IMG/VR virus record: IMGVR_UViG_3300010214_000002
Location: 1-54,133 of that record
Length of the DNA stretch: 54,133 nucleotides
Origin: a virus
Lineage: Duplodnaviria > Caudoviricetes
Reading direction: 5' to 3' (one strand)
Position 1 is the stretch's first letter; each line of letters starts with the position of its first letter. Of the stretch, positions 1 through 54,133 are shown piece after piece. The notes under the pieces are model-generated. The model was not told the origin of the DNA, ran no database searches, and saw only the letters and a list, made by a program, of their open reading frames with translations. A program made the translations under genes and the position numbers.

Positions 1-55
1 CACTTGCTCGACGTGGAGTTGGCCGTAGTTGTCCACACGGCCATGCCACGCCTTC
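1..55. repeat. Terminal direct repeat, left copy (circular-assembly overlap)
   Basis: 1-55 is identical to 54079-54133 (CACTTGCTCG...CACGCCTTC); an ORF reads through the junction. Confidence 0.95.
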
Positions 56-312
56 GTGACCGGGTCTTGCTGTACATCGCTCACAACAGGCATCTTAACG
101 GGCGGCGTGTCTTCCAGTTCGTCGAACCATATGCGGTCGATGCGGCAAGGGAAGTTCTTCGGTGGCGGTGTGAGTGGGCCATCGATCATACATGACGCAC
201 AACGGCAATCGCCGCTGCGCATTACGTCTGCATCGATGTCGTAGCCCTCGGGCGCATCATCGCAAACGTGCTTCTTCCACAAACGCTTAAACGCTTCAAT
301 CAGCTTCTTCAT
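1..312 (-). CDS. Hypothetical protein, N-terminal part of a junction-spanning ORF (continues at 54078..53752, ~212 aa total)
   Basis: Manual translation: ATG at 312 after GAGGAAGAAG, MKKLIEAFKRLWKKHVC...KAWHGRVDNYGQ, open and in frame with ORF 53752..54114. Confidence 0.75.
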   Translation of the reverse strand, partial: MKKLIEAFKRLWKKHVCDDAPEGYDIDADVMRSGDCRCASCMIDGPLTPPPKNFPCRIDRIWFDELEDTPPVKMPVVSDVQQDPVTKAWHGRVDNYGQLHVEQV

Positions 313-829
313 CTTCTTCCTCATAGTCAGGACTAGCGATCACACGGGCTGCCACGTCAATGACCTCGGCAGGTATGGGCGGGGGCAACTGCGGCGGGTC
401 GTCGCGCCCGTTGCTTGGCAAGTAGAATTGCACAGTCGTTTGCGAGTTGTCTACGTTTAGGTTGACTGCTTTTGGAGGAGTTAGATCAAGCCCGAGCAGC
501 TCTGCCCTACGCTTCTCGATCTTGAGGATTGCCTCAATGGCGTCCTTGTTGACAAGGCCCGGAGCGTCTGGTGTGTTCAGCAGCGCGTTGTATGCGTGCT
601 CGAATAGCTTGTCCAGTCGAGCCGTCATGATCCTGCGTAGCTGCTCTGGCTTATCGCCGAGGTTCTCTTTCAGCCTGCGACGCACGAGCTTGTGAACGTA
701 CGCTTGGCTTAGACCCATGATGGCAGCGATCTTCGCATAGCTGAGTCCTTGCAGCCGCAAATCCAGCGCCTGAATACTCTTTGCGATAACGTTCGCGTCC
801 TCTTGCTTGGGTGTGTTTTCTGCTGCCAT
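296..829 (-). CDS. terS: Putative terminase small subunit
   Basis: N-terminal HTH (ALDLRLQGLSYAKIAAIMGLSQAYVHK), helical middle, RRAELLGLD motif, acidic tail; upstream of terL on the circular map. Confidence 0.65.
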   Translation of the reverse strand: MAAENTPKQEDANVIAKSIQALDLRLQGLSYAKIAAIMGLSQAYVHKLVRRRLKENLGDKPEQLRRIMTARLDKLFEHAYNALLNTPDAPGLVNKDAIEAILKIEKRRAELLGLDLTPPKAVNLNVDNSQTTVQFYLPSNGRDDPPQLPPPIPAEVIDVAARVIASPDYEEEDEEAD

Positions 830-907
830 ATCCAATCCTAGTTTTTAGCCCCGTGGCTGCGTTTGCTGCCCGGGGTGTGGCCTAGCCCTACCCCGGGGCG
901 TTTGCGC

Positions 908-1366
908 CTAGCCTGCGGCGCGCTGGCCCTGTTGCCGCGCACGATACGCAAAGTACGCCCGCGCCTGCTGCATGAAATAGACTTGGTAGTCCTCCCATGA
1001 GATATCACTCAATACCTTGACCTGCGTGCCATCCCATACGTGCATCGTCGTAAAGAGGCGTACCCGAAACTTGACGTTGTTCTGCTTATAGATCAGCACA
1101 GGCTCGAGCTTGACACGTTGTGCACTGGCTAGGCATTGCGCCCACCACTGCGGCAGGCATAGCGTCTCGTGGTGTTTTACTTCGATGGCGCACCACGGCA
1201 CGATGATGTCATGTCCGCCTTGATCGCTCTGCATTAGGTTGCGAGAGATTGCCGTGTCATTGTCCACATTCAGCTCGTTTGCGGCCTGCGCCAAAATTTC
1301 GCGCAGCACCAGAGCGACGGCTCTCTCGGCCCTCTTCCCCTTGTCCAAGCTCGCTTTACCGCCCAT
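908..1366 (-). CDS. PD-(D/E)XK nuclease, putative Holliday junction resolvase
   Basis: KGKRAER...GGHD...AIEVK...WWAQ...PVLIYK pattern typical of phage Hjc-like resolvases. Confidence 0.75.
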   Translation of the reverse strand: MGGKASLDKGKRAERAVALVLREILAQAANELNVDNDTAISRNLMQSDQGGHDIIVPWCAIEVKHHETLCLPQWWAQCLASAQRVKLEPVLIYKQNNVKFRVRLFTTMHVWDGTQVKVLSDISWEDYQVYFMQQARAYFAYRARQQGQRAAG

Positions 1367-1640
1367 CTTTCCCCCTTGGGTTCAATCGTTCATTTTCCTC
1401 TGCTAGATGCTGAATCACTTCGAAGCTCTGCTCGTATAGTAGATCTGCATCTGGTTCGTACAGTGCACCCGGTGTTTCGTTCGTTAAGAACCGGACCATC
1501 CTTTGCGCATACTCTACTGCGTCTGGACCTGTCGGCAAAGTGCAGAGTTGCATCTGCTCCCTGCCACTTACCAGATGCACTCTATATCTCTCGTAACCCA
1601 TGCGCGTGACGCGTATCCAATACTCGACTCTAACTGCCAT
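1356..1640 (-). CDS. Hypothetical protein
   Basis: GGAGG RBS before ATG 1640; overlaps the start of the downstream gene. Confidence 0.6.
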   Translation of the reverse strand: MAVRVEYWIRVTRMGYERYRVHLVSGREQMQLCTLPTGPDAVEYAQRMVRFLTNETPGALYEPDADLLYEQSFEVIQHLAEENERLNPRGKDGR

Positions 1641-1694
1641 TCTGGCCTCCATGTGGTATGGACAGCACGCTCCCATGCGGCGTCCGGCGTTTTT

Positions 1695-1905
1695 GCCTTT
1701 AAATACAAGTGGTTATATAAATAAAGGAATAAAGGAATAAAGGATAATAATTACACTATTAAAACTTGACGTATAAGGGGTATGCCTTTTGCTGTTTATT
1801 TAATATTCCCAAAACCTTGTTATTCCCAAACCCGGAAACCGGCCACCAGTAAGGCTTTGCGGGCCGGAAAGCCCCCCCGCCCCAAGCCTATATTTGGGAA
1901 AAATG
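1695..1905. other. Putative replication origin (AT-rich, iteron-like repeats)
   Basis: Most AT-rich tract seen; AATAAAGG x3 (1720-1743), TATTCCCAAA x2 (1804, 1821), inverted TTTGGGAA (1893); immediately downstream of primase-helicase. Confidence 0.55.
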
Positions 1906-1910
1906 CGACG

Positions 1911-4298
1911 TCAGTCAGGGCGCATAAGCATAAGTACGTTAGACACGCCGAAGCGTTCTTTTGCCTCTGCTGCTGCGATCGGTACAAGCACCTCCGCGTC
2001 TTGCAATCCAGTAAGAATTGCCTTAAGAACGCTACCCCCAAACACACCGTCGTCCGCGTAGGCTTTCTGCATGCGCACACGTCGACGGATGTAATCGTAC
2101 GTGACGCACGCGTTAGCACGCAGGGCTTTGATGTCTACGTTCTTTGTGAAGTACGATGGCGATGCCCCATTCAGAATGAAGTCCCGTGCAATGTCGATAA
2201 TGACCTGCTCACGCTTTCCGACTGCGTTGCCGCCAATGTCGCCTTTTTGCAGTTTCGATGCAAAGGTGTCGTGGGATCTACGAGCGAGCTTTTCGGCCCA
2301 TTGCAGGATAGGCAACGTGATTACCGGACCATAGAAATTGCACCCAACGGCGCACAGTGCGGCGAGCTTGAGTGTGGTCAAATAGAGGCGGCTGTTCAGT
2401 GCCCGCAACCCCTCGCTGTCCAGCGCGTTGTACTCTGCATCGATACGCTTAATGAAGTCCAGCCGGTATGACTCTGCTTCTGCGTTGAAGCTGACGTCTT
2501 CGCCTGTGTAGGGGCGTTCCTTGAGCATGCCTGCGCCGGGGCCATCCATCACCTGCTTACCCTGCCGGGCCTGTTCTGCGCGCTCCATCAATTCAGCAAC
2601 GCGCGATACAAGCTGGGGCGGTGGCTGCTCTGCAAGATGCTCATTTAGCGGTGGACGCTCGCCTGTGTATTCGATGCACAAGAAGCGAGGCAAGAAGCCA
2701 TCAAGAATGCTACCCATCGGCAGGTTATCAAAGACTGTGCTTTGTGTACCCTCGGCCAGTATCGACAGGTTTGGCGATTTGATACTTTCAATGCTGTTCT
2801 CGTCTTTCGAATACTTGGCCTTGTCCATGACGCTTTGGAAGCCAGACTTGGTATAGGCAGACAGTAGAGCAGCCTTCAGCAGCTTGCCGTGCTCGTCGCG
2901 CTGGCTATTGAAGCGCACCAGCATTTGACCGAATTCGGTGAACAGCGACAGACAGCAGGGTTCTGTCTCCAGATGCTTCTGTACAGCGGCTCCGGTCGTG
3001 AAGTTGCTTGGGCCGATAAACTTGCCTGCGTGGTTGCTGATACGGCTCACGGCAGATTGAATGCTGTCGATGCCGTGCTTCATGCCCTCTTTGCCGATAC
3101 CGGAATTTGCCACCACGAGCACGTATTGGTTGAGGCCCTGTGCGGATACGTTGTATGTGCGACCGCAGATGCCCGCCATGTAGCTGATAGCAGCAGCCAT
3201 TGCGAGGTCTTCAATAGGCCGTGGGGCCACCCTGTATATATAGCGTGCGATATCGCCCAAGAGCCCGGGCGGAAACGGGCCAGCCGTGGGCACTGGCGGG
3301 GGCGCTAGGGGTGTGGGTGGCGGAGGGGGTGGCGGGGCTGGTGGTGGAGGCTCCCAATTGGCCTTTGCATTCTTGCTCAGGCTAGAGAAATCCATCACCG
3401 GCACAGATGCACGGTCGTTAGCCACATGTGCGCGGGCAAGGCCAATCGTGCGGCGCATGTAGTCTTCGGGCTTGGGCTTCTTCTTCGACGGCTCTTTGCG
3501 CTGGTGCGGGTCCAGTGGGCTACGCCGCCACAGACGCAAGACTTGCTCATCGCTGTCGGTGCACGAGCACAGGGCCTGCACCACGGCGAGGTCAGCAACA
3601 GATTGACTCTTGTCGCGTGCGTCTGGTTTGACGTGCTGGAAGTAACCCTGCCAATCGCCCGTCTGGTACAGCGAGAACAGGTTCTTGTTGAGGGCTTCGA
3701 GGTGGCGCATGACGCGGTCGTCGTCTCGCTTTGCAACCAACTCGTTGAACTCGTACTTGCTGCCGCCTACGTTGGGCCGGTTCGTCTCGATAAGCTCTGC
3801 AAGGCTCTCGATGAACTCTTGGTCGTGCACCATTGGCCCGGCCTGCACCATGTCGCCAGTGATGAGGATGTAGCGCTCGTGGCCGTACATCTCAAAGCCG
3901 TGGCCTTTGACACCGCGCGGGAAGTCACCCTTCAAGAAGGCATGGAACCCGTAGCCGCTGATTGACTTCTCGACGTAGCAACCCAGCTTGACGGCAGCTT
4001 GGCCGAACCATGCACGCGCGCCTTCCGGTGCAGGCTTCTCCGGCTTGTCGTCGAAGTCGATGATCACGTAGGGGTCGTCCTTGGTTAGCACAAACCCAAT
4101 GCCCATGATGATATTCGGGTAGGATTGCCACAGGTCTACGGCATCCTCGAACGTGCCCCAATCGTTGGGTTCTGTGACGCTTGCCCCCTCGCCTGCCCTC
4201 CCGTTGAATACAATGAGTGGTTTCTTGTCGTAGTTGGCGCAGACCCATTGACGCCGTTCCCGCATCTCGAGCGGGATATTGTCCAGCTTGTTTTGCAT
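1911..4298 (-). CDS. Primase-polymerase (AEP/PrimPol-like) fused to P-loop helicase (DUF3987-like)
   Basis: N-terminal QWV...GIGFVL...IIDFDD...EKSISGYGFH...FEMY motifs; Pro-rich linker; Walker A-like ANSGIGKE. Confidence 0.85.
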   Translation of the reverse strand: MQNKLDNIPLEMRERRQWVCANYDKKPLIVFNGRAGEGASVTEPNDWGTFEDAVDLWQSYPNIIMGIGFVLTKDDPYVIIDFDDKPEKPAPEGARAWFGQAAVKLGCYVEKSISGYGFHAFLKGDFPRGVKGHGFEMYGHERYILITGDMVQAGPMVHDQEFIESLAELIETNRPNVGGSKYEFNELVAKRDDDRVMRHLEALNKNLFSLYQTGDWQGYFQHVKPDARDKSQSVADLAVVQALCSCTDSDEQVLRLWRRSPLDPHQRKEPSKKKPKPEDYMRRTIGLARAHVANDRASVPVMDFSSLSKNAKANWEPPPPAPPPPPPPTPLAPPPVPTAGPFPPGLLGDIARYIYRVAPRPIEDLAMAAAISYMAGICGRTYNVSAQGLNQYVLVVANSGIGKEGMKHGIDSIQSAVSRISNHAGKFIGPSNFTTGAAVQKHLETEPCCLSLFTEFGQMLVRFNSQRDEHGKLLKAALLSAYTKSGFQSVMDKAKYSKDENSIESIKSPNLSILAEGTQSTVFDNLPMGSILDGFLPRFLCIEYTGERPPLNEHLAEQPPPQLVSRVAELMERAEQARQGKQVMDGPGAGMLKERPYTGEDVSFNAEAESYRLDFIKRIDAEYNALDSEGLRALNSRLYLTTLKLAALCAVGCNFYGPVITLPILQWAEKLARRSHDTFASKLQKGDIGGNAVGKREQVIIDIARDFILNGASPSYFTKNVDIKALRANACVTYDYIRRRVRMQKAYADDGVFGGSVLKAILTGLQDAEVLVPIAAAEAKERFGVSNVLMLMRPD

Positions 4299-4303
4299 TC
4301 CTA

Positions 4304-4516
4304 TCAGCCTTCAATGAGCTTCTTGCCAGTCAGGAATTCGTAGAGGTACTGCACCCGGTTAATGCCGGGGTTCTTGACCTTACCCTTGCTGAACGACTCT
4401 AGCCAGAAGTAAGGGATTTGCGCGCGAATGGAAATATCAGCAAGGCTCCGCTCGTCTTCTTTGAGCAAGACGAACGTCTTAGTGATTAGGCTCTGCGGTT
4501 GATCACACGGGTACAT
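4304..4516 (-). CDS. Small HTH DNA-binding protein (Cro/XRE-like)
   Basis: SLADISIRAQIPYFWLESFSKGKVKNPGINRVQYLYEFL resembles an XRE HTH; first gene of the leftward unit. Confidence 0.7.
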   Translation of the reverse strand: MYPCDQPQSLITKTFVLLKEDERSLADISIRAQIPYFWLESFSKGKVKNPGINRVQYLYEFLTGKKLIEG

Positions 4517-4598
4517 GGTGCCCCCTTTATATAGGTGGCGCTATGGTAGCTGGCTCGCAACGCGATTTACAAGAAAATCCTACCCCCTTGCGCAGAGC

Positions 4599-4641
4599 AT
4601 CTAAAACGTCGTTGCATGAGCTGCGTGGAAGCGCTTAGTAT
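4599..4641 (+). promoter_or_regulatory. Sigma70-like promoter with conserved upstream motif
   Basis: ATCTAAAACGTCG-TTGCAT-N18-TAGTAT at the start of the rightward arm. Confidence 0.5.
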
Positions 4642-4668
4642 CCACCTACCGCAACCAAGGGGCACCCA

Positions 4669-4854
4669 ATGGCCTACAATCGCGACAAGTGCGAAGTCAC
4701 TTTCTCAACTCCGTTCGGCGGCAAGCAAACCCAGATCTTCCGGGACTATGCAAGCCTCGCTCAGTGGGCGCAGCAGCGCGCAGAAGAGCAAGCCCAGCGA
4801 TTCCCATCGCCCGTCTATGAATCCGCCGCCCCTGTATCTGGTAATGCGTCGTGA
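4669..4854 (+). CDS. Hypothetical protein
   Basis: AAGGGG RBS, ATG; first gene after the promoter. Confidence 0.6.
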   Translation: MAYNRDKCEVTFSTPFGGKQTQIFRDYASLAQWAQQRAEEQAQRFPSPVYESAAPVSGNAS

Positions 4855-5041
4855 CCCGTGCTCTGCGCATCTGTCGTTCGTTGGCGTGTTCAGTGAAGAC
4901 ACGGTAATGGGCGACACGTTGCGTCTTCTGTACCCGGCACCGCAATACTTCTATGCAGTCCCGCTCGCGTCTTGTCTGCTCACCAGCCTTGCGGATGATC
5001 ACGGCCAGCGCGACGTACCCCATCACCTTTCGTTGTTCTAG
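4817..5041 (+). CDS. Hypothetical protein
   Basis: Fills the gap between flanking genes; start uncertain (4817 or 4844). Confidence 0.4.
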   Translation: MNPPPLYLVMRRDPCSAHLSFVGVFSEDTVMGDTLRLLYPAPQYFYAVPLASCLLTSLADDHGQRDVPHHLSLF

Positions 5042-5050
5042 GAGCCACGT

Positions 5051-5533
5051 ATGCCAGCGGCAGCGCCAAAACCCGCAGTCCCCGATGATCTGCAAAAAGA
5101 CCTGCACGAGTGGAGCAAGCTCGCAGCAGCCGCAACAAAGGCCATTGAAGCCGAACGCAAGTTCCGCGCTGAACTGGTCGCCAAGTTGCTGCCCACTACC
5201 AAAGAGGGCAAGTCGACGTTCTTGCTGCCGCATGACTGGAAGCTCGAGATCGACCAGAAGTTCAACCGCACGCTGGACCAGCAAGCTCTGCCCACAGCTA
5301 TCCAGCAGATGCGCGACCTGAACATTACGCAGCTTGGCGTCACCGTCGACTCGCTGTTCAAGTACACGGCCGACATTGTGATCACGCCCATGCGCGAAAT
5401 CGAAAAGGCTGTCGCCAAAGAGAAGGACGCCGACGGCCCTGCCCACAAGATCTACGCCGTGCTGGCTTCGGTTATGACCACGAAGCCCGGCCTACCCGGC
5501 ATGAAGATTGTGCCGCCGACCAAGGCCGAATAA
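5051..5533 (+). CDS. Conserved phage protein of the recombination module
   Basis: AGGAG RBS; TAATG coupling to the Sak4-like gene; helical protein. Confidence 0.7.
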   Translation: MPAAAPKPAVPDDLQKDLHEWSKLAAAATKAIEAERKFRAELVAKLLPTTKEGKSTFLLPHDWKLEIDQKFNRTLDQQALPTAIQQMRDLNITQLGVTVDSLFKYTADIVITPMREIEKAVAKEKDADGPAHKIYAVLASVMTTKPGLPGMKIVPPTKAE

Positions 5534-6258
5534 TGCCAGTTCACTTCTCACGTACCAGCGAGCTATCTGTGGGCCACGGCGTGAAAGGTCTCGTGTATGC
5601 GAAGTCGGGCATCGGTAAGACGATGCTTGCGGCGACGCTGCCGAAGCCAATCCTTGTGACCGCAGAGAATGGCGCGCTGTCTCTGTCCAAGAAGAACATT
5701 GAGCGCGTGTACGGGGTCAACACGCCCGGCATTACATACGACATCCCCGCGCTCATTGTGAAGGATTTCGACGATTTGGACGATATCCACACTTGGCTCA
5801 CTACCAGCCCGCACGCTGCCGCTTTCCAGTCTGTATATCTGGATAGCTTGAGCGAGATCGCCGAGGTTGTGCTGGCCCATGCCAAGACCGAGAACAAGGA
5901 TGGGCGCAAAGCGTTCGGCGTCATGCTTGACGAGATCGTGCCGAAGATCCGCAAGTTCCGCGACATCGCAGGCAAGCATGTGTTCATGTCAGCCAAGTTT
6001 GACTACGTCCTGGATGGCGATGGCAACTTGAAGGGCGGTCCCATGACGCCCGGCAAGGCCCTCGCTAAAGAGCTACCCTACTTTTTCGACGAGGTGTTCT
6101 ATATGACCCTTGGTCGCCAACAAAACGGCGACACGTACCGCTATCTCCAAACCCAGCCCGACGAGCAAAATGACGCCAAGGATCGTTCGGGGTCACTGGC
6201 GCAAATTGAGCGCCCGCACCTTGGCTACATCATCAACAAAATCATCGCAGCAAACTAG
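5533..6258 (+). CDS. Sak4-like AAA ATPase / ssDNA annealing protein (AAA_24)
   Basis: YAKSGIGKT Walker A, LDSLSEI Walker B, LPYFFDEV and AKDRSG motifs. Confidence 0.85.
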   Translation: MPVHFSRTSELSVGHGVKGLVYAKSGIGKTMLAATLPKPILVTAENGALSLSKKNIERVYGVNTPGITYDIPALIVKDFDDLDDIHTWLTTSPHAAAFQSVYLDSLSEIAEVVLAHAKTENKDGRKAFGVMLDEIVPKIRKFRDIAGKHVFMSAKFDYVLDGDGNLKGGPMTPGKALAKELPYFFDEVFYMTLGRQQNGDTYRYLQTQPDEQNDAKDRSGSLAQIERPHLGYIINKIIAAN

Positions 6259-6267
6259 GAGCTATTC

Positions 6268-7104
6268 ATGGCAAAGATGGGATTTGACTCGAGCACAGTC
6301 GCACCGGCAACTTTCGACCTCGTGCCGAAAGGCTGGTACGCTGCCAAGATCGCCGACGCGGAAAACAAGACCGGCGCAAAGGGTGAGCGTCTGTCGTTGG
6401 AAGTCCAACTAACGCGCGGCACGTACAAGGGCCGCAAGGCGTTCGACGGCCTCAACTGGAAGCACGAGAACGCCGACGCCCAACGCATCGGGCAAGAGCA
6501 GCTTTCCGCGCTGTGCCACGCCGTAGGTATCCGTGTGCTCGAAGAAGATAAGCAGCTCATTGGCAAAGAGCTTGCCGTCAAGATTGGCATCGAGGACGAA
6601 CGCAAAGAAGGTGACAAGACCTACGATGCGCGCAACGTCATCAAGGGCTGGAAGCCCCTCAGCGAACTGAGTGAATCCGACCTTGCCAACGCTGAAGCAC
6701 CCAAGGCTGGCGGAACCCCGATGGGCGCGAACGCACCGGCCGACGCCCCGGACTGGATGAAGAACGCGGAAACGTCCGGCCCGGCACCCGATGTACCGCC
6801 CGCACTGCCCGACGCACCGCCCCCGCCACCTGTGGTCAAGACCGACGAAGAGCGCCTTGCTGAAGCAGGCTGGACGCAGCACCCGTCGAGCCCGCCGCAC
6901 TGGTACAAGGGTCAAGAAGTTTTGCTCAAGGCCGATGCGCTGGGAAAGCTGGAATCCGCCACCCCCACCGCCCCGCCAGTTGCACAGGCGAGTGCTGCCA
7001 GCACTGCCTCGGCGGGGGCTGCGAACACTGCTACGGCGGCAACGTCCCCGGCTGCGAGTGCACCTGCCGCCGCTGGTGATACGCCCCCGTGGCTGCAAGG
7101 CTAA
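6268..7104 (+). CDS. DUF669 ssDNA-binding-like protein
   Basis: FDLVPKGWY...GTYKGRK...LSALCHAVG...NVIKG; Pro/Ala-rich tail ending PPW; follows the Sak4-like gene. Confidence 0.8.
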   Translation: MAKMGFDSSTVAPATFDLVPKGWYAAKIADAENKTGAKGERLSLEVQLTRGTYKGRKAFDGLNWKHENADAQRIGQEQLSALCHAVGIRVLEEDKQLIGKELAVKIGIEDERKEGDKTYDARNVIKGWKPLSELSESDLANAEAPKAGGTPMGANAPADAPDWMKNAETSGPAPDVPPALPDAPPPPPVVKTDEERLAEAGWTQHPSSPPHWYKGQEVLLKADALGKLESATPTAPPVAQASAASTASAGAANTATAATSPAASAPAAAGDTPPWLQG

Positions 7105-7120
7105 TCTAGCTTGACGCTGC

Positions 7121-7147
7121 GCCCCGGTTTCGGCCGGGGTTCTTTTT
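7121..7147 (+). terminator. Rho-independent terminator
   Basis: GCCCCGG-TTTCGG-CCGGGGT followed by TCTTTTT. Confidence 0.8.
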
Positions 7148-7163
7148 CTCTACAGGAGCCGCT

Positions 7164-7916
7164 GTGACCCCATCCGTATATCAAAACCTTGCCGACGCGA
7201 TCAATGCGCACGGCAAAGCCTATACCGCAGAAGACGCCAAAGAACTCTGGCTGAAGATGCTCTCGCACCAGATGATCGACGCAACGATGCCGCCTGCCGA
7301 ACTGCGTGCAAAGAGCGAAGATGAAATGCATGCGTCTGGCCCGCTCGGCACGCCGATACATCCGAAGGTTGTACCGGTTCCCAGCGAATACGATGGCGGC
7401 GTCCTCTACCCCGCTTCCATTGCGTACGTGGCCGAGTTCCATGAAAAGTTCGGCCACCCGATCGCGCAGCACCCGAACACGGGCAACCCAGAGTTGCGCG
7501 CCCTTCGTGCCCGCATGATTCTCGAAGAGGTGCTCGAGTTCTGCGAAGCGGCTGGCCTGCGCGTGGAAGTCTTCCCTCGCCACGACATCAAAGCTCACAA
7601 GTGGTTGCACGATGCGCGGGTTGAACCTGTGCCGGGGCAGACGCTGGACATCGTCGAAATGGCCGACGCCCTTGGTGACGTCGACTATTTGGTTAGCGGG
7701 TCGGCGCTGGTGTTCGGCTTCCCCCACTGCGAAATCATGGAGGCGATTCATGCGTCCAACATGAGCAAGCTGGGCGAGGACGGCAAACCCATCTACCGTG
7801 AAGACGGCAAGGTGATGAAGGGGCCGAACTACTTCAAACCGCAGGCTCGCATTGAAGCTATTCTGCAAAAGGCCATGCGCAAATCTGGAGGCGACGATGC
7901 TGCGTATGTCGGCTGA
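7164..7916 (+). CDS. MazG-like / PRA-PH family nucleoside-triphosphate pyrophosphohydrolase with N-terminal extension
   Basis: VAEFHEKFG...LRARMILEEVLEF...EMADALGDVDY...IHASNMSKLG...REDGKVMKGPNYFKP. Confidence 0.85.
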   Translation: MTPSVYQNLADAINAHGKAYTAEDAKELWLKMLSHQMIDATMPPAELRAKSEDEMHASGPLGTPIHPKVVPVPSEYDGGVLYPASIAYVAEFHEKFGHPIAQHPNTGNPELRALRARMILEEVLEFCEAAGLRVEVFPRHDIKAHKWLHDARVEPVPGQTLDIVEMADALGDVDYLVSGSALVFGFPHCEIMEAIHASNMSKLGEDGKPIYREDGKVMKGPNYFKPQARIEAILQKAMRKSGGDDAAYVG

Positions 7917-8442
7917 AGAAATGGCAACCATCTCTGCCAACCGCATCCGGGCCTACGCGGCGGCCTCCCTATATCTGCTCACGATCCTCTTTGTGAACAT
8001 TGCCTTCACGAAGCTGCCAGTTGTCCACACGCCGCTCGGCATAGTGCCAACGATGGCTTTCTTCGTTGGGCTCGTGTTCATCATGCGCGACTACACACAG
8101 CGCTACGCGGGCCACTACGTGCTCATCGCAATGTGGCTGGGGCTTGCACTGTCAGTAGTTCTGGCAGACCCGCGTATTGCGCTTGTGAGCGGCGCGGCGT
8201 TCATTGTCAGTGAGCTGATTGACTGGGCAGTGTACACGGTCACGAAGAAGCCCTTCCAGCACCGCGTATTGATCAGTAGTGCCATTGCCATCCCAGTCGA
8301 CAGCGCGTTGTTCTTGTTCGGTATCGGCATGGGCAACCCGGGCAGCATCATTGCGATGTCACTCAGCAAGTTTGCGGCGTCGTTGCTGCTGTACTTTATC
8401 TACCAGACCATGGAGGGTCGCAATGCTCGTCGAGGTTCGTAA
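7897..8442 (+). CDS. VUT family (YhhQ/QPTR-like) queuosine-precursor (preQ0/preQ1) transporter
   Basis: Multi-TM protein with GLVFIMRDYTQ, RIALVSGAAFIVSELIDWAVYT and SSAIAIPVDSALFL motifs; GGAGG RBS. Confidence 0.8.
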   Translation: MLRMSAEEMATISANRIRAYAAASLYLLTILFVNIAFTKLPVVHTPLGIVPTMAFFVGLVFIMRDYTQRYAGHYVLIAMWLGLALSVVLADPRIALVSGAAFIVSELIDWAVYTVTKKPFQHRVLISSAIAIPVDSALFLFGIGMGNPGSIIAMSLSKFAASLLLYFIYQTMEGRNARRGS

Positions 8443-8701
8443 AAACGTATTCCTGAACCCAGACCACGTTGTGAGCGTCTGGTTCGACGTTGCCGCTGGC
8501 AAGCTGGTGATCCAATGCATCATGGGCCACCACTCGTTCGTGCTGCTCGAGGGCGAGATGGTTGAAGCTGCCGTTGCCCGTGTAGCAGAGCTGCTCAACA
8601 AGAGCCAGAAGCGGACGTCGAAAGGGGCCATCACCAACAGCGTGACCGTGTCCGGCGATGTGAAGCCTGTTATGCCCAACCCGCAGAACGTAACGAAATG
8701 A
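8423..8701 (+). CDS. Hypothetical protein
   Basis: GGAGG RBS; ATGA coupling with the next gene. Confidence 0.65.
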   Translation: MLVEVRKNVFLNPDHVVSVWFDVAAGKLVIQCIMGHHSFVLLEGEMVEAAVARVAELLNKSQKRTSKGAITNSVTVSGDVKPVMPNPQNVTK

Positions 8702-9606
8702 AAGCACAGCTCACGCTCGAAGCGATCAACTATTCGTTGGAAGCAGACCAAGGCAATGCCTACCGCCGCATCTTCAAAGAGGTTGTGGCGGAAGCGCTGG
8801 CGTTGCCCGGGGCCGCCGTCTTCAAAGACAACGAGGACGGCTACAGCCGCAGGCTAGGGGCTTCTTCGATTAGCGGTCACTGCGAGCGTGAGATGTGGTT
8901 GAACTTTCGCTGGTGCACACAGCAGCGTGCATCCGGGCAGATGGTCCGGCTGTTCAATAGAGGGCACCTTGAAGAGCTCCGCTTCATTACGATGATGAAG
9001 ATGATTGGGTGCCAAGTGTGGGAGAGGCAGAATGGCAAACAGTTCTCTATTAAGGGTTATCGCGGTCACGGTGGTGGTTCGCTCGACTGCGTCGTCAAGG
9101 GCGTACCCGATGCGCCCTCGGTGGCTATGCCGGGTGAGTTCAAGACGCACAGCGAGAAGAGCTTTGCGACGCTTAAAAAGGATGGGCTTCTAAAGAGCCT
9201 GCCCAACCACGTCGACCAAACCCTGCTTTACATGGGGGAGTACAAGTTCCACACCGGGCTCTATCTGGCCTGCAACAAGAACACAGATGAGCTCTACGCA
9301 GAGCTGGTTATTTTTGATGAAGACCGCTACGTCTTTCTGAAAGAACGCGAACAACGCATCATCGACGCGCCCGTGCCTGCTGTGCGGATTAGCACGAACC
9401 CCGGATGGTTCCGCTGCAAGACGTGTGGGCAGCATGGCGTATGCCACGGGCGCGCACCAGTATTCAAATCTTGCCGGTCCTGCGTGCATGTTCAGCTCAA
9501 GGACAATGGCGAGTGGTTGTGCGGCGAGTACGGCCATTTTCTCAGCTATGAAGAACAGAAGTCCGCCTGTGACGACTGGGACCCCATCAACGAAATTAAA
9601 GCATGA
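8698..9606 (+). CDS. Cas4-like PD-(D/E)XK exonuclease
   Basis: LGASSISGHCER...RGHLEE...GSLD...GEFKT...Q...YM plus C-terminal Cys cluster (CKTC..C..CRSC). Confidence 0.85.
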   Translation: MKAQLTLEAINYSLEADQGNAYRRIFKEVVAEALALPGAAVFKDNEDGYSRRLGASSISGHCEREMWLNFRWCTQQRASGQMVRLFNRGHLEELRFITMMKMIGCQVWERQNGKQFSIKGYRGHGGGSLDCVVKGVPDAPSVAMPGEFKTHSEKSFATLKKDGLLKSLPNHVDQTLLYMGEYKFHTGLYLACNKNTDELYAELVIFDEDRYVFLKEREQRIIDAPVPAVRISTNPGWFRCKTCGQHGVCHGRAPVFKSCRSCVHVQLKDNGEWLCGEYGHFLSYEEQKSACDDWDPINEIKA

Positions 9607-11357
9607 AGATCCGCCCCCGCGATTATCAAGCCGCAGCCGTTGACGCGACCTTCAACTACTTTCCGACGCACCCGAAAGGCAACCCGGTCGTCGTGATGCC
9701 AACAGGCACGGGCAAGTCTGTCGTGATTGCGGAGACGTGCTTGCGCGCCATTGTTGGTTGGCCTGCCACTCGCATTCTGTGCTGTACCCACGTCAAAGAA
9801 CTTGTCGGCCAGAACGCAGCGAAGATGCTGGACGTATGGCCCGGTGCCCCGATTGGCGTGGTGGCGTCCGGCCTCAACCGCGAAGAGTACAACCGGCCGA
9901 TTACGTTCGGGTCTGTGCAAACCCTCTACACGCGTGTCCCAATGCTTGGGCATATCGACCTATTGCTGATCGATGAAGCCCACATGGTCGGCAAGAAAGA
10001 GTCGTCCATGTACATTCAGCTTATCAACGGACTAACCGCAGTGAACTCGCGCCTGCGCATCATTGGCTACACTGCGACAGACTATCGCATGGGAGCTGGG
10101 CGTCTTGCAGACGATGGCGAGGGAGTCTTCACGGACGTCTGCTTTGACATGTCCACGCGGGCTTGCTTCAAGTGGCTCTTTGAACAGAACTACCTTGCCA
10201 AGCTCTTCCCCAAGAGATCGCGCACTGCCACGATTGACGTAAAGGGCGTGAAGACTGTGAACGGGGAGTACGACCAGAAAGAGGCCGAGTCCCGTGCAAT
10301 GGCAATCACAGAAAAGGCGCTCATTGAGTCGATGGAGATTGCCGGGGGACGCAACCACTGGCTCATGTTCGCCAATGGCGTAGACCACGCGGTGATGATG
10401 GCCGAGCTTATGAACGCGATGGGCATTGAAACCCTGTGCGTGCATAGCAAGATGAAGGGCGCACAGCGCGACGCGAACATAGCTGCGTTCAAGGCTATGG
10501 AAGTGCAGGCGCTGGTGAACAACGGCATCCTCACTACAGGCTTTGACGACCCGCGCATCGACTACCTTGGCATCATGCGCATCACCAAGTCCGCCCCGCT
10601 GTGGGTCCAGATCTTGGGGCGCGGTAGTCGGCCATATTACGACAGCCTCTACAAGCCGTGGTTCCGCCCCGGCGAAGTGCTACCTGTGGTCAAGCGAGAG
10701 GACGGTCTCTGGCACTACGACCTAAACACGCTAGAAGGGCGTACAGCAGCGATTGCCACGGGGCCGAAGCCTCTGGGGTGTCTGGTTGGGGATTTTGGCG
10801 CTAACGCTCGCAGGCTAGGCCCTATCAATGACCCTGTAATCCCCGTGAAGAAAGGCAAGGGCGGGCCGGGCCGCGCGCCTGTGCGATGCTGCCCGCAGTG
10901 CGACGTAGAGAACCATGCAAGCGTGCGCGAATGTGAGTTCTGCGGGTTCGAGTTTCCAGTGCACCTGAAGATTGATACAGAGGCGGCAACCGACAACTTG
11001 ATCGCAGAAGACGAGGACCAGAAAGAATACTTCAACGTAGACATGGTCACGTACCGCAAGCACATCCCACGGCGCGAAGGCAGCTTCTCGTCGCTAGAGG
11101 TCAACTACTATTCAGGCATGCGCGTATTCAAAGAGTACGTCTGCCTTAGCCACACTAGCGCGATCCGCTACAGGGCCGAGCGCTGGTGGAAAGAACGGTC
11201 GAACGTGCCGCCGCCTGCCACTACGGAAGCTGCCATTGAAGGCAAGCACATCGACTCTTTGAAGACCCCAAGGCAGATACTTGTCCTTGTGAACAAACGC
11301 CACCCGGAGATTATTGGATACGTGTACGAGGATGAAAATGAGCAACGAGCGGCCTAG
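9603..11357 (+). CDS. SF2 DEAH helicase (RadD/YejH-like) with Zn finger
   Basis: PTGTGKS, DEAH, TAT, LTTGFD, QILGRGSR motifs; CPQC...CEFC Zn ribbon. Confidence 0.9.
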   Translation: MKIRPRDYQAAAVDATFNYFPTHPKGNPVVVMPTGTGKSVVIAETCLRAIVGWPATRILCCTHVKELVGQNAAKMLDVWPGAPIGVVASGLNREEYNRPITFGSVQTLYTRVPMLGHIDLLLIDEAHMVGKKESSMYIQLINGLTAVNSRLRIIGYTATDYRMGAGRLADDGEGVFTDVCFDMSTRACFKWLFEQNYLAKLFPKRSRTATIDVKGVKTVNGEYDQKEAESRAMAITEKALIESMEIAGGRNHWLMFANGVDHAVMMAELMNAMGIETLCVHSKMKGAQRDANIAAFKAMEVQALVNNGILTTGFDDPRIDYLGIMRITKSAPLWVQILGRGSRPYYDSLYKPWFRPGEVLPVVKREDGLWHYDLNTLEGRTAAIATGPKPLGCLVGDFGANARRLGPINDPVIPVKKGKGGPGRAPVRCCPQCDVENHASVRECEFCGFEFPVHLKIDTEAATDNLIAEDEDQKEYFNVDMVTYRKHIPRREGSFSSLEVNYYSGMRVFKEYVCLSHTSAIRYRAERWWKERSNVPPPATTEAAIEGKHIDSLKTPRQILVLVNKRHPEIIGYVYEDENEQRAA

Positions 11358-11721
11358 TTATTACGAACGAAACAAAGAACGCCTAAAGGCTTATCGGCGC
11401 GCATATTACGCGCAGAACCGCGAAGCCGAGTTGCCTAAGACGCGCGCGTATTCAAAAGAGAACCAGAAGGCGTTGAAGTTGAAAGAGCGCGCCCGCTTTT
11501 ATGGCCTTACGCTCGATGAACTTCTGGCGTTGCTGGCTCGGCCTGTTTGCGATATCTGTAAGCAAGCATTCAAGAGCAGCAAGCACCAGCATATTGATCA
11601 CTGTCACGCAACGCAGAATGTTCGCGGCGTGTTATGCGTGAACTGCAATCACGGCATTGGGAACATGAAAGACGACCCAGCTCGTTTGCGCGCCGCTGCC
11701 GATTACTTGGAGAAGAAATGA
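11338..11721 (+). CDS. Endonuclease VII-family (HNH) endonuclease
   Basis: YGLT...CDIC...HIDHCHATQNVRGVLCVNCNHGIG...DDPARLRAAADYL. Confidence 0.9.
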   Translation: MSNERPSYYERNKERLKAYRRAYYAQNREAELPKTRAYSKENQKALKLKERARFYGLTLDELLALLARPVCDICKQAFKSSKHQHIDHCHATQNVRGVLCVNCNHGIGNMKDDPARLRAAADYLEKK

Positions 11722-11948
11722 TGTCTACGACGAAGATGCGCTCGCCGCTTGAACTTGGCATGAGCCCTAACGAGCTTGCCATCCAGAAGACACACGAGCT
11801 ACTTGTGCAGCGTGGCATTCTGCCTAGCTGCGTCAACTGCGAGCTGTGGGACGAAAAGCAAGAGCTGTGTACTAAGTGGGGCCGCCGCCCGCCCGCAAAA
11901 GTGATTGTGATCGGGTGCCAACACCACATCCCGGACATACCTTTCTAA
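11718..11948 (+). CDS. Small Cys-rich hypothetical protein
   Basis: ATGA coupling; SCVNC...C...RPPAKVIVIGC...DIPF. Confidence 0.7.
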   Translation: MMSTTKMRSPLELGMSPNELAIQKTHELLVQRGILPSCVNCELWDEKQELCTKWGRRPPAKVIVIGCQHHIPDIPF

Positions 11949-11966
11949 CTGAGGGTTTCTACCTAC

Positions 11967-11993
11967 TTGATGTTTTGTTCTTACCCGTAGAAT
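11967..11993 (+). promoter_or_regulatory. Possible sigma70-like promoter
   Basis: TTGATG...TAGAAT (15-nt spacer) in an AT-rich intergenic gap; spacing suboptimal. Confidence 0.35.
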
Positions 11994-12061
11994 ATTCTGG
12001 TCATGGGCAGCGCACTTGCTGCCCCAACCCAGAAGCAGCCACTTCTACCTAGGAGCAAATC

Positions 12062-12841
12062 ATGCAAGCACAAAAGTTCTACAGCAGCAAGAGCAACGCC
12101 GCCCGCGCCGCCAAGGCAGCCTTCGGTGAAGACTTCAAGAACCTGACCAAGCTGGTTGAAAACGAGCAAGGCTTTGCCTACGTTGAAGCCGACACCGACG
12201 TGATTGAAGTTTCCGCCCCGGTCAGCAAGCGCCAGCAAGCCGAACACGCTATCAAAGTCGTGCAAGGCATGATCGAGCAAGCACAAAGCATGGCAAACAT
12301 CGCCGTGTGCGAAAAGGCGATTGCTGGCCTGTACGATGCTCGTGAAATCGAAGAGGGCGTGTACAAGGCGCTGCTGAAGCAAGCCAGCGAACGCGTCGAA
12401 GCACTGGCAAGCGCAGCAGGGGAAGCAGAAGCCCACGAAGCGGCCCGCCTGCAAGCCGTCGAAGATGCCAAAGCAAACCCCTTCAACTGCCGGGTGTGCC
12501 CGGTGTGCGGAAGCGCCGATATTTATCATGGCATCGGCGACGAAAAAACCGGAATGGTTGTACGCGAAACCGAAGTCGGCGGCTGCCATCACTGCGACTG
12601 GACATTCGACATCGGCAAGCGCCGTACCAGCGTGATCGACAACCCCTGCCGCGCCGTGTGGGAGATCGCCGATCAGTTCAAAAAGGCCAACGGCGGCGAG
12701 CGCCCGCGTCGCAAGGATGTGCTTGAAGCCTGCGCACAGGCTGGCATCGCGCACTACACGGCTCGCACTCAATACCAACTGTGGCTGACCACGCAGAAGG
12801 AAATGGAACAACGCGCCGCACAACAGGCTAAAAAAGCCTAA
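12062..12841 (+). CDS. Hypothetical protein with Zn ribbon and C-terminal repeated helical domain (paralog 1)
   Basis: AGGAG RBS; CPVC...CHHC; C-terminal VWEIAD...VLEAC...GIAHYTARTQYQLW. Confidence 0.8.
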   Translation: MQAQKFYSSKSNAARAAKAAFGEDFKNLTKLVENEQGFAYVEADTDVIEVSAPVSKRQQAEHAIKVVQGMIEQAQSMANIAVCEKAIAGLYDAREIEEGVYKALLKQASERVEALASAAGEAEAHEAARLQAVEDAKANPFNCRVCPVCGSADIYHGIGDEKTGMVVRETEVGGCHHCDWTFDIGKRRTSVIDNPCRAVWEIADQFKKANGGERPRRKDVLEACAQAGIAHYTARTQYQLWLTTQKEMEQRAAQQAKKA

Positions 12842-12904
12842 CCTTAGTTACGGGGCAGGACGGCTCTGGCCTGCCCCACCCAACCCGCTGACCGGGGGAG
12901 CCGC

Positions 12905-13054
12905 ATGTCTTTTAGATCCTTTCTGTACCGCCTAGCGTCGTTTCTTGGCGACGTGAACGCGGTGAGTCGCGGCCCGGTGGCCGTTGGCAAGCGGATCGGC
13001 CGCAAAGTTGGGTATAAGCTGGCGAGTAAATTCATAAACTCGCTGTTCCGGTAA
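12905..13054 (+). CDS. Small basic amphipathic peptide (49 aa)
   Basis: Not in ORF track; GGGGGAG RBS; MSFRSFLYRLASFLGDVNAVSRGPVAVGKRIGRKVGYKLASKFINSLFR. Confidence 0.65.
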   Translation: MSFRSFLYRLASFLGDVNAVSRGPVAVGKRIGRKVGYKLASKFINSLFR

Positions 13055-13066
13055 TTGGAGGCAACC

Positions 13067-13765
13067 ATGCCTGAAACTTTTATTGTTATCGACCTTGAAA
13101 ACCCGAAGGTTGTTAAGCGCACCAATGACTATCGCGCTGCAACCCTCTGGGCCGACACCGACTTCGCAACCAAGTCAACCCACGTTAGCGACCTGTGCGT
13201 GCGAGCGTTCAGTTGCCTGACCGAACTGAGCTTGATCAAGCTGTACAAGAACACGTTCGGGGAAGACTTGGGCCTGCGCCCATATGCCGACATGCTGCGC
13301 GCCTGTTATTACAGGTCGCTCGAGCTGCCTGTAGACGAGACGCCCGTTGCAACGCTCGAGTTGGCACACAAGCACATGATGCAGGGGTTGTACCCGCTTC
13401 ACAGCGACAAGCCCCTGCCCCTGCCGCCTGAAAACGGCCCCACAGACCCCGAATGGCGGGCCATGCTGGCCGAGGCTGGGCACCTAGTACCCCCAGTACC
13501 TACGCCGGGCGGTAACGGCCACAGCACCCCGCCTAGCCACCGTAGCACGCCGAGCCCGGCGCAGCGGCCGAAGCCCGGTAGTACCACGGCGCGCGTGTGG
13601 GACATCTGCGACGAGCAGTTGAAGAAGACCGGCCAGAAAAGCATTGCCGGGCTGAACATGAAAGACTTTCGCGTCGTAGTTATGAAGGCGTGCGAGGCCG
13701 AGGGCATCAACGATTCCACAGCCGCTACCCAGTACGGCAAATGGAAATCCTCACAAGTGATCTAA
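13067..13765 (+). CDS. Hypothetical protein with C-terminal repeated helical domain (paralog 2)
   Basis: GGAGG RBS; RPKPGSTTARVWDICD...ACEAEGINDSTAATQYGKW. Confidence 0.8.
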   Translation: MPETFIVIDLENPKVVKRTNDYRAATLWADTDFATKSTHVSDLCVRAFSCLTELSLIKLYKNTFGEDLGLRPYADMLRACYYRSLELPVDETPVATLELAHKHMMQGLYPLHSDKPLPLPPENGPTDPEWRAMLAEAGHLVPPVPTPGGNGHSTPPSHRSTPSPAQRPKPGSTTARVWDICDEQLKKTGQKSIAGLNMKDFRVVVMKACEAEGINDSTAATQYGKWKSSQVI

Positions 13766-13801
13766 AACGTCTTTGACGGGGGAGTGGCTGGCATTTACCA
13801 T
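13760..13801 (+). promoter_or_regulatory. Sigma70-like promoter with conserved upstream motif
   Basis: ATCTAAAACGTCT-TTGACG-N17-TACCAT. Confidence 0.65.
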
Positions 13802-13869
13802 TCAGCTACTCCCGATTAAACGAGTTTTTCGCCTGCCACTAACAGGCCCACCAACCACCGGAGATCAGC

Positions 13870-14364
13870 ATGACCGATGCAGCAAACAAGACCGAAAACA
13901 CCACCGCCGCACCCGCTGCGCCGGTCAAGGACGAACGCAATGGCGTGACCCGCCCCAAGGACGCAAATGGCGCGACCGGAAAGGTCTGGGCCATCGCAGA
14001 CAAGCTGTCGGCCTCACTGGAACGCCCGGCTACCCGTGGTGAAGTGCTGGCCGAGGGCCAGAAGCAGGGCGTGAACCCGGCCACGATCACCACGCAGTAT
14101 GGCCGCTGGTGCAAGTATTACGGCCTGAAGAACACCTCGGCCGCAGTTCAGCAAGCAGCCAAGGACGCGAAGGCAAAGGAAAAGGCCGATGCAAAGGCCA
14201 AGGCCGACGCCGACAAGGCAGCCAAGAAGGCTGAAGCCGACAAGGCCAAGAAGGAAAAGGCCGACAAGGCTGCGGCCGACAAGAAGGCCAAGGCTGACGC
14301 CGCTGCTGCTGCCAAGGCCAGCAAGGCGCAAGTCACGCCTCCGCCCCCGGCACCGGCACAGTAA
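13870..14364 (+). CDS. Putative nucleic-acid-binding protein: repeated helical domain (paralog 3) plus histone H1-like Lys/Ala-rich tail
   Basis: GGAG RBS; RPKDANGATGKVWAIAD...GVNPATITTQYGRW, then AKDAKAKEKADAKAK repeats. Confidence 0.8.
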   Translation: MTDAANKTENTTAAPAAPVKDERNGVTRPKDANGATGKVWAIADKLSASLERPATRGEVLAEGQKQGVNPATITTQYGRWCKYYGLKNTSAAVQQAAKDAKAKEKADAKAKADADKAAKKAEADKAKKEKADKAAADKKAKADAAAAAKASKAQVTPPPPAPAQ

Positions 14365-14930
14365 GAAGGCTCGCGACGCGGCTGGCTCAGCCCAGTCGTT
14401 CCAGTGGGGGCGGCACCCCCAGTCGTAAAACCGCCCGCCCCTTCGGGGGCGTCATAAGAAGCTGGTTCCTGAATCGCAGCCCTCATGCTGGGGCTGGAAG
14501 GCTGCGATGCGTGGGGGCGCGTAGGGACCAGCCCCTTATGATTTCCTAGCGTGGCTGCGGGCCGTTGTTCCTTGTCTTGCGCAGGGGGCTTCGGTCGCGG
14601 TGCTCGGTGAACGTCTTCTTTCAGGGTGCGCCACCCTTTAGCTGACCTACCGTAGCACCGCGACCGAAGCTGGCGGCAGCCTTATCACCTGCTCATGCCG
14701 AACGGCCTGATAAGCCTAGTACGTTGATGGTACGTGTCGCCTTGAAAACGGCATTACGACCAGCTTCCCGGAGCCTGCTCCGGGGTGCGCCCTCTATGTC
14801 CTGCTCGGTACTGCTTAGATCTCCCCGGTCGAACAATCGTGACACAGGCACTGAGGGCGCACCCCAGAGCAATGACCCGCTCTGTCTCCCAAGGCCCCGT
14901 TCTGTTACCCGGCAGACGGGGCTTCTTTTT
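14365..14930 (+). ncRNA. Putative large structured non-coding RNA / structured 3' UTR
   Basis: No credible ORF; UUCG-capped hairpin 14437-14450; long stems 14452-14541, 14588-14670 (perfect 17-bp IR), 14776-14871 (perfect 13-bp IR), 14681-14714; ends in a terminator. Confidence 0.5.
14892..14930 (+). terminator. Rho-independent terminator
   Basis: AGGCCCCGTTCTG...CAGACGGGGCTT followed by CTTTTT. Confidence 0.8.
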
Positions 14931-14974
14931 GACTCAACCTTTTGTAGAAGCCTTATGCGCCGCGCCAGTGTGGG

Positions 14975-14985
14975 CAACGTATAAT
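14975..14985 (+). promoter_or_regulatory. Possible -10 box of the que operon promoter
   Basis: Perfect TATAAT at 14980-14985, 26 nt before the queE ATG and after the terminator; no good -35. Confidence 0.4.
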
Positions 14986-15011
14986 GGCCCTAACCGCCTA
15001 CAGGGGAACCA

Positions 15012-15701
15012 ATGAAAGTCATCAACATCCAGCCCATTGAGCGCCGGACTATCGGCAACGGCTCGGCACTGGACATCCACTCCATCTTCCATACGATTCA
15101 AGGCGAAGGCCCCTTCACTGGGCGGCCTGCTGTATTCATTCGCTTGGCCGGATGCAATCTGCAATGCCCGGCATGCGATACCGAGTACACGCAGGGTCGC
15201 GACGTGCTGCCTGTGCACGACGTGATTGAGACAGTCCGGCGCATGGCGCACCCATCCAAGGCAATGGTAGTGATCACTGGTGGCGAGCCGTTCAGGCAAA
15301 ACCTGTCGCAGCTCGTCAGCCGTCTACACGACTCTGGATACGACATCCAGATCGAGACGAACGGCACAGTCGCACCGGAAGACTTCCCTTACGAGCTGGT
15401 TAGCATTGTTGTCAGCCCGAAGGCTGGCAAGGTGCAGCCGGGTTTGTTCCCCCATATCTTGGCGTACAAATACGTCATCTCTCACGAGTTCCTGGACACC
15501 GATGGGTTGCCCACACGGGCGCTCGGCGGTGTGCGCCCGGCACGTCCTCATGCAGAATTCACGGGCGAGGTCTACGTCAACCCGCAGGACGACAAAGACC
15601 CCTTGATCAACACGTTCAATCAGAACGCAACCGTTCACGTAGCCTTGCGGTTTGGCTACACCTTCGGGCTTCAAGTCCACAAGCTCATCAACATGGAGTA
15701 A
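15012..15701 (+). CDS. queE: 7-carboxy-7-deazaguanine synthase (radical SAM)
   Basis: IFHTIQGEG...VFIRLAGCNLQCPACDT (CxxxCxxC), ITGGEP, IETNG, VSPK, QVHK. Confidence 0.95.
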   Translation: MKVINIQPIERRTIGNGSALDIHSIFHTIQGEGPFTGRPAVFIRLAGCNLQCPACDTEYTQGRDVLPVHDVIETVRRMAHPSKAMVVITGGEPFRQNLSQLVSRLHDSGYDIQIETNGTVAPEDFPYELVSIVVSPKAGKVQPGLFPHILAYKYVISHEFLDTDGLPTRALGGVRPARPHAEFTGEVYVNPQDDKDPLINTFNQNATVHVALRFGYTFGLQVHKLINME

Positions 15702-15705
15702 CGAT

Positions 15706-16395
15706 ATGCCACGCAGTAAAGATGCTGTAGTTGTGTTTAGCGGCGGTCAAGATTCGACCACGTGCCTCGGCCTTGCTATTCAGAAGTTTGGCGCAGACCG
15801 CGTGCAGGCCATTGGCTTCAACTACGGTCAGCGCCATCTCGTGGAGCTGAACCAAGCCAACAAGATCGCGAAGATGCTTGGCGTTGACTTCTACACGGTC
15901 GAGATGCCGTTCCTACCGAAGATCGTTGGCAGCGCGCTCACAAACAAGGTGGACCGCATCGAAGAGCCGCACGAGCGCTTGACGAACCTGCCCGCGTCGT
16001 TTGTACCCGCGCGCAATGCACTCATGCTCACGATCAGCCATGCCGCTGCGCAAGAACTGGGCGCGCAGGAGCTCTACACTGGGGTTTGCCAAACCGACTT
16101 CTCCGGCTACCCCGATTGCCGCGACGAGTTTATCCGCATGCTCGAGCGCACTCTCAACATCGGCTACCAATCGCAGATCGCCATCGTCACGCCGCTCATG
16201 TTCATCAACAAGGCAGCGACGTACGACCTTGCGGATAAGTGCGGCATCCTGCCGATCGTCCTGGACCACTCGCACACCTGCTACGAAGGTGATCGCAGCG
16301 AACGCCATGACTGGGGGTTTGGTTGCGGCGAGTGCCCGGCGTGCAAGCTGCGGGCCAAGGGCTGGGACGAGTACCTCGAGAACTACGTTCAGTGA
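15706..16395 (+). CDS. queC: 7-cyano-7-deazaguanine (preQ0) synthase
   Basis: SGGQDS PP-loop, YGQRH, VPARN, DFSGYPDCR, TCY...CGECPAC; no fused glutamine amidotransferase domain. Confidence 0.95.
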   Translation: MPRSKDAVVVFSGGQDSTTCLGLAIQKFGADRVQAIGFNYGQRHLVELNQANKIAKMLGVDFYTVEMPFLPKIVGSALTNKVDRIEEPHERLTNLPASFVPARNALMLTISHAAAQELGAQELYTGVCQTDFSGYPDCRDEFIRMLERTLNIGYQSQIAIVTPLMFINKAATYDLADKCGILPIVLDHSHTCYEGDRSERHDWGFGCGECPACKLRAKGWDEYLENYVQ

Positions 16396-16772
16396 AGTCT
16401 GTTCACGCGCTGGAAGTATATGAGCTGGACTACTGGGCCGCATTGTCTATTGAACACGCAGTGCGGATCGGTAGGTCGCCATCGGGCGAGCACATTGTCT
16501 GCTGGTCGGCAGAGAATAAGCAGATGTTCTCGCCCTCTACCCGATGGCGGCAGGCTTCACGTTTTCTTCTTCTCATGGCGCGGGAAGGACGTGTAGTTAT
16601 GTCTGGTGGTGGTGTGACGCGCGCTGTCGTCTCGTTCTACCCAAACCCTGAAGAGCACTTCACGGGCGGTCACGAAACGAGTTTGTCAGTGGCGCTAATC
16701 CGCTGCTATCTTCTTTGGAAGTTTGGACCCGAGGTTCAGGATGTACAAATCGACGAAACGCTACGGGCATGA
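16392..16772 (+). CDS. Hypothetical protein, possibly NinX/DUF2591-like
   Basis: GTGA coupling with queC; ELDYWAA...FSPSTRW...ALIRCYL...FG pattern. Confidence 0.55.
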   Translation: MKSVHALEVYELDYWAALSIEHAVRIGRSPSGEHIVCWSAENKQMFSPSTRWRQASRFLLLMAREGRVVMSGGGVTRAVVSFYPNPEEHFTGGHETSLSVALIRCYLLWKFGPEVQDVQIDETLRA

Positions 16773-17211
16773 GATCGGCCTGAGCTGTTGCTTCCGCCAG
16801 CACCGGGCGGACTCGCATTGCCGTCTTCTGCACGGCTATGCGCTCTCGTTCAAGTTCACCTTCTGCGCAGAGGACGATGATCTGGACGTGCGCAATTGGG
16901 TTGTAGACTTCGGCGGCCTCAAGTCGTTGAAGGCCATGCTGGAAGACACGTTTGATCATACGCTGCTGGTGGCAGATGATGACCCAAAGCGCGAGGCGCT
17001 GCTTGAGCTTGGCAAGCTAGGCTTGGCCCGTGTAATCTGCGTGCCTGCCACTGGATGCGAAGCTGCTGCGCGCATGGTCTTCAGCTGCACGAAGCAGTGG
17101 CTGCGCGACGCGGGCTACGCTGGCCGGGTTTGGCTCGAGTCCGTGGAAGTGGCGGAGCACGGAGCTAATTCTGCAATCTACCAAAACAACGACGCGCACC
17201 CCTACAGGTAA
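16741..17211 (+). CDS. queD: 6-carboxy-5,6,7,8-tetrahydropterin synthase
   Basis: CRLLHGY, WVVDFGGLK, FDHTLL, C-terminal VEVAEHGANSA. Confidence 0.93.
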   Translation: MYKSTKRYGHEIGLSCCFRQHRADSHCRLLHGYALSFKFTFCAEDDDLDVRNWVVDFGGLKSLKAMLEDTFDHTLLVADDDPKREALLELGKLGLARVICVPATGCEAAARMVFSCTKQWLRDAGYAGRVWLESVEVAEHGANSAIYQNNDAHPYR

Positions 17212-17214
17212 TTC

Positions 17215-17817
17215 ATGTACAAAGATCACACAGACGAACACGTCCACACCGCTACGGTAAAGGTGACGCCCATGCGCGCCGTCGAGGCTGTGCGTACCAT
17301 CCTGGACTACATCGACCCGGACCCCATGCGCGCAGGCATTGCCGAAACGCCGCAACGTGTGGTTAAAGCCTTCGGTGAATGGTTCAAGGGCTACGAGCAA
17401 AATCCAGCCACAATCTTGAAGGTGTTCGAGGACGGGGCGGAGGGCGTTGATGAAATGGTGTTGGTTGGCCCCATTCCGTTCTACTCGCACTGCGAACACC
17501 ACATGGCCCCGTTCTTCGGCGAGGCGTGGGTTGGCTACATCCCCAACGGCAAGATTGTCGGCCTGAGCAAGCTGGCCCGGCTGGTGGACTGCTTTGCGAA
17601 ACGCCTGCAAGTGCAGGAGCGCATCACTGTTCAGGTGGCCGACGCACTCGTCGAACACTTGCAGCCAAAAGGCGTTGGCGTCGTGCTGAAGGCTCGGCAC
17701 ATGTGCATGGAGTCGCGCGGCGTGTGCAAGGCTGGCAGCCACACCACCAGCTCCGCCCTCCGTGGTGTGATGAAAGATGCAGCACCCCGTGCCGAGTTCA
17801 TGTCGTTCGTACGATGA
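17215..17817 (+). CDS. folE: GTP cyclohydrolase I
   Basis: ETPQRV, SHCEHHMAPF, GLSKLAR, RLQVQERIT, HMCMESRG. Confidence 0.95.
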   Translation: MYKDHTDEHVHTATVKVTPMRAVEAVRTILDYIDPDPMRAGIAETPQRVVKAFGEWFKGYEQNPATILKVFEDGAEGVDEMVLVGPIPFYSHCEHHMAPFFGEAWVGYIPNGKIVGLSKLARLVDCFAKRLQVQERITVQVADALVEHLQPKGVGVVLKARHMCMESRGVCKAGSHTTSSALRGVMKDAAPRAEFMSFVR

Positions 17818-18713
17818 AGCTATACCTCGCAGCCCTCTACACGAACAACCTTCGCAAAGGCTCTACAGCTTATGAGAAGTGTTCACCCCGTGAACAGAAG
17901 GCTCGCGACGACGTGCGTTACTTGCTGGATTCGTATCACTACATCCACAAGCAAACGCACGTCGACCGCATCCGGCAAGACGGGGCTAAGGTGTTCCTTG
18001 ACTCGGGCGCGTTCTCTGCGCACACGATGGGCGTGTCTATCGACTTGCCGGAGTATTGCGAGTACATCAAGCGTAACGCTGACATCATTGAAGTGGCGTC
18101 GGTACTGGACGGCATTGGTGATCCGCTCAAGACATACCAGAACCAAAAGGCCATGGAACGACTCGGCGCTAATGCGCTGCCATGCTTCCACTATGGGGAG
18201 GACGAACGCTATCTGGACTACTACATCGAGAACTACAAGCACATGACGCTCGGCGGTATGGTGATGGTTTCAACAGACCAGCTAAAGCTCTGGCTTGACC
18301 GTATCTGGGAGCGTCACTTGTGCAACCCGGACGGCACGGCCAAGATCAAAGTGCATGGGTTTGGTTTGACCACACTGTCGCTCATGGTGCGTTACCCGTG
18401 GTACTCGGTCGACTCGTCGTCGTGGGTTCAGATGGCCGGTAACGGAACGATCTTGCTGCCCGGCAACCGCGCGCTATCGGTCAGTGAGAAGAGCCCGCAA
18501 CGCAAGGTGGCCGGGCAACACATCGACACGATTACACCGCTGCAACGTAAGCGTGTCTGCGAGATGATTGAAGAAGAAGGCTTTGACATTCACCGGCTGC
18601 AAACCGAGTACGTCGCGCGCTGGGCGTACAACTGCCATGCCTTCACCCGCCTCAACAAAGAGATTGAAAGCAAACCCCCGGTCTTTGTGCCGGATCAAAT
18701 AGGACTGTTCTAA
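17814..18713 (+). CDS. dpdA: DNA 7-deazaguanine transglycosylase (TGT-like)
   Basis: FLDSGAFS, VLDGIGD, PCFHYGE, LGGMV, KVHGFG, SVDSSSW motifs; ATGA-coupled to folE. Confidence 0.85.
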   Translation: MKLYLAALYTNNLRKGSTAYEKCSPREQKARDDVRYLLDSYHYIHKQTHVDRIRQDGAKVFLDSGAFSAHTMGVSIDLPEYCEYIKRNADIIEVASVLDGIGDPLKTYQNQKAMERLGANALPCFHYGEDERYLDYYIENYKHMTLGGMVMVSTDQLKLWLDRIWERHLCNPDGTAKIKVHGFGLTTLSLMVRYPWYSVDSSSWVQMAGNGTILLPGNRALSVSEKSPQRKVAGQHIDTITPLQRKRVCEMIEEEGFDIHRLQTEYVARWAYNCHAFTRLNKEIESKPPVFVPDQIGLF

Positions 18714-18714
18714 C

Positions 18715-18930
18715 ATGGCCCATCATCAAGCGATCACGATTGCGCTGGCTATCACGGAAGTGCCCCCAGAAGAACGGCACGAACTGTACCACGAGGTGCA
18801 GAAGGAACTCGTGCGGCTGAACCAGAATTACCAAGCCAGTCTCTTCAACCTGATCGGCGTATGCGACAGTAAAAGCATTGAACCGCTGAACTTGCTGGTG
18901 GCTGCACTGAGGGGAGCTATCCGTGCTTGA
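18715..18930 (+). CDS. Hypothetical protein
   Basis: Fills the gap between dpdA and the clamp gene; overlaps the clamp start. Confidence 0.55.
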   Translation: MAHHQAITIALAITEVPPEERHELYHEVQKELVRLNQNYQASLFNLIGVCDSKSIEPLNLLVAALRGAIRA

Positions 18931-19894
18931 CGCTCTCAAGTTCGTTAAAGGCGCAGTTGCCAAGAAAGACTTCGCGCCGGAGCTCATCCACTACCGGATC
19001 AAGGATGGGCGGGCGCTGGGGTACAACGGCAAGCTCGCAATCAGCAGCCCCATCGACTGCCAGCTCGACGTCACACCTAAGGCTGTTCCGTTCTTCCGGG
19101 CCATTGAGCAGTGTAACGACGTCATTGCAATGAACATGACTGCGGCTGGCAAGTTGTCTGTGCGCAGCGGCAAGTCCAAGTTCTATGTTGAGTGCTTGGA
19201 AAACGGGGCCTACCCGCCCATAACGCCCGAGGGGGCTACCTACCCCCTAGCCCCGGGCCTTTATGCGCGCCTAGCGCTGATTCGGCCGTTTGTTGCGGCG
19301 GATGCAAGCCGTCCGTGGGCGCAGGGCGTGCTACTCCGGGGCAACACAGCCACGGCAACGAACAACATCATTATTGTTCAGCACTGGGACAAGGTGGCGT
19401 TCCCCGCAGAAGTGAACATCCCGGAGCCTTGCGTTGCAGCGATGTGCGCCGTCAAGCAAGACCCGGTATCAATGCAGCTTGCAGCGAACAGCGTGACGTT
19501 CCACTACGAAGACGGTCGCTGGATACGCTGCCAGCTCTACACGCCGGACATCGGCACGTGGCCTGACATTGAAGCGTTGTTCACCAAGGCCAAGGCAATC
19601 GGCAAGCCTGCCGTAGACATACCCGAAGGGTTCTGGGACGGGCTTGAAGCTATCAAGCACCACACAGACGACCTGAACCGTGTGTACTTCCGGGACGGCC
19701 ATCTCGCCACCAGCCCGGAAGACGGCATCGGCAGTTCCTACGAGTGCGATGTGCCAACGGGAGGCATCTTCAACCTTGAAATGCTTGCCTCGCTGAAAGG
19801 CATCGCCGAGAAGGCAGACTTCACGCCTGCGCCGCAGCCGTGCATGTTCTTCGGTGGCATGCTGCGCGGGATTATCGTTGGCTTGAGGATCTAA
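18923..19894 (+). CDS. DNA polymerase sliding clamp (beta-subunit-like)
   Basis: MLDALKFVKGAVAKKD...ATNN...WPD...FFGGMLRGIIVG; size and context next to the DNA polymerase. Confidence 0.75.
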   Translation: MLDALKFVKGAVAKKDFAPELIHYRIKDGRALGYNGKLAISSPIDCQLDVTPKAVPFFRAIEQCNDVIAMNMTAAGKLSVRSGKSKFYVECLENGAYPPITPEGATYPLAPGLYARLALIRPFVAADASRPWAQGVLLRGNTATATNNIIIVQHWDKVAFPAEVNIPEPCVAAMCAVKQDPVSMQLAANSVTFHYEDGRWIRCQLYTPDIGTWPDIEALFTKAKAIGKPAVDIPEGFWDGLEAIKHHTDDLNRVYFRDGHLATSPEDGIGSSYECDVPTGGIFNLEMLASLKGIAEKADFTPAPQPCMFFGGMLRGIIVGLRI

Positions 19895-19896
19895 AC

Positions 19897-20109
19897 ATGT
19901 ACCATATCACTTCCGTCATGATGGTATGGGCGCACTACGTCGACCCAAATGGCACGCCCATACAGAACCCGTCTGGTCTGACAAGCCAGCATCACGCGTG
20001 CAAGACCATACAGGATCGCGAACTCATCCGTCACAATTACGTAAAGACGGCTGAACGCATGGGGCTTTTATACGATTTCGTTGAGTGGGAAGATGACGAG
20101 CCACGTTAA
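19897..20109 (+). CDS. Hypothetical protein
   Basis: GAGGA RBS; tight packing. Confidence 0.6.
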   Translation: MYHITSVMMVWAHYVDPNGTPIQNPSGLTSQHHACKTIQDRELIRHNYVKTAERMGLLYDFVEWEDDEPR

Positions 20110-20458
20110 GCCTGAACGCATCCTTGTCTGTGGCGGGCGTAAGAACCACGACAAGTATCGCGTAGAGAAGACGCTGAACTCGCTGCTGCCGTTCTTTGCG
20201 GCGCGGTTTGTCATCATACAGGGCGGGGCTCCGGGTATCGACAGCCTTGCGGAAGATTGGGCGCTGTCTCGTGGCTATGCTTGCATCACAATGAACGCGC
20301 CGTGGCGCAAGCACCCGGCAGCCGCAGGCCCTATTCGCAATGGGTGGATGCTTGACTGGTGTACGCCTCAATTGGTGGTGGCGTTCCCGGGCGGCTCGGG
20401 TACAGAACACATGAAGCGCATTGCGCGGGAAGCGGGGATTCCGGTCTATGAGGGCTGA
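20093..20458 (+). CDS. SLOG superfamily (YspA/DUF2493-like) protein
   Basis: RILVCGGR...IIQGGAPGIDSLA...AAGPIRNGWML...VVAFPGGSGT. Confidence 0.85.
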   Translation: MTSHVKPERILVCGGRKNHDKYRVEKTLNSLLPFFAARFVIIQGGAPGIDSLAEDWALSRGYACITMNAPWRKHPAAAGPIRNGWMLDWCTPQLVVAFPGGSGTEHMKRIAREAGIPVYEG

Positions 20459-22526
20459 CGCGGTTGGCATGTTCTGGGAAGACCTCCCAGCGGTGCGGGT
20501 CAAGAAAGAAAAGATCAAGCCGGTGCCACCCGACCCCGTGTGGCTAAAGCCGGACTATCTACCGCATCTGGACAAGGCGCGGGCGTTCGTGCGCAACATT
20601 CAACAGATCACGCTAACCCCTGCCGAGCTGCGGCAGTACAAGGGTAGCAAGATGATCTTTGACTGCGAATCATACCCGAACTATTTTCTCGCAGCGTTCA
20701 AGCACCTCGACACCGGCAAGGTTATCTACTTCCACGCGCAGCGCGGGCAAAAGCTCGACGCTGCTGGCCTGCTTTGGGTTCTTCAAAACTTCTGCATCGT
20801 TGGCTTTAACATCCGGAACTATGACTTCCCCGTGTGCGCCGCCGCCGCTGTAGGGAAGTCGACGGACGTTATCTTCTTCATGGGCCACCGCATCATTAAG
20901 GACCGCGAGTCCCCGTACGAGGTGCTCAAGTCCATGAAGATTAAAGGCATCAAAGACATCGACTTCATCGACCTGATTGAAGTGTGCCCGTTGCAGGCCA
21001 GTTTGAAGATGTACGCTGGCAGGCTGCATTGCGAAGAGATGCAAGACTTGCCGTTTGAAGTCGGCACGGAGTTGTCGCCAGACCAACAGTGCATCGTGTT
21101 CTGGTACTGCTTCAACGACTTGAAGAACACGCAGCTAATTCACGATCGCCTACACCAAGAATTGAAGTTGCGGGTTGTGATGTCCGGCGACTACAAAGTC
21201 GACCTGCGTAGCAAAAGCAATGCGCAAATCGCAGAGGCTGTAATCCGCAGCGAGATCAAAGCCATTACCGGCAGGCCAATCGAAAAGCAAAAGGTAGAGC
21301 CCGGCAAAACGTTCAAGTTCAAGATGCCGGAGTACATGTTCACAGCTGAGTCTGCGAACCTGCGGTACGTGGTGCAGCGCGTCATGAACACGGAGTTCAA
21401 GGTTGGCGATGACGGCTACGTGTCCATGCCGGAAAGCCTCGAAGAATTCGACGTGCCGCTTGGCAATGTGATATGCGGCATGGGCTTGGGGGGCTTGCAC
21501 ACGCGAGAGAAGCGCGCCTTCCACTGGTCAACTAAGGACTACGTTCTTATCGACCGCGACGTGGAGTCGTACTACCCGCGCATTGCACTGAACCAAGGGC
21601 TTTATCCACACCACCTCACGCCTGCATTCCTCGCGGTGTTTGACCGCATCGTTAAGCGTCGCCTTGCAGCCAAGCACGCGGGCAATAAGATCGATGCGGC
21701 ATGCTTGAAGATTGTTATTAACGGAACGTTCGGCAAGCTCGGCAACCCGTTCTCAATCATGTATTCGCCGGAGCTGCTGATCCAGATTACGTTGACGGGC
21801 CAGCTTACCCTAATGCTGCTCATTGAACGTGCAGCCAAGGCGGGCTTCCGGATTGTCAGCGGCAACACAGACGGCGTGACTATTCTCTGCCCGCGCAACC
21901 GCAAGGACGAATACGACGCCATCATCGCCAAGTGGGAAGCGGACACGCAGTTCGTTACCGAAGAGACGCAGTACGCGGCCTTGTTTGCGAAAGACGTGAA
22001 TAACTACTATGCAGCCAAGTACGAATACGACAAGGGCCTGAAGCGCTGGACCAACAAGGTCAAAGACGTGAAGACGAAAGGCATCTACGCAAACCCTTGG
22101 ACCGATCCGGACGACGTTGTGTCGCAGATGAAGAAGAACCCAACGACGAGCATTTGCAGCGAGGCCGTGTGCAACTTGTTCAGCAAGGGTTGGCCCGTTG
22201 AGAAGACTATCCGGGAGGCCCGGGATATGTCCAAGTTCGTCAGCGTGCGTAAAGTATCGGGTGGCGCGTATCGGGATGGACAATACTTTGGCGAGACCGT
22301 TCGTTGGTACTATGCCAAAGGTGTGAAGGGTTCAATCATCAACGCCACCAGCGGCAACCGAGTTCCTAAGAGCGAAGGGGCTATGCCGTTCATGGACTTC
22401 AATGGGGAGTTTCCAGACGACGTCGACTACGAGTGGTACGAGCGCGAGGCGCATCGCATCCTCCAAGATATCGGTTACGAGAACAAAGAGAAGAAGTCTT
22501 CTAAACGTTCGTTGCAAGGGGCTTAA
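20448..22526 (+). CDS. Family B DNA polymerase with 3'-5' exonuclease domain
   Basis: Exo FDCE, GFN..YD, YCFND; polymerase DVESYYP, KIVINGTFGK, SGNTDG, VNNY. Confidence 0.92.
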   Translation: MRADAVGMFWEDLPAVRVKKEKIKPVPPDPVWLKPDYLPHLDKARAFVRNIQQITLTPAELRQYKGSKMIFDCESYPNYFLAAFKHLDTGKVIYFHAQRGQKLDAAGLLWVLQNFCIVGFNIRNYDFPVCAAAAVGKSTDVIFFMGHRIIKDRESPYEVLKSMKIKGIKDIDFIDLIEVCPLQASLKMYAGRLHCEEMQDLPFEVGTELSPDQQCIVFWYCFNDLKNTQLIHDRLHQELKLRVVMSGDYKVDLRSKSNAQIAEAVIRSEIKAITGRPIEKQKVEPGKTFKFKMPEYMFTAESANLRYVVQRVMNTEFKVGDDGYVSMPESLEEFDVPLGNVICGMGLGGLHTREKRAFHWSTKDYVLIDRDVESYYPRIALNQGLYPHHLTPAFLAVFDRIVKRRLAAKHAGNKIDAACLKIVINGTFGKLGNPFSIMYSPELLIQITLTGQLTLMLLIERAAKAGFRIVSGNTDGVTILCPRNRKDEYDAIIAKWEADTQFVTEETQYAALFAKDVNNYYAAKYEYDKGLKRWTNKVKDVKTKGIYANPWTDPDDVVSQMKKNPTTSICSEAVCNLFSKGWPVEKTIREARDMSKFVSVRKVSGGAYRDGQYFGETVRWYYAKGVKGSIINATSGNRVPKSEGAMPFMDFNGEFPDDVDYEWYEREAHRILQDIGYENKEKKSSKRSLQGA

Positions 22527-22540
22527 ACCCCATATACATT
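22499..22540 (+). promoter_or_regulatory. Sigma70-like promoter with variant upstream motif
   Basis: TTCTAAACGTTCG-TTGCAA-N17-TACATT. Confidence 0.5.
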
Positions 22541-22576
22541 GGAGTCACTCGCACACCACTACAGGTGATAAACAAA

Positions 22577-22762
22577 ATGGCAATTGATAAAGCAGGGCTT
22601 GCGCTCGCAGCTCTAATCATCGTCGGCTGGATGGCCCCGAAACTCTGGCAGTCCACCGGCATCAATCCGCCCCGCACCCGCAGTGATGTGATCATGGTTG
22701 TTTGTGCATGGGTCGCCCTGTTCGGCGCTCTTGCATCCTGCGTATGGGGGATCTTGAAATGA
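22577..22762 (+). CDS. Small membrane protein (2 TM)
   Basis: Two hydrophobic stretches; ATGA coupling to the next ORF. Confidence 0.6.
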   Translation: MAIDKAGLALAALIIVGWMAPKLWQSTGINPPRTRSDVIMVVCAWVALFGALASCVWGILK

Positions 22763-22851
22763 ACAAGTTCGAACTCGCCCTCTGGGCAGTCAGCGCGGCC
22801 CTTGGCTTGGCGCTGCTCGTTGAGCACGTCTTCTACATGAAGAAGCAGTAA
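22759..22851 (+). CDS. Small single-TM peptide (30 aa)
   Basis: Not in ORF track; MNKFELALWAVSAALGLALLVEHVFYMKKQ. Confidence 0.45.
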   Translation: MNKFELALWAVSAALGLALLVEHVFYMKKQ

Positions 22852-22900
22852 AACGCCGCGCCCGGTCGGGGACCACCGGGTTCACATGAGGAGTATCACA

Positions 22901-23707
22901 ATGAAGAAGAGCTTTACTCGTTTCAGCGCGCTGGTCGTGGCTGGCTTGATGATGTCCGTGACTGCCCACGCTGGCGTGATTGGTGGCGACAATACGTACA
23001 ACTCGGGCGGTGCCGGTGGCACGGGCCTCGGCGTTGGCGTGGGTGTGGGGGTTGGCATCGGCCAAGGCGGCAACGCGGTACAGGGCCAGCAGCAAGGCCA
23101 GCAACAGGGCCAAATCGCCATCGGCCAAGGCGGGCAGGGTGGCAAGGGCGGCAATGCCACGGGCGGCAATGCGTCGTCCGGCGCAAGCGCGACCAGCGGT
23201 GCCAACGGCAACTCGTCGTTCAATACGAACTCGAATGCAACCACCTCGGCCGCGCAAGGCAACTCCATCTCGATCACCGGCAGCAGCCCGGGCGCACAGA
23301 CGGCCTACGCGCCGAACATCTACCCGACGGCTCCGTGCATGGGCTCTACGTCGGCCGGGGGCCAAGGCTCGTTCTTCGGGTTCACCGTCGGTACGTCCTG
23401 GACGGATACGGACTGCTCGCTGCGTGAGGATGTGCGTACCGTGTCGCAGGTGCTTGGCGATCAGGATACCGCCCGCGAAATGTTCTGCCAGAAGAACGCT
23501 GCCTACCGTGCGGCACGCGAAGCCAAGGGCCAACCCTGCGGTGCGAAGAAGACTGTGAGCGCTGCCGATGGTCCGCAAGTGATCCGCGCTGCCGTGGACA
23601 CCAGCTACAGCGGCACGCGTCAGGACCGTGTGGTCAATGCACTGGCCCGTGGCGAGATCATTGACGACCTCGCTCGCAGCCGGATCGGCTTGCCGCCGCT
23701 GAACTAA
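22901..23707 (+). CDS. Secreted Gly/Gln/Asn/Ser-rich protein with Cys-containing C-terminal domain
   Basis: GAGGAG RBS; Sec signal peptide ending TAHA; low-complexity region; four Cys in the C-terminal domain. Confidence 0.8.
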   Translation: MKKSFTRFSALVVAGLMMSVTAHAGVIGGDNTYNSGGAGGTGLGVGVGVGVGIGQGGNAVQGQQQGQQQGQIAIGQGGQGGKGGNATGGNASSGASATSGANGNSSFNTNSNATTSAAQGNSISITGSSPGAQTAYAPNIYPTAPCMGSTSAGGQGSFFGFTVGTSWTDTDCSLREDVRTVSQVLGDQDTAREMFCQKNAAYRAAREAKGQPCGAKKTVSAADGPQVIRAAVDTSYSGTRQDRVVNALARGEIIDDLARSRIGLPPLN

Positions 23708-23727
23708 ACGAGCCTGCTGTTCTGTCA

Positions 23728-23760
23728 AGCCCCGGGTGATCACGTTACCCGGGGCTGTTG
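23728..23760 (+). terminator. Stem-loop, probable terminator
   Basis: AGCCCCGGGTGA-TCACG-TTACCCGGGGCT; weak U tract. Confidence 0.6.
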
Positions 23761-23772
23761 CGTTAATGGCAC

Positions 23773-23813
23773 ATCTAAAATCTCCTTGAATCCCCGCGCA
23801 GAGAGTAGATAAT
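23773..23813 (+). promoter_or_regulatory. Sigma70-like promoter with conserved upstream motif
   Basis: ATCTAAAATCTCC-TTGAAT-N16-GATAAT. Confidence 0.6.
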
Positions 23814-23844
23814 AGCTACATACACCAACGCAACGGAGCACACC

Positions 23845-23985
23845 ATGGACCAATTCGACTACCGCGACGACTTTGTGAACGGCATGATCACCGGCGAATA
23901 TTCGCGCGAGTACGTGCAGGCTTGCGCCAAGCGTGGCCCGGTTGCTCAACGCGTTGGTGCCGCAACGGCCCTGCGTCAAATCTGA
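23845..23985 (+). CDS. Small hypothetical protein (46 aa)
   Basis: Not in ORF track; GGAG RBS; MDQFDYRDDFVNGMITGEYSREY... Confidence 0.6.
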   Translation: MDQFDYRDDFVNGMITGEYSREYVQACAKRGPVAQRVGAATALRQI

Positions 23986-23999
23986 GAACGGAGCCCGCC

Positions 24000-24191
24000 A
24001 TGCAAACGATCAAATACGGCATCGGCCTTGATATGCAATGCAACCGAGTTGTTACAAAGGTCCGCATTGTTGAACAATTCCCTACGAACGCAAGTGGCTA
24101 CGATTGCATAATCGCTACGGATGGCATCAAGATGTATGCCAAAGTGGCGGACTTTTACGATACGGCCGACGCCGCAAGAGCTGCACTTTGA
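24000..24191 (+). CDS. Hypothetical protein
   Basis: GGAG RBS; ATG 24000. Confidence 0.6.
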   Translation: MQTIKYGIGLDMQCNRVVTKVRIVEQFPTNASGYDCIIATDGIKMYAKVADFYDTADAARAAL

Positions 24192-24223
24192 TTTACCCAC
24201 ACGCTCACCTATAGGAGCCCCCC

Positions 24224-24493
24224 ATGCCACGCCACAAATCCATGCTTCGCTTGGTCGAAGCTGCCAAGCCAGTTCACAACTGGGAAGACACGCCCCAGCG
24301 CAAACTCACGCGTGAACGCAACTGGTGCCGCTACGTGCTGGCAGGGTTCGAAGCCCTCGCCCATAGCACGCTGCGCCCGTTCATGTCGCGCGTCACGTTC
24401 GACAACTTGACCCGCGCGATCGCCAGCGCCCGATACGCAGTCGACGCGGGCTATTACGATCGCCTGGACCGCCTCAACAGGAGCCGCAAGTGA
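24224..24493 (+). CDS. Hypothetical protein
   Basis: AGGAG RBS. Confidence 0.65.
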   Translation: MPRHKSMLRLVEAAKPVHNWEDTPQRKLTRERNWCRYVLAGFEALAHSTLRPFMSRVTFDNLTRAIASARYAVDAGYYDRLDRLNRSRK

Positions 24494-24639
24494 ATCCGAT
24501 CTATTACAACGTGGTGAGCAGCAAGCTCGGCAAGCGGCTGTTCGTCGGCATCCGCAAGGACTGCGAAACCTTCATTGCCACCCATAGCCTCCGCGTCCTG
24601 CTGGTGCGCGAAGAAACCCTCACCATTATTGTGGAGTAA
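24490..24639 (+). CDS. Small hypothetical protein (49 aa)
   Basis: Not in ORF track; GTGA coupling; MNPIYYNVVSSKLGKRLFVG... Confidence 0.5.
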   Translation: MNPIYYNVVSSKLGKRLFVGIRKDCETFIATHSLRVLLVREETLTIIVE

Positions 24640-24642
24640 ATC

Positions 24643-25191
24643 ATGTACGCCCACGCCCAGTTCGATGCAATCTGGGCGGAGGCGTATCGTCGTTTGACGG
24701 TACGCATCTCCGCTGCCACCAGTGAACGCCGCAGGCTCGGGGCATGGCATCACCGCCACGCCATGCAGATCAACTATCACTTCTTGCGTAACAAGTGGGA
24801 GACCGCGCGCGAGGATGTCTTGATCTGCAAGTGCTGCGGCAAGATAGCCTCCTGCTGCTACGTCGAGCCCACGCGCCAGCAGATGGTTGACGCACAGCTC
24901 TGCTTCGCATGCAACCACTGGACGCAGTTCGCAAACGCCCGGGTTGCGGTGAACCGCCTAATCATTGATGGCGAGGTCTACACGCACGCGGAACGCATGC
25001 CGCCCGGTACGCCGTTCCTTGGGCACGGGGGCCGTGAGTTCCATTGGAAGATGATCGGCGACCCTGACGAGCACGTCTTCTCAACGAACAACATGTGGAG
25101 CGGTGGAACTATCCCGGAGGAGTTCCGCGCCATGTGCCCAGATAACGCAGTCCTCGTCGAAGGGTTTCACGCACCCTACATAACGCCATGA
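24643..25191 (+). CDS. Hypothetical protein with CxxC pairs
   Basis: GGAG RBS; CKCC...CFAC; FLGHGGREF...TNNMWSGGTIP...PDNA. Confidence 0.7.
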   Translation: MYAHAQFDAIWAEAYRRLTVRISAATSERRRLGAWHHRHAMQINYHFLRNKWETAREDVLICKCCGKIASCCYVEPTRQQMVDAQLCFACNHWTQFANARVAVNRLIIDGEVYTHAERMPPGTPFLGHGGREFHWKMIGDPDEHVFSTNNMWSGGTIPEEFRAMCPDNAVLVEGFHAPYITP

Positions 25192-25358
25192 ACAAAGTAA
25201 GCCCAGACCCAACAAAGCCGTGGTGGCTGAAGTACAAGCTCGGCAATAAGTTTATCGTGAAGTATTACTCCACCCAAGCCGAGCGGGATCGGTACGCGGA
25301 CTTTCTTGTCGCAACCGGCAACTCGCGGGGCGTAACTACAGGAAAGAACGTACCGTGA
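25188..25358 (+). CDS. Small hypothetical protein (56 aa)
   Basis: Not in ORF track; coupled at both ends (ATGA, GTGA). Confidence 0.55.
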   Translation: MNKVSPDPTKPWWLKYKLGNKFIVKYYSTQAERDRYADFLVATGNSRGVTTGKNVP

Positions 25359-25543
25359 ATATCATTCAACGGGAGCACGTCGATTACCAACCGGCACCGG
25401 ACCGGGACCACAACTGCGAAGCGTGTGGGCAAACTCCGGTCTTCCAGCTCGCCAATGAAAAGGGCGTGCCTGTCTACAACTCTGGCATCTGCGGCGCGTG
25501 CTATTTCGGCACGGGCGAGATGCTCCACCCGGAGAACTGGTGA
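25355..25543 (+). CDS. Small Zn-finger-like protein
   Basis: CEAC...CGAC; TGATG coupling. Confidence 0.65.
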   Translation: MNIIQREHVDYQPAPDRDHNCEACGQTPVFQLANEKGVPVYNSGICGACYFGTGEMLHPENW

Positions 25544-25806
25544 TGCGTATCAATGTCTATAGCCAAGAGCTGACCAACGAAGTCAACGTCATTAGCAAAG
25601 AGAGCAATACTGGGCTCGTCTACAGTGCCGTCCAGCTCATGCTGCATAGCTCGCCCAAGCTGCACCACCCACCCGAAGACGACGATCGTTCGGCTGTCAC
25701 CATCTGGCTCCCCAAGTCTGCGCATCGCCGCGAAGAGCTGGCTCAAACGCTGGAGCGCATGGCTGAAGAAGTCCGTAACGCCCCCACCGAGACCGGGCTG
25801 GACTAA
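25543..25806 (+). CDS. Hypothetical protein
   Basis: MRINVYSQELT...DDDRSAVTIW; last gene of the + arm. Confidence 0.7.
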   Translation: MRINVYSQELTNEVNVISKESNTGLVYSAVQLMLHSSPKLHHPPEDDDRSAVTIWLPKSAHRREELAQTLERMAEEVRNAPTETGLD

Positions 25807-25817
25807 GCCCACCCAAA

Positions 25818-25864
25818 GCAAAGGCCCGCCAGCCCAGAATTCCGGGCCGTGGCGGGCCTTTTGC
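25818..25864. terminator. Bidirectional terminator at the convergence of the two arms
   Basis: GCAAAGGCCCGCCA...TGGCGGGCCTTTTGC inverted repeat with A/T tails. Confidence 0.8.
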
Positions 25865-25882
25865 CGTGCGGCTGGGGCTACC

Positions 25883-26170
25883 CTAGCTGGCAGGTTTTTG
25901 CAGGCTGCTACAGCCCTTGGCAATAGCCTCGAGCTTTTTCTCGTAAGACCTGCTGCGTACCCAATCACGAGTCGTGGCAAGCATTACTTCCCCATCCGGC
26001 GTCTTGTCCAGATCTAACTTCTCGGTTTCGTACTTAGGCCGGGCCGGAACTTGACTCTTGTCAACGCATGGCACCTTGATCGGTACGGGCACCTCTACAG
26101 TAGTCTTCACCGGAGTGGTGGCACCGCACCCGGCGAGCACCAGCGCAGCAGCGCACAAAATGATCTTCAT
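25883..26170 (-). CDS. o-spanin (Rz1-like lipoprotein)
   Basis: Lipobox LAGC after a short signal; Pro-rich VEVPVPIKVPC; follows the i-spanin. Confidence 0.85.
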   Translation of the reverse strand: MKIILCAAALVLAGCGATTPVKTTVEVPVPIKVPCVDKSQVPARPKYETEKLDLDKTPDGEVMLATTRDWVRSRSYEKKLEAIAKGCSSLQKPAS

Positions 26171-26535
26171 TGACGTAGTTCCTTCAACGCGTTCCGGAGA
26201 TGGGGCATCGCATCCGTGCAGGTCGCAGCCTTCTGCGTCAGCAACCCTTGAAGAAGCGTGGTGTTCTTCCGGTCCTTCTCCGCACCTTGCAAAAGCAGCT
26301 TCTCAATTACGTCAGCTGCCTGCTCGCTGGACGCCTTCCACGAATTCACAGCAGCGGTCTGAACGCCAAGAGATACGCGCAGATTCGTATTCTCGTCGAC
26401 CAGCTCTTTGTTCGTGGTCTCGCAGTTCGCGAGCTTACCTTTGGCATCAACCACCGCCCAGCCGAGCATGACCCCGCCCACCAACAGGATCAACGCCAGC
26501 AGGGCCGACACCCCTTGCCATAGGTACTTGCTCAT
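26167..26535 (-). CDS. i-spanin (Rz-like)
   Basis: N-terminal TM plus coiled coil with a C-terminal Cys; follows the endolysin. Confidence 0.8.
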   Translation of the reverse strand: MSKYLWQGVSALLALILLVGGVMLGWAVVDAKGKLANCETTNKELVDENTNLRVSLGVQTAAVNSWKASSEQAADVIEKLLLQGAEKDRKNTTLLQGLLTQKAATCTDAMPHLRNALKELRQ

Positions 26536-27197
26536 ACGCTCAACACCTTTCGCGCCAGATCGTAAGTCTTCTTGCGCTCGGCAAAGCCGATAGCATCGCC
26601 AAAGGCTGCGGTCTTCCGGCCCTTGTTGACGATATCGCACACGCCATCAAAGTCGCCTTTGTCTGCGTAGGCAGAGAGGCCGTTGGCGTACCAATACCAA
26701 CCCGCAGGGTCTACGCCTCCTGCGGCTGTGCGGAGCTGGTCAGGGTTGCCCACAGCATCAATGCCCGTGGCATCCGCGTACGCCTGAAAGTTCGACTTGC
26801 CTGTGAGCTGTGGCACGCCTGCGCCGCGATAGCGCCAGCCGTCGCCGGACGCTTCCGGGCCGTTACCGTTGCGGTTGGCGTAGACGTTGTTCGCGATTGC
26901 TTGTGGGTTGCGGTTCAATCTGTTCGCCAGAGCGTTCGGTGGACCGCCACGCTTGCCGGTGGCGCTGTAGCGGTCCCACGTATTCGCGAGGCCCTGCGCG
27001 CTGTAGTTCAGGTTCTCTGCCATGCGGGTGAAGCCCCCGCACTCGTGTGTGAACACGCCAAGGAACGCAGCCACCTGAAGCGGCGTGCTAACGCCCCACT
27101 TTTCAAAGCACCTGTTCAGAGGCTCAACGAACGACGCAAGCGATGCCCGGGCCGTGGTTGGGACAATGGCTGCAAGCTGGTCGAGAGTGATATTCAT
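26532..27197 (-). CDS. Endolysin, glycoside hydrolase family 19
   Basis: AAFL...HECGGF...ENLNYS...GDGWRYRGAG..QLTGKSN...AGWYW. Confidence 0.92.
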   Translation of the reverse strand: MNITLDQLAAIVPTTARASLASFVEPLNRCFEKWGVSTPLQVAAFLGVFTHECGGFTRMAENLNYSAQGLANTWDRYSATGKRGGPPNALANRLNRNPQAIANNVYANRNGNGPEASGDGWRYRGAGVPQLTGKSNFQAYADATGIDAVGNPDQLRTAAGGVDPAGWYWYANGLSAYADKGDFDGVCDIVNKGRKTAAFGDAIGFAERKKTYDLARKVLSV

Positions 27198-27580
27198 TCG
27201 AGCTTACCTCGCATGTAGCGCCGCCCCTTACGTGTGCTCGCATTCATTCTGCAAGCAAACGCAATGGACGCGATCGATAGGTTGATGACCACGTCGCCTA
27301 GCATCATGTAGAACCAGACTTCGCTCGTTGTGAACTTGGGAGCAAACCACCAAGACACATATCCAAACGCCTTGCCGATGAGCGCAGTGCTGGCAAACGT
27401 CGAGACGATGCTATACCAGAACATGCCAAAGGCAAGGGCCTGAACCCCTATGCTTCCGGGTGTGCGGAACTCATAAGAGCGCCGATCGTAAATGAACAAG
27501 ATGAGGGCGGTGAATGCTACCCAGCCGGACAGCGCACGGGCCAACATCTCAATATAGCCACTGTGAACGTCAAGCATCAT
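27194..27580 (-). CDS. Membrane protein of the lysis cassette (holin/antiholin candidate)
   Basis: About three hydrophobic segments, basic C-terminus; directly upstream of the endolysin. Confidence 0.55.
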   Translation of the reverse strand: MMLDVHSGYIEMLARALSGWVAFTALILFIYDRRSYEFRTPGSIGVQALAFGMFWYSIVSTFASTALIGKAFGYVSWWFAPKFTTSEVWFYMMLGDVVINLSIASIAFACRMNASTRKGRRYMRGKLE

Positions 27581-27914
27581 TGCGATCTTCCTTGTTGGCC
27601 CAGCGGCGGATTACGTCTTTTATCCCACCGAGGAACGAATCCCACACGCCGTCAAAGCCGTTATCAATACCGTTGATCAACCGAACCGAAACCATACCCA
27701 AGATCAAGCACGTAACGTTGATAGCTTCAGGTCCGAACTTGTACGCTTGCATCAAACTGGCGGAGAAGGGCGCAAGAATGCCGCCACTGAAGATTGACAT
27801 CACGAAAGCGCGAAACGTGACGTCCTTCTTCACCAGCACCACCAAGAAGCCCCCCAGAGCTCCTATGATGATTTGCAGCAACCAATCATCGACAAAGTTC
27901 AAGACCCCTTGCAT
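27570..27914 (-). CDS. Putative holin
   Basis: Two to three TM segments, charged C-terminus; start of the lysis cassette. Confidence 0.65.
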   Translation of the reverse strand: MQGVLNFVDDWLLQIIIGALGGFLVVLVKKDVTFRAFVMSIFSGGILAPFSASLMQAYKFGPEAINVTCLILGMVSVRLINGIDNGFDGVWDSFLGGIKDVIRRWANKEDRNDA

Positions 27915-27943
27915 TATTTTGTCTACCTTTCCGGTATGTCGTC

Positions 27944-29266
27944 TTAGACTGCGCCGTTTGGCACCCGGTAGCCTTGAACGTAGCAGGTTGTGGCTCCGTT
28001 CGTTCCGTCAACGATCGTTACGTAGATTGCCGGAACCGGGCTATATGGGATCTCGTTAAGTGTGTTCTGGTCCCAACGAACTGCGGTGCTTGGTGTCGTT
28101 AGGCCAGATTGGATCATGCCAGTTCTGGCAAGCTCGACGCCAGCAGACGACTTGTAGATACTTGTCGTCTTAGACAGTGTTCCCGTAGTTGTGGATGCGG
28201 CGTGCTCTAGGTACGCGGTCCAAGATATTGCATTCGGTGGAACATACGCACCAAACAAGGCCGATAGCGCAACCATTGAGCCGGGCGGAACAAGCACGCC
28301 AGTTGACGCACCGCAAATTGGAGCAAGCGTCGGGGGGTAATTGACCCAACTTGCAGCGATTTCGCACGCCAACGCTACATTGTTCGTTGAGCCAACTCTA
28401 ACAGAGAAGAGGTAGACGTAGTCCGTGTAGTTCGCCAACAGAACAGGGGACACGGAGTTCGCACTGCCGATTACACCGCCGATCTGGCCGTTACCGTAGA
28501 TGTAGTAAACGTGAACCCACTGCGCATTAAAGTTCGCAGCTTGATCCCGGCCATTCAAACCTTGGGCCGACAGGTCTAGCGTGAACGTGGCCGCGATGGA
28601 CAGATAGCGAGTATCGCCAGCAACGTTCCGAAGGCGCGCAGCCCCAACTGTAATTGAAGACGTAGTTCCCGTCCCGGGGAAGTTAGCGGTCAAACCCTTC
28701 ACCATCGTAAAGGGGCCGACATCCTTCTTGTCGACGTATTGCTTGCTCGCCGGTTGCAGATTGGTGGACGGATCTGCAGATAGCGTGATTGGCCCGGTAA
28801 AAGTGCCGCCAGCCTTGGGCATAGCAGCGTTCGCCGTAGATTGCGCTGTGCCTGCGACCGTGACAGCATTAGCGGCTGCCGTCTGCGCCGAACCCGCCGT
28901 AGCTACGGCATTTGCAACATCTGCTTCAATGGCGCTGGTATCGGGCCACTTCACCCAATCAAGCGGGCTGGTAGCGGGCGGCGCGTTCTCGTTATCACGA
29001 ATAGCCTGCCACGTCTGGCCTGTGTTGTCCTGAATGATCCCGCCAGCTTGGTATGACTCGGCTGCATCCCAATCAGCAATGCCTTTCTGCATCCAGTAGC
29101 GGATTGCGTTCGTGATCCAGTTGAGTAGCCAATTGAAGCGCTGGCGGGTAGGCGGCGTATTGCTAAGAGGCCAACCCTCCTGAATCTCTGCGTTCGACGG
29201 GGCATCGCTGCGGTCGCCGCCCTCGGCCCACGCAGGTTGAACGGGAGGTTTGGTGTAGTTGGTCAT
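27944..29266 (-). CDS. Tail fibre / receptor-binding protein 3
   Basis: Shared N-terminal anchor (WAEGGD...GWP...PPTRQRFNW), [11 protein letters not shown]...ASKQYVD shaft motif, unique C-terminus. Confidence 0.8.
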
Positions 29267-29778
29267 TGGGGCTTAACGGGCCAGTTCGGGTTCTCGACAG
29301 TCAGGTCCACGCGGTTCACAAACACGCGATAGCGCTTCCACTCGGTGAGCAAAGCCTTCTCGGTGTCCGTTGCCATCTCCAGATCAACAGCGTCTTGCAG
29401 CGGTGCAATTGCACGCGTCGCGTCGTTTAGCAAGCGGTCTCGCATTGCCGTATTGGCCGCGACAATCTCCGCAGGTGTGGGCAAAGGCGGTTCAGGTTCA
29501 GGCTCCGGCACTGGGATATCGCGGTACTCCCATGTCAACGTGCTGGGCACATAGTAAATGTTCTTTCCGTCCTGCGGAGGGGGTGGAGGGAGCTCGACAG
29601 AGTACAACGGGTTTAGCCACATGTGCGGCCCGCCTTGCCGTTTGTCTTCCGGGCTCTCCCATGCAAGCACTTCGCCGATATAGCGCCAATCGTAATCGCA
29701 CTGATAGAAGACTTTGCTTTCCAGTACGAGCTCTTCCGCAGTCGTAGCTTCAGGCTGAATGATTTGTTGTTCGTCCAT
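29263..29778 (-). CDS. Tail fibre assembly chaperone (Tfa-like)
   Basis: [33 protein letters not shown]...RVD...WP.KP. Confidence 0.9.
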
Positions 29779-29781
29779 GGC

Positions 29782-31269
29782 TTAGTATTTGATAAGGATC
29801 TGTACTGCGTGGTTCTTTGGCCGCGTTTCGGTGCCGCCAGTAGAAGACGTTCCGTAGTTCACCCCTGCGCTATATGCCAGCGTCACAGCGGTTCCTGTCT
29901 GAGTGAACGAACCTGTTGGCGTGTAATTCGGAACCGTGTGGTTGTGGCTGATAAGATCATCGCCCTGTTGAACACCAAGTACGCGATTCAAATCAATACC
30001 GCGTGCCATATCCAGACCACGCAAGAACAAGCCACGCAGATCAGGGAGCTGGAACGTAGTGGAGCCATCGCCAACGCCCCACGGGCAAATACGATACGAA
30101 AGCCCGCTGCCGCCGCTACTTGTCGGCGAGGACAACGTGATCGTATTTGTTCCGGAGTTGACGGCTGAAATCGTAACGCCCGCCCCAATGCCCGGGCCGC
30201 TGATTGGCATGCCCACTTGTGCCCGACTAAACACTGCGGTCGGCACTGCGGTGATTGTATTCTGCCCCGAGGTATTGTTCCCACTTACGGCAATCGTGAT
30301 CTTGTTAAAGAGCGCAGAGTACGTTGTCCTGCTTACGCTTGCCCCCGCAGCTTGCAGGAACCCAGACTCCGGAGCGTCGTTGTGAAGCACCAGCTTCAAT
30401 GAGCCGACAAACAACGCGTTGATCCGTGCATCCACCGCGTCCAGCGTTGCGAGCATGTCCCCTACAGCCGTCGCAGGCTGTGTGATGCCGCGCCGAGTCT
30501 TGAATACGATTGCCTCGTACTTGTTATTCCCGTTGCTGCGCAAACAGATCGCTTCGCCGTAATACAGCAGCAGCGTCGATGCGTCATCCATGCCCAGTTG
30601 CCCAGTTACTACCGGGCCATAAGGGCTGATCTTATCTGTGCCGGTTGCTGCGATGCTTACAAGGCCAGATACGTCCGTGCAGCGGTTGGCAATCCAGAGA
30701 GTGCGACCGACCGGAATGCCGCTGGCAGCAGGCATCGTTGCAGTGCGCGTCACTGCTGCGTGTTCGAAGATCAACGCCCCGCCAAACATTGCGTTCGTAA
30801 CCGCAGTGTCAATCGTGGCACGCGCAGCAGTCGGAACGAACACGCCGTTACGGTTCACGAACTCGCTGTTCACGACCGTATTGTCGTTGTCCCAGATTGG
30901 AGGCGTTGGAACATTGTCAATGTTCGGGTCACTGGCAGAGTATCCCCAGCGCTCCCAGTCATCGGGGCTGTTCTCCGGATCCATATTCGTGTTGGCCCGC
31001 TTGGCTTGATACGTCTTGCCAGTATGCGGGTCGAGCACCTTGGCCCACTGCGGATAGTCTTCGGCAGCGTTCCATTGCGGGATGCCAAGTTGCATCCACG
31101 CGCGCACGCCGCGCGCAAGCCAGTTCTGCAACCAATTGAAGCGCTGGCGTGTCGGTGGCGTGTTCGTTAGGGGCCAGCCCTCTTGAACTTCAGCGTTGGT
31201 AGGGATGTCATTCTTATCCCCAGCCTCCGCCCATGCCGGAATGATCTCTGGCGTGTTGTACTGGGTCAT
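29782..31269 (-). CDS. Tail fibre protein 2 with tail-collar domain
   Basis: Shared N-terminal anchor; GASVSRTTYSALF...GDGSTTFQLPDLRGLFLRG...ETRPKN. Confidence 0.85.
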   Translation of the reverse strand: MTQYNTPEIIPAWAEAGDKNDIPTNAEVQEGWPLTNTPPTRQRFNWLQNWLARGVRAWMQLGIPQWNAAEDYPQWAKVLDPHTGKTYQAKRANTNMDPENSPDDWERWGYSASDPNIDNVPTPPIWDNDNTVVNSEFVNRNGVFVPTAARATIDTAVTNAMFGGALIFEHAAVTRTATMPAASGIPVGRTLWIANRCTDVSGLVSIAATGTDKISPYGPVVTGQLGMDDASTLLLYYGEAICLRSNGNNKYEAIVFKTRRGITQPATAVGDMLATLDAVDARINALFVGSLKLVLHNDAPESGFLQAAGASVSRTTYSALFNKITIAVSGNNTSGQNTITAVPTAVFSRAQVGMPISGPGIGAGVTISAVNSGTNTITLSSPTSSGGSGLSYRICPWGVGDGSTTFQLPDLRGLFLRGLDMARGIDLNRVLGVQQGDDLISHNHTVPNYTPTGSFTQTGTAVTLAYSAGVNYGTSSTGGTETRPKNHAVQILIKY

Positions 31270-32348
31270 AGCGTCACTCGCATGATCCAAGCCTTGGCAA
31301 AATACGGCGGACGGTTCTCGTGAACCTGCCCCGTACCGACGCTATTCGTAGTGAATGTATGTTGGTGAGAACCGCCAGCGTTCACGGTTACATTGTGAGA
31401 GTGCTGACCGTCCGCGTAAATTCCGTGGTTGTGGTCTCCGGACGAACCCGTATAAATCGGGTCGGTTGGGTTCTCGCCGATATCATCTTGCGGGCCACCA
31501 CCGCCATAGATCATCGAGTTGCGATAGATCCCGGAGAAGTGGTTGTGCGCCCCGGCCACAGTAGTAGCGCCGCCGTGGTTGTGGTATCCGGCAGCGTCTG
31601 TATAGCCGCTATGCCCGTGCGTACCGCCAGCGTCCACCGTACCGGAGTGAGTATGCGGCGGCAGGTTGTTCACACTCAGCGCAACCGAGTTCGCACCACC
31701 AGTTTCGTCAACGGCGTACTTGCCCGCGCCAGTTCCGCCTGCGCCTACGATAAACTTGCCGGTGAAGTCTGGCGTGCCGTTGTTACCATCGCACAACGCC
31801 CACTTCGCAGGGATCGTATCAATGCTGCCGTTCCAGACGAGGCAAACACCAACGGGCAAGATGCCAGTCAGTGCAGCCGCGATTGCGTCCGTAACAAACT
31901 TCGTGCTTGCTAGGGAGGTCGTCGCATCACCAGCCGGGCGTGTGATGCCGCGTGGGTTGCCTGTGAATACAGGGCTTGCCAGCGTGGCGAGCTTGTCTTG
32001 CTCCGCGTAGAACTCAGTGAGCGTGAAACCCCAGCGTTCCCACTTGCCAGTGTTGACGCTCGGCTCTTGGTTGGTGTTGTCGACGATCGCGCGATACGTC
32101 TTCCCATTCGGCGCACGTACGTGTGCACCAGTTGGGTAGTCTTCATCCGGAGCCCAATCGGCAACCGACTTCTGCATGAAGTAGCGCACGCCCTGCCATG
32201 CATAATTCAACGCGAAGTTGAACCGTTGACGGGAAGGGGGTGTGGAACTTACGGGCCAGCCCGCCAGCAGCTCGGCATTGCTCGGTTGAACCTTGTCGCC
32301 GCTTTGAGCCCATGTGGGCAATACAGCGGGCTTTGCATACTGGGTCAT
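31266..32348 (-). CDS. Tail fibre protein 1 with collar domain and HxH metal-binding repeats
   Basis: Shared N-terminal anchor; IPAKWALCDGNNGTPD; repeated GxHxH; HENRPPY. Confidence 0.85.
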   Translation of the reverse strand: MTQYAKPAVLPTWAQSGDKVQPSNAELLAGWPVSSTPPSRQRFNFALNYAWQGVRYFMQKSVADWAPDEDYPTGAHVRAPNGKTYRAIVDNTNQEPSVNTGKWERWGFTLTEFYAEQDKLATLASPVFTGNPRGITRPAGDATTSLASTKFVTDAIAAALTGILPVGVCLVWNGSIDTIPAKWALCDGNNGTPDFTGKFIVGAGGTGAGKYAVDETGGANSVALSVNNLPPHTHSGTVDAGGTHGHSGYTDAAGYHNHGGATTVAGAHNHFSGIYRNSMIYGGGGPQDDIGENPTDPIYTGSSGDHNHGIYADGQHSHNVTVNAGGSHQHTFTTNSVGTGQVHENRPPYFAKAWIMRVTL

Positions 32349-33116
32349 TTAGAATTTCTCCGCAAAGACGCCACCAACCGTAGGATCACCAACTTCACCG
32401 AACCCCTTGGCTCCGGGCTGACCAAGGAACCCGAAGTACCCGTTGCTGTCATAGTTGGTCTTAATATAAATCTGCACGCCTGCCGGACGCGGCAAGAGGT
32501 CGTATTGGCTGATCAGCTGCTTTTCGAGATAGGACAGCGGGCGGCCAATGCCAATGTTGATCTTCATGCCGCCCAGATCGTCTACAGCAATGTAGTTAGG
32601 CCCCGTCGGCACTTCACCGGGCTGCAACGGATGCGGGACTACAGGTGTACCCGGTACGTTGAACATGTAGACCAGCCCGGCAATGATGTCTTCGACGCTA
32701 CCCTTAGAGTGGTTCTTAACAATCTTGGCACGGATCAGCAGGCGGAACTCCGGGTCTCCAAGAACGGTAGTCGACGTGAACGGTTCACCCTCTTCGTAAA
32801 ACCGGCCACCGATATTAGCCACACCTTCTTCGCCGTAAGGCAGCGCCTCAGGCGTGTCTGTGAATCCGAAGAACGCCAGTTGCAGGCCGTCCGGTACAGA
32901 GCGGGTCACGCCGACAATGTCCCCGATGTTGTCGAGGTTTACGCCGGTTGCCGTTTCAATATCGACGATCCCGTACAGCTGAAAGAACGCGGCCTCTACG
33001 TCGTTGAACTGCTGCATTACGGCAGTAATAGCGGCCTCAAACTTGGGCCGCTCTTTGTACTGCATCGCAATGCGGGACAGCTCCTGCTTGACGTAGTCGA
33101 TGCGGTCCATGGTCAT
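32349..33116 (-). CDS. Baseplate wedge protein (DUF2612-like)
   Basis: QY...A.GVNLDNIGDIVGVTR...FRLLIRAKIVKN...LPRPAGV. Confidence 0.85.
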   Translation of the reverse strand: MTMDRIDYVKQELSRIAMQYKERPKFEAAITAVMQQFNDVEAAFFQLYGIVDIETATGVNLDNIGDIVGVTRSVPDGLQLAFFGFTDTPEALPYGEEGVANIGGRFYEEGEPFTSTTVLGDPEFRLLIRAKIVKNHSKGSVEDIIAGLVYMFNVPGTPVVPHPLQPGEVPTGPNYIAVDDLGGMKINIGIGRPLSYLEKQLISQYDLLPRPAGVQIYIKTNYDSNGYFGFLGQPGAKGFGEVGDPTVGGVFAEKF

Positions 33117-34264
33117 GTCTCGTTCACTACAATATGAGCCGGGTCGATGCTGATCAGTTGCTTGTACCCCGGGTTGATATTGCCTTCCGTGATTGGTGCT
33201 GGCGCTGTGCCCAGCAGGATGGACGTGATGAACTGGTTTGGCACCTTGTTCACCGGGTCATAGAGCCGCGAATTCAGAAGCGCCTGCCCGATGTCCAGCG
33301 TCAGCCCGTACGCCGCAAGGTTGTTCTTGATCTGCGTTGCGCCATCCACAGGGTAGCCGGGCAGCTTGGTTACGTTCACAACGATGTACGCGGGCAGGTC
33401 TGTCGGACGGTCGAACCGCATTGTTTGAATGTGGCCCTGCGAGTCGACGATATCTTGCGCCACTGCGCCCAGCATGGTTACACCCGCCGAGCGCTTGATG
33501 TACAGCGTCAATGCAATCGCGCCAATGTCCCCGCCGCTCACTACAGCGTTCAGGCTGTGCGGGGCTTGGCCGTTTGCGTCCGGGTCATCCGTCTCGTTTT
33601 CGTAGACCTTTGCCAGCCGCACGTTCGGTAGGTTCAGCAGCGCGCCATAGATCCCGTCAACAATGCCTTGCGACGCGGTGGCCGTGGATTGCTTACGCCG
33701 CTGGCGCAGCTCTTCGTCGGTTTCTTCCGCGCGCCCCGGCACGGCTGCGGCTGCGTTGGTTACGCTCTGCCAGCCGTATAGGGGTGTCTCGATCTTCGTG
33801 AGCGTGTTGGCAGGCGCAAATGTTGCGCCAAACGTCAACGCTCGGCAGCTCACCAGCGCAGTCCCTGCGGACGGGATCGTAACGTCACCCGTGGTAGTCC
33901 AGAGTGAGTTATCGTACGTGCTACGGATCAACTGGCCTGCTTCAATGACCGTGCCAACCACGCCGCCCACAGTCAAGTCTGCGGTCGAGTATGCACCGGC
34001 AATGCGGCGAATGGAGTTCAACTGAACAAGCCGGGACAACGCAGCGCCAACAGCATCGTTCGGGCTGAACGAGTTGTAGACATCTTCGGCAAGCTGGTCA
34101 ACGTCGCTAATGGCCTCACCGATCAACGACAGGAATTCACCGTCGAGGTCGTCCGGGTCCAGCGAGATGTCCTGACCAAAGATCAGGCGGTATGCGTCAA
34201 ATAGCTGCTGTACCCGTTCATCAAGGCGGGTGCGATCAAAGCCCTGTGCGGTAACTTGGGTCAT
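33113..34264 (-). CDS. Baseplate J-like wedge protein
   Basis: A.G.AL..L...R...GRAEETDEELRQR...VYEN.T...PHS...V.GG. Confidence 0.9.
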   Translation of the reverse strand: MTQVTAQGFDRTRLDERVQQLFDAYRLIFGQDISLDPDDLDGEFLSLIGEAISDVDQLAEDVYNSFSPNDAVGAALSRLVQLNSIRRIAGAYSTADLTVGGVVGTVIEAGQLIRSTYDNSLWTTTGDVTIPSAGTALVSCRALTFGATFAPANTLTKIETPLYGWQSVTNAAAAVPGRAEETDEELRQRRKQSTATASQGIVDGIYGALLNLPNVRLAKVYENETDDPDANGQAPHSLNAVVSGGDIGAIALTLYIKRSAGVTMLGAVAQDIVDSQGHIQTMRFDRPTDLPAYIVVNVTKLPGYPVDGATQIKNNLAAYGLTLDIGQALLNSRLYDPVNKVPNQFITSILLGTAPAPITEGNINPGYKQLISIDPAHIVVNET

Positions 34265-34617
34265 AGACGAACCTTGATGTTTTCAGTTGTGCCGAAGATG
34301 GTAGCAACCGTTGTTTCGATCTCCAGCCTGCGGTTTTGCAGTAGCGTCTGCTGGTAAGTCAAAATCGAGTCAACCCCTTCGGTCTCCAAAATGGTCTGCT
34401 TGATGATGGCTTCCGTAAGTTGCAGCGGCGCGGGCTTGATGCCTGCAATCTGCTGGCGGTACGGCACGCCCGCGTCAGTATCCAGAAACCATTCACCGCG
34501 CAGCAGTTGAAGGCGCGTCATAACCTTCTGGGCGGTTGCCTCTTGCGTCTGCGCAAAGTTGGCCTGCCCATAGCCGAAAGTCATGTCGCCGTTGGCGTCC
34601 AGCCGACGTACTCGCAT
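34261..34617 (-). CDS. Baseplate wedge initiator (gpW/gp46-like)
   Basis: RRLDANGDMTFG...RLQLLRGEWFLDTDAGVPY. Confidence 0.85.
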   Translation of the reverse strand: MRVRRLDANGDMTFGYGQANFAQTQEATAQKVMTRLQLLRGEWFLDTDAGVPYRQQIAGIKPAPLQLTEAIIKQTILETEGVDSILTYQQTLLQNRRLEIETTVATIFGTTENIKVRL

Positions 34618-35354
34618 TAGACCGGGCCTCCTGTGTTTGCGCCGCCGTTGCCGTTGCTGTGAATGTGCGTGGACCCAATGTTCTTCCCATTGTGCGTGAG
34701 CGTGCCACCGCTGAATGCAATGTTGCCGTTAATGGTGAAGGACTGCCCAACGCCACCTGATCCAGTCATGCCTGCGGTGTACGTGACAAGCCCTTCAAAG
34801 CGCGACGTGTCCTCCGCGATAACTGGGCATTTAATAGTGAGCTTCGAACCATCAATCTCCACTTCACCGCTGGAATTGATTTGAACATATGCAGTCCCCT
34901 CACGGTTGCGCATCTGCACGGCGTCTGCTTTGAAGTTGGGGATGCTTCTTGTTAGGTTGCTCACCCCGGGAATGCAGAAGCCGTCAGACAAATCGTGCAA
35001 GCGGAAGACTGCTGGCGGTTGGGTGCCGCCCTCAACATACCAACGGTCGATGGCGCGCTCAAAGAAGCCCAGCACAACCTCATCGCCCTCTTGAAGAGGG
35101 AAGGTAAAGCAGAACCCGCCACCCTGTGGGAAAGCCACCGGGCAGTCCACGCACAGCGGAAGATCCAATGGGCCTTGCTGCGTAAAGATCCGCTTGATTG
35201 CAGGGCGCACGCGAGCGCTTTGCTTTACCGCATCGAACGATTCAATAATGCCGGGCAGCGCAGTATGAACGTTCTTCAGCGCCGTGAGAACGGTTTCATT
35301 TACAGCATCGTTCGAGCTACCAGTGAGCTCCTGAATGTCGCGTTCGTCTGCCAT
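34617..35354 (-). CDS. Baseplate central spike (Gp138-like)
   Basis: TALPGII...FP..GG...FP...GDE...F.ER.ID...RLHDLSDG; C-terminal HxH apex. Confidence 0.88.
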   Translation of the reverse strand: MADERDIQELTGSSNDAVNETVLTALKNVHTALPGIIESFDAVKQSARVRPAIKRIFTQQGPLDLPLCVDCPVAFPQGGGFCFTFPLQEGDEVVLGFFERAIDRWYVEGGTQPPAVFRLHDLSDGFCIPGVSNLTRSIPNFKADAVQMRNREGTAYVQINSSGEVEIDGSKLTIKCPVIAEDTSRFEGLVTYTAGMTGSGGVGQSFTINGNIAFSGGTLTHNGKNIGSTHIHSNGNGGANTGGPV

Positions 35355-36295
35355 TACGTCTTCGTCTTCTTTTGCGGGATTGGTTCTACAAGGCCCACAG
35401 TCGACAGCTCGCTATACCAGTCACTACCGTTCGTGTCGCCCTTGTGCTTCAACTTGAAGATCTTGTAGATACCGTCCGGGTCTTTACGAACAGGGTTCTT
35501 ATCCTGCTTAACTTCCGTGACGTCTGTGTCTGTGTTCTTGATCTTGCCCTTGGTTGGCTTCTTGCCTTTGATGTTCTCGTTGTCGAGCTTAATGCGACCG
35601 TAGATCTTGTAGAGTGGGTTCAACAGTGTCTTCACCGTGATACCCTCGTCGCCTTGCTCCGGCGCAGACAGCATGCCCGTTTGCGCGTTCACAACGACTG
35701 CTTCGTCGTCGAGCACGCCCTGCACCGGCACGAACGTCAACTGCCCATCCTGGATCGACCAAGACGCGTTGGAGTCTTTAGCCACACGTGCAAGTACGTC
35801 CCGGGTATTGCCGCTCACCACCCGGCCTCGTAGAGCCTTGTTTGCAGCCACGCCCTTCACCGGGCCTTTGGTCGTCTTGCTGAAGCTGCCCACGGCACGG
35901 TCAATGAGAACGCTATCGTCAACGCCAGCTTCCAGCGTTTCATTCATGACCGCGTTCTTATAGTCTTGGTCCCCGTCGCCGCAAACAATTTCCGTAATCC
36001 AATCGTTCTGCTGTTTGTATTTGAACACCCGAGTGATATTGCCACGGAAGATAACAGCCAGCGCGCCGCGATAGCCTACGTTGAGGATTACATCGTCGAA
36101 TTCGTTTTTGATGCGCTGGTGGTTCTCGTCGTTGAGGTTGTAGACCTTGATCGTAGCTTCGTTAGGCGCGCCGTCGCTTGTCTTCTCGACTTCGAATTCA
36201 ATGCGCAGCAGGCGCACCAGCAGACCGTCACCCTTGCTACCTTTGCCGATGACAAGCTCTGCTTCACGAAGATATTGGCGGGTAGACGTAGCCAT
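35354..36295 (-). CDS. Baseplate hub protein
   Basis: IKVYNLN...GY...IF.G.I...DGD...WSIQDG...TGM..AP...GDT.G..W. Confidence 0.85.
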   Translation of the reverse strand: MATSTRQYLREAELVIGKGSKGDGLLVRLLRIEFEVEKTSDGAPNEATIKVYNLNDENHQRIKNEFDDVILNVGYRGALAVIFRGNITRVFKYKQQNDWITEIVCGDGDQDYKNAVMNETLEAGVDDSVLIDRAVGSFSKTTKGPVKGVAANKALRGRVVSGNTRDVLARVAKDSNASWSIQDGQLTFVPVQGVLDDEAVVVNAQTGMLSAPEQGDEGITVKTLLNPLYKIYGRIKLDNENIKGKKPTKGKIKNTDTDVTEVKQDKNPVRKDPDGIYKIFKLKHKGDTNGSDWYSELSTVGLVEPIPQKKTKT

Positions 36296-36657
36296 TAGTC
36301 AGGCAGGTAAGGGTCCGGAATGTTCGATACGGTTTCGGGCAATGGCTCGTCGTCGCTCACCCACATGAGCTTCACAACGTCCCCGAAGTTGGTCAGGTTG
36401 GCTTCTTGGTGCAGGTTAGACGTGTCAACCACAACCAGATGGCCCAAGCCAAAGTTGTATGGCTCGAGCAGGTCGCAGCCGAGCACGACATTCAGCCCAC
36501 GCACAATAACGCTTTGATCGTCGTCGCGGAACAGGTCAAGCTCAAAGCGTTCGCTGCGGTCGTTCCAGCGGAAGTCAAAAACAATCTTCTGCGTGCCGAG
36601 CTGTGTGGTGAATCTCTGCGCTGGGTCCGTGTTGACCGGAATCTCAATGATGCTCAT
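36295..36657 (-). CDS. Baseplate/virion structural protein
   Basis: Position between the Dit-like gene and hub; FRWNDR motif. Confidence 0.7.
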   Translation of the reverse strand: MSIIEIPVNTDPAQRFTTQLGTQKIVFDFRWNDRSERFELDLFRDDDQSVIVRGLNVVLGCDLLEPYNFGLGHLVVVDTSNLHQEANLTNFGDVVKLMWVSDDEPLPETVSNIPDPYLPD

Positions 36658-37238
36658 TTGCCAAGCCCCTTAGTTAGAATGTCGAGCGTCTTGCTGGCAA
36701 GCGAGCCCTTCTTGGTACTGGCACTTGGGCTTTGCTCTTCACCCTGCTTCTGGCCCGACTCTTTCTTCTTGCTCGCTTGGTTGTTCGTCTTGCCAGCCTT
36801 GCGCGGCGGGTACTTGATGATCTCGGTATAGACGATGACGATCTCGCGCAAGGTTGCGCGGAACGCCAGCACGGCAGACGTGTCCTTGTCCTGCGTTGTC
36901 GTCAGCTCTTGCAAGAGCATGTTCGAGTACAGCTTCAGCCCGGTCTGCACATCGAATGGCTCGCGCGTGGCTTGCAGATCCAAGAGCTGTTGGTACGCGT
37001 TGCCCACACGTGCAAGGCCCGCGCCGTAGCCATCGTCAATCGGCCGGAGCTGCGCAGCGCTGACGCCAGCCTCAATGACCAGCTTGTAAGGCTTCACCCA
37101 AGCATGGTCAGTGATGCTGACGCCTAGCTCCACAGGGCTGTCTGTGATCTCCAACGTAGCCGTGTGGTTCTCGCTTACGACTGCGTCGAACGTAAGTCCT
37201 GCAATGTGGCGCGAGATGAATGTAGTTGGGTCTGCCAT
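36654..37238 (-). CDS. Tail tube initiator / Dit-like protein
   Basis: FDAVVSENH...ITDSPVE.G..ITDHA...P...V.TG...Y.NM. Confidence 0.8.
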   Translation of the reverse strand: MADPTTFISRHIAGLTFDAVVSENHTATLEITDSPVELGVSITDHAWVKPYKLVIEAGVSAAQLRPIDDGYGAGLARVGNAYQQLLDLQATREPFDVQTGLKLYSNMLLQELTTTQDKDTSAVLAFRATLREIVIVYTEIIKYPPRKAGKTNNQASKKKESGQKQGEEQSPSASTKKGSLASKTLDILTKGLGK

Positions 37239-39049
37239 TACAGGGCCACCGAAGATTGGTTGTCACGGATAACCTTGCGGTTCATCTTCTCGAGCTCGCT
37301 TGCAACCGCTTCGCCTGCCGCTTGCGGGTCGTTTGTGCTGATTACGATGTTCGGCGGCGCAACTTGGACGTTGGTAGTAACCGTAGTGCTTGCGTTCTGC
37401 CCCGCCGGGGCCGCTGCCACGCCCAGCACGCCGTTTTGTTGGCCGGGTTGGGGGCTACCTAGCGGCCCACCCGGCGCGCCGCTTGTGGCCCCGCCTACGG
37501 GCAGGGGCTCACCTGCGCCGATGCCAAGCCAGCCTTTCACCTTGCTCACGGCACTGCCAATCGTATTGACTAGCCCATCCCACCAGCCCGTAACCATGGT
37601 GAAGAAGCCACGGAACGACTCCGTCAAGATGTTAATAACGCCTGTGATCGTACCAACGAGAAGGTTCGCAACCACCGCGATCGCCTGCGCCAGCCCGGAG
37701 AGCAGCGTTGTAATCACAACGACAATCTCCTCAACCACCAGCAGCACGATAGGCAGCAGGAACCCAATCAGTTGCAGAATGCCTCCGAGGATCGGCTTCA
37801 CCAGATTCCACAGTGCCAAGAACAATTGGCCCAGCGAGTTCAGCAACTCGGCGAAGCGCGGTCCAGCACCGGAGACAGCCTCTGTCATTTGCTGCCAGAA
37901 CTCGCGCAGGTCGTAGCCAATCACGCGTAGGAACTCGGCAAAGCCGGAGAACCGTTCTGCCAAGCGCCCAACGATGCTGTCGTTGCCTTCGACGAAGTTC
38001 ACAATGTCGTCGATCAGCAAGAAGATTGCAGCAGCCGCAGCGGCGATTAGGACCGGCATCAAGCCGACCCCTGCCAGTAGGCCGAAGATGGCCGTGCGCG
38101 CGGCGTTCAAGATCGCAACAAAGCCGGTCAGTACCTTGAGCGTCTGGGCAGATACAAAGATGGTCAGCGCGGCACCGGCCAACAGCAGCACAGTCCGCCA
38201 GCCTCCAATGAGATCAATGAGCCATTGCAAAACAGAACCAAGCCGACGGAGCCAGTCAAAGACCACGCTCATCAGATTGATCATGAATTGCAACGCGCTG
38301 TAGATGTTGTCCCGTACGAACTGGCGGTTGGTGAACCACCACTGACGGAAGGCTTCAACAGTCTCTTTGACGATCGGCAAGAAGTAGAGCGCAATGGCTT
38401 GCCCGGTTGCCTTTGCCATTGCCTTGAGCCGGTCAATGGTGTCCGTGAACTCGCCAGCCGCAGCGAAGTCTGCGTCCGTGGGCGCGCCGAAGTCCCGCAT
38501 CTCTTGGCGCAGGGCTTCAATCTCTTCACGGCCTCTGCGCAGCAGCGGAACCAGCGTCGGGTCCAAGCCTAGCTTTGCCGCAAGCGCAATCTGTTCTTGA
38601 GCGGACAGTCCTTGCATTTTGTCGGCAACGTCAAGCAGCAGCTCATCGAACGTCTTTACTTCACCGTTCGCATCCTTTGCGCTTAGGCCGACTTTCTCAA
38701 AGATCTTTGCGCCCCGGCCAATGCCAAGGGCCGCTTCACCAGCGACGCGGTTCAAGCCTTGCACAGAAGACTTCAGTGCATCAAGGCTCGAGCCGGAGAG
38801 TTGCGCAGCGTGGCCCAGTTCTTCAACCGCCGCTGCGGATACGTTGTTCAGGTCAGCGAAGTCGCCGAGCTCATCCATCTCGCCCGCGACCGCAATGGTG
38901 GCGATACCAATCGCCCCGGCAAGGGCCACGATAGCGCCAACAAAACCGATAGCTGCGGTCTCGGCTTCGCGGGCCTTCTCGATCCACGTTTCGGCCCCCG
39001 AGGTATCTACCTCAAACCCCAGCGCGACCAGCAAGCTATCGATAATCAT
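37238..39049 (-). CDS. Tape measure protein
   Basis: MIIDSLLVALGFEVD start; long helical, Ala-rich, hydrophobic repeats; follows the chaperones. Confidence 0.88.
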   Translation of the reverse strand: MIIDSLLVALGFEVDTSGAETWIEKAREAETAAIGFVGAIVALAGAIGIATIAVAGEMDELGDFADLNNVSAAAVEELGHAAQLSGSSLDALKSSVQGLNRVAGEAALGIGRGAKIFEKVGLSAKDANGEVKTFDELLLDVADKMQGLSAQEQIALAAKLGLDPTLVPLLRRGREEIEALRQEMRDFGAPTDADFAAAGEFTDTIDRLKAMAKATGQAIALYFLPIVKETVEAFRQWWFTNRQFVRDNIYSALQFMINLMSVVFDWLRRLGSVLQWLIDLIGGWRTVLLLAGAALTIFVSAQTLKVLTGFVAILNAARTAIFGLLAGVGLMPVLIAAAAAAIFLLIDDIVNFVEGNDSIVGRLAERFSGFAEFLRVIGYDLREFWQQMTEAVSGAGPRFAELLNSLGQLFLALWNLVKPILGGILQLIGFLLPIVLLVVEEIVVVITTLLSGLAQAIAVVANLLVGTITGVINILTESFRGFFTMVTGWWDGLVNTIGSAVSKVKGWLGIGAGEPLPVGGATSGAPGGPLGSPQPGQQNGVLGVAAAPAGQNASTTVTTNVQVAPPNIVISTNDPQAAGEAVASELEKMNRKVIRDNQSSVAL

Positions 39050-39297
39050 TTCTTAGCGTTCCTCAATGCTTCTTGCCGCCGTGCGTACTCTTCTTCTACA
39101 TCCATCGCCTCGTGCATGTCTGCGAGATCGTTCAATGTGTACGTACCATCGCAGAGTTCACGGTACGTACACAGCGGCGGGTCACGCAGAACAGGTCGCC
39201 AGATGTACCAACTTATGTTGGCGAGTTCGATTGGTTCGACGCTTGGCCCTTCTTGCCGAGTTGGCCGAAACGTGAGCGCACGGCGTTGGTAAAATCC
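39046..39297 (-). CDS. Tail assembly chaperone, downstream (gpT-like) segment; start uncertain, possible -1 frameshift product
   Basis: WYIWRPV...LCTYRELCDGTYTLNDLADMHEAMD motif; lies in the -1 frame relative to the upstream chaperone; coupled to the TMP start. Confidence 0.65.
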   Translation of the reverse strand, partial: GFYQRRALTFRPTRQEGPSVEPIELANISWYIWRPVLRDPPLCTYRELCDGTYTLNDLADMHEAMDVEEEYARRQEALRNAKK

Positions 39298-39644
39298 GCA
39301 AAGTTGCTGACCAGTACATGCATCGCGGTTTCCCACACCAGCAGCGGATCGCCAGCAAAAACGTCTGCGCTGTCCAGCGATACCTTGTCGCCGTTGACCC
39401 GGGCAAAGCTCAACAGCTTCTCGATCAGGCGCGTCACCGTGGCCTCATCGACATTGGACGACAGTGCGCTCATCAACATGCCGCCAAGCTCTTCCTTCGA
39501 GCCCCCGCCAGACTTGAAGGCGGCAAAGAGGCCCGGCCCCAGCAGCTTCACAAGCGTGACTTGAACTTGCAGAGCATCACGCGGGGGCAGCACCGACGCC
39601 GTAACGCGGTGCTCGCCGATTTGTTTGGTTTGCGGTTCACGCAT
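39213..39644 (-). CDS. Tail assembly chaperone (gpG-like)
   Basis: Between tube and TMP; TAATG coupling with the tube gene. Confidence 0.75.
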   Translation of the reverse strand: MREPQTKQIGEHRVTASVLPPRDALQVQVTLVKLLGPGLFAAFKSGGGSKEELGGMLMSALSSNVDEATVTRLIEKLLSFARVNGDKVSLDSADVFAGDPLLVWETAMHVLVSNFADFTNAVRSRFGQLGKKGQASNQSNSPT

Positions 39645-40072
39645 TATTGGATGTCCCCAGCCAGAATGTCGAGGCGCTCGACCACGAAGGTCCATTCCTC
39701 GTCGTTGCCTGCCGCGCCGCGCTGGAAGTCAGCGGGCTTCTTGATGTAACCAACCGAGCCGTTCACAACGTCAAGGCGGTACACATCGCGGAAGGTGCAG
39801 TACACCGGGATGAACTCGAGGTTGCCTGCTTCTTGGCGACCAAGCAAGTCCAGCAGGTACGCCCGGAAGCTGGACGTCTGCTGCAACTTGATCGTGACTT
39901 CGCCAGAGCGGTCGGCCGACAGCGAGACCATCATCTCGCCAGCAGCGCCAACCTTGTCGCTTGCCGAGTCCGTCCGGCGCGTGCATTTGATAACATCGTC
40001 ACCTTCGCTCCAGCCCGTGGCTTCAACGCCATTGACCGCGAAGATCGTATCGAGAAAACTGTAGCGGCGCAT
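39644..40072 (-). CDS. Tail tube protein
   Basis: YSF.D...G...GA.GE...SGEVTIKLQQTS...K.PA..RG...EWTF; follows the sheath. Confidence 0.85.
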   Translation of the reverse strand: MRRYSFLDTIFAVNGVEATGWSEGDDVIKCTRRTDSASDKVGAAGEMMVSLSADRSGEVTIKLQQTSSFRAYLLDLLGRQEAGNLEFIPVYCTFRDVYRLDVVNGSVGYIKKPADFQRGAAGNDEEWTFVVERLDILAGDIQ

Positions 40073-40100
40073 GAGTTGCTCCTGTGGTTAATACCGCTGA

Positions 40101-41576
40101 TTACCGTTCGAAGGTGACTTCGATGTCGACGTGCTGGATTGCGCCAGCGCCCTTCGCAGCCACTTGAATCGGGGGAGCCTTGCGGGCCTCGCGGTCGCTC
40201 TGGTTCTGCTGGGCGACCGGCTGCGCGTAGACGTAGTAGCCCGTCTTCAGGAACTGGCCCGCCAGCAGCGTCCCGAACTCAGCACCGTTCCACACGCCCG
40301 GAGCGAGCAGGCCGTTGTTAACGCCTTGATCGCAAGCCTTTTCAACCTGCTGCACAATCAGCGCAACGCCACGATCGGTCTGCGGCACCTTGGTCGTGCG
40401 GGTGTAGAGGAACCCGAACACGTTCGTTTCGATGGCGTTCTGGAACCAATCCAGACCATGCACTTCATCGAAGTAGGTGCCATCGGCCATCACGCCGTTC
40501 GCCAGAGCCGGAGAGTCGCCGAACGCCGTGTAGTAGTTGACGTTCTTGTCTTCCAGTGCGTTGGCTCGGGTCGTGTTGATCGTGTCGTCTGCGGTGACGC
40601 CCGGCAGGGTCTTCAAGAACAGAGTGATTGTGCTGTTCTGATTGTTGAAGTTGACTGCAAAGGCGCGAACCATCGCCGACAGGGCCGCGTACTTGTTCGA
40701 CGCATCGTACACCGTGAACATGCGGCGGTTCAGCTGGGCCTTCAGCAACGACGCGAAGTCGGTCGTGCTGGTCGGGTCGTACAGGACCGATGCAGTGCTG
40801 GTGACGCCGCCGATCTTCACCTTGCTCGCAACCCACGCGCCAAACGCGAGATAGTCGTCATTGGACGCGAGTTGGCCGTTGGTGAAGTGAACGCCGTACC
40901 ATTCGCTCGAGTACAGGTCTTGCGCGTCGAGCGCCTGCGTGATCGTTTCGGCAGCAGCGCCAGCCGCAGGCTTGCCCGTGTCGGTGCCCATGAGACCGCC
41001 GATGTGCGTACCGACTGCGGGGGCCACAGCGGAAGTCACGGACACGGTCGACGTCGGACCAGTGGTAGCCGAGTGAATGCTGAACACCGTGCCATTCCAC
41101 GTTACGGTTGCACCCGTGCCGCCCGTCTCAGCTTGAATTGCCGTCTGGATCTTCGCCGCCACGGCGTTCATGTTGGCAACGCCGGTGAAGTCGATCGGGC
41201 TGACATCAACCTTCGTGCCGTCCAGATTCACACTGAACGAGCCATCGTCGATTGCAGCCCACGTTGCGGCGTCCGTGGAGTTGGGCGCGCTGCCCACCAG
41301 CTCACCGCCAACTGCGGTTGCGAACCGACGGCCGATACGAATCTGGTCCGGGCGCGGCGACTGATTGAAGGCAATCTGCGCGGCCTTGTACTCTTCGCTG
41401 TTCGCCGGGAAGTCGACCGCAACTTCGGTCATGCTTGCATAGGGCCGCGAGCGTTCGCCGACCGGCAGATAAGGGCCAGTCCCCAGAATCAGCGCGATCC
41501 CGAAACCGTTACGCTTCGGAAAGATCGGCGACGTGAGGATCGTTACTTTGACAACGCGATTGACCGGAAGCGTCAT
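40101..41576 (-). CDS. Contractile tail sheath protein (DUF3383-like)
   Basis: EYKAA..AF.Q.P.P...ITL..K...G.MADG.YFDE.HG.DW...KVPQTD.G...REAR...GAI. Confidence 0.9.
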   Translation of the reverse strand: MTLPVNRVVKVTILTSPIFPKRNGFGIALILGTGPYLPVGERSRPYASMTEVAVDFPANSEEYKAAQIAFNQSPRPDQIRIGRRFATAVGGELVGSAPNSTDAATWAAIDDGSFSVNLDGTKVDVSPIDFTGVANMNAVAAKIQTAIQAETGGTGATVTWNGTVFSIHSATTGPTSTVSVTSAVAPAVGTHIGGLMGTDTGKPAAGAAAETITQALDAQDLYSSEWYGVHFTNGQLASNDDYLAFGAWVASKVKIGGVTSTASVLYDPTSTTDFASLLKAQLNRRMFTVYDASNKYAALSAMVRAFAVNFNNQNSTITLFLKTLPGVTADDTINTTRANALEDKNVNYYTAFGDSPALANGVMADGTYFDEVHGLDWFQNAIETNVFGFLYTRTTKVPQTDRGVALIVQQVEKACDQGVNNGLLAPGVWNGAEFGTLLAGQFLKTGYYVYAQPVAQQNQSDREARKAPPIQVAAKGAGAIQHVDIEVTFER

Positions 41577-41599
41577 GATCGGTTCCTCTTTCGTTTAGA

Positions 41600-43447
41600 T
41601 TAAGATTGCACAGGTTGATCGTCGCTGATTTTCAGCCACTGGCTTGAGACACGATAGACCGGGACACCTGTGCCATTGCCCACATCTTCGCCGTTCTTTC
41701 GGCCGTTCGTAGCGAATGCAAACGAAGCATCATCTACGCCCGGTAGTTCTTCTACTGTGTACCGCGCCAATGTAACCCAACGGTTGAAGATCGTGTTCCC
41801 ACCGAAGTAGTTCTGCTGGTTTTCGTCCCCCTGCTCGACGTTGCCGCAGTAGAGGCTCCCCGGGCTACCATCTGCGGCGATGATTTGAACGCTGTTCGGG
41901 GTGCGCTGCTGCAACGATACGGCCACGCCATCCGCGCCAAAGCGCAGTTGCACGATGTTCTCGAGCAAAGCTCGGTCAGCATCGCTGCCGCCGTACGAAC
42001 GCATGATGCGAGTTACGCCGCCGTTGTACGTAATGTAGTGTTCCCCGATGATCCTTTGGCTGCGCACGTCGCGCCGCTCGCTTGTGCCAAAGATGTTCAG
42101 CAAGTCCAGTTCGCCGAGGATCATTGATGCAACGAAGCGGTTAGCCTCGTCGGCCGGGTGCGTGCCGTCACCCTGCCAGCCCAGCCGGACAAGCTCTGCG
42201 TAATTCTTGCAGGCTGCGTATCCGTCGTAATAAGCTGCGTCGTTCAGCAGCGCCTGATCGTGGAATACTTGGTTATTCGCAATCTGCGTCGCTGCGTCGC
42301 TGTTGTCTGGCAACGAGCCAATCACCAGCTTCGAGAACGCAGGCAGCGTAGCGAACCGCGCAAACATGGCAGGCACGTTCACGTTGACGTTCTCTTCTTT
42401 TGCCTGAACAAGCATGAGCTTCACGTTCAGGTCGTTCAGCAGATACGAGGCAATCGCAGTGCTTGCGTAGTTCTGCTGCGACAGGATGGACCCGCCGCGC
42501 GCGAAGATGAGGGGCACAAGCCCGTAGTTCTTGAGCATGCCGCCACGCAGGAACACAACCTTACCCGTGGCCGTAATGCGCACCTTGTACGCCTTGTTCT
42601 TGTCAGCTACGATTTGAACCTTTGCGCCGCCAAGCTGCGTATCCGCTAGGTTGATGGTTTGCGTGGCGAGCTGCGCGTCACCGTTGTCACGGTCCAAGAA
42701 GTCCACCTTGGCAGAGCCCATGCCCGGGCCTTTGGCAAAGTAGGCGCGAACCGTGTCCCATCCATACGAGAAGCCAGCGTCAAACTCAAGCGTTGCACCG
42801 TTGCTCAGTTCGTAATGATCACCACTCGGCAGATACGTGAAGTCTGCATTGCCACCAGTGCCGTCCATTGACGATTGGTCAACGGGCGCTGCACCGCTGT
42901 TGAAGACAGTTCCAGTCGTGGTTGGAACGCTCGTACCCTGTACACCCAGCGCCGTCGGCCCAAACGCGCCAGCCTGCTCGTAGCTCTGGAGCATGAGCAA
43001 GAAGAGTTGCGACCATACGTGCGGACCGACACTGTCGCCCCAGCAGGCGATCCCAAGCAACGTAGACGGATCGCCAGTGTTGGTTGGTCCGTGATACGCA
43101 GCCGCAGCGGCAAACAGATCGCGCAAGTTGTGCTTGCCATCGAACAGCCCAGCAGCGCCCGTTCCTGGATCTCCATCGGGGCCTTTGTTGCCCGTAGCGC
43201 CCGTGGGGCCAGTGGCCCCCGTCGGCCCTGTGGCACCCGTAGGGCCTGCGTTGCCGGTTGGCCCGGTAGGGCCAGTAGCCCCCGTGGCCCCCGTAGCGCC
43301 TGCGGGGCCTGCTGGGCCTGCTGGGCCTGCGCCACCGAACGACGAAACGGGCACCTTCACCGTTACCCCATCCTGCGTAACCGGAACGACTGCTTCGGGC
43401 TTCAGCGCACCTTGCAACGGGTCAAGCTGGGAGATCTTCTTTGGCAT
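41600..43447 (-). CDS. Virion appendage protein: KISQL anchor, collagen-like repeat, SGNH/GDSL-like esterase domain
   Basis: MPKKISQL; (G-X-Y)n stretch [16 protein letters not shown]...; WGDSV and DGTHP catalytic-type motifs. Confidence 0.7.
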
Positions 43448-43449
43448 GA

Positions 43450-44073
43450 TTAATCAAACAGAATAGGGTCGCTGGATTCCGTGGTCAGCGTGTTGCCGTC
43501 CTCGGTGGTGAGAGAGTTCTGCGCTTGGTCTTCTCCCGGGGCTGTAACTGTGAAGTGGTAGCTCGCGTCTGGGTCGTCGCGATAGATGGTGAAGTCGAAC
43601 GTACCGTACGTAGGCAGGTCGATTGTGTCCTGCACGCTGGTGTGGAAAACCAACTGCACCGCCGAGCGCTCTTCCCAGTCCTCACTCTCCACTGCGGTTA
43701 CATCGTTGATTGCTCCAAGCGACACGTATCCAATGTCGTTAGCCCGCATGTATTCAACGGCAGTGCTCATGCGCACGCGCGTCTTAAAGCGGTTGGCTAG
43801 ATCAAGCGCCCCCACGCGATAGAACTGGATACTTGCCGTGCAGAGCCGAGCGCCCTCAACGGTTTCTGCAACGAGGTTATTCGTGCCGTTCTTGTATCGC
43901 ACTTCATCCAGACCCACCGGGCCGAAGATGTCTACCCTCACCGTTACCCACACTTGCGGGGGCGCAGGGATATCCAAGCTCTGGTCTGCTGGGCTGATCC
44001 ATTGCGGGTCCAAGCCGGTAGCGATCGCAACCAGCTTGCGCACCTTGCGGTTCAGGTCATCTTTGGATTGCAT
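43450..44073 (-). CDS. Tail terminator / neck protein with C-terminal extension
   Basis: Canonical position; C-terminal [13 protein letters not shown] motif. Confidence 0.7.
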
Positions 44074-44416
44074 TGTTCTGCACCGCAAGTTGAAGGCAAT
44101 ACCCGCCATCCATCCATCGCTTCTTGGAGGCGACCTTGTACCACTCGCCACGCCACTGCACCAGCGTTGTATCCTGGATCTCTTCAAGGCTGTAGATGCG
44201 AATGGCGTCGTCATTACGCTGGCCTTCCGGCAGCATATTCAGCTTCTGCCAATCGCTGGCAGGCTGGATGTTCGCTTCCACCGTACCCGGCACAACTACA
44301 GTATCAAACTCGCCTGCTCTGTCGCCGGTCGTGACGCGCGTGCGCTGCATGAGCTTGGTAGGCCATACTCCGCCACCCATGTCCTCATCGCCAATCAGTT
44401 CGCTGACGTCAATCAT
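44057..44416 (-). CDS. Head closure / stopper protein
   Basis: IQPA...L..LPEGQR...IRIYS...W.GE.YKV. Confidence 0.75.
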   Translation of the reverse strand: MIDVSELIGDEDMGGGVWPTKLMQRTRVTTGDRAGEFDTVVVPGTVEANIQPASDWQKLNMLPEGQRNDDAIRIYSLEEIQDTTLVQWRGEWYKVASKKRWMDGGYCLQLAVQNNAIQR

Positions 44417-44931
44417 GCTGAAGCCTTATCGTTGGGGTCGAGCACCCACGTGATGCTCTGCCGCATGTTGCCGGTGTCAATCAGGGCCTTGCTCGAGCCC
44501 TTGCGCTTGATCGTTGCTGGCTTGAGTTGGTATGTGTTCGTTGCAATGAAGCGTTGCACGTCTCCCTTTGCCATCTCGCCAAGTAGGCCGAGCGCTTGCT
44601 CAAAGCCGATTTGACCGTTAATGATGCGTGGCATTAGCGCGCGGTTAAAGTTGACGTACTTCTCCGCATTCATCGTCAGCGACACGCGCAGGAACGAACG
44701 CTCTGGGATGCCGCGCGATGGCGCGCCGAATTCGTGGGCCGCAGCCACAACGGCCATAGGCGTCCCGTTTTCTTCCGGAGCTGCGCCAACCGGCACGCCG
44801 ATATAGACCTTGTCGTGCCCGCCTTCCATGCGGCGTACAAGGTCAAGCACCCGCTCTTTCTCAATAGCGTTCGTGGCAGAGTTCGACAGAACCTTGCCAG
44901 CCTTCTTGAGTTGAGCGGTAGGCTTGATCAT
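44413..44931 (-). CDS. Neck / tail completion protein
   Basis: A.VAA.HEFG...IPERSFLR...PATIKRKGSSKALIDTG.MRQSIT. Confidence 0.82.
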   Translation of the reverse strand: MIKPTAQLKKAGKVLSNSATNAIEKERVLDLVRRMEGGHDKVYIGVPVGAAPEENGTPMAVVAAAHEFGAPSRGIPERSFLRVSLTMNAEKYVNFNRALMPRIINGQIGFEQALGLLGEMAKGDVQRFIATNTYQLKPATIKRKGSSKALIDTGNMRQSITWVLDPNDKASA

Positions 44932-45326
44932 ACGGCGATTGCGCCCATGTACGGGCCGATGTGATCCCAGTACCAGAGGCCGTACGGCGTCCACAGGTAC
45001 GGGTTATCAAGAGCTTTAGACAGCATCTCCGCGCTGTACTGTACTTGCACATCGCCCACCTTCTTCATGATCTTTGCACCCACGCCCGTCCCAAACTCGG
45101 CAGGCTTGGGCACGCCCGGGATCTTAACCCCAGTGCGCCAATCGTAGAGGCAAAGATAATGAGCGGTCAGGTAGTAGACCGCATAATCGTACAAGGCTTC
45201 ATCCCACAGCTCGGCATTCACTTCAGCGAGTGCGAGGTCCATGTGCATTTGCACTTGGGCGTCAGTGTTCACCGGCTCGTTGAACTCCGGGAACAGGACG
45301 CGAAAGCCTTGTACGGTTGCGGTCAT
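44928..45326 (-). CDS. Head-tail adaptor (DUF4054-like)
   Basis: FRVLFPEF...TAHYL...KVGDVQVQY...TPYG. Confidence 0.85.
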   Translation of the reverse strand: MTATVQGFRVLFPEFNEPVNTDAQVQMHMDLALAEVNAELWDEALYDYAVYYLTAHYLCLYDWRTGVKIPGVPKPAEFGTGVGAKIMKKVGDVQVQYSAEMLSKALDNPYLWTPYGLWYWDHIGPYMGAIAV

Positions 45327-45344
45327 GACTACACCTGTTGGTGA

Positions 45345-45731
45345 TTACTTGTTACCCGTGGCCCACGGCGCGTCCGGGGGCGTGTTGCCGGTCACTTCGG
45401 GGACATCGTCGGCAGCCGGTGCGGGCGGCACGGCGGGCACTGCCGGTTCAGGCGTCACAACCGGGGTGTCTTCCGGCACGGGCGTCATCTTCTGTTCTTC
45501 CGGAACAGTGTTCGACTTTGCGAGGCGCAGGTGGCCCGCGTCAAAACGAGCCTTGACGGCGCGGTCGCCCTTCTTCTCGAGCAGTTCCAGCAGGCTTTCG
45601 TCGACCAGAGCCTCGCCGGGGGCTTGGTTGTTTGCTGCGGGGATCACGGCCATTTCGAGTTGACCGCTGAGGTTGTACGCCATGAGCGTGATAGCGCCCG
45701 GGGTGCTGTTGATAATGCGAACCTTTGCCAT
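45345..45731 (-). CDS. Hypothetical virion-associated protein
   Basis: GGAG RBS; between MCP and adaptor; Pro-rich tail. Confidence 0.65.
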   Translation of the reverse strand: MAKVRIINSTPGAITLMAYNLSGQLEMAVIPAANNQAPGEALVDESLLELLEKKGDRAVKARFDAGHLRLAKSNTVPEEQKMTPVPEDTPVVTPEPAVPAVPPAPAADDVPEVTGNTPPDAPWATGNK

Positions 45732-45756
45732 GGATGCTCTCCAGTGGGTAGTGAGT

Positions 45757-45797
45757 AAAAAGCCCGGGCGGGCGTTATCCACACCTGCCCGGGCTTC
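45757..45797 (-). terminator. Rho-independent terminator after the major capsid gene
   Basis: Minus strand GAAGCCCGGGCAGG...CCCGCCCGGGCTTTTT. Confidence 0.8.
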
Positions 45798-45821
45798 AGC
45801 TGGCTCTACGTAGCGGTCGGC

Positions 45822-46844
45822 TTAGATGCCGTCCATGTAGTAGGCCGATTGCGGGTAGTACCACTCGACGCCGCTGTACTTGTACTCGCCCGGAATCTGC
45901 ATCGCCAGAGCGACCGGTTGCGGTGCGAGGAAGCGCAGGGGCATCGGGATGTGGAACACCAGCCGGTTCGGCCGCTTCACGTAGCCGATCATGCGGGCCG
46001 TGCCGCCAGCGCCCGCCGATGCCAGCGAGGTCAGCGCGGTGAAGTTGATGTCAACCCCACGCTCGAGCTTCGCCATGTTGTTTTCCTTCAGCCACGACAG
46101 CACGGTCTTGTCGCTGAAGCCAGCCATGCGCGTCGTCGAGATCATCGCGTATTCGGCGTTCGGCAACACGATGTCCGTGAGCACGTCCACCTTTGCGGTC
46201 GCGGTCCAGATCTGGAGGATCAGGGCGTTGACGTCGGCCAGGATCTTGTCGGGGTCGGTCGGAGCCCACGAGCCGTTCGGCGCATTGCCGCTCGACACGG
46301 ACGGGTTGTTCACGAAGCCCGGCAGGTTGTCTTCACCGTTGAGCGCCACGTCGTTCATGTGGCGTTCGTAGGCGTCGATAGCCGCGTTGAGTCGGCGTTG
46401 GGGCAGCGGGCGGCGCAGGAACGCAGCCTTGCGCAGCTCTTCCGTGTTGTACTCGTAGCCGATACCGCCCAGCACGACCGGCATGGACGCATCACCGTCC
46501 AGCACGTTCGCCATCGGGATGTCCTTACCCGATGCGGTGATCCGCTTGCCTCGGCCGACGTTGTCGGTCGTTTCGTAGCGGATGGTTTCGGCCCACTCGC
46601 CAGCAGCGGTCGAGATGGGGATCAGCTGCGCGTATTGCAGCGGCTCGCGCATGACTTGGAACACCTGTTGCTCGGTGTACGCCAGTTGACTGATCAGGAA
46701 GCCGATGCCGTTGGCCGCGTCCATGCCGTGAATGCCCAGATCCATCGGCGAACCGATGATCCCGGAGAAAGCCGGGTTCTGGCGGATGGCCGCATCGAAC
46801 ACCGGCTGGCGGCGCAGGATGTACGGGTCTTGTTGGTTTCGCAT
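45822..46844 (-). CDS. Major capsid protein (DUF2184-like, HK97 fold)
   Basis: FL..QL...GYEY..EEL..A...G..N.P.V...IPMP...GVEWYYP...Y.DGI; strong codon bias; followed by a terminator. Confidence 0.9.
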   Translation of the reverse strand: MRNQQDPYILRRQPVFDAAIRQNPAFSGIIGSPMDLGIHGMDAANGIGFLISQLAYTEQQVFQVMREPLQYAQLIPISTAAGEWAETIRYETTDNVGRGKRITASGKDIPMANVLDGDASMPVVLGGIGYEYNTEELRKAAFLRRPLPQRRLNAAIDAYERHMNDVALNGEDNLPGFVNNPSVSSGNAPNGSWAPTDPDKILADVNALILQIWTATAKVDVLTDIVLPNAEYAMISTTRMAGFSDKTVLSWLKENNMAKLERGVDINFTALTSLASAGAGGTARMIGYVKRPNRLVFHIPMPLRFLAPQPVALAMQIPGEYKYSGVEWYYPQSAYYMDGI

Positions 46845-46877
46845 GATGTTTGTCGTTCCTTTTCGAAAAGACCCGGT

Positions 46878-47399
46878 TTACAGTTGGAAGCGGATCGCGA
46901 TGACACCCACCTCACCGGCTGCCGTGGTGGTACGCCATTTTGCGCCGGTCACTGCGACGCGGCCTGCACCAGCGGCACCCGTTTGTGCGGAGCCGATCGT
47001 GCCGCCACCAGCGGTGATCGAAATGACGTCATCGTTTTCTGCAACGGCCTCGGCAGCGCGTGCGTAGAAGTAGCCTTCTTTCGCAACGGGCACCGTGTCG
47101 TCTTTGTCCCAGCCGGTCTCGCCGCCGTCGATCGGGAAGATCTTTTCGGCCGAGTACATGGCGAGCCCGATGGGCACGTCTGCGTCGGCTGCAATCTTCT
47201 TGATCGATTTCGCGTCGTTCCGTGCGACGAACGTACCGAAGATGATACGCGCCGCAGCAGAACCGGCAGCACCAGCGGACGCGTTACGCTTCGACACCAC
47301 ATGACGCGGGTTGAAGTCGTAGCCTGCGCCCGGGATGCCCAGCGGCAGCAGGGCCGCGCCATTCGTGGCGAGGTTCACGCCGTTCTTGACTTGAGCCAT
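46878..47399 (-). CDS. Capsid cement / decoration protein
   Basis: Between protease and MCP; FG..V...G...V...G...A.W.TT..AGE pattern. Confidence 0.8.
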   Translation of the reverse strand: MAQVKNGVNLATNGAALLPLGIPGAGYDFNPRHVVSKRNASAGAAGSAAARIIFGTFVARNDAKSIKKIAADADVPIGLAMYSAEKIFPIDGGETGWDKDDTVPVAKEGYFYARAAEAVAENDDVISITAGGGTIGSAQTGAAGAGRVAVTGAKWRTTTAAGEVGVIAIRFQL

Positions 47400-47405
47400 G
47401 ATGCT

Positions 47406-48641
47406 TTAAGCCCCCTTCTTGGTCTGCCACGCATTCGCCATGCGGGCGGTGTAATCCATATGAGCATCGACGACTGCCTGCGTGCCGCCGTTGCCGTTCT
47501 GGGCCGGGTCTTGCTTGTTCAGGAACGCAGCACCGTCGTTCATACGGTTCTGCTCCGTGGCCGCATCGGCTGCGGGCTTCAGCGAAGCCACCAGCTTGAA
47601 CGCGGTGCGGGCCTGCTCTTGGTCGAGCTGGTCCACTGCCTTTCCGCCGCACATGACTGCCAGCGGCTGCTTCAGCGCCTCGTCGTTGGCGACGTGCTTC
47701 AGCACCTCGACGCGGATCGCGTGGCAGGTCTTGCCCTTGTGGTCCAGACCAGCGAACAGGCGCTTGCCGTCTTCGATGGTCTCGGCCCAGTCAGCGACCA
47801 TCGCGTCGCGCTGTTCCGGGGTCATGACGTCCTTCTTGGCAGTTGCCAGATCGTTCACGAGCGTAGCGATCGCGGTCTTCAGCGTCGCGCTGTCGCTCAG
47901 TGCAATCGACTTGTCGCCGATAACGATCACTTCTTTCAGCTGCGCATCGCGCGCTGCGACGGTCACGCCCATCTCGGTGAGCTGCTTCTGGAGCTTGTCG
48001 ATGACAGCGGCCGAAGCATCGTTCACCAGTACCGGGATGCCGTCGACCACAATGGTACGATCGGTCATAGTCCTTGGTTCCTTTGTTGAATCACCAACCC
48101 GACAGGCCGGGCCACACCTTGCGGCGTCCACAAGTGCAATGTGGTTGCCGCGAATCTTCCGTTGGACGAAGTCATACTTCTTCCCGTTCGGGGCGGTTCC
48201 GGGTGTCCAGTCGGGTTCGAAATCGTAACCGCACGACAACTGTACTTTGCCGGCATTGATCTTTGCAACGGCCGAACTGTCCTTAACAACAAGGTCCACG
48301 TCCGTGTAATGGCCTTCTGCATCAACATACTCGCCCTTGCGCATGTTGTGCGCATCGCCAACGCTCACCTCTTTCCAATTGTCCGCATTCACCGGCTTGT
48401 GATCATCAACGATCGACTTGTGCTGGAATGACGCGAGCGAATCCGGCGCAAAGACTTCTTCAGGCGGTCGGTAGGCAACCACGATCGCCATCGGGTCGCG
48501 GTCGGTGAGGCCGAGCTCGAATGCGCGGTAGTCCTGCGTGCCGGTGCGAGAGGCCCGGGCCGTAGTCAGCATGAACCCGTCAGCAGTAATGGTCCGCTGT
48601 GTGGGCAATGCAATTGTGTCTTTGACAGAGAGGCGTGTCAT
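47406..48641 (-). CDS. Head maturation protease / scaffold (DUF2213-like)
   Basis: TADGF...RTG.Q.Y...YRPPEEVF...LSCGY...Q..IRGNHIALV..ARCG. Confidence 0.9.
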   Translation of the reverse strand: MTRLSVKDTIALPTQRTITADGFMLTTARASRTGTQDYRAFELGLTDRDPMAIVVAYRPPEEVFAPDSLASFQHKSIVDDHKPVNADNWKEVSVGDAHNMRKGEYVDAEGHYTDVDLVVKDSSAVAKINAGKVQLSCGYDFEPDWTPGTAPNGKKYDFVQRKIRGNHIALVDAARCGPACRVGDSTKEPRTMTDRTIVVDGIPVLVNDASAAVIDKLQKQLTEMGVTVAARDAQLKEVIVIGDKSIALSDSATLKTAIATLVNDLATAKKDVMTPEQRDAMVADWAETIEDGKRLFAGLDHKGKTCHAIRVEVLKHVANDEALKQPLAVMCGGKAVDQLDQEQARTAFKLVASLKPAADAATEQNRMNDGAAFLNKQDPAQNGNGGTQAVVDAHMDYTARMANAWQTKKGA

Positions 48642-49480
48642 AGGTCGTCCAGTTCGAATACTGCGATGGCTGTGCAACGGCAATTCACGTCATTGCCGGG
48701 GTGGCCCGTATCAGCAGGGGGATCATCCCAGCTAAACGTCTGGCCCTCTTTTTCAGCATGGCTATCCCGCACACGCTCGTCAAGCGACGTCGACCAGATG
48801 TACTTTTTGATGCCGAGCTGCGTTTGGCGTGCTTCGTTGAACGATGCATTGAGCTTGCTGGTCTGGTCCCGTGCAATCAGCGTCGCCCTGTTCTTGGTGA
48901 TGCTGTAGTCGTTCATGAGGTCGCTAACGATGGCCGTATAGCGCATCCCAGACCGAACGCTATTCAGCACCGTGTTAGCCACACGCTGGTGGAACTGCGT
49001 CGGGATACTCTGGATCAACGACACGTTGGCAGCAAGGCCCAGCGCCACCTCATCCGCCACTGCACCAGACGTCATCAGGGGAGCAATGTTCACGCCTACA
49101 GCAGCCTGAGCGTTCTTCACAAGCTGGGCGTCTGTCTCTGCGAGCACAGCCTGCGTCTGAACCTCAGCTAGTCTGTCTGCCTGCTCTGCCAGCCTGCCGA
49201 AGATCCTGGATAGGGCGTTGAGCGCGCCGTTGACAGCCGCTGCCGCGCCCGTGGTGGCGTCCTTGGCCCCGGTGTAGGCGATATCGTCTTCGTGGTGCTT
49301 GAGTACGGGCAGGAGCTCGCGTTCCACCGCTGCCCAGCACTGGTTCACCAGCCCGTTGAGCTGCTTCGCGTACCACAGCTCCTGACGCTTCATGGCCTTT
49401 GGGGGCTTGATCTTGACCGTGCCACGGGGCTTCTTGCCCGTGGTTCGCGCCCTCAGTTGGAGGGCCTGCTTGAAGTTCAT
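48638..49480 (-). CDS. Minor head protein (SPP1 gp7 / Mu gpF-like)
   Basis: RA.LIARDQTSKLN...YIWSTS.DERVR.SH...HPG.D.NCRC. Confidence 0.9.
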   Translation of the reverse strand: MNFKQALQLRARTTGKKPRGTVKIKPPKAMKRQELWYAKQLNGLVNQCWAAVERELLPVLKHHEDDIAYTGAKDATTGAAAAVNGALNALSRIFGRLAEQADRLAEVQTQAVLAETDAQLVKNAQAAVGVNIAPLMTSGAVADEVALGLAANVSLIQSIPTQFHQRVANTVLNSVRSGMRYTAIVSDLMNDYSITKNRATLIARDQTSKLNASFNEARQTQLGIKKYIWSTSLDERVRDSHAEKEGQTFSWDDPPADTGHPGNDVNCRCTAIAVFELDDL

Positions 49481-51000
49481 GGCAGTTTAGGGGCTGGGGC
49501 TGGCGCAGGGGCCGCAGGCTTGCCCGGTTGTGGCGGCAGGGGCTTACCCGTGGCCGGGTCTACTGCGCCGCCCACAGGCGGTTCTGGCGGGTTGATGAGC
49601 GCTTCACGGGACAACTGGTCCACGAGCTCGACATCCTCGTCGGTGAGGTTCTTGTAGACGCCATTTTCCTTGAGGTCTTTGGCGACCGTGCCCTCAGTAA
49701 TGACGCCTGCGTCAAGGTAGATCTTGTCGCGGTCCGCGTTCGTCTTTTCGATGTCTGCCTGCTCTTTGTCGCTCATCTGCCAGAGGCTGTTGAACTCGAA
49801 GCGGTAGTCATCCGGCATTGTGCCCAGCACAGAACGCACGAACACCTCGTCAAAGCGCTCCAGCCTTGGCCGGTCGTCTGACTCTTGCTTGTTCTTGATG
49901 CCGTCGTAATAGTTGCGCACGTCGTTGTCCCCATTCGCGTTCAGGCCCGTGGCCGACGTACCCATGAAGCGCGATACCGGGATGTCAACAGCTCCGCAGT
50001 AGTTGGTCAGGAACCGAGCAAGCAACGGCTCGAGGTTCTGGAAGCTGTTTGACTTCTTCTCGTATTCTTCCGTACCGTCCAGCAGCAGCGTTCGGTTGAT
50101 GCCCTTCATCAACTGCGAGACTTGGAACCGCTTCGTAATGATAGCCTCACCGTTCTTTTTGGCGAGCGTCTCCGCAAGCTGGTTCGCCTTGATCACGTCA
50201 ACGTTGGCTTCGAACAGCATCGTGGCAACATTGGCCGTAGACGTGTCTGCGTTCATCATGGCCGAGTACGCAGCCTGCAAGACGCTGTCGTCCCAGTAGC
50301 CATTGTTCACCCATGCATCCCACGGCAGCTCAACACCACCGAAGCGAATGATGCGGCTGTGGTGCACACGGACCATGCTCTCACTGAGGATGTACATCGC
50401 AGGCAGCCCGAAATCAGGGTCCGCTGGGTCCATCACAAACGACGCGCCTTCTGGGGCAATGCGATTCCTGTCAACGCAAAGCACGTATTGAAGATCATCC
50501 TTCTTGACGTTCTCCGGCACGAGCGGCGTATCCAGCTTCTGCTTCGTGCCCATGATGAGGACTGCGCCACCGTACAGTGCACCCCACTTGATTGCGTCGG
50601 TGTACTTCTTCTTGAGGTTCAGCTTCTTCTCTGCTTTCTCAAGATCGAACATGCGCGTATCTTTCTTGCGCTTCTTCAGCGCGTCGACACTGCCGTCACC
50701 TTGGTCATCGTCAAAGATGAACGTGCGCCATTCTCGTGTCCGGTCGCCCGCTGGGATGTTGATGGTCTTCTGCGCAAGCCAGCTCGAGCGGTACATGGCC
50801 GTCAGCTGATACACACTCAGCGACACGGGCATGATGTACTGCGTGTAGGACATCTTGTCCCGATCCGTGCCCAGCCCGGCCACCACATTCACAAGCGAGC
50901 CGTCATTGGATTCGATGCTGTCTGCGACGGGGAGTTTGAAGCCCTTGTCCACACGTGCTCGGTTCAGTGCAGTCCCTGCGGTTCTAGGCTTGCTCGGCAT
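49477..51000 (-). CDS. Portal protein (DUF1073-like)
   Basis: Y..SWLA...LYGGA...VHHSR...DIP.SR.MG.S..GLNA.G..D..NYYD; follows terL. Confidence 0.9.
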   Translation of the reverse strand: MPSKPRTAGTALNRARVDKGFKLPVADSIESNDGSLVNVVAGLGTDRDKMSYTQYIMPVSLSVYQLTAMYRSSWLAQKTINIPAGDRTREWRTFIFDDDQGDGSVDALKKRKKDTRMFDLEKAEKKLNLKKKYTDAIKWGALYGGAVLIMGTKQKLDTPLVPENVKKDDLQYVLCVDRNRIAPEGASFVMDPADPDFGLPAMYILSESMVRVHHSRIIRFGGVELPWDAWVNNGYWDDSVLQAAYSAMMNADTSTANVATMLFEANVDVIKANQLAETLAKKNGEAIITKRFQVSQLMKGINRTLLLDGTEEYEKKSNSFQNLEPLLARFLTNYCGAVDIPVSRFMGTSATGLNANGDNDVRNYYDGIKNKQESDDRPRLERFDEVFVRSVLGTMPDDYRFEFNSLWQMSDKEQADIEKTNADRDKIYLDAGVITEGTVAKDLKENGVYKNLTDEDVELVDQLSREALINPPEPPVGGAVDPATGKPLPPQPGKPAAPAPAPAPKLP

Positions 51001-52408
51001 CTTCCACCTCTGGTTCGTCTATGTCGTCACCCATCGTGTCGTAGATGCTCAATGGGCGCTGTAGGTCGTTGAACGCTGCACTGCTGGCGTCAACCTCGTC
51101 ATCATGCACGTTCTCACCGCCAAAGGCTTCGAGCACGTTGAAGTAACGTTCGTTCCACGGCCCGCGCAGCACGCCGACATTCCCTGCCTGCCACTGCGCG
51201 CTGAATGGTTCGGCACGCGTAATCTTGTCGCCAGACTCGCGGATCGCACGCACCCGCCAACCTGCCAGCATGCGTACGTACGACTCCGCTTGCTCTTTAC
51301 CTGCCTGCCCCGGATCTTGGTTCAGGCGGATATGGACGTTGTCTGTGTCCATGCTGGCGTAGTTCTTAACCATGTTGCGCACGCGTTCGCTTCTGACGCG
51401 GTCGCTTACACAGTGGGCCACAATGAATCGCGGTACGCAGCCCTCAGGTCGAATCCCCATGAGGACGCCAGCGGTATAGTCGGGGTCTGGGTTCGCATCG
51501 CTCGGCTCGGTTGCAGCCAAGTCCCATGCTCGCACCCAACGTATAACGTCGGTAGGACATCTGTCAAGCAACTGACACTCGTGCCGCTTGAAGTACGCAC
51601 CGCTGCTGGGCCGCACGTTCCAGTTACCGCCGCGCTCCTCATCGCCCAGCAGACGCTCACGCTGCACACGCGTCATTGACTTCAGGTTGGCCCGGTACTT
51701 CGGGTCAGCCTTATTCAAGATCACGTTGTCTTTCAGGCGCGACAAGATGAAGGTGAACGACAGAGGTTCCGTATCCGGGCCATGCTGCGCGATGAGTTCT
51801 TCACGCGTATCAGCCCAATACACCGTATCGTCGATGCGGCAGAAGTAGCGGATGACACCGCTGCGTTCCGGGATGGCGTAACCGTCTTCGCCGATCCACC
51901 AATCAATGAACTTGCGCACCCACGAGTCAGCGTCTGGGTTCGTGGTGCATCGCATGTAGGGCTTGACCCCGCACGTAGAGCGGTTACGCGAAATCAGGTA
52001 GAAGAACATCGTCTCGCTGAAGTGCGTAAGCTCATCGAAGATGATGAGCGGTATCTGCGCGCCCTGCCACGAGAGAATGTCCTTCTCGTGTTCCAAGTGG
52101 GCCATCTTGATGTAACCGCCCTTGGGCCATGTCCACTTGAGGACGTGCATCGTTGGCACGCCCCCGGCTGCCGGGTAGAGCTTCATGCTCTCATCCCACA
52201 GCCCGCCCGGGTTCTTGATCTGCACCGTCTCACGGCGGAAGTAGACCGTGTAGAACTCGGGGTTGCTGGTCACATGACGCAGCGGCTCCATGAGCGCGCC
52301 AAACGTCTTTCCCCCGCCAGCACTGCCACCATAAATGACAATGTCTGCGGGGGATGAGAGGAACTGCTCTTGAGGACCGGGCTGCGGTCTAATCTGCCGA
52401 ATGGTCAC
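50984..52408 (-). CDS. terL: Terminase large subunit
   Basis: YGGSAGGGKT Walker A, FDELTHF Walker B, TTNP, RAWDLAAT, QDPGQAGK, HDDEVDA. Confidence 0.95.
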   Translation of the reverse strand: MTIRQIRPQPGPQEQFLSSPADIVIYGGSAGGGKTFGALMEPLRHVTSNPEFYTVYFRRETVQIKNPGGLWDESMKLYPAAGGVPTMHVLKWTWPKGGYIKMAHLEHEKDILSWQGAQIPLIIFDELTHFSETMFFYLISRNRSTCGVKPYMRCTTNPDADSWVRKFIDWWIGEDGYAIPERSGVIRYFCRIDDTVYWADTREELIAQHGPDTEPLSFTFILSRLKDNVILNKADPKYRANLKSMTRVQRERLLGDEERGGNWNVRPSSGAYFKRHECQLLDRCPTDVIRWVRAWDLAATEPSDANPDPDYTAGVLMGIRPEGCVPRFIVAHCVSDRVRSERVRNMVKNYASMDTDNVHIRLNQDPGQAGKEQAESYVRMLAGWRVRAIRESGDKITRAEPFSAQWQAGNVGVLRGPWNERYFNVLEAFGGENVHDDEVDASSAAFNDLQRPLSIYDTMGDDIDEPEVEDAEQA

Positions 52409-52631
52409 GTCCGCCGTTTAGCCTTGAGTTCTGTTTTGCACACCAATCACATGTGCGTATGTAGATCCTCCGCTCAAGCGGTTTCATCAAGTTCCACTTG
52501 AGCGGATGCGTGCACATGTAGTACCACGCGTTTGACTTGGGCCAGTGGCGTAAGGTAACACGGGGCAGCACGCAAATTTCCCCCTCGACTCTCTTCTGCC
52601 ACATAATCCGATGGGGGTGCTCAACGATCAT
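52389..52631 (-). CDS. Hypothetical protein
   Basis: ATGA coupling upstream; overlaps the terL start. Confidence 0.6.
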   Translation of the reverse strand: MIVEHPHRIMWQKRVEGEICVLPRVTLRHWPKSNAWYYMCTHPLKWNLMKPLERRIYIRTCDWCAKQNSRLNGGRDHSAD

Positions 52632-53092
52632 TTCTTCAGCCTCCCCGTGATGTACTGAAGCAGCGTGTATGCAGCGCCCAGCTTCTTCCGCATGAACAAG
52701 ATGTAGGCGTTGTCATCGGGCACCATATCGCGCGGTTTGTTGTACGCGTCATAGACGCACTGGAAGACTTCTTCCAACTTCGCACGCTCGTGTTCGATAG
52801 ACCCACACAGCAAGCCAATAGAAGACGCTGCCATTTCAATGACATCCTTGTCCGGATAGCGCCCATAGTTCACCATGCCTGTCAGCGCGTACAGGCGCCG
52901 CAGCCGGGCCGCTAGGGCTTGACGCATGAGCTCGTCGAGCTGTGGTAGCGTCTCGTCCACGAACACACCATTCAGGTACTTCGCCAACAGCTCGGCCGCG
53001 TCGCGATCCGGTTCGCTGTTGGACGTGAGGCGCAGATTGCACGCGAGCGAATGCAGCCGAATACGGGCTGCCTCTTTGCGGTAGGCATCCAT
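52628..53092 (-). CDS. Hypothetical protein
   Basis: TGATG coupling; helical. Confidence 0.65.
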   Translation of the reverse strand: MDAYRKEAARIRLHSLACNLRLTSNSEPDRDAAELLAKYLNGVFVDETLPQLDELMRQALAARLRRLYALTGMVNYGRYPDKDVIEMAASSIGLLCGSIEHERAKLEEVFQCVYDAYNKPRDMVPDDNAYILFMRKKLGAAYTLLQYITGRLKK

Positions 53093-53397
53093 CACGCATC
53101 CCCCAGCGAAAGCACGCACAGGCCATCGGGCAGACCGTAGCCGCGTTGAATGTGGGTAATGCGCTTGTACAGCTCGCGCCCGGTGTAGTCGTCGCGGTCT
53201 GCCGGACCGTACGTCTGTTTGAGCAGCAGAGTATCGTTGATACGGTAATCACGGTCTGCCTTGCGCACTTCGCATTTCTTGATGCCCAGCGAGACATCAT
53301 GGAAGGCTTGCTCGTCGCACTTCAAAACATGCGTCACCGGCATGCGCGGCCCGAGCGGCATCACCTCTACAACCTGCGGTCCTGGAATTGCACTCAT
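53092..53397 (-). CDS. ASCH/PUA-like DUF3850 protein
   Basis: HVLKC...F..V..G.KKCEVRK.DRDY...D.L.L...YTGR...ITH...GL..G..VLS; AGGAG RBS (alternative start 53472). Confidence 0.8.
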   Translation of the reverse strand: MSAIPGPQVVEVMPLGPRMPVTHVLKCDEQAFHDVSLGIKKCEVRKADRDYRINDTLLLKQTYGPADRDDYTGRELYKRITHIQRGYGLPDGLCVLSLGDA

Positions 53398-53468
53398 TTG
53401 ATCAGCTCCTAATAGAGGACATCGATGAGGCGCCGCACAGCCTAAGCACACATCGCAGCGCCTTGCGG

Positions 53469-53747
53469 TCATTTTGCAGCGTCCGCCTCGGCCGTGTCTC
53501 CAACGGCAAAGAACACGTTCAGGAGCTGGACCTGCTTGATGTGGAAGTCGGCCTGCGCGTGATGGACACTCGCGGATGCGCTCTTTGGCGTATACGCGTT
53601 TGCGCAGTTGCGATGATAGCGGGCCATGTTCCAGTGCCACAGACGCAGGGTGCGGAATTGCGTTTCAAGCTCTTTCGCCGCTGCGTCGCTTTGCATGGGA
53701 AGCTGTTCGATGGCTTCGCGCCACCCCTTCAAGAAGTCTCTAGGCAT
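53469..53747 (-). CDS. Hypothetical protein
   Basis: ATG 53747; His/Trp-rich LRLWHW...HH..ADFH. Confidence 0.6.
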   Translation of the reverse strand: MPRDFLKGWREAIEQLPMQSDAAAKELETQFRTLRLWHWNMARYHRNCANAYTPKSASASVHHAQADFHIKQVQLLNVFFAVGDTAEADAAK

Positions 53748-53751
53748 GGTC

Positions 53752-54133
53752 TTAGAGGTAGAGTAATTCGTTGGCAATGCACTGCATGTCGTGATCGGCA
53801 GGCTTGCCCATGGCGTACTGCCATCTGCAATCCGCGCACCACCGATAGCGATAGCCCACCGCTAGTTGTGTCTCGAAGCCTGCGTTGAGAAAGAGCACAT
53901 CGCACCGCGCAACATTCCACGCTTGCACCTTGGCCGTATCGTCGGTAATCAGCCGATCGCCGTTCTTGTACGTCAACATGAAGCAGAATGCAAACCGTCG
54001 ATTGGCATTGCGCATGGGCGGCAGATCGTTGGGCTTCTGTTCGAGCTGCGCAAGGTAGTCGCCCAGCTTGCCCTCGGGCACTTGCTCGACGTGGAGTTGG
54101 CCGTAGTTGTCCACACGGCCATGCCACGCCTTC
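53752..54133 (-). CDS. Hypothetical protein, C-terminal part of the junction-spanning ORF (starts at 312)
   Basis: Open frame continuous with 312..1 through the 55-bp overlap. Confidence 0.75.
   Translation of the reverse strand, partial: KAWHGRVDNYGQLHVEQVPEGKLGDYLAQLEQKPNDLPPMRNANRRFAFCFMLTYKNGDRLITDDTAKVQAWNVARCDVLFLNAGFETQLAVGYRYRWCADCRWQYAMGKPADHDMQCIANELLYL
54079..54133. repeat. Terminal direct repeat, right copy (circular-assembly overlap)
   Basis: Identical to 1-55. Confidence 0.95.

Follow-up and report, generated by a model that had tools for sequence, protein, structure and literature searches.

A lineage-specific non-coding element, probably a new structured RNA, behind a small gene of a wastewater phage

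Results

Layout of the locus

The window, that is, the whole stretch of 54,133 nt analysed here, is the complete 54-kb genome of a tailed phage from wastewater, with direct terminal repeats. Its largest gene-free stretch (14365-15011, 647 nt in a rough gene map) lies between the gene of a 164-aa protein and QueE; the two other large gaps in that map are each filled by an ORF, of 440 aa and 106 aa. A preliminary description of this DNA had already named it as the largest non-coding stretch of the genome, and all the sequence features listed there (promoter, gene, UUCG hairpin, inverted repeats and terminator) were found within 1-3 nt of the places given. The parts of the locus are as follows, percentages and column counts referring to the one relative that carries the same element (L015).

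13773..13801, + strand: sigma-70-like promoter, TTGACG-17-TACCAT, a consensus match only; hexamers and spacing identical in L015 (1652-1680)
13870..14364, + strand: gene of the 164-aa protein; 76% nucleotide identity
14365..14433, + strand: variable spacer, outside the conserved element; length 69 nt (146 nt in L015), with 39% of columns identical
14436..14451, + strand: H1, a 6-bp G+C stem with a UUCG loop (cUUCGg) and no U tract; 6/6 pairs invariant
14452..14541, + strand: H2, a 90-nt compound hairpin; z -6.3 (+) and -7.5 (-); interior 47% identical
14542..14594, + strand: joining segment B, conserved; 51/58 columns identical in the block scored (14538-14594, overlapping the end of H2)
14587..14671, + strand: H3, a long hairpin with perfect 17-bp arms; z -6.7 and -7.5; interior 42% identical
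14664..14730, + strand: joining segment C with hairpin H4, the best-conserved block; 62/67 columns identical
14728..14762, + strand: the "mid" hairpin, 7 pairs; between the genomes, 4 have both partners replaced and one is a U.G kept in both
14755..14770, + strand: joining segment D; 81% identical
14776..14871, + strand: H5, a long hairpin with a conserved UCCCC-type motif in its apical loop; z -4.9 and -6.1
14896..14931, + strand: intrinsic terminator, a stem plus CTTCTTTTTG; in L015, 3 pairs of the upper stem have both bases replaced
14942..14985, + strand: conserved TTGTAGA...CGTATAAT stretch outside the element, single copy in the window, before QueE
15012..15701: QueE, after the element

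Promoter-like sites number 2 in 1.7 kb against 0.3 in shuffles, and none was found on the - strand of 13500-15200. The stretch at 14942-14985 is not a standard promoter, since its -35-like word stands 31 nt upstream of TATAAT. The terminator stem (14899-14922) and its tail TTCTTTTTGA agree with the definition of a Rho-independent terminator as a G+C-rich stem followed by a U tract, and it should work in one direction because no A run precedes the stem; it follows immediately on H5. The spacer before the element is replaced by 140 other letters in one contig of sequencing run X2. H1 is probably the old terminator stem of the 164-aa gene; relatives without the insert have a hairpin at this position, as in L019, where a UUCG-loop hairpin is followed by TTTT.

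H2 contains two inverted repeats (14452-14470/14523-14541, 19 nt, 84%; 14473-14484/14497-14508, 12 nt, 92%), H3 has arms of 17 nt with 100% match (14588-14604/14654-14670), and those of H5 (14776-14794/14853-14871, 19 nt, 95%) include perfect 13-nt arms. H4 (14678-14717) consists of 10-nt arms (14678-14687/14708-14717, 90%) around a 20-nt loop conserved at 17/20 positions. Two further pairings are predicted that compete with the base of H3. In segment B, RNAalifold pairs 14562-14575 with 14581-14594, with 4 U.G pairs; one pair of this helix changed on both sides and all others are invariant. The other would join 14758-14767 in segment D to 14666-14674 in segment C (GAAGCUGGC) through 9 pairs, one of them G-C to G-U between the genomes, and thereby enclose H4 and the mid hairpin. 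We infer this helix; when it is forced, the fold loses 9.6 kcal/mol in the window and 3.0 in L015. Invariant bases are involved in the alternative pairings by which the conserved H3 base might be accounted for.

Coding potential

The element shows no coding signal. The GC3 signal of the flanking genes is absent from every frame inside the stretch, and the ORFs within it match no family (PHROGs 0/6, Pfam 0/5), in agreement with the earlier statement that it holds no credible ORF. Tandem repeats occur only in the Lys/Ala coding tail of the preceding gene. An ORF of 94 aa on the - strand (14693-14977) has an equal-length counterpart at the same place in L015, and a 10-codon ATG ORF in the H4 loop is open in both genomes, as would be expected if the stretch coded for a protein or peptides. 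However, the two 94-aa products are unlike each other (13/35 identical, E 0.27) despite 57-93% identity of the DNA, the 10-codon ORF has no Shine-Dalgarno word upstream, and the indels in the alignment of the element with L015 are not multiples of three. We thus find a coding function barely credible.

Folding and strand preference

Folded as RNA, 14365-14935 gave z values of -8.72 (+) and -8.02 (-), which 0/100 shuffles equalled, in keeping with the strong base pairing seen earlier in the letters alone. As ssDNA, 14434-14935 gave z -8.34, and the counterpart region of L015 folds with z -6.1. H2, H3 and H5 each lie between -3.6 and -7.5 in both genomes; the L015 counterpart of H2 has 76 nt (z -6.1 and -5.3) and that of H3 123 nt (z -3.6 and -5.6). 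The 54 kb hold 11 inverted repeats of at least 13 nt with arms within 150 nt, and two of the top three are in the element.

The pairing is strand-neutral, without preference for the + strand. Arm-against-arm alignments of four hairpins in two genomes contain 13 G.U appositions on + against 18 A.C on +, the latter being G.U on -; the proposal that G-T appositions favour an RNA of the + strand is therefore not borne out. H2 and segment B fold better on +, H4 and H5 better on - (H5 by 10-15 kcal/mol of MFE in both genomes), and RNAalifold gave -123.1 on + and -120.1 on -. The perfect 17-bp and 13-bp arms would also be expected from upkeep of palindromes at the DNA level.

Comparison with a relative

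The genome of L015 is 72% identical to the window and the genes flanking the element 76% and 80%. Inside the element, the joining parts reach 95% (H1), 88% (B), 93% (C+H4), 81% (D) and 83% (terminator), and the hairpin interiors 47% (H2), 42% (H3), 50% (mid) and 57% (H5). When the hairpins of the window were projected on an alignment built from sequence only, 82.8% of the cells paired, against 34-42% with the partners slid, and 15/155 pairs had changed on both sides, against 2-7 in the slid controls. The values of pairing and both-sides change were reached by 0/500 shuffles, and RNAalifold counted 19/101 pairs changed on both sides. A covariance model is not fitting for two sequences and more than 400 columns, and covariation was scored pairwise; it amounts to one pairwise comparison because only two full copies and one partial copy are available. 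In H3 the lowest 7-8 pairs are kept and the remainder is free. Of the 23 pairs in the H5 helix, 15 are invariant, 4 differ in both partners, 1 differs in a single partner and 3 are broken, and TCCCCGGT in its loop region is conserved between the two genomes. Some interior helices of H2 and H3 show 60-65% of cells paired on the sequence alignment, the interiors being not alignable position by position. As judged from this alignment, structure is conserved with compensatory change against a relative of 72% identity, and the pattern is that of a structured RNA core with variable arms.

In the run X2 contig, 14/363 positions of the gene differ against 0/174 in 14434-14607 (Fisher p 0.007), which indicates that between closely related sequences the element changes less than the gene does. 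None of the 8 sequencing runs listed as containing the stretch is recorded as RNA, and four runs compared at 80% likeness yielded short contigs only. The joining segments are well conserved, but not uniquely so within the genome: a 60-nt window in segment C/H4 is 0.917 identical, while genome-wide 3.2% of 60-nt windows reach at least 0.90 and 1.2% at least 0.93, and none of the 30 longest exact matches shared by the genomes (26-64 nt) falls in the element.

Distribution and homologue searches

Among five complete relatives, L015 carries the element and the four others lack it. A QueE query gave 12 loci, only L015 close and 11 distant; 7 of these could be read as gene, hairpin and QueE (L016, L018, L019, L020, L022, L023, L026), with a homologous small gene followed by about 60-135 nt, mostly with one hairpin, and then QueE. 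At the same junction L021 has a 195-aa ORF without a family and L024 has other genes; L017 and L025 (GC 0.39 and 0.36) were left out as unreadable by the GC3-based gene picker. A query with the 164-aa protein gave 6 distant loci, none with a gap after the gene. Because four relatives lack the element and the seven loci mostly have a single hairpin in its place, we regard it as an insert, about 480 nt long, that is specific to one lineage and brings a U-tract terminator of its own. By its presence and absence in these genomes it is restricted to one sub-lineage.

No second copy exists in this genome (the only matches being the self-match and one internal inverted repeat), nor elsewhere in the genomes of the five relatives. 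In the viral collection, the 17-nt arm of H3 hit 6 loci with matches of at most 31 nt, a pattern of the H3 base hit 9 loci, all unrelated terminator-type hairpins, and two linker words hit the L015 contig only. One linker word gave 5 matches in metagenomes, all 19-29 nt and due to chance; of two patterns run on the genome collection, one had 0 matches and the other 1, a chance match inside a coding gene of a MAG rich in A+T. A blastn comparison with 50,697 phage records left the non-coding part unmatched and found the coding part only (about 13900-14330), almost all of it the Lys/Ala tail; the collections searched may not contain the records closest to the window. A palindromic element derived from a MITE or IS should be multi-copy; we found one copy in this genome, none elsewhere in the five relatives and, in the three collections, only the L015 contig or chance matches.

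Our literature search found no description of the element; absence there is no proof of its being unpublished. A survey of more than 10,000 candidate structured RNAs in viruses (PMC10690425) kept motifs of 29-151 nt present in at least 3 regions of IMG/VR 3.0; by these limits the element would fall outside it, and the sample number of L015 is not mentioned in six of its supplementary files.

Rfam 15 gave 0 matches at gathering score in the whole window, with GOLLD, ROOL, OLE, preQ1 riboswitches, group I/II introns, 6S and HEARO included, and the genome has 0 tRNA or tmRNA genes; this agrees with the earlier failure to recognise a tRNA, tmRNA, SRP, RNase P or ribozyme core. At E up to 10 there were 8 weak, chance-level matches here and 7 in L015, mostly microRNA precursors that reflect the long hairpins. 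The sole match common to both is the 16-nt UUCG hairpin against PhotoRC-I (E 0.17 and 0.18).

Two other classes were considered and rejected. A preQ1 or other riboswitch of the deazaguanine operon had no model match, relatives bearing the operon lack the element, and a separate conserved promoter-like stretch lies between the terminator and QueE; the link of the element to this operon is by position only. Class C group II introns insert behind terminators, but no Rfam intron matched at E up to 10, and no reverse transcriptase was present among the 32 larger proteins scanned.

Discussion

The stretch 14434-14931 is taken here to be a lineage-specific functional non-coding element, whose transcription, strand, folding as a single unit and any function we infer. 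It is probably a new structured RNA, because it codes for no protein, folds as a chain of long hairpins and is kept in one known relative. The setting makes a + strand RNA likely, since a putative promoter and a predicted intrinsic terminator, both conserved and both on +, bracket the element. The undescribed phage non-coding RNA of the preliminary description thus survives as undescribed, structured and non-coding; its + strand is likely from the setting, the pairing being strand-neutral. As conservation is highest in the segments that join the hairpins, a single multi-helix unit is a better fit than an array of three independent hairpin RNAs, which was also proposed there.

With moderate confidence, we propose that the element is a large structured RNA forming the 3' part of an early transcript, with the junctions as core and the hairpins as arms free in sequence. 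Transcription would start at the 13773 promoter, jointly with the gene 13870-14364, and the element would be the tail of about 500 nt of this early + strand transcript, ending at its own terminator (14896-14931). H1, H2, H3, H4, the mid hairpin, H5 and the terminator would form one multi-helix unit, in which H2, H3 and H5 are arms that tolerate any sequence if paired. The joining segments B, C+H4 and D, together with the C-rich H5 loop, would be the working core, binding a partner (protein or other RNA) or making tertiary or alternative pairings. As the junction is empty or holds an unrelated gene in relatives, and the element has its own terminator, it could be regarded as an accessory, moron-like RNA.

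What such an RNA would do is a more tentative matter. Action in trans on a host or phage partner is possible, although we would not call it probable; action in cis, by stabilising its own transcript, influencing how that transcript is processed or affecting read-through into the QueE operon, seems rather unlikely. Conserved words are unpaired in both genomes, namely UUUCCU and GUUCCUU in B, CUUCCCG in D and UCCCC in the H5 apical loop. Antisense duplex energies of the conserved segments against 70 translation starts were no better than those of random windows, and blastn-short of the linkers against both genomes gave, among the matches listed, at most 14 nt (E 0.035 or worse). The best antisense start candidate, at 17526, is void, lying inside coding sequence. 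It is tempting, if doubtful, to regard the two copies as the first members of a new class of large phage RNA of about 490 nt, moron-like and fused to the 3' end of an early mRNA. Through its junctions and C-rich loop, such an RNA would target a host or defence component in trans (as multi-seed regulator, protein sponge or decoy), and mutually exclusive pairings at the H3 base would switch its shape.

The strand neutrality bears on whether the element acts as RNA at all. It could be a hairpin element at the DNA level, working single-stranded or extruded, for instance as priming or initiation signals for the primase and helicase of the phage, with hairpins on either strand like the single-strand initiation sites of plasmids, or as the site of a structure-specific protein, with the linkers as the sequence-specific part. 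The hairpins form as well on one strand as on the other, and also as DNA. In each of the two genomes H2 folds better on + and H5 better on -, as would suit signals on opposite strands; G.U and A.C appositions are balanced and the 17- and 13-nt arms perfect. The phage also encodes its own primase (795 aa), helicase, SSB, Sak4-like annealase, Cas4-like nuclease and DNA polymerase, and TAGCGT in segment B recalls what we take to be the CS-6 word of single-strand origins of rolling-circle plasmids, a 6-mer with a chance expectation of about 0.3. Nevertheless, four of the five complete relatives have the same replication genes and lack the element, which is therefore not the conserved origin. It lies exactly within a + transcription unit, with a stop codon on one side and a co-varying U-tract terminator on the other, its arms are 49-58 nt apart, and loops of this size do not favour cruciform extrusion. 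The non-coding part has no iterons or direct repeats, and the GC skew has no turning point at the element. On these grounds we consider a DNA site unlikely.

Two further readings were weighed. One is a plain stack of terminators or stabilising 3' hairpins without a conserved core, whose partners would be only RNA polymerase and host RNases. The element does sit at the end of the unit, where relatives have one terminator hairpin, its last hairpin is a true intrinsic terminator, and its long imperfect duplexes resemble the RNase III substrates of T7 and lambda early transcripts. But a U tract follows only 1/7 helices, stabilisers need neither linkers of 45-67 nt at 88-93% identity nor a 20-nt loop kept at 17/20, and one hairpin suffices in the relatives; such a stack is improbable. 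Still less probable, in our judgement, is a decaying or selfish insert without phage function, the remnant of a mobile element or of duplicated terminator hairpins inserted behind an old terminator stem. This would explain why the element is lineage-specific, starts directly behind a terminator-like stem that has lost its U tract, shows GAAGC, GCTTC and the GGGGCTTC motif repeatedly at the bases of its hairpins and in the tail of the terminator (in both genomes), and has a left end (TCATAAGAAGC) that matches the reverse complement of its right end (TCAAAAAGAAGC) at 10/12 positions. However, there is no second copy here or elsewhere in the five relatives, and five word patterns retrieved no homologue from the viral, metagenome and genome collections. 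Neutral decay would keep neither linkers at 81-95% nor three hairpins paired at 72% genome identity, nor would it spare all of 174 nt next to a gene in which 14 of 363 positions differ. Finally, Rfam gave no group I/II intron match, and the 32 larger proteins scanned include no reverse transcriptase, transposase or integrase.

Returning to the structured RNA that we favour, the structural traits of large ornate non-coding RNAs are found here: about 490 nt, 7 helices, linkers at 81-95% against interiors at 42-57%, and 15 pairs in which both partners changed. Among such RNAs, GOLLD and ROOL often occur in phages and prophages. GOLLD, ROOL and OLE are described as RNAs of about 500-800 nt that have many helices, joining nucleotides of high conservation and peripheral stems that vary, and whose biochemical function is unknown (PMC12286853, PMC9723947). 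The element shares this pattern of conserved joints and variable stems. Unlike those RNAs, it has no Rfam match to them at E up to 10, has no tRNA genes nearby or in the genome, is known from 2 genomes only, and lies at the 3' end of an mRNA instead of being a free-standing gene.

Other likenesses are looser. Staphylococcus aureus RNAIII and the RsaE/RoxS type are multi-hairpin regulatory RNAs with C-rich unpaired seeds; the element similarly has about 500 nt, many hairpins and conserved pyrimidine-rich unpaired words, but shows no sequence or model similarity to them, and the phage translation starts are not enriched for complementarity. RNase III processes hairpins of phage early transcripts, such as the T7 early region and lambda sib. 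Like these, the element has long imperfect duplexes on the sense strand that lie between early genes or behind them, and its position is conserved more than its sequence; it differs in having three consecutive hairpins of 80-120 nt, uninterrupted by genes, and conserved linkers. Single-strand initiation and origin signals of plasmids and integron attC are structure-defined sites that act on one DNA strand. As in these, hairpin pairing is conserved rather than sequence, and the element folds equally on both strands; in contrast to them, it belongs to a tailed phage with direct terminal repeats, whose 32 larger proteins, when scanned, included no integrase or rolling-circle protein; it also sits within a transcription unit and is missing from relatives with the same replication genes.

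Most described accessory loci of phages encode proteins; large structured RNAs are few and the best-known ones have no established function. Here, one small lineage has gained an RNA-like element of about 490 nt, at a junction that is empty or occupied by an ORFan in its relatives, with arms left free and junctions held. If it is an RNA, its transcription unit is defined and it would offer a compact case for what a phage gains from such a molecule, with the close relatives that lack it as a natural control. If, instead, its hairpins act in the DNA, it would represent a kind of structure-defined site that is unusual for tailed phages.

The suggestion that the element forms an RNP with the co-transcribed basic protein finds no support in co-occurrence: homologues of the protein occur before QueE in 7 loci without the element, which is present in only 1/5 complete relatives. 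The protein itself matches phrog_18634, 11298 and 7864, all of unknown function. Its predicted fold, a beta-hairpin plus three-helix domain (about 20-85) followed by a long Lys/Ala/Asp/Glu helix (86-152), agrees with the small helical domain proposed earlier. Its tail, described earlier as Lys/Ala-rich, is not simply basic: residues 93-164, predicted as one long helix, contain 19 K+R and 11 D+E. VIA-align matched only the long helix, to coiled coils (Z about 6). Foldseek against the PDB gave no hit at E up to 0.001; its best hit was a sigma-factor chain (1l0o_C, E 0.57), and several weak lower ones were sigma region 4 or RNA polymerase-sigma complexes.

Structure and conservation of the element

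The element between the 164-aa gene and QueE is known from two genomes, and on these its structure and conservation are solid. Searching IMG/VR with QueE gave 12 loci, of which L015 is close (87% amino-acid identity) and the 11 others stand at 42-52%. The genome of L015, G001, is complete (53,543 bases) and 72% identical to the window across 46.6 kb aligned, with QueE separated from the homologous small gene by 748 nt. We cut the region at anchor words common to the window and L015 and aligned the pieces separately. Identity alternates sharply along it, and the best-conserved parts are the segments between hairpins, the basal 7-8 pairs of H3 and the UCCCC-type apical loop of H5.

Table. Features of the region, with identity between the window and L015; listed for the + strand.
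13773-13801: promoter-like site, TTGACG-17-TACCAT
13870-14364: 164-aa ORF; 76%
14365-14433: spacer from stop codon to H1; 39%, unrelated (69 nt in the window, 146 nt in L015)
14436-14451: H1, cUUCGg hairpin; 95%
14452-14541: H2; interior 47%
14542-14594: segment B; 88%
14562-14575 with 14581-14594: helix 1, predicted by RNAalifold; nine-pair core, four U.G
14587-14671: H3; interior 42%
14664-14730: segment C with hairpin H4 (14678-14717); 93%
14666-14674 with 14758-14767: helix 2, predicted by RNAalifold
14728-14762: mid hairpin; 50%
14755-14770: segment D; 81%
14776-14871: H5; 57%
14896-14931: intrinsic terminator, stem 14899-14922, tail TTCTTTTTGA; 83%
15012-15701: QueE; 80%

All features listed in the preliminary description are present, its named inverted repeats are confirmed, and two of the genome's three top inverted repeats fall within the element region. 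The extensive base pairing that it described was borne out: 14365-14935 folds with z -8.72 (+ strand) and -8.02 (- strand), equalled by none of 100 shuffles. In the window and in L015 alike, H2, H3 and H5 each fold independently (z between -3.6 and -7.5, equalled by none of 200 shuffles), with lengths in the window and L015 of 90 and 76, 94 and 123, and 113 and 138 nt, respectively.

Covariation was tested by projecting the window's own hairpins on a sequence-only MAFFT alignment with L015. On this structure 82.8% of cells pair, a figure inflated because the structure was taken from one of the two sequences compared, against 34-42% with partners slid by 1-3 columns. Pairs altered on both sides number 15 of 155, against 2-7 in the slid controls, and these values were reached by none of 500 shuffles. 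Helices 3 and 5 are only 60-65% paired on the alignment, since the H2 and H3 interiors are too diverged to align; at alignable positions the covariation signal is clean. Of the H5 pairs, 15 are invariant, four show double-sided changes, one a one-sided change and three are broken, and both sides have changed in three terminator pairs and, by RNAalifold, in four of the seven pairs of the mid hairpin.

A third, closer copy stands on one contig of sequencing run X2. It differs from the window at 14 of 363 gene positions, has 140 other letters in place of 14365-14433 and shows zero differences over 14434-14607 (Fisher p 0.007 against the gene). At short distance the element is kept more tightly than the adjoining gene, and the replaced spacer next to an unchanged 14434-14607 indicates that the conserved unit begins at H1; recent recombination could also have produced this pattern. 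As to the spacer 14365-14433, where L015 and the X2 contig have ~140-146 unrelated bases instead, there may have been a deletion in the window or an insertion in the other two.

Coding capacity and relation to known RNAs

As had been described, this is the largest gap of the genome (647 nt on a rough gene map; two other large gaps contain ORFs of 440 and 106 aa). The stretch is not coding. No frame has the G+C excess at third positions that marks the neighbouring genes, and its internal ORFs matched no PHROG or Pfam family. That it encodes a protein or peptides after all is scarcely credible: ORFs of 94 aa, identical in length and location, do exist on the - strand of both genomes (window 14693-14977, L015 2697-2981), but their products are unlike (E 0.27).

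No Rfam family was matched at gathering score and ARAGORN found no tRNA or tmRNA, in agreement with the earlier view of an undescribed RNA family. Weak Rfam matches at E up to 10 are mostly to microRNA-precursor models, which favour long hairpins as such. By size, helix count and conservation pattern the element is similar to GOLLD, ROOL and OLE, and it resembles such large ornate RNAs by kind, without membership of any Rfam family. A large survey that looked for candidate structured RNAs in IMG/VR retained only motifs of 29-151 nt with at least three regions (PMC10690425), limits by which the element would have been missed; the sample of L015 is not mentioned in six of its supplementary files.

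RNA or DNA, and strand

We think that the element probably functions at the RNA level, because pairing kept up by compensatory change within a transcription unit usually reflects RNA structure, because relatives with the same replication genes manage without it, and because cruciforms are unlikely with spacers of 49-58 nt. A DNA hairpin element would suit both the folding of 14434-14935 as single-stranded DNA (z -8.34) and the neutrality of the pairing between strands; the last two of these points speak against it and we consider it unlikely.

The setting points to an RNA on the + strand. The promoter-like hexamers are identical in L015, the conserved, co-varying terminator is one-directional, the element occupies the space from stop codon to terminator, and the - strand of 13500-15200 showed no promoter-like site. 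The pairing itself is strand-neutral, so that the earlier argument from G-T appositions fails: the + strand has 13 G.U against 18 A.C, and RNAalifold gives -123.1 on + and -120.1 on -. The + strand gives the more stable H2 and segment B, the - strand the more stable H4 and H5 in both genomes, and H3 is mixed.

Distribution

Among five complete relatives, DNA search found the element in G001 alone. In seven distant loci (L016, which is VpKK5, and L018, L019, L020, L022, L023 and L026) QueE comes within roughly 60-135 nt after a 164-aa gene homologue, and this gap usually contains one G+C hairpin, in L019 with a UUCG loop and then TTTT. H1 of the window is a hairpin of that kind without its U tract, which stands 3' of H5 instead; from this we infer an insertion of ~480 nt 3' of an old terminator stem. 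An unrelated 195-aa ORF of no PHROG family occupies the same junction in L021 (2399-2986), and the junction thus appears prone to acquiring accessory material. Beyond L015's contig, scans of viral, metagenome and genome collections by word or pattern yielded chance matches only, phage-database matches were confined to the query's coding part (almost all to the Lys/Ala tail), and no second copy was found within the genome.

Possible working of the element

The two helices predicted by RNAalifold consist of invariant bases, and each competes with the H3 base. Helix 2, as proposed, would form a three-way junction around H4 and the mid hairpin; forcing it costs 9.6 kcal/mol for the window and 3.0 for L015. 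If the bases of the H3 base fit two partners, this would keep them frozen while the remaining H3 drifts. Four pyrimidine-rich words (UUUCCU, GUUCCUU, CUUCCCG and the H5 loop) lie in unpaired, conserved places. Multi-hairpin regulators such as RNAIII carry C-rich seeds, which these words recall. Phage translation starts showed no enrichment for complementarity to the conserved segments.

Our preferred reading is a large accessory RNA whose junctions would form the working core and whose long hairpins would serve as structural arms. It may, tentatively, act in trans; a role in cis, affecting its own transcript or read-through, is rather doubtful. A plain stack of terminators or stabilisers seems improbable, and a functionless remnant slightly more so.

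Neighbouring genes and phage genome

The 164-aa product is predicted to form a small beta-hairpin and three-helix domain followed by one long Lys/Ala/Asp/Glu helix (pLDDT 82). A domain of ~65 aa (NGVxRPK...VWxIxD...TQYxxW) is common to three consecutive genes, C-terminal in 12062-12841 and 13055-13765 and N-terminal in 13870-14364; the same series stands 5' of QueE in distant relatives. In structure this domain is a small helical bundle, and its sigma-region-4-like matches are weak. The 164-aa protein's domain is widespread in phages (11 BFVD models at E of 0.001 or better), and one matching BFVD viral model carries the depositor's name 'transcriptional activator'. Solved structures match weakly, the best being a sigma-factor chain (E 0.57), with other sigma/RNA polymerase complexes lower down. 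The dedicated ribonucleoprotein suggested earlier finds no support, because the protein family exists without the element.

Upstream of QueE, a conserved TTTTGTAGA...CGTATAAT stretch (14942-14985) carries a perfect -10 word but lacks a -35 word at 17 nt, and its pattern recurs nowhere else in the genome; it may be an activator-dependent middle promoter. Both the window and L015 have 285 nt from segment C to the QueE promoter region, despite several indels.

At 54,133 bases the window is a complete virus record, and it carries direct terminal repeats. PHROG matches among the 32 larger ORFs scanned indicate a tailed phage (sheath, baseplate, tape measure) with a 795-aa primase, helicase, DNA polymerase with clamp-like factor, SSB, Sak4-like annealase, Cas4-like nuclease, endonuclease VII and RusA. 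Its 7-deazaguanine genes are QueE, QueC, QueD and a tRNA-guanine-transglycosylase-like protein; cultured phages are distant (top QueE identity 52%, Vibrio phage VpKK5).

The 179-aa protein of 296-835 (-) has as top PHROG phrog_645, labelled 'Rnase E', a label that looks misleading; in Pfam it reaches helix-turn-helix families alone, below cut-offs (HTH_23, sigma-70 region 4, Terminase_5). The rough gene map leaves a 314-nt gap at 17211-17526, yet an 80%-identical G001 alignment spans 17260-18717. Since coding-like sequence stands immediately 5' of 17526, the start of the transglycosylase-like ORF, or an extra gene, is wrongly placed there. The genome's longest inverted repeat (39119-39190; 29-nt arms, 76% complementary, 14 nt apart) sits in the gap 3' of the tape-measure gene.
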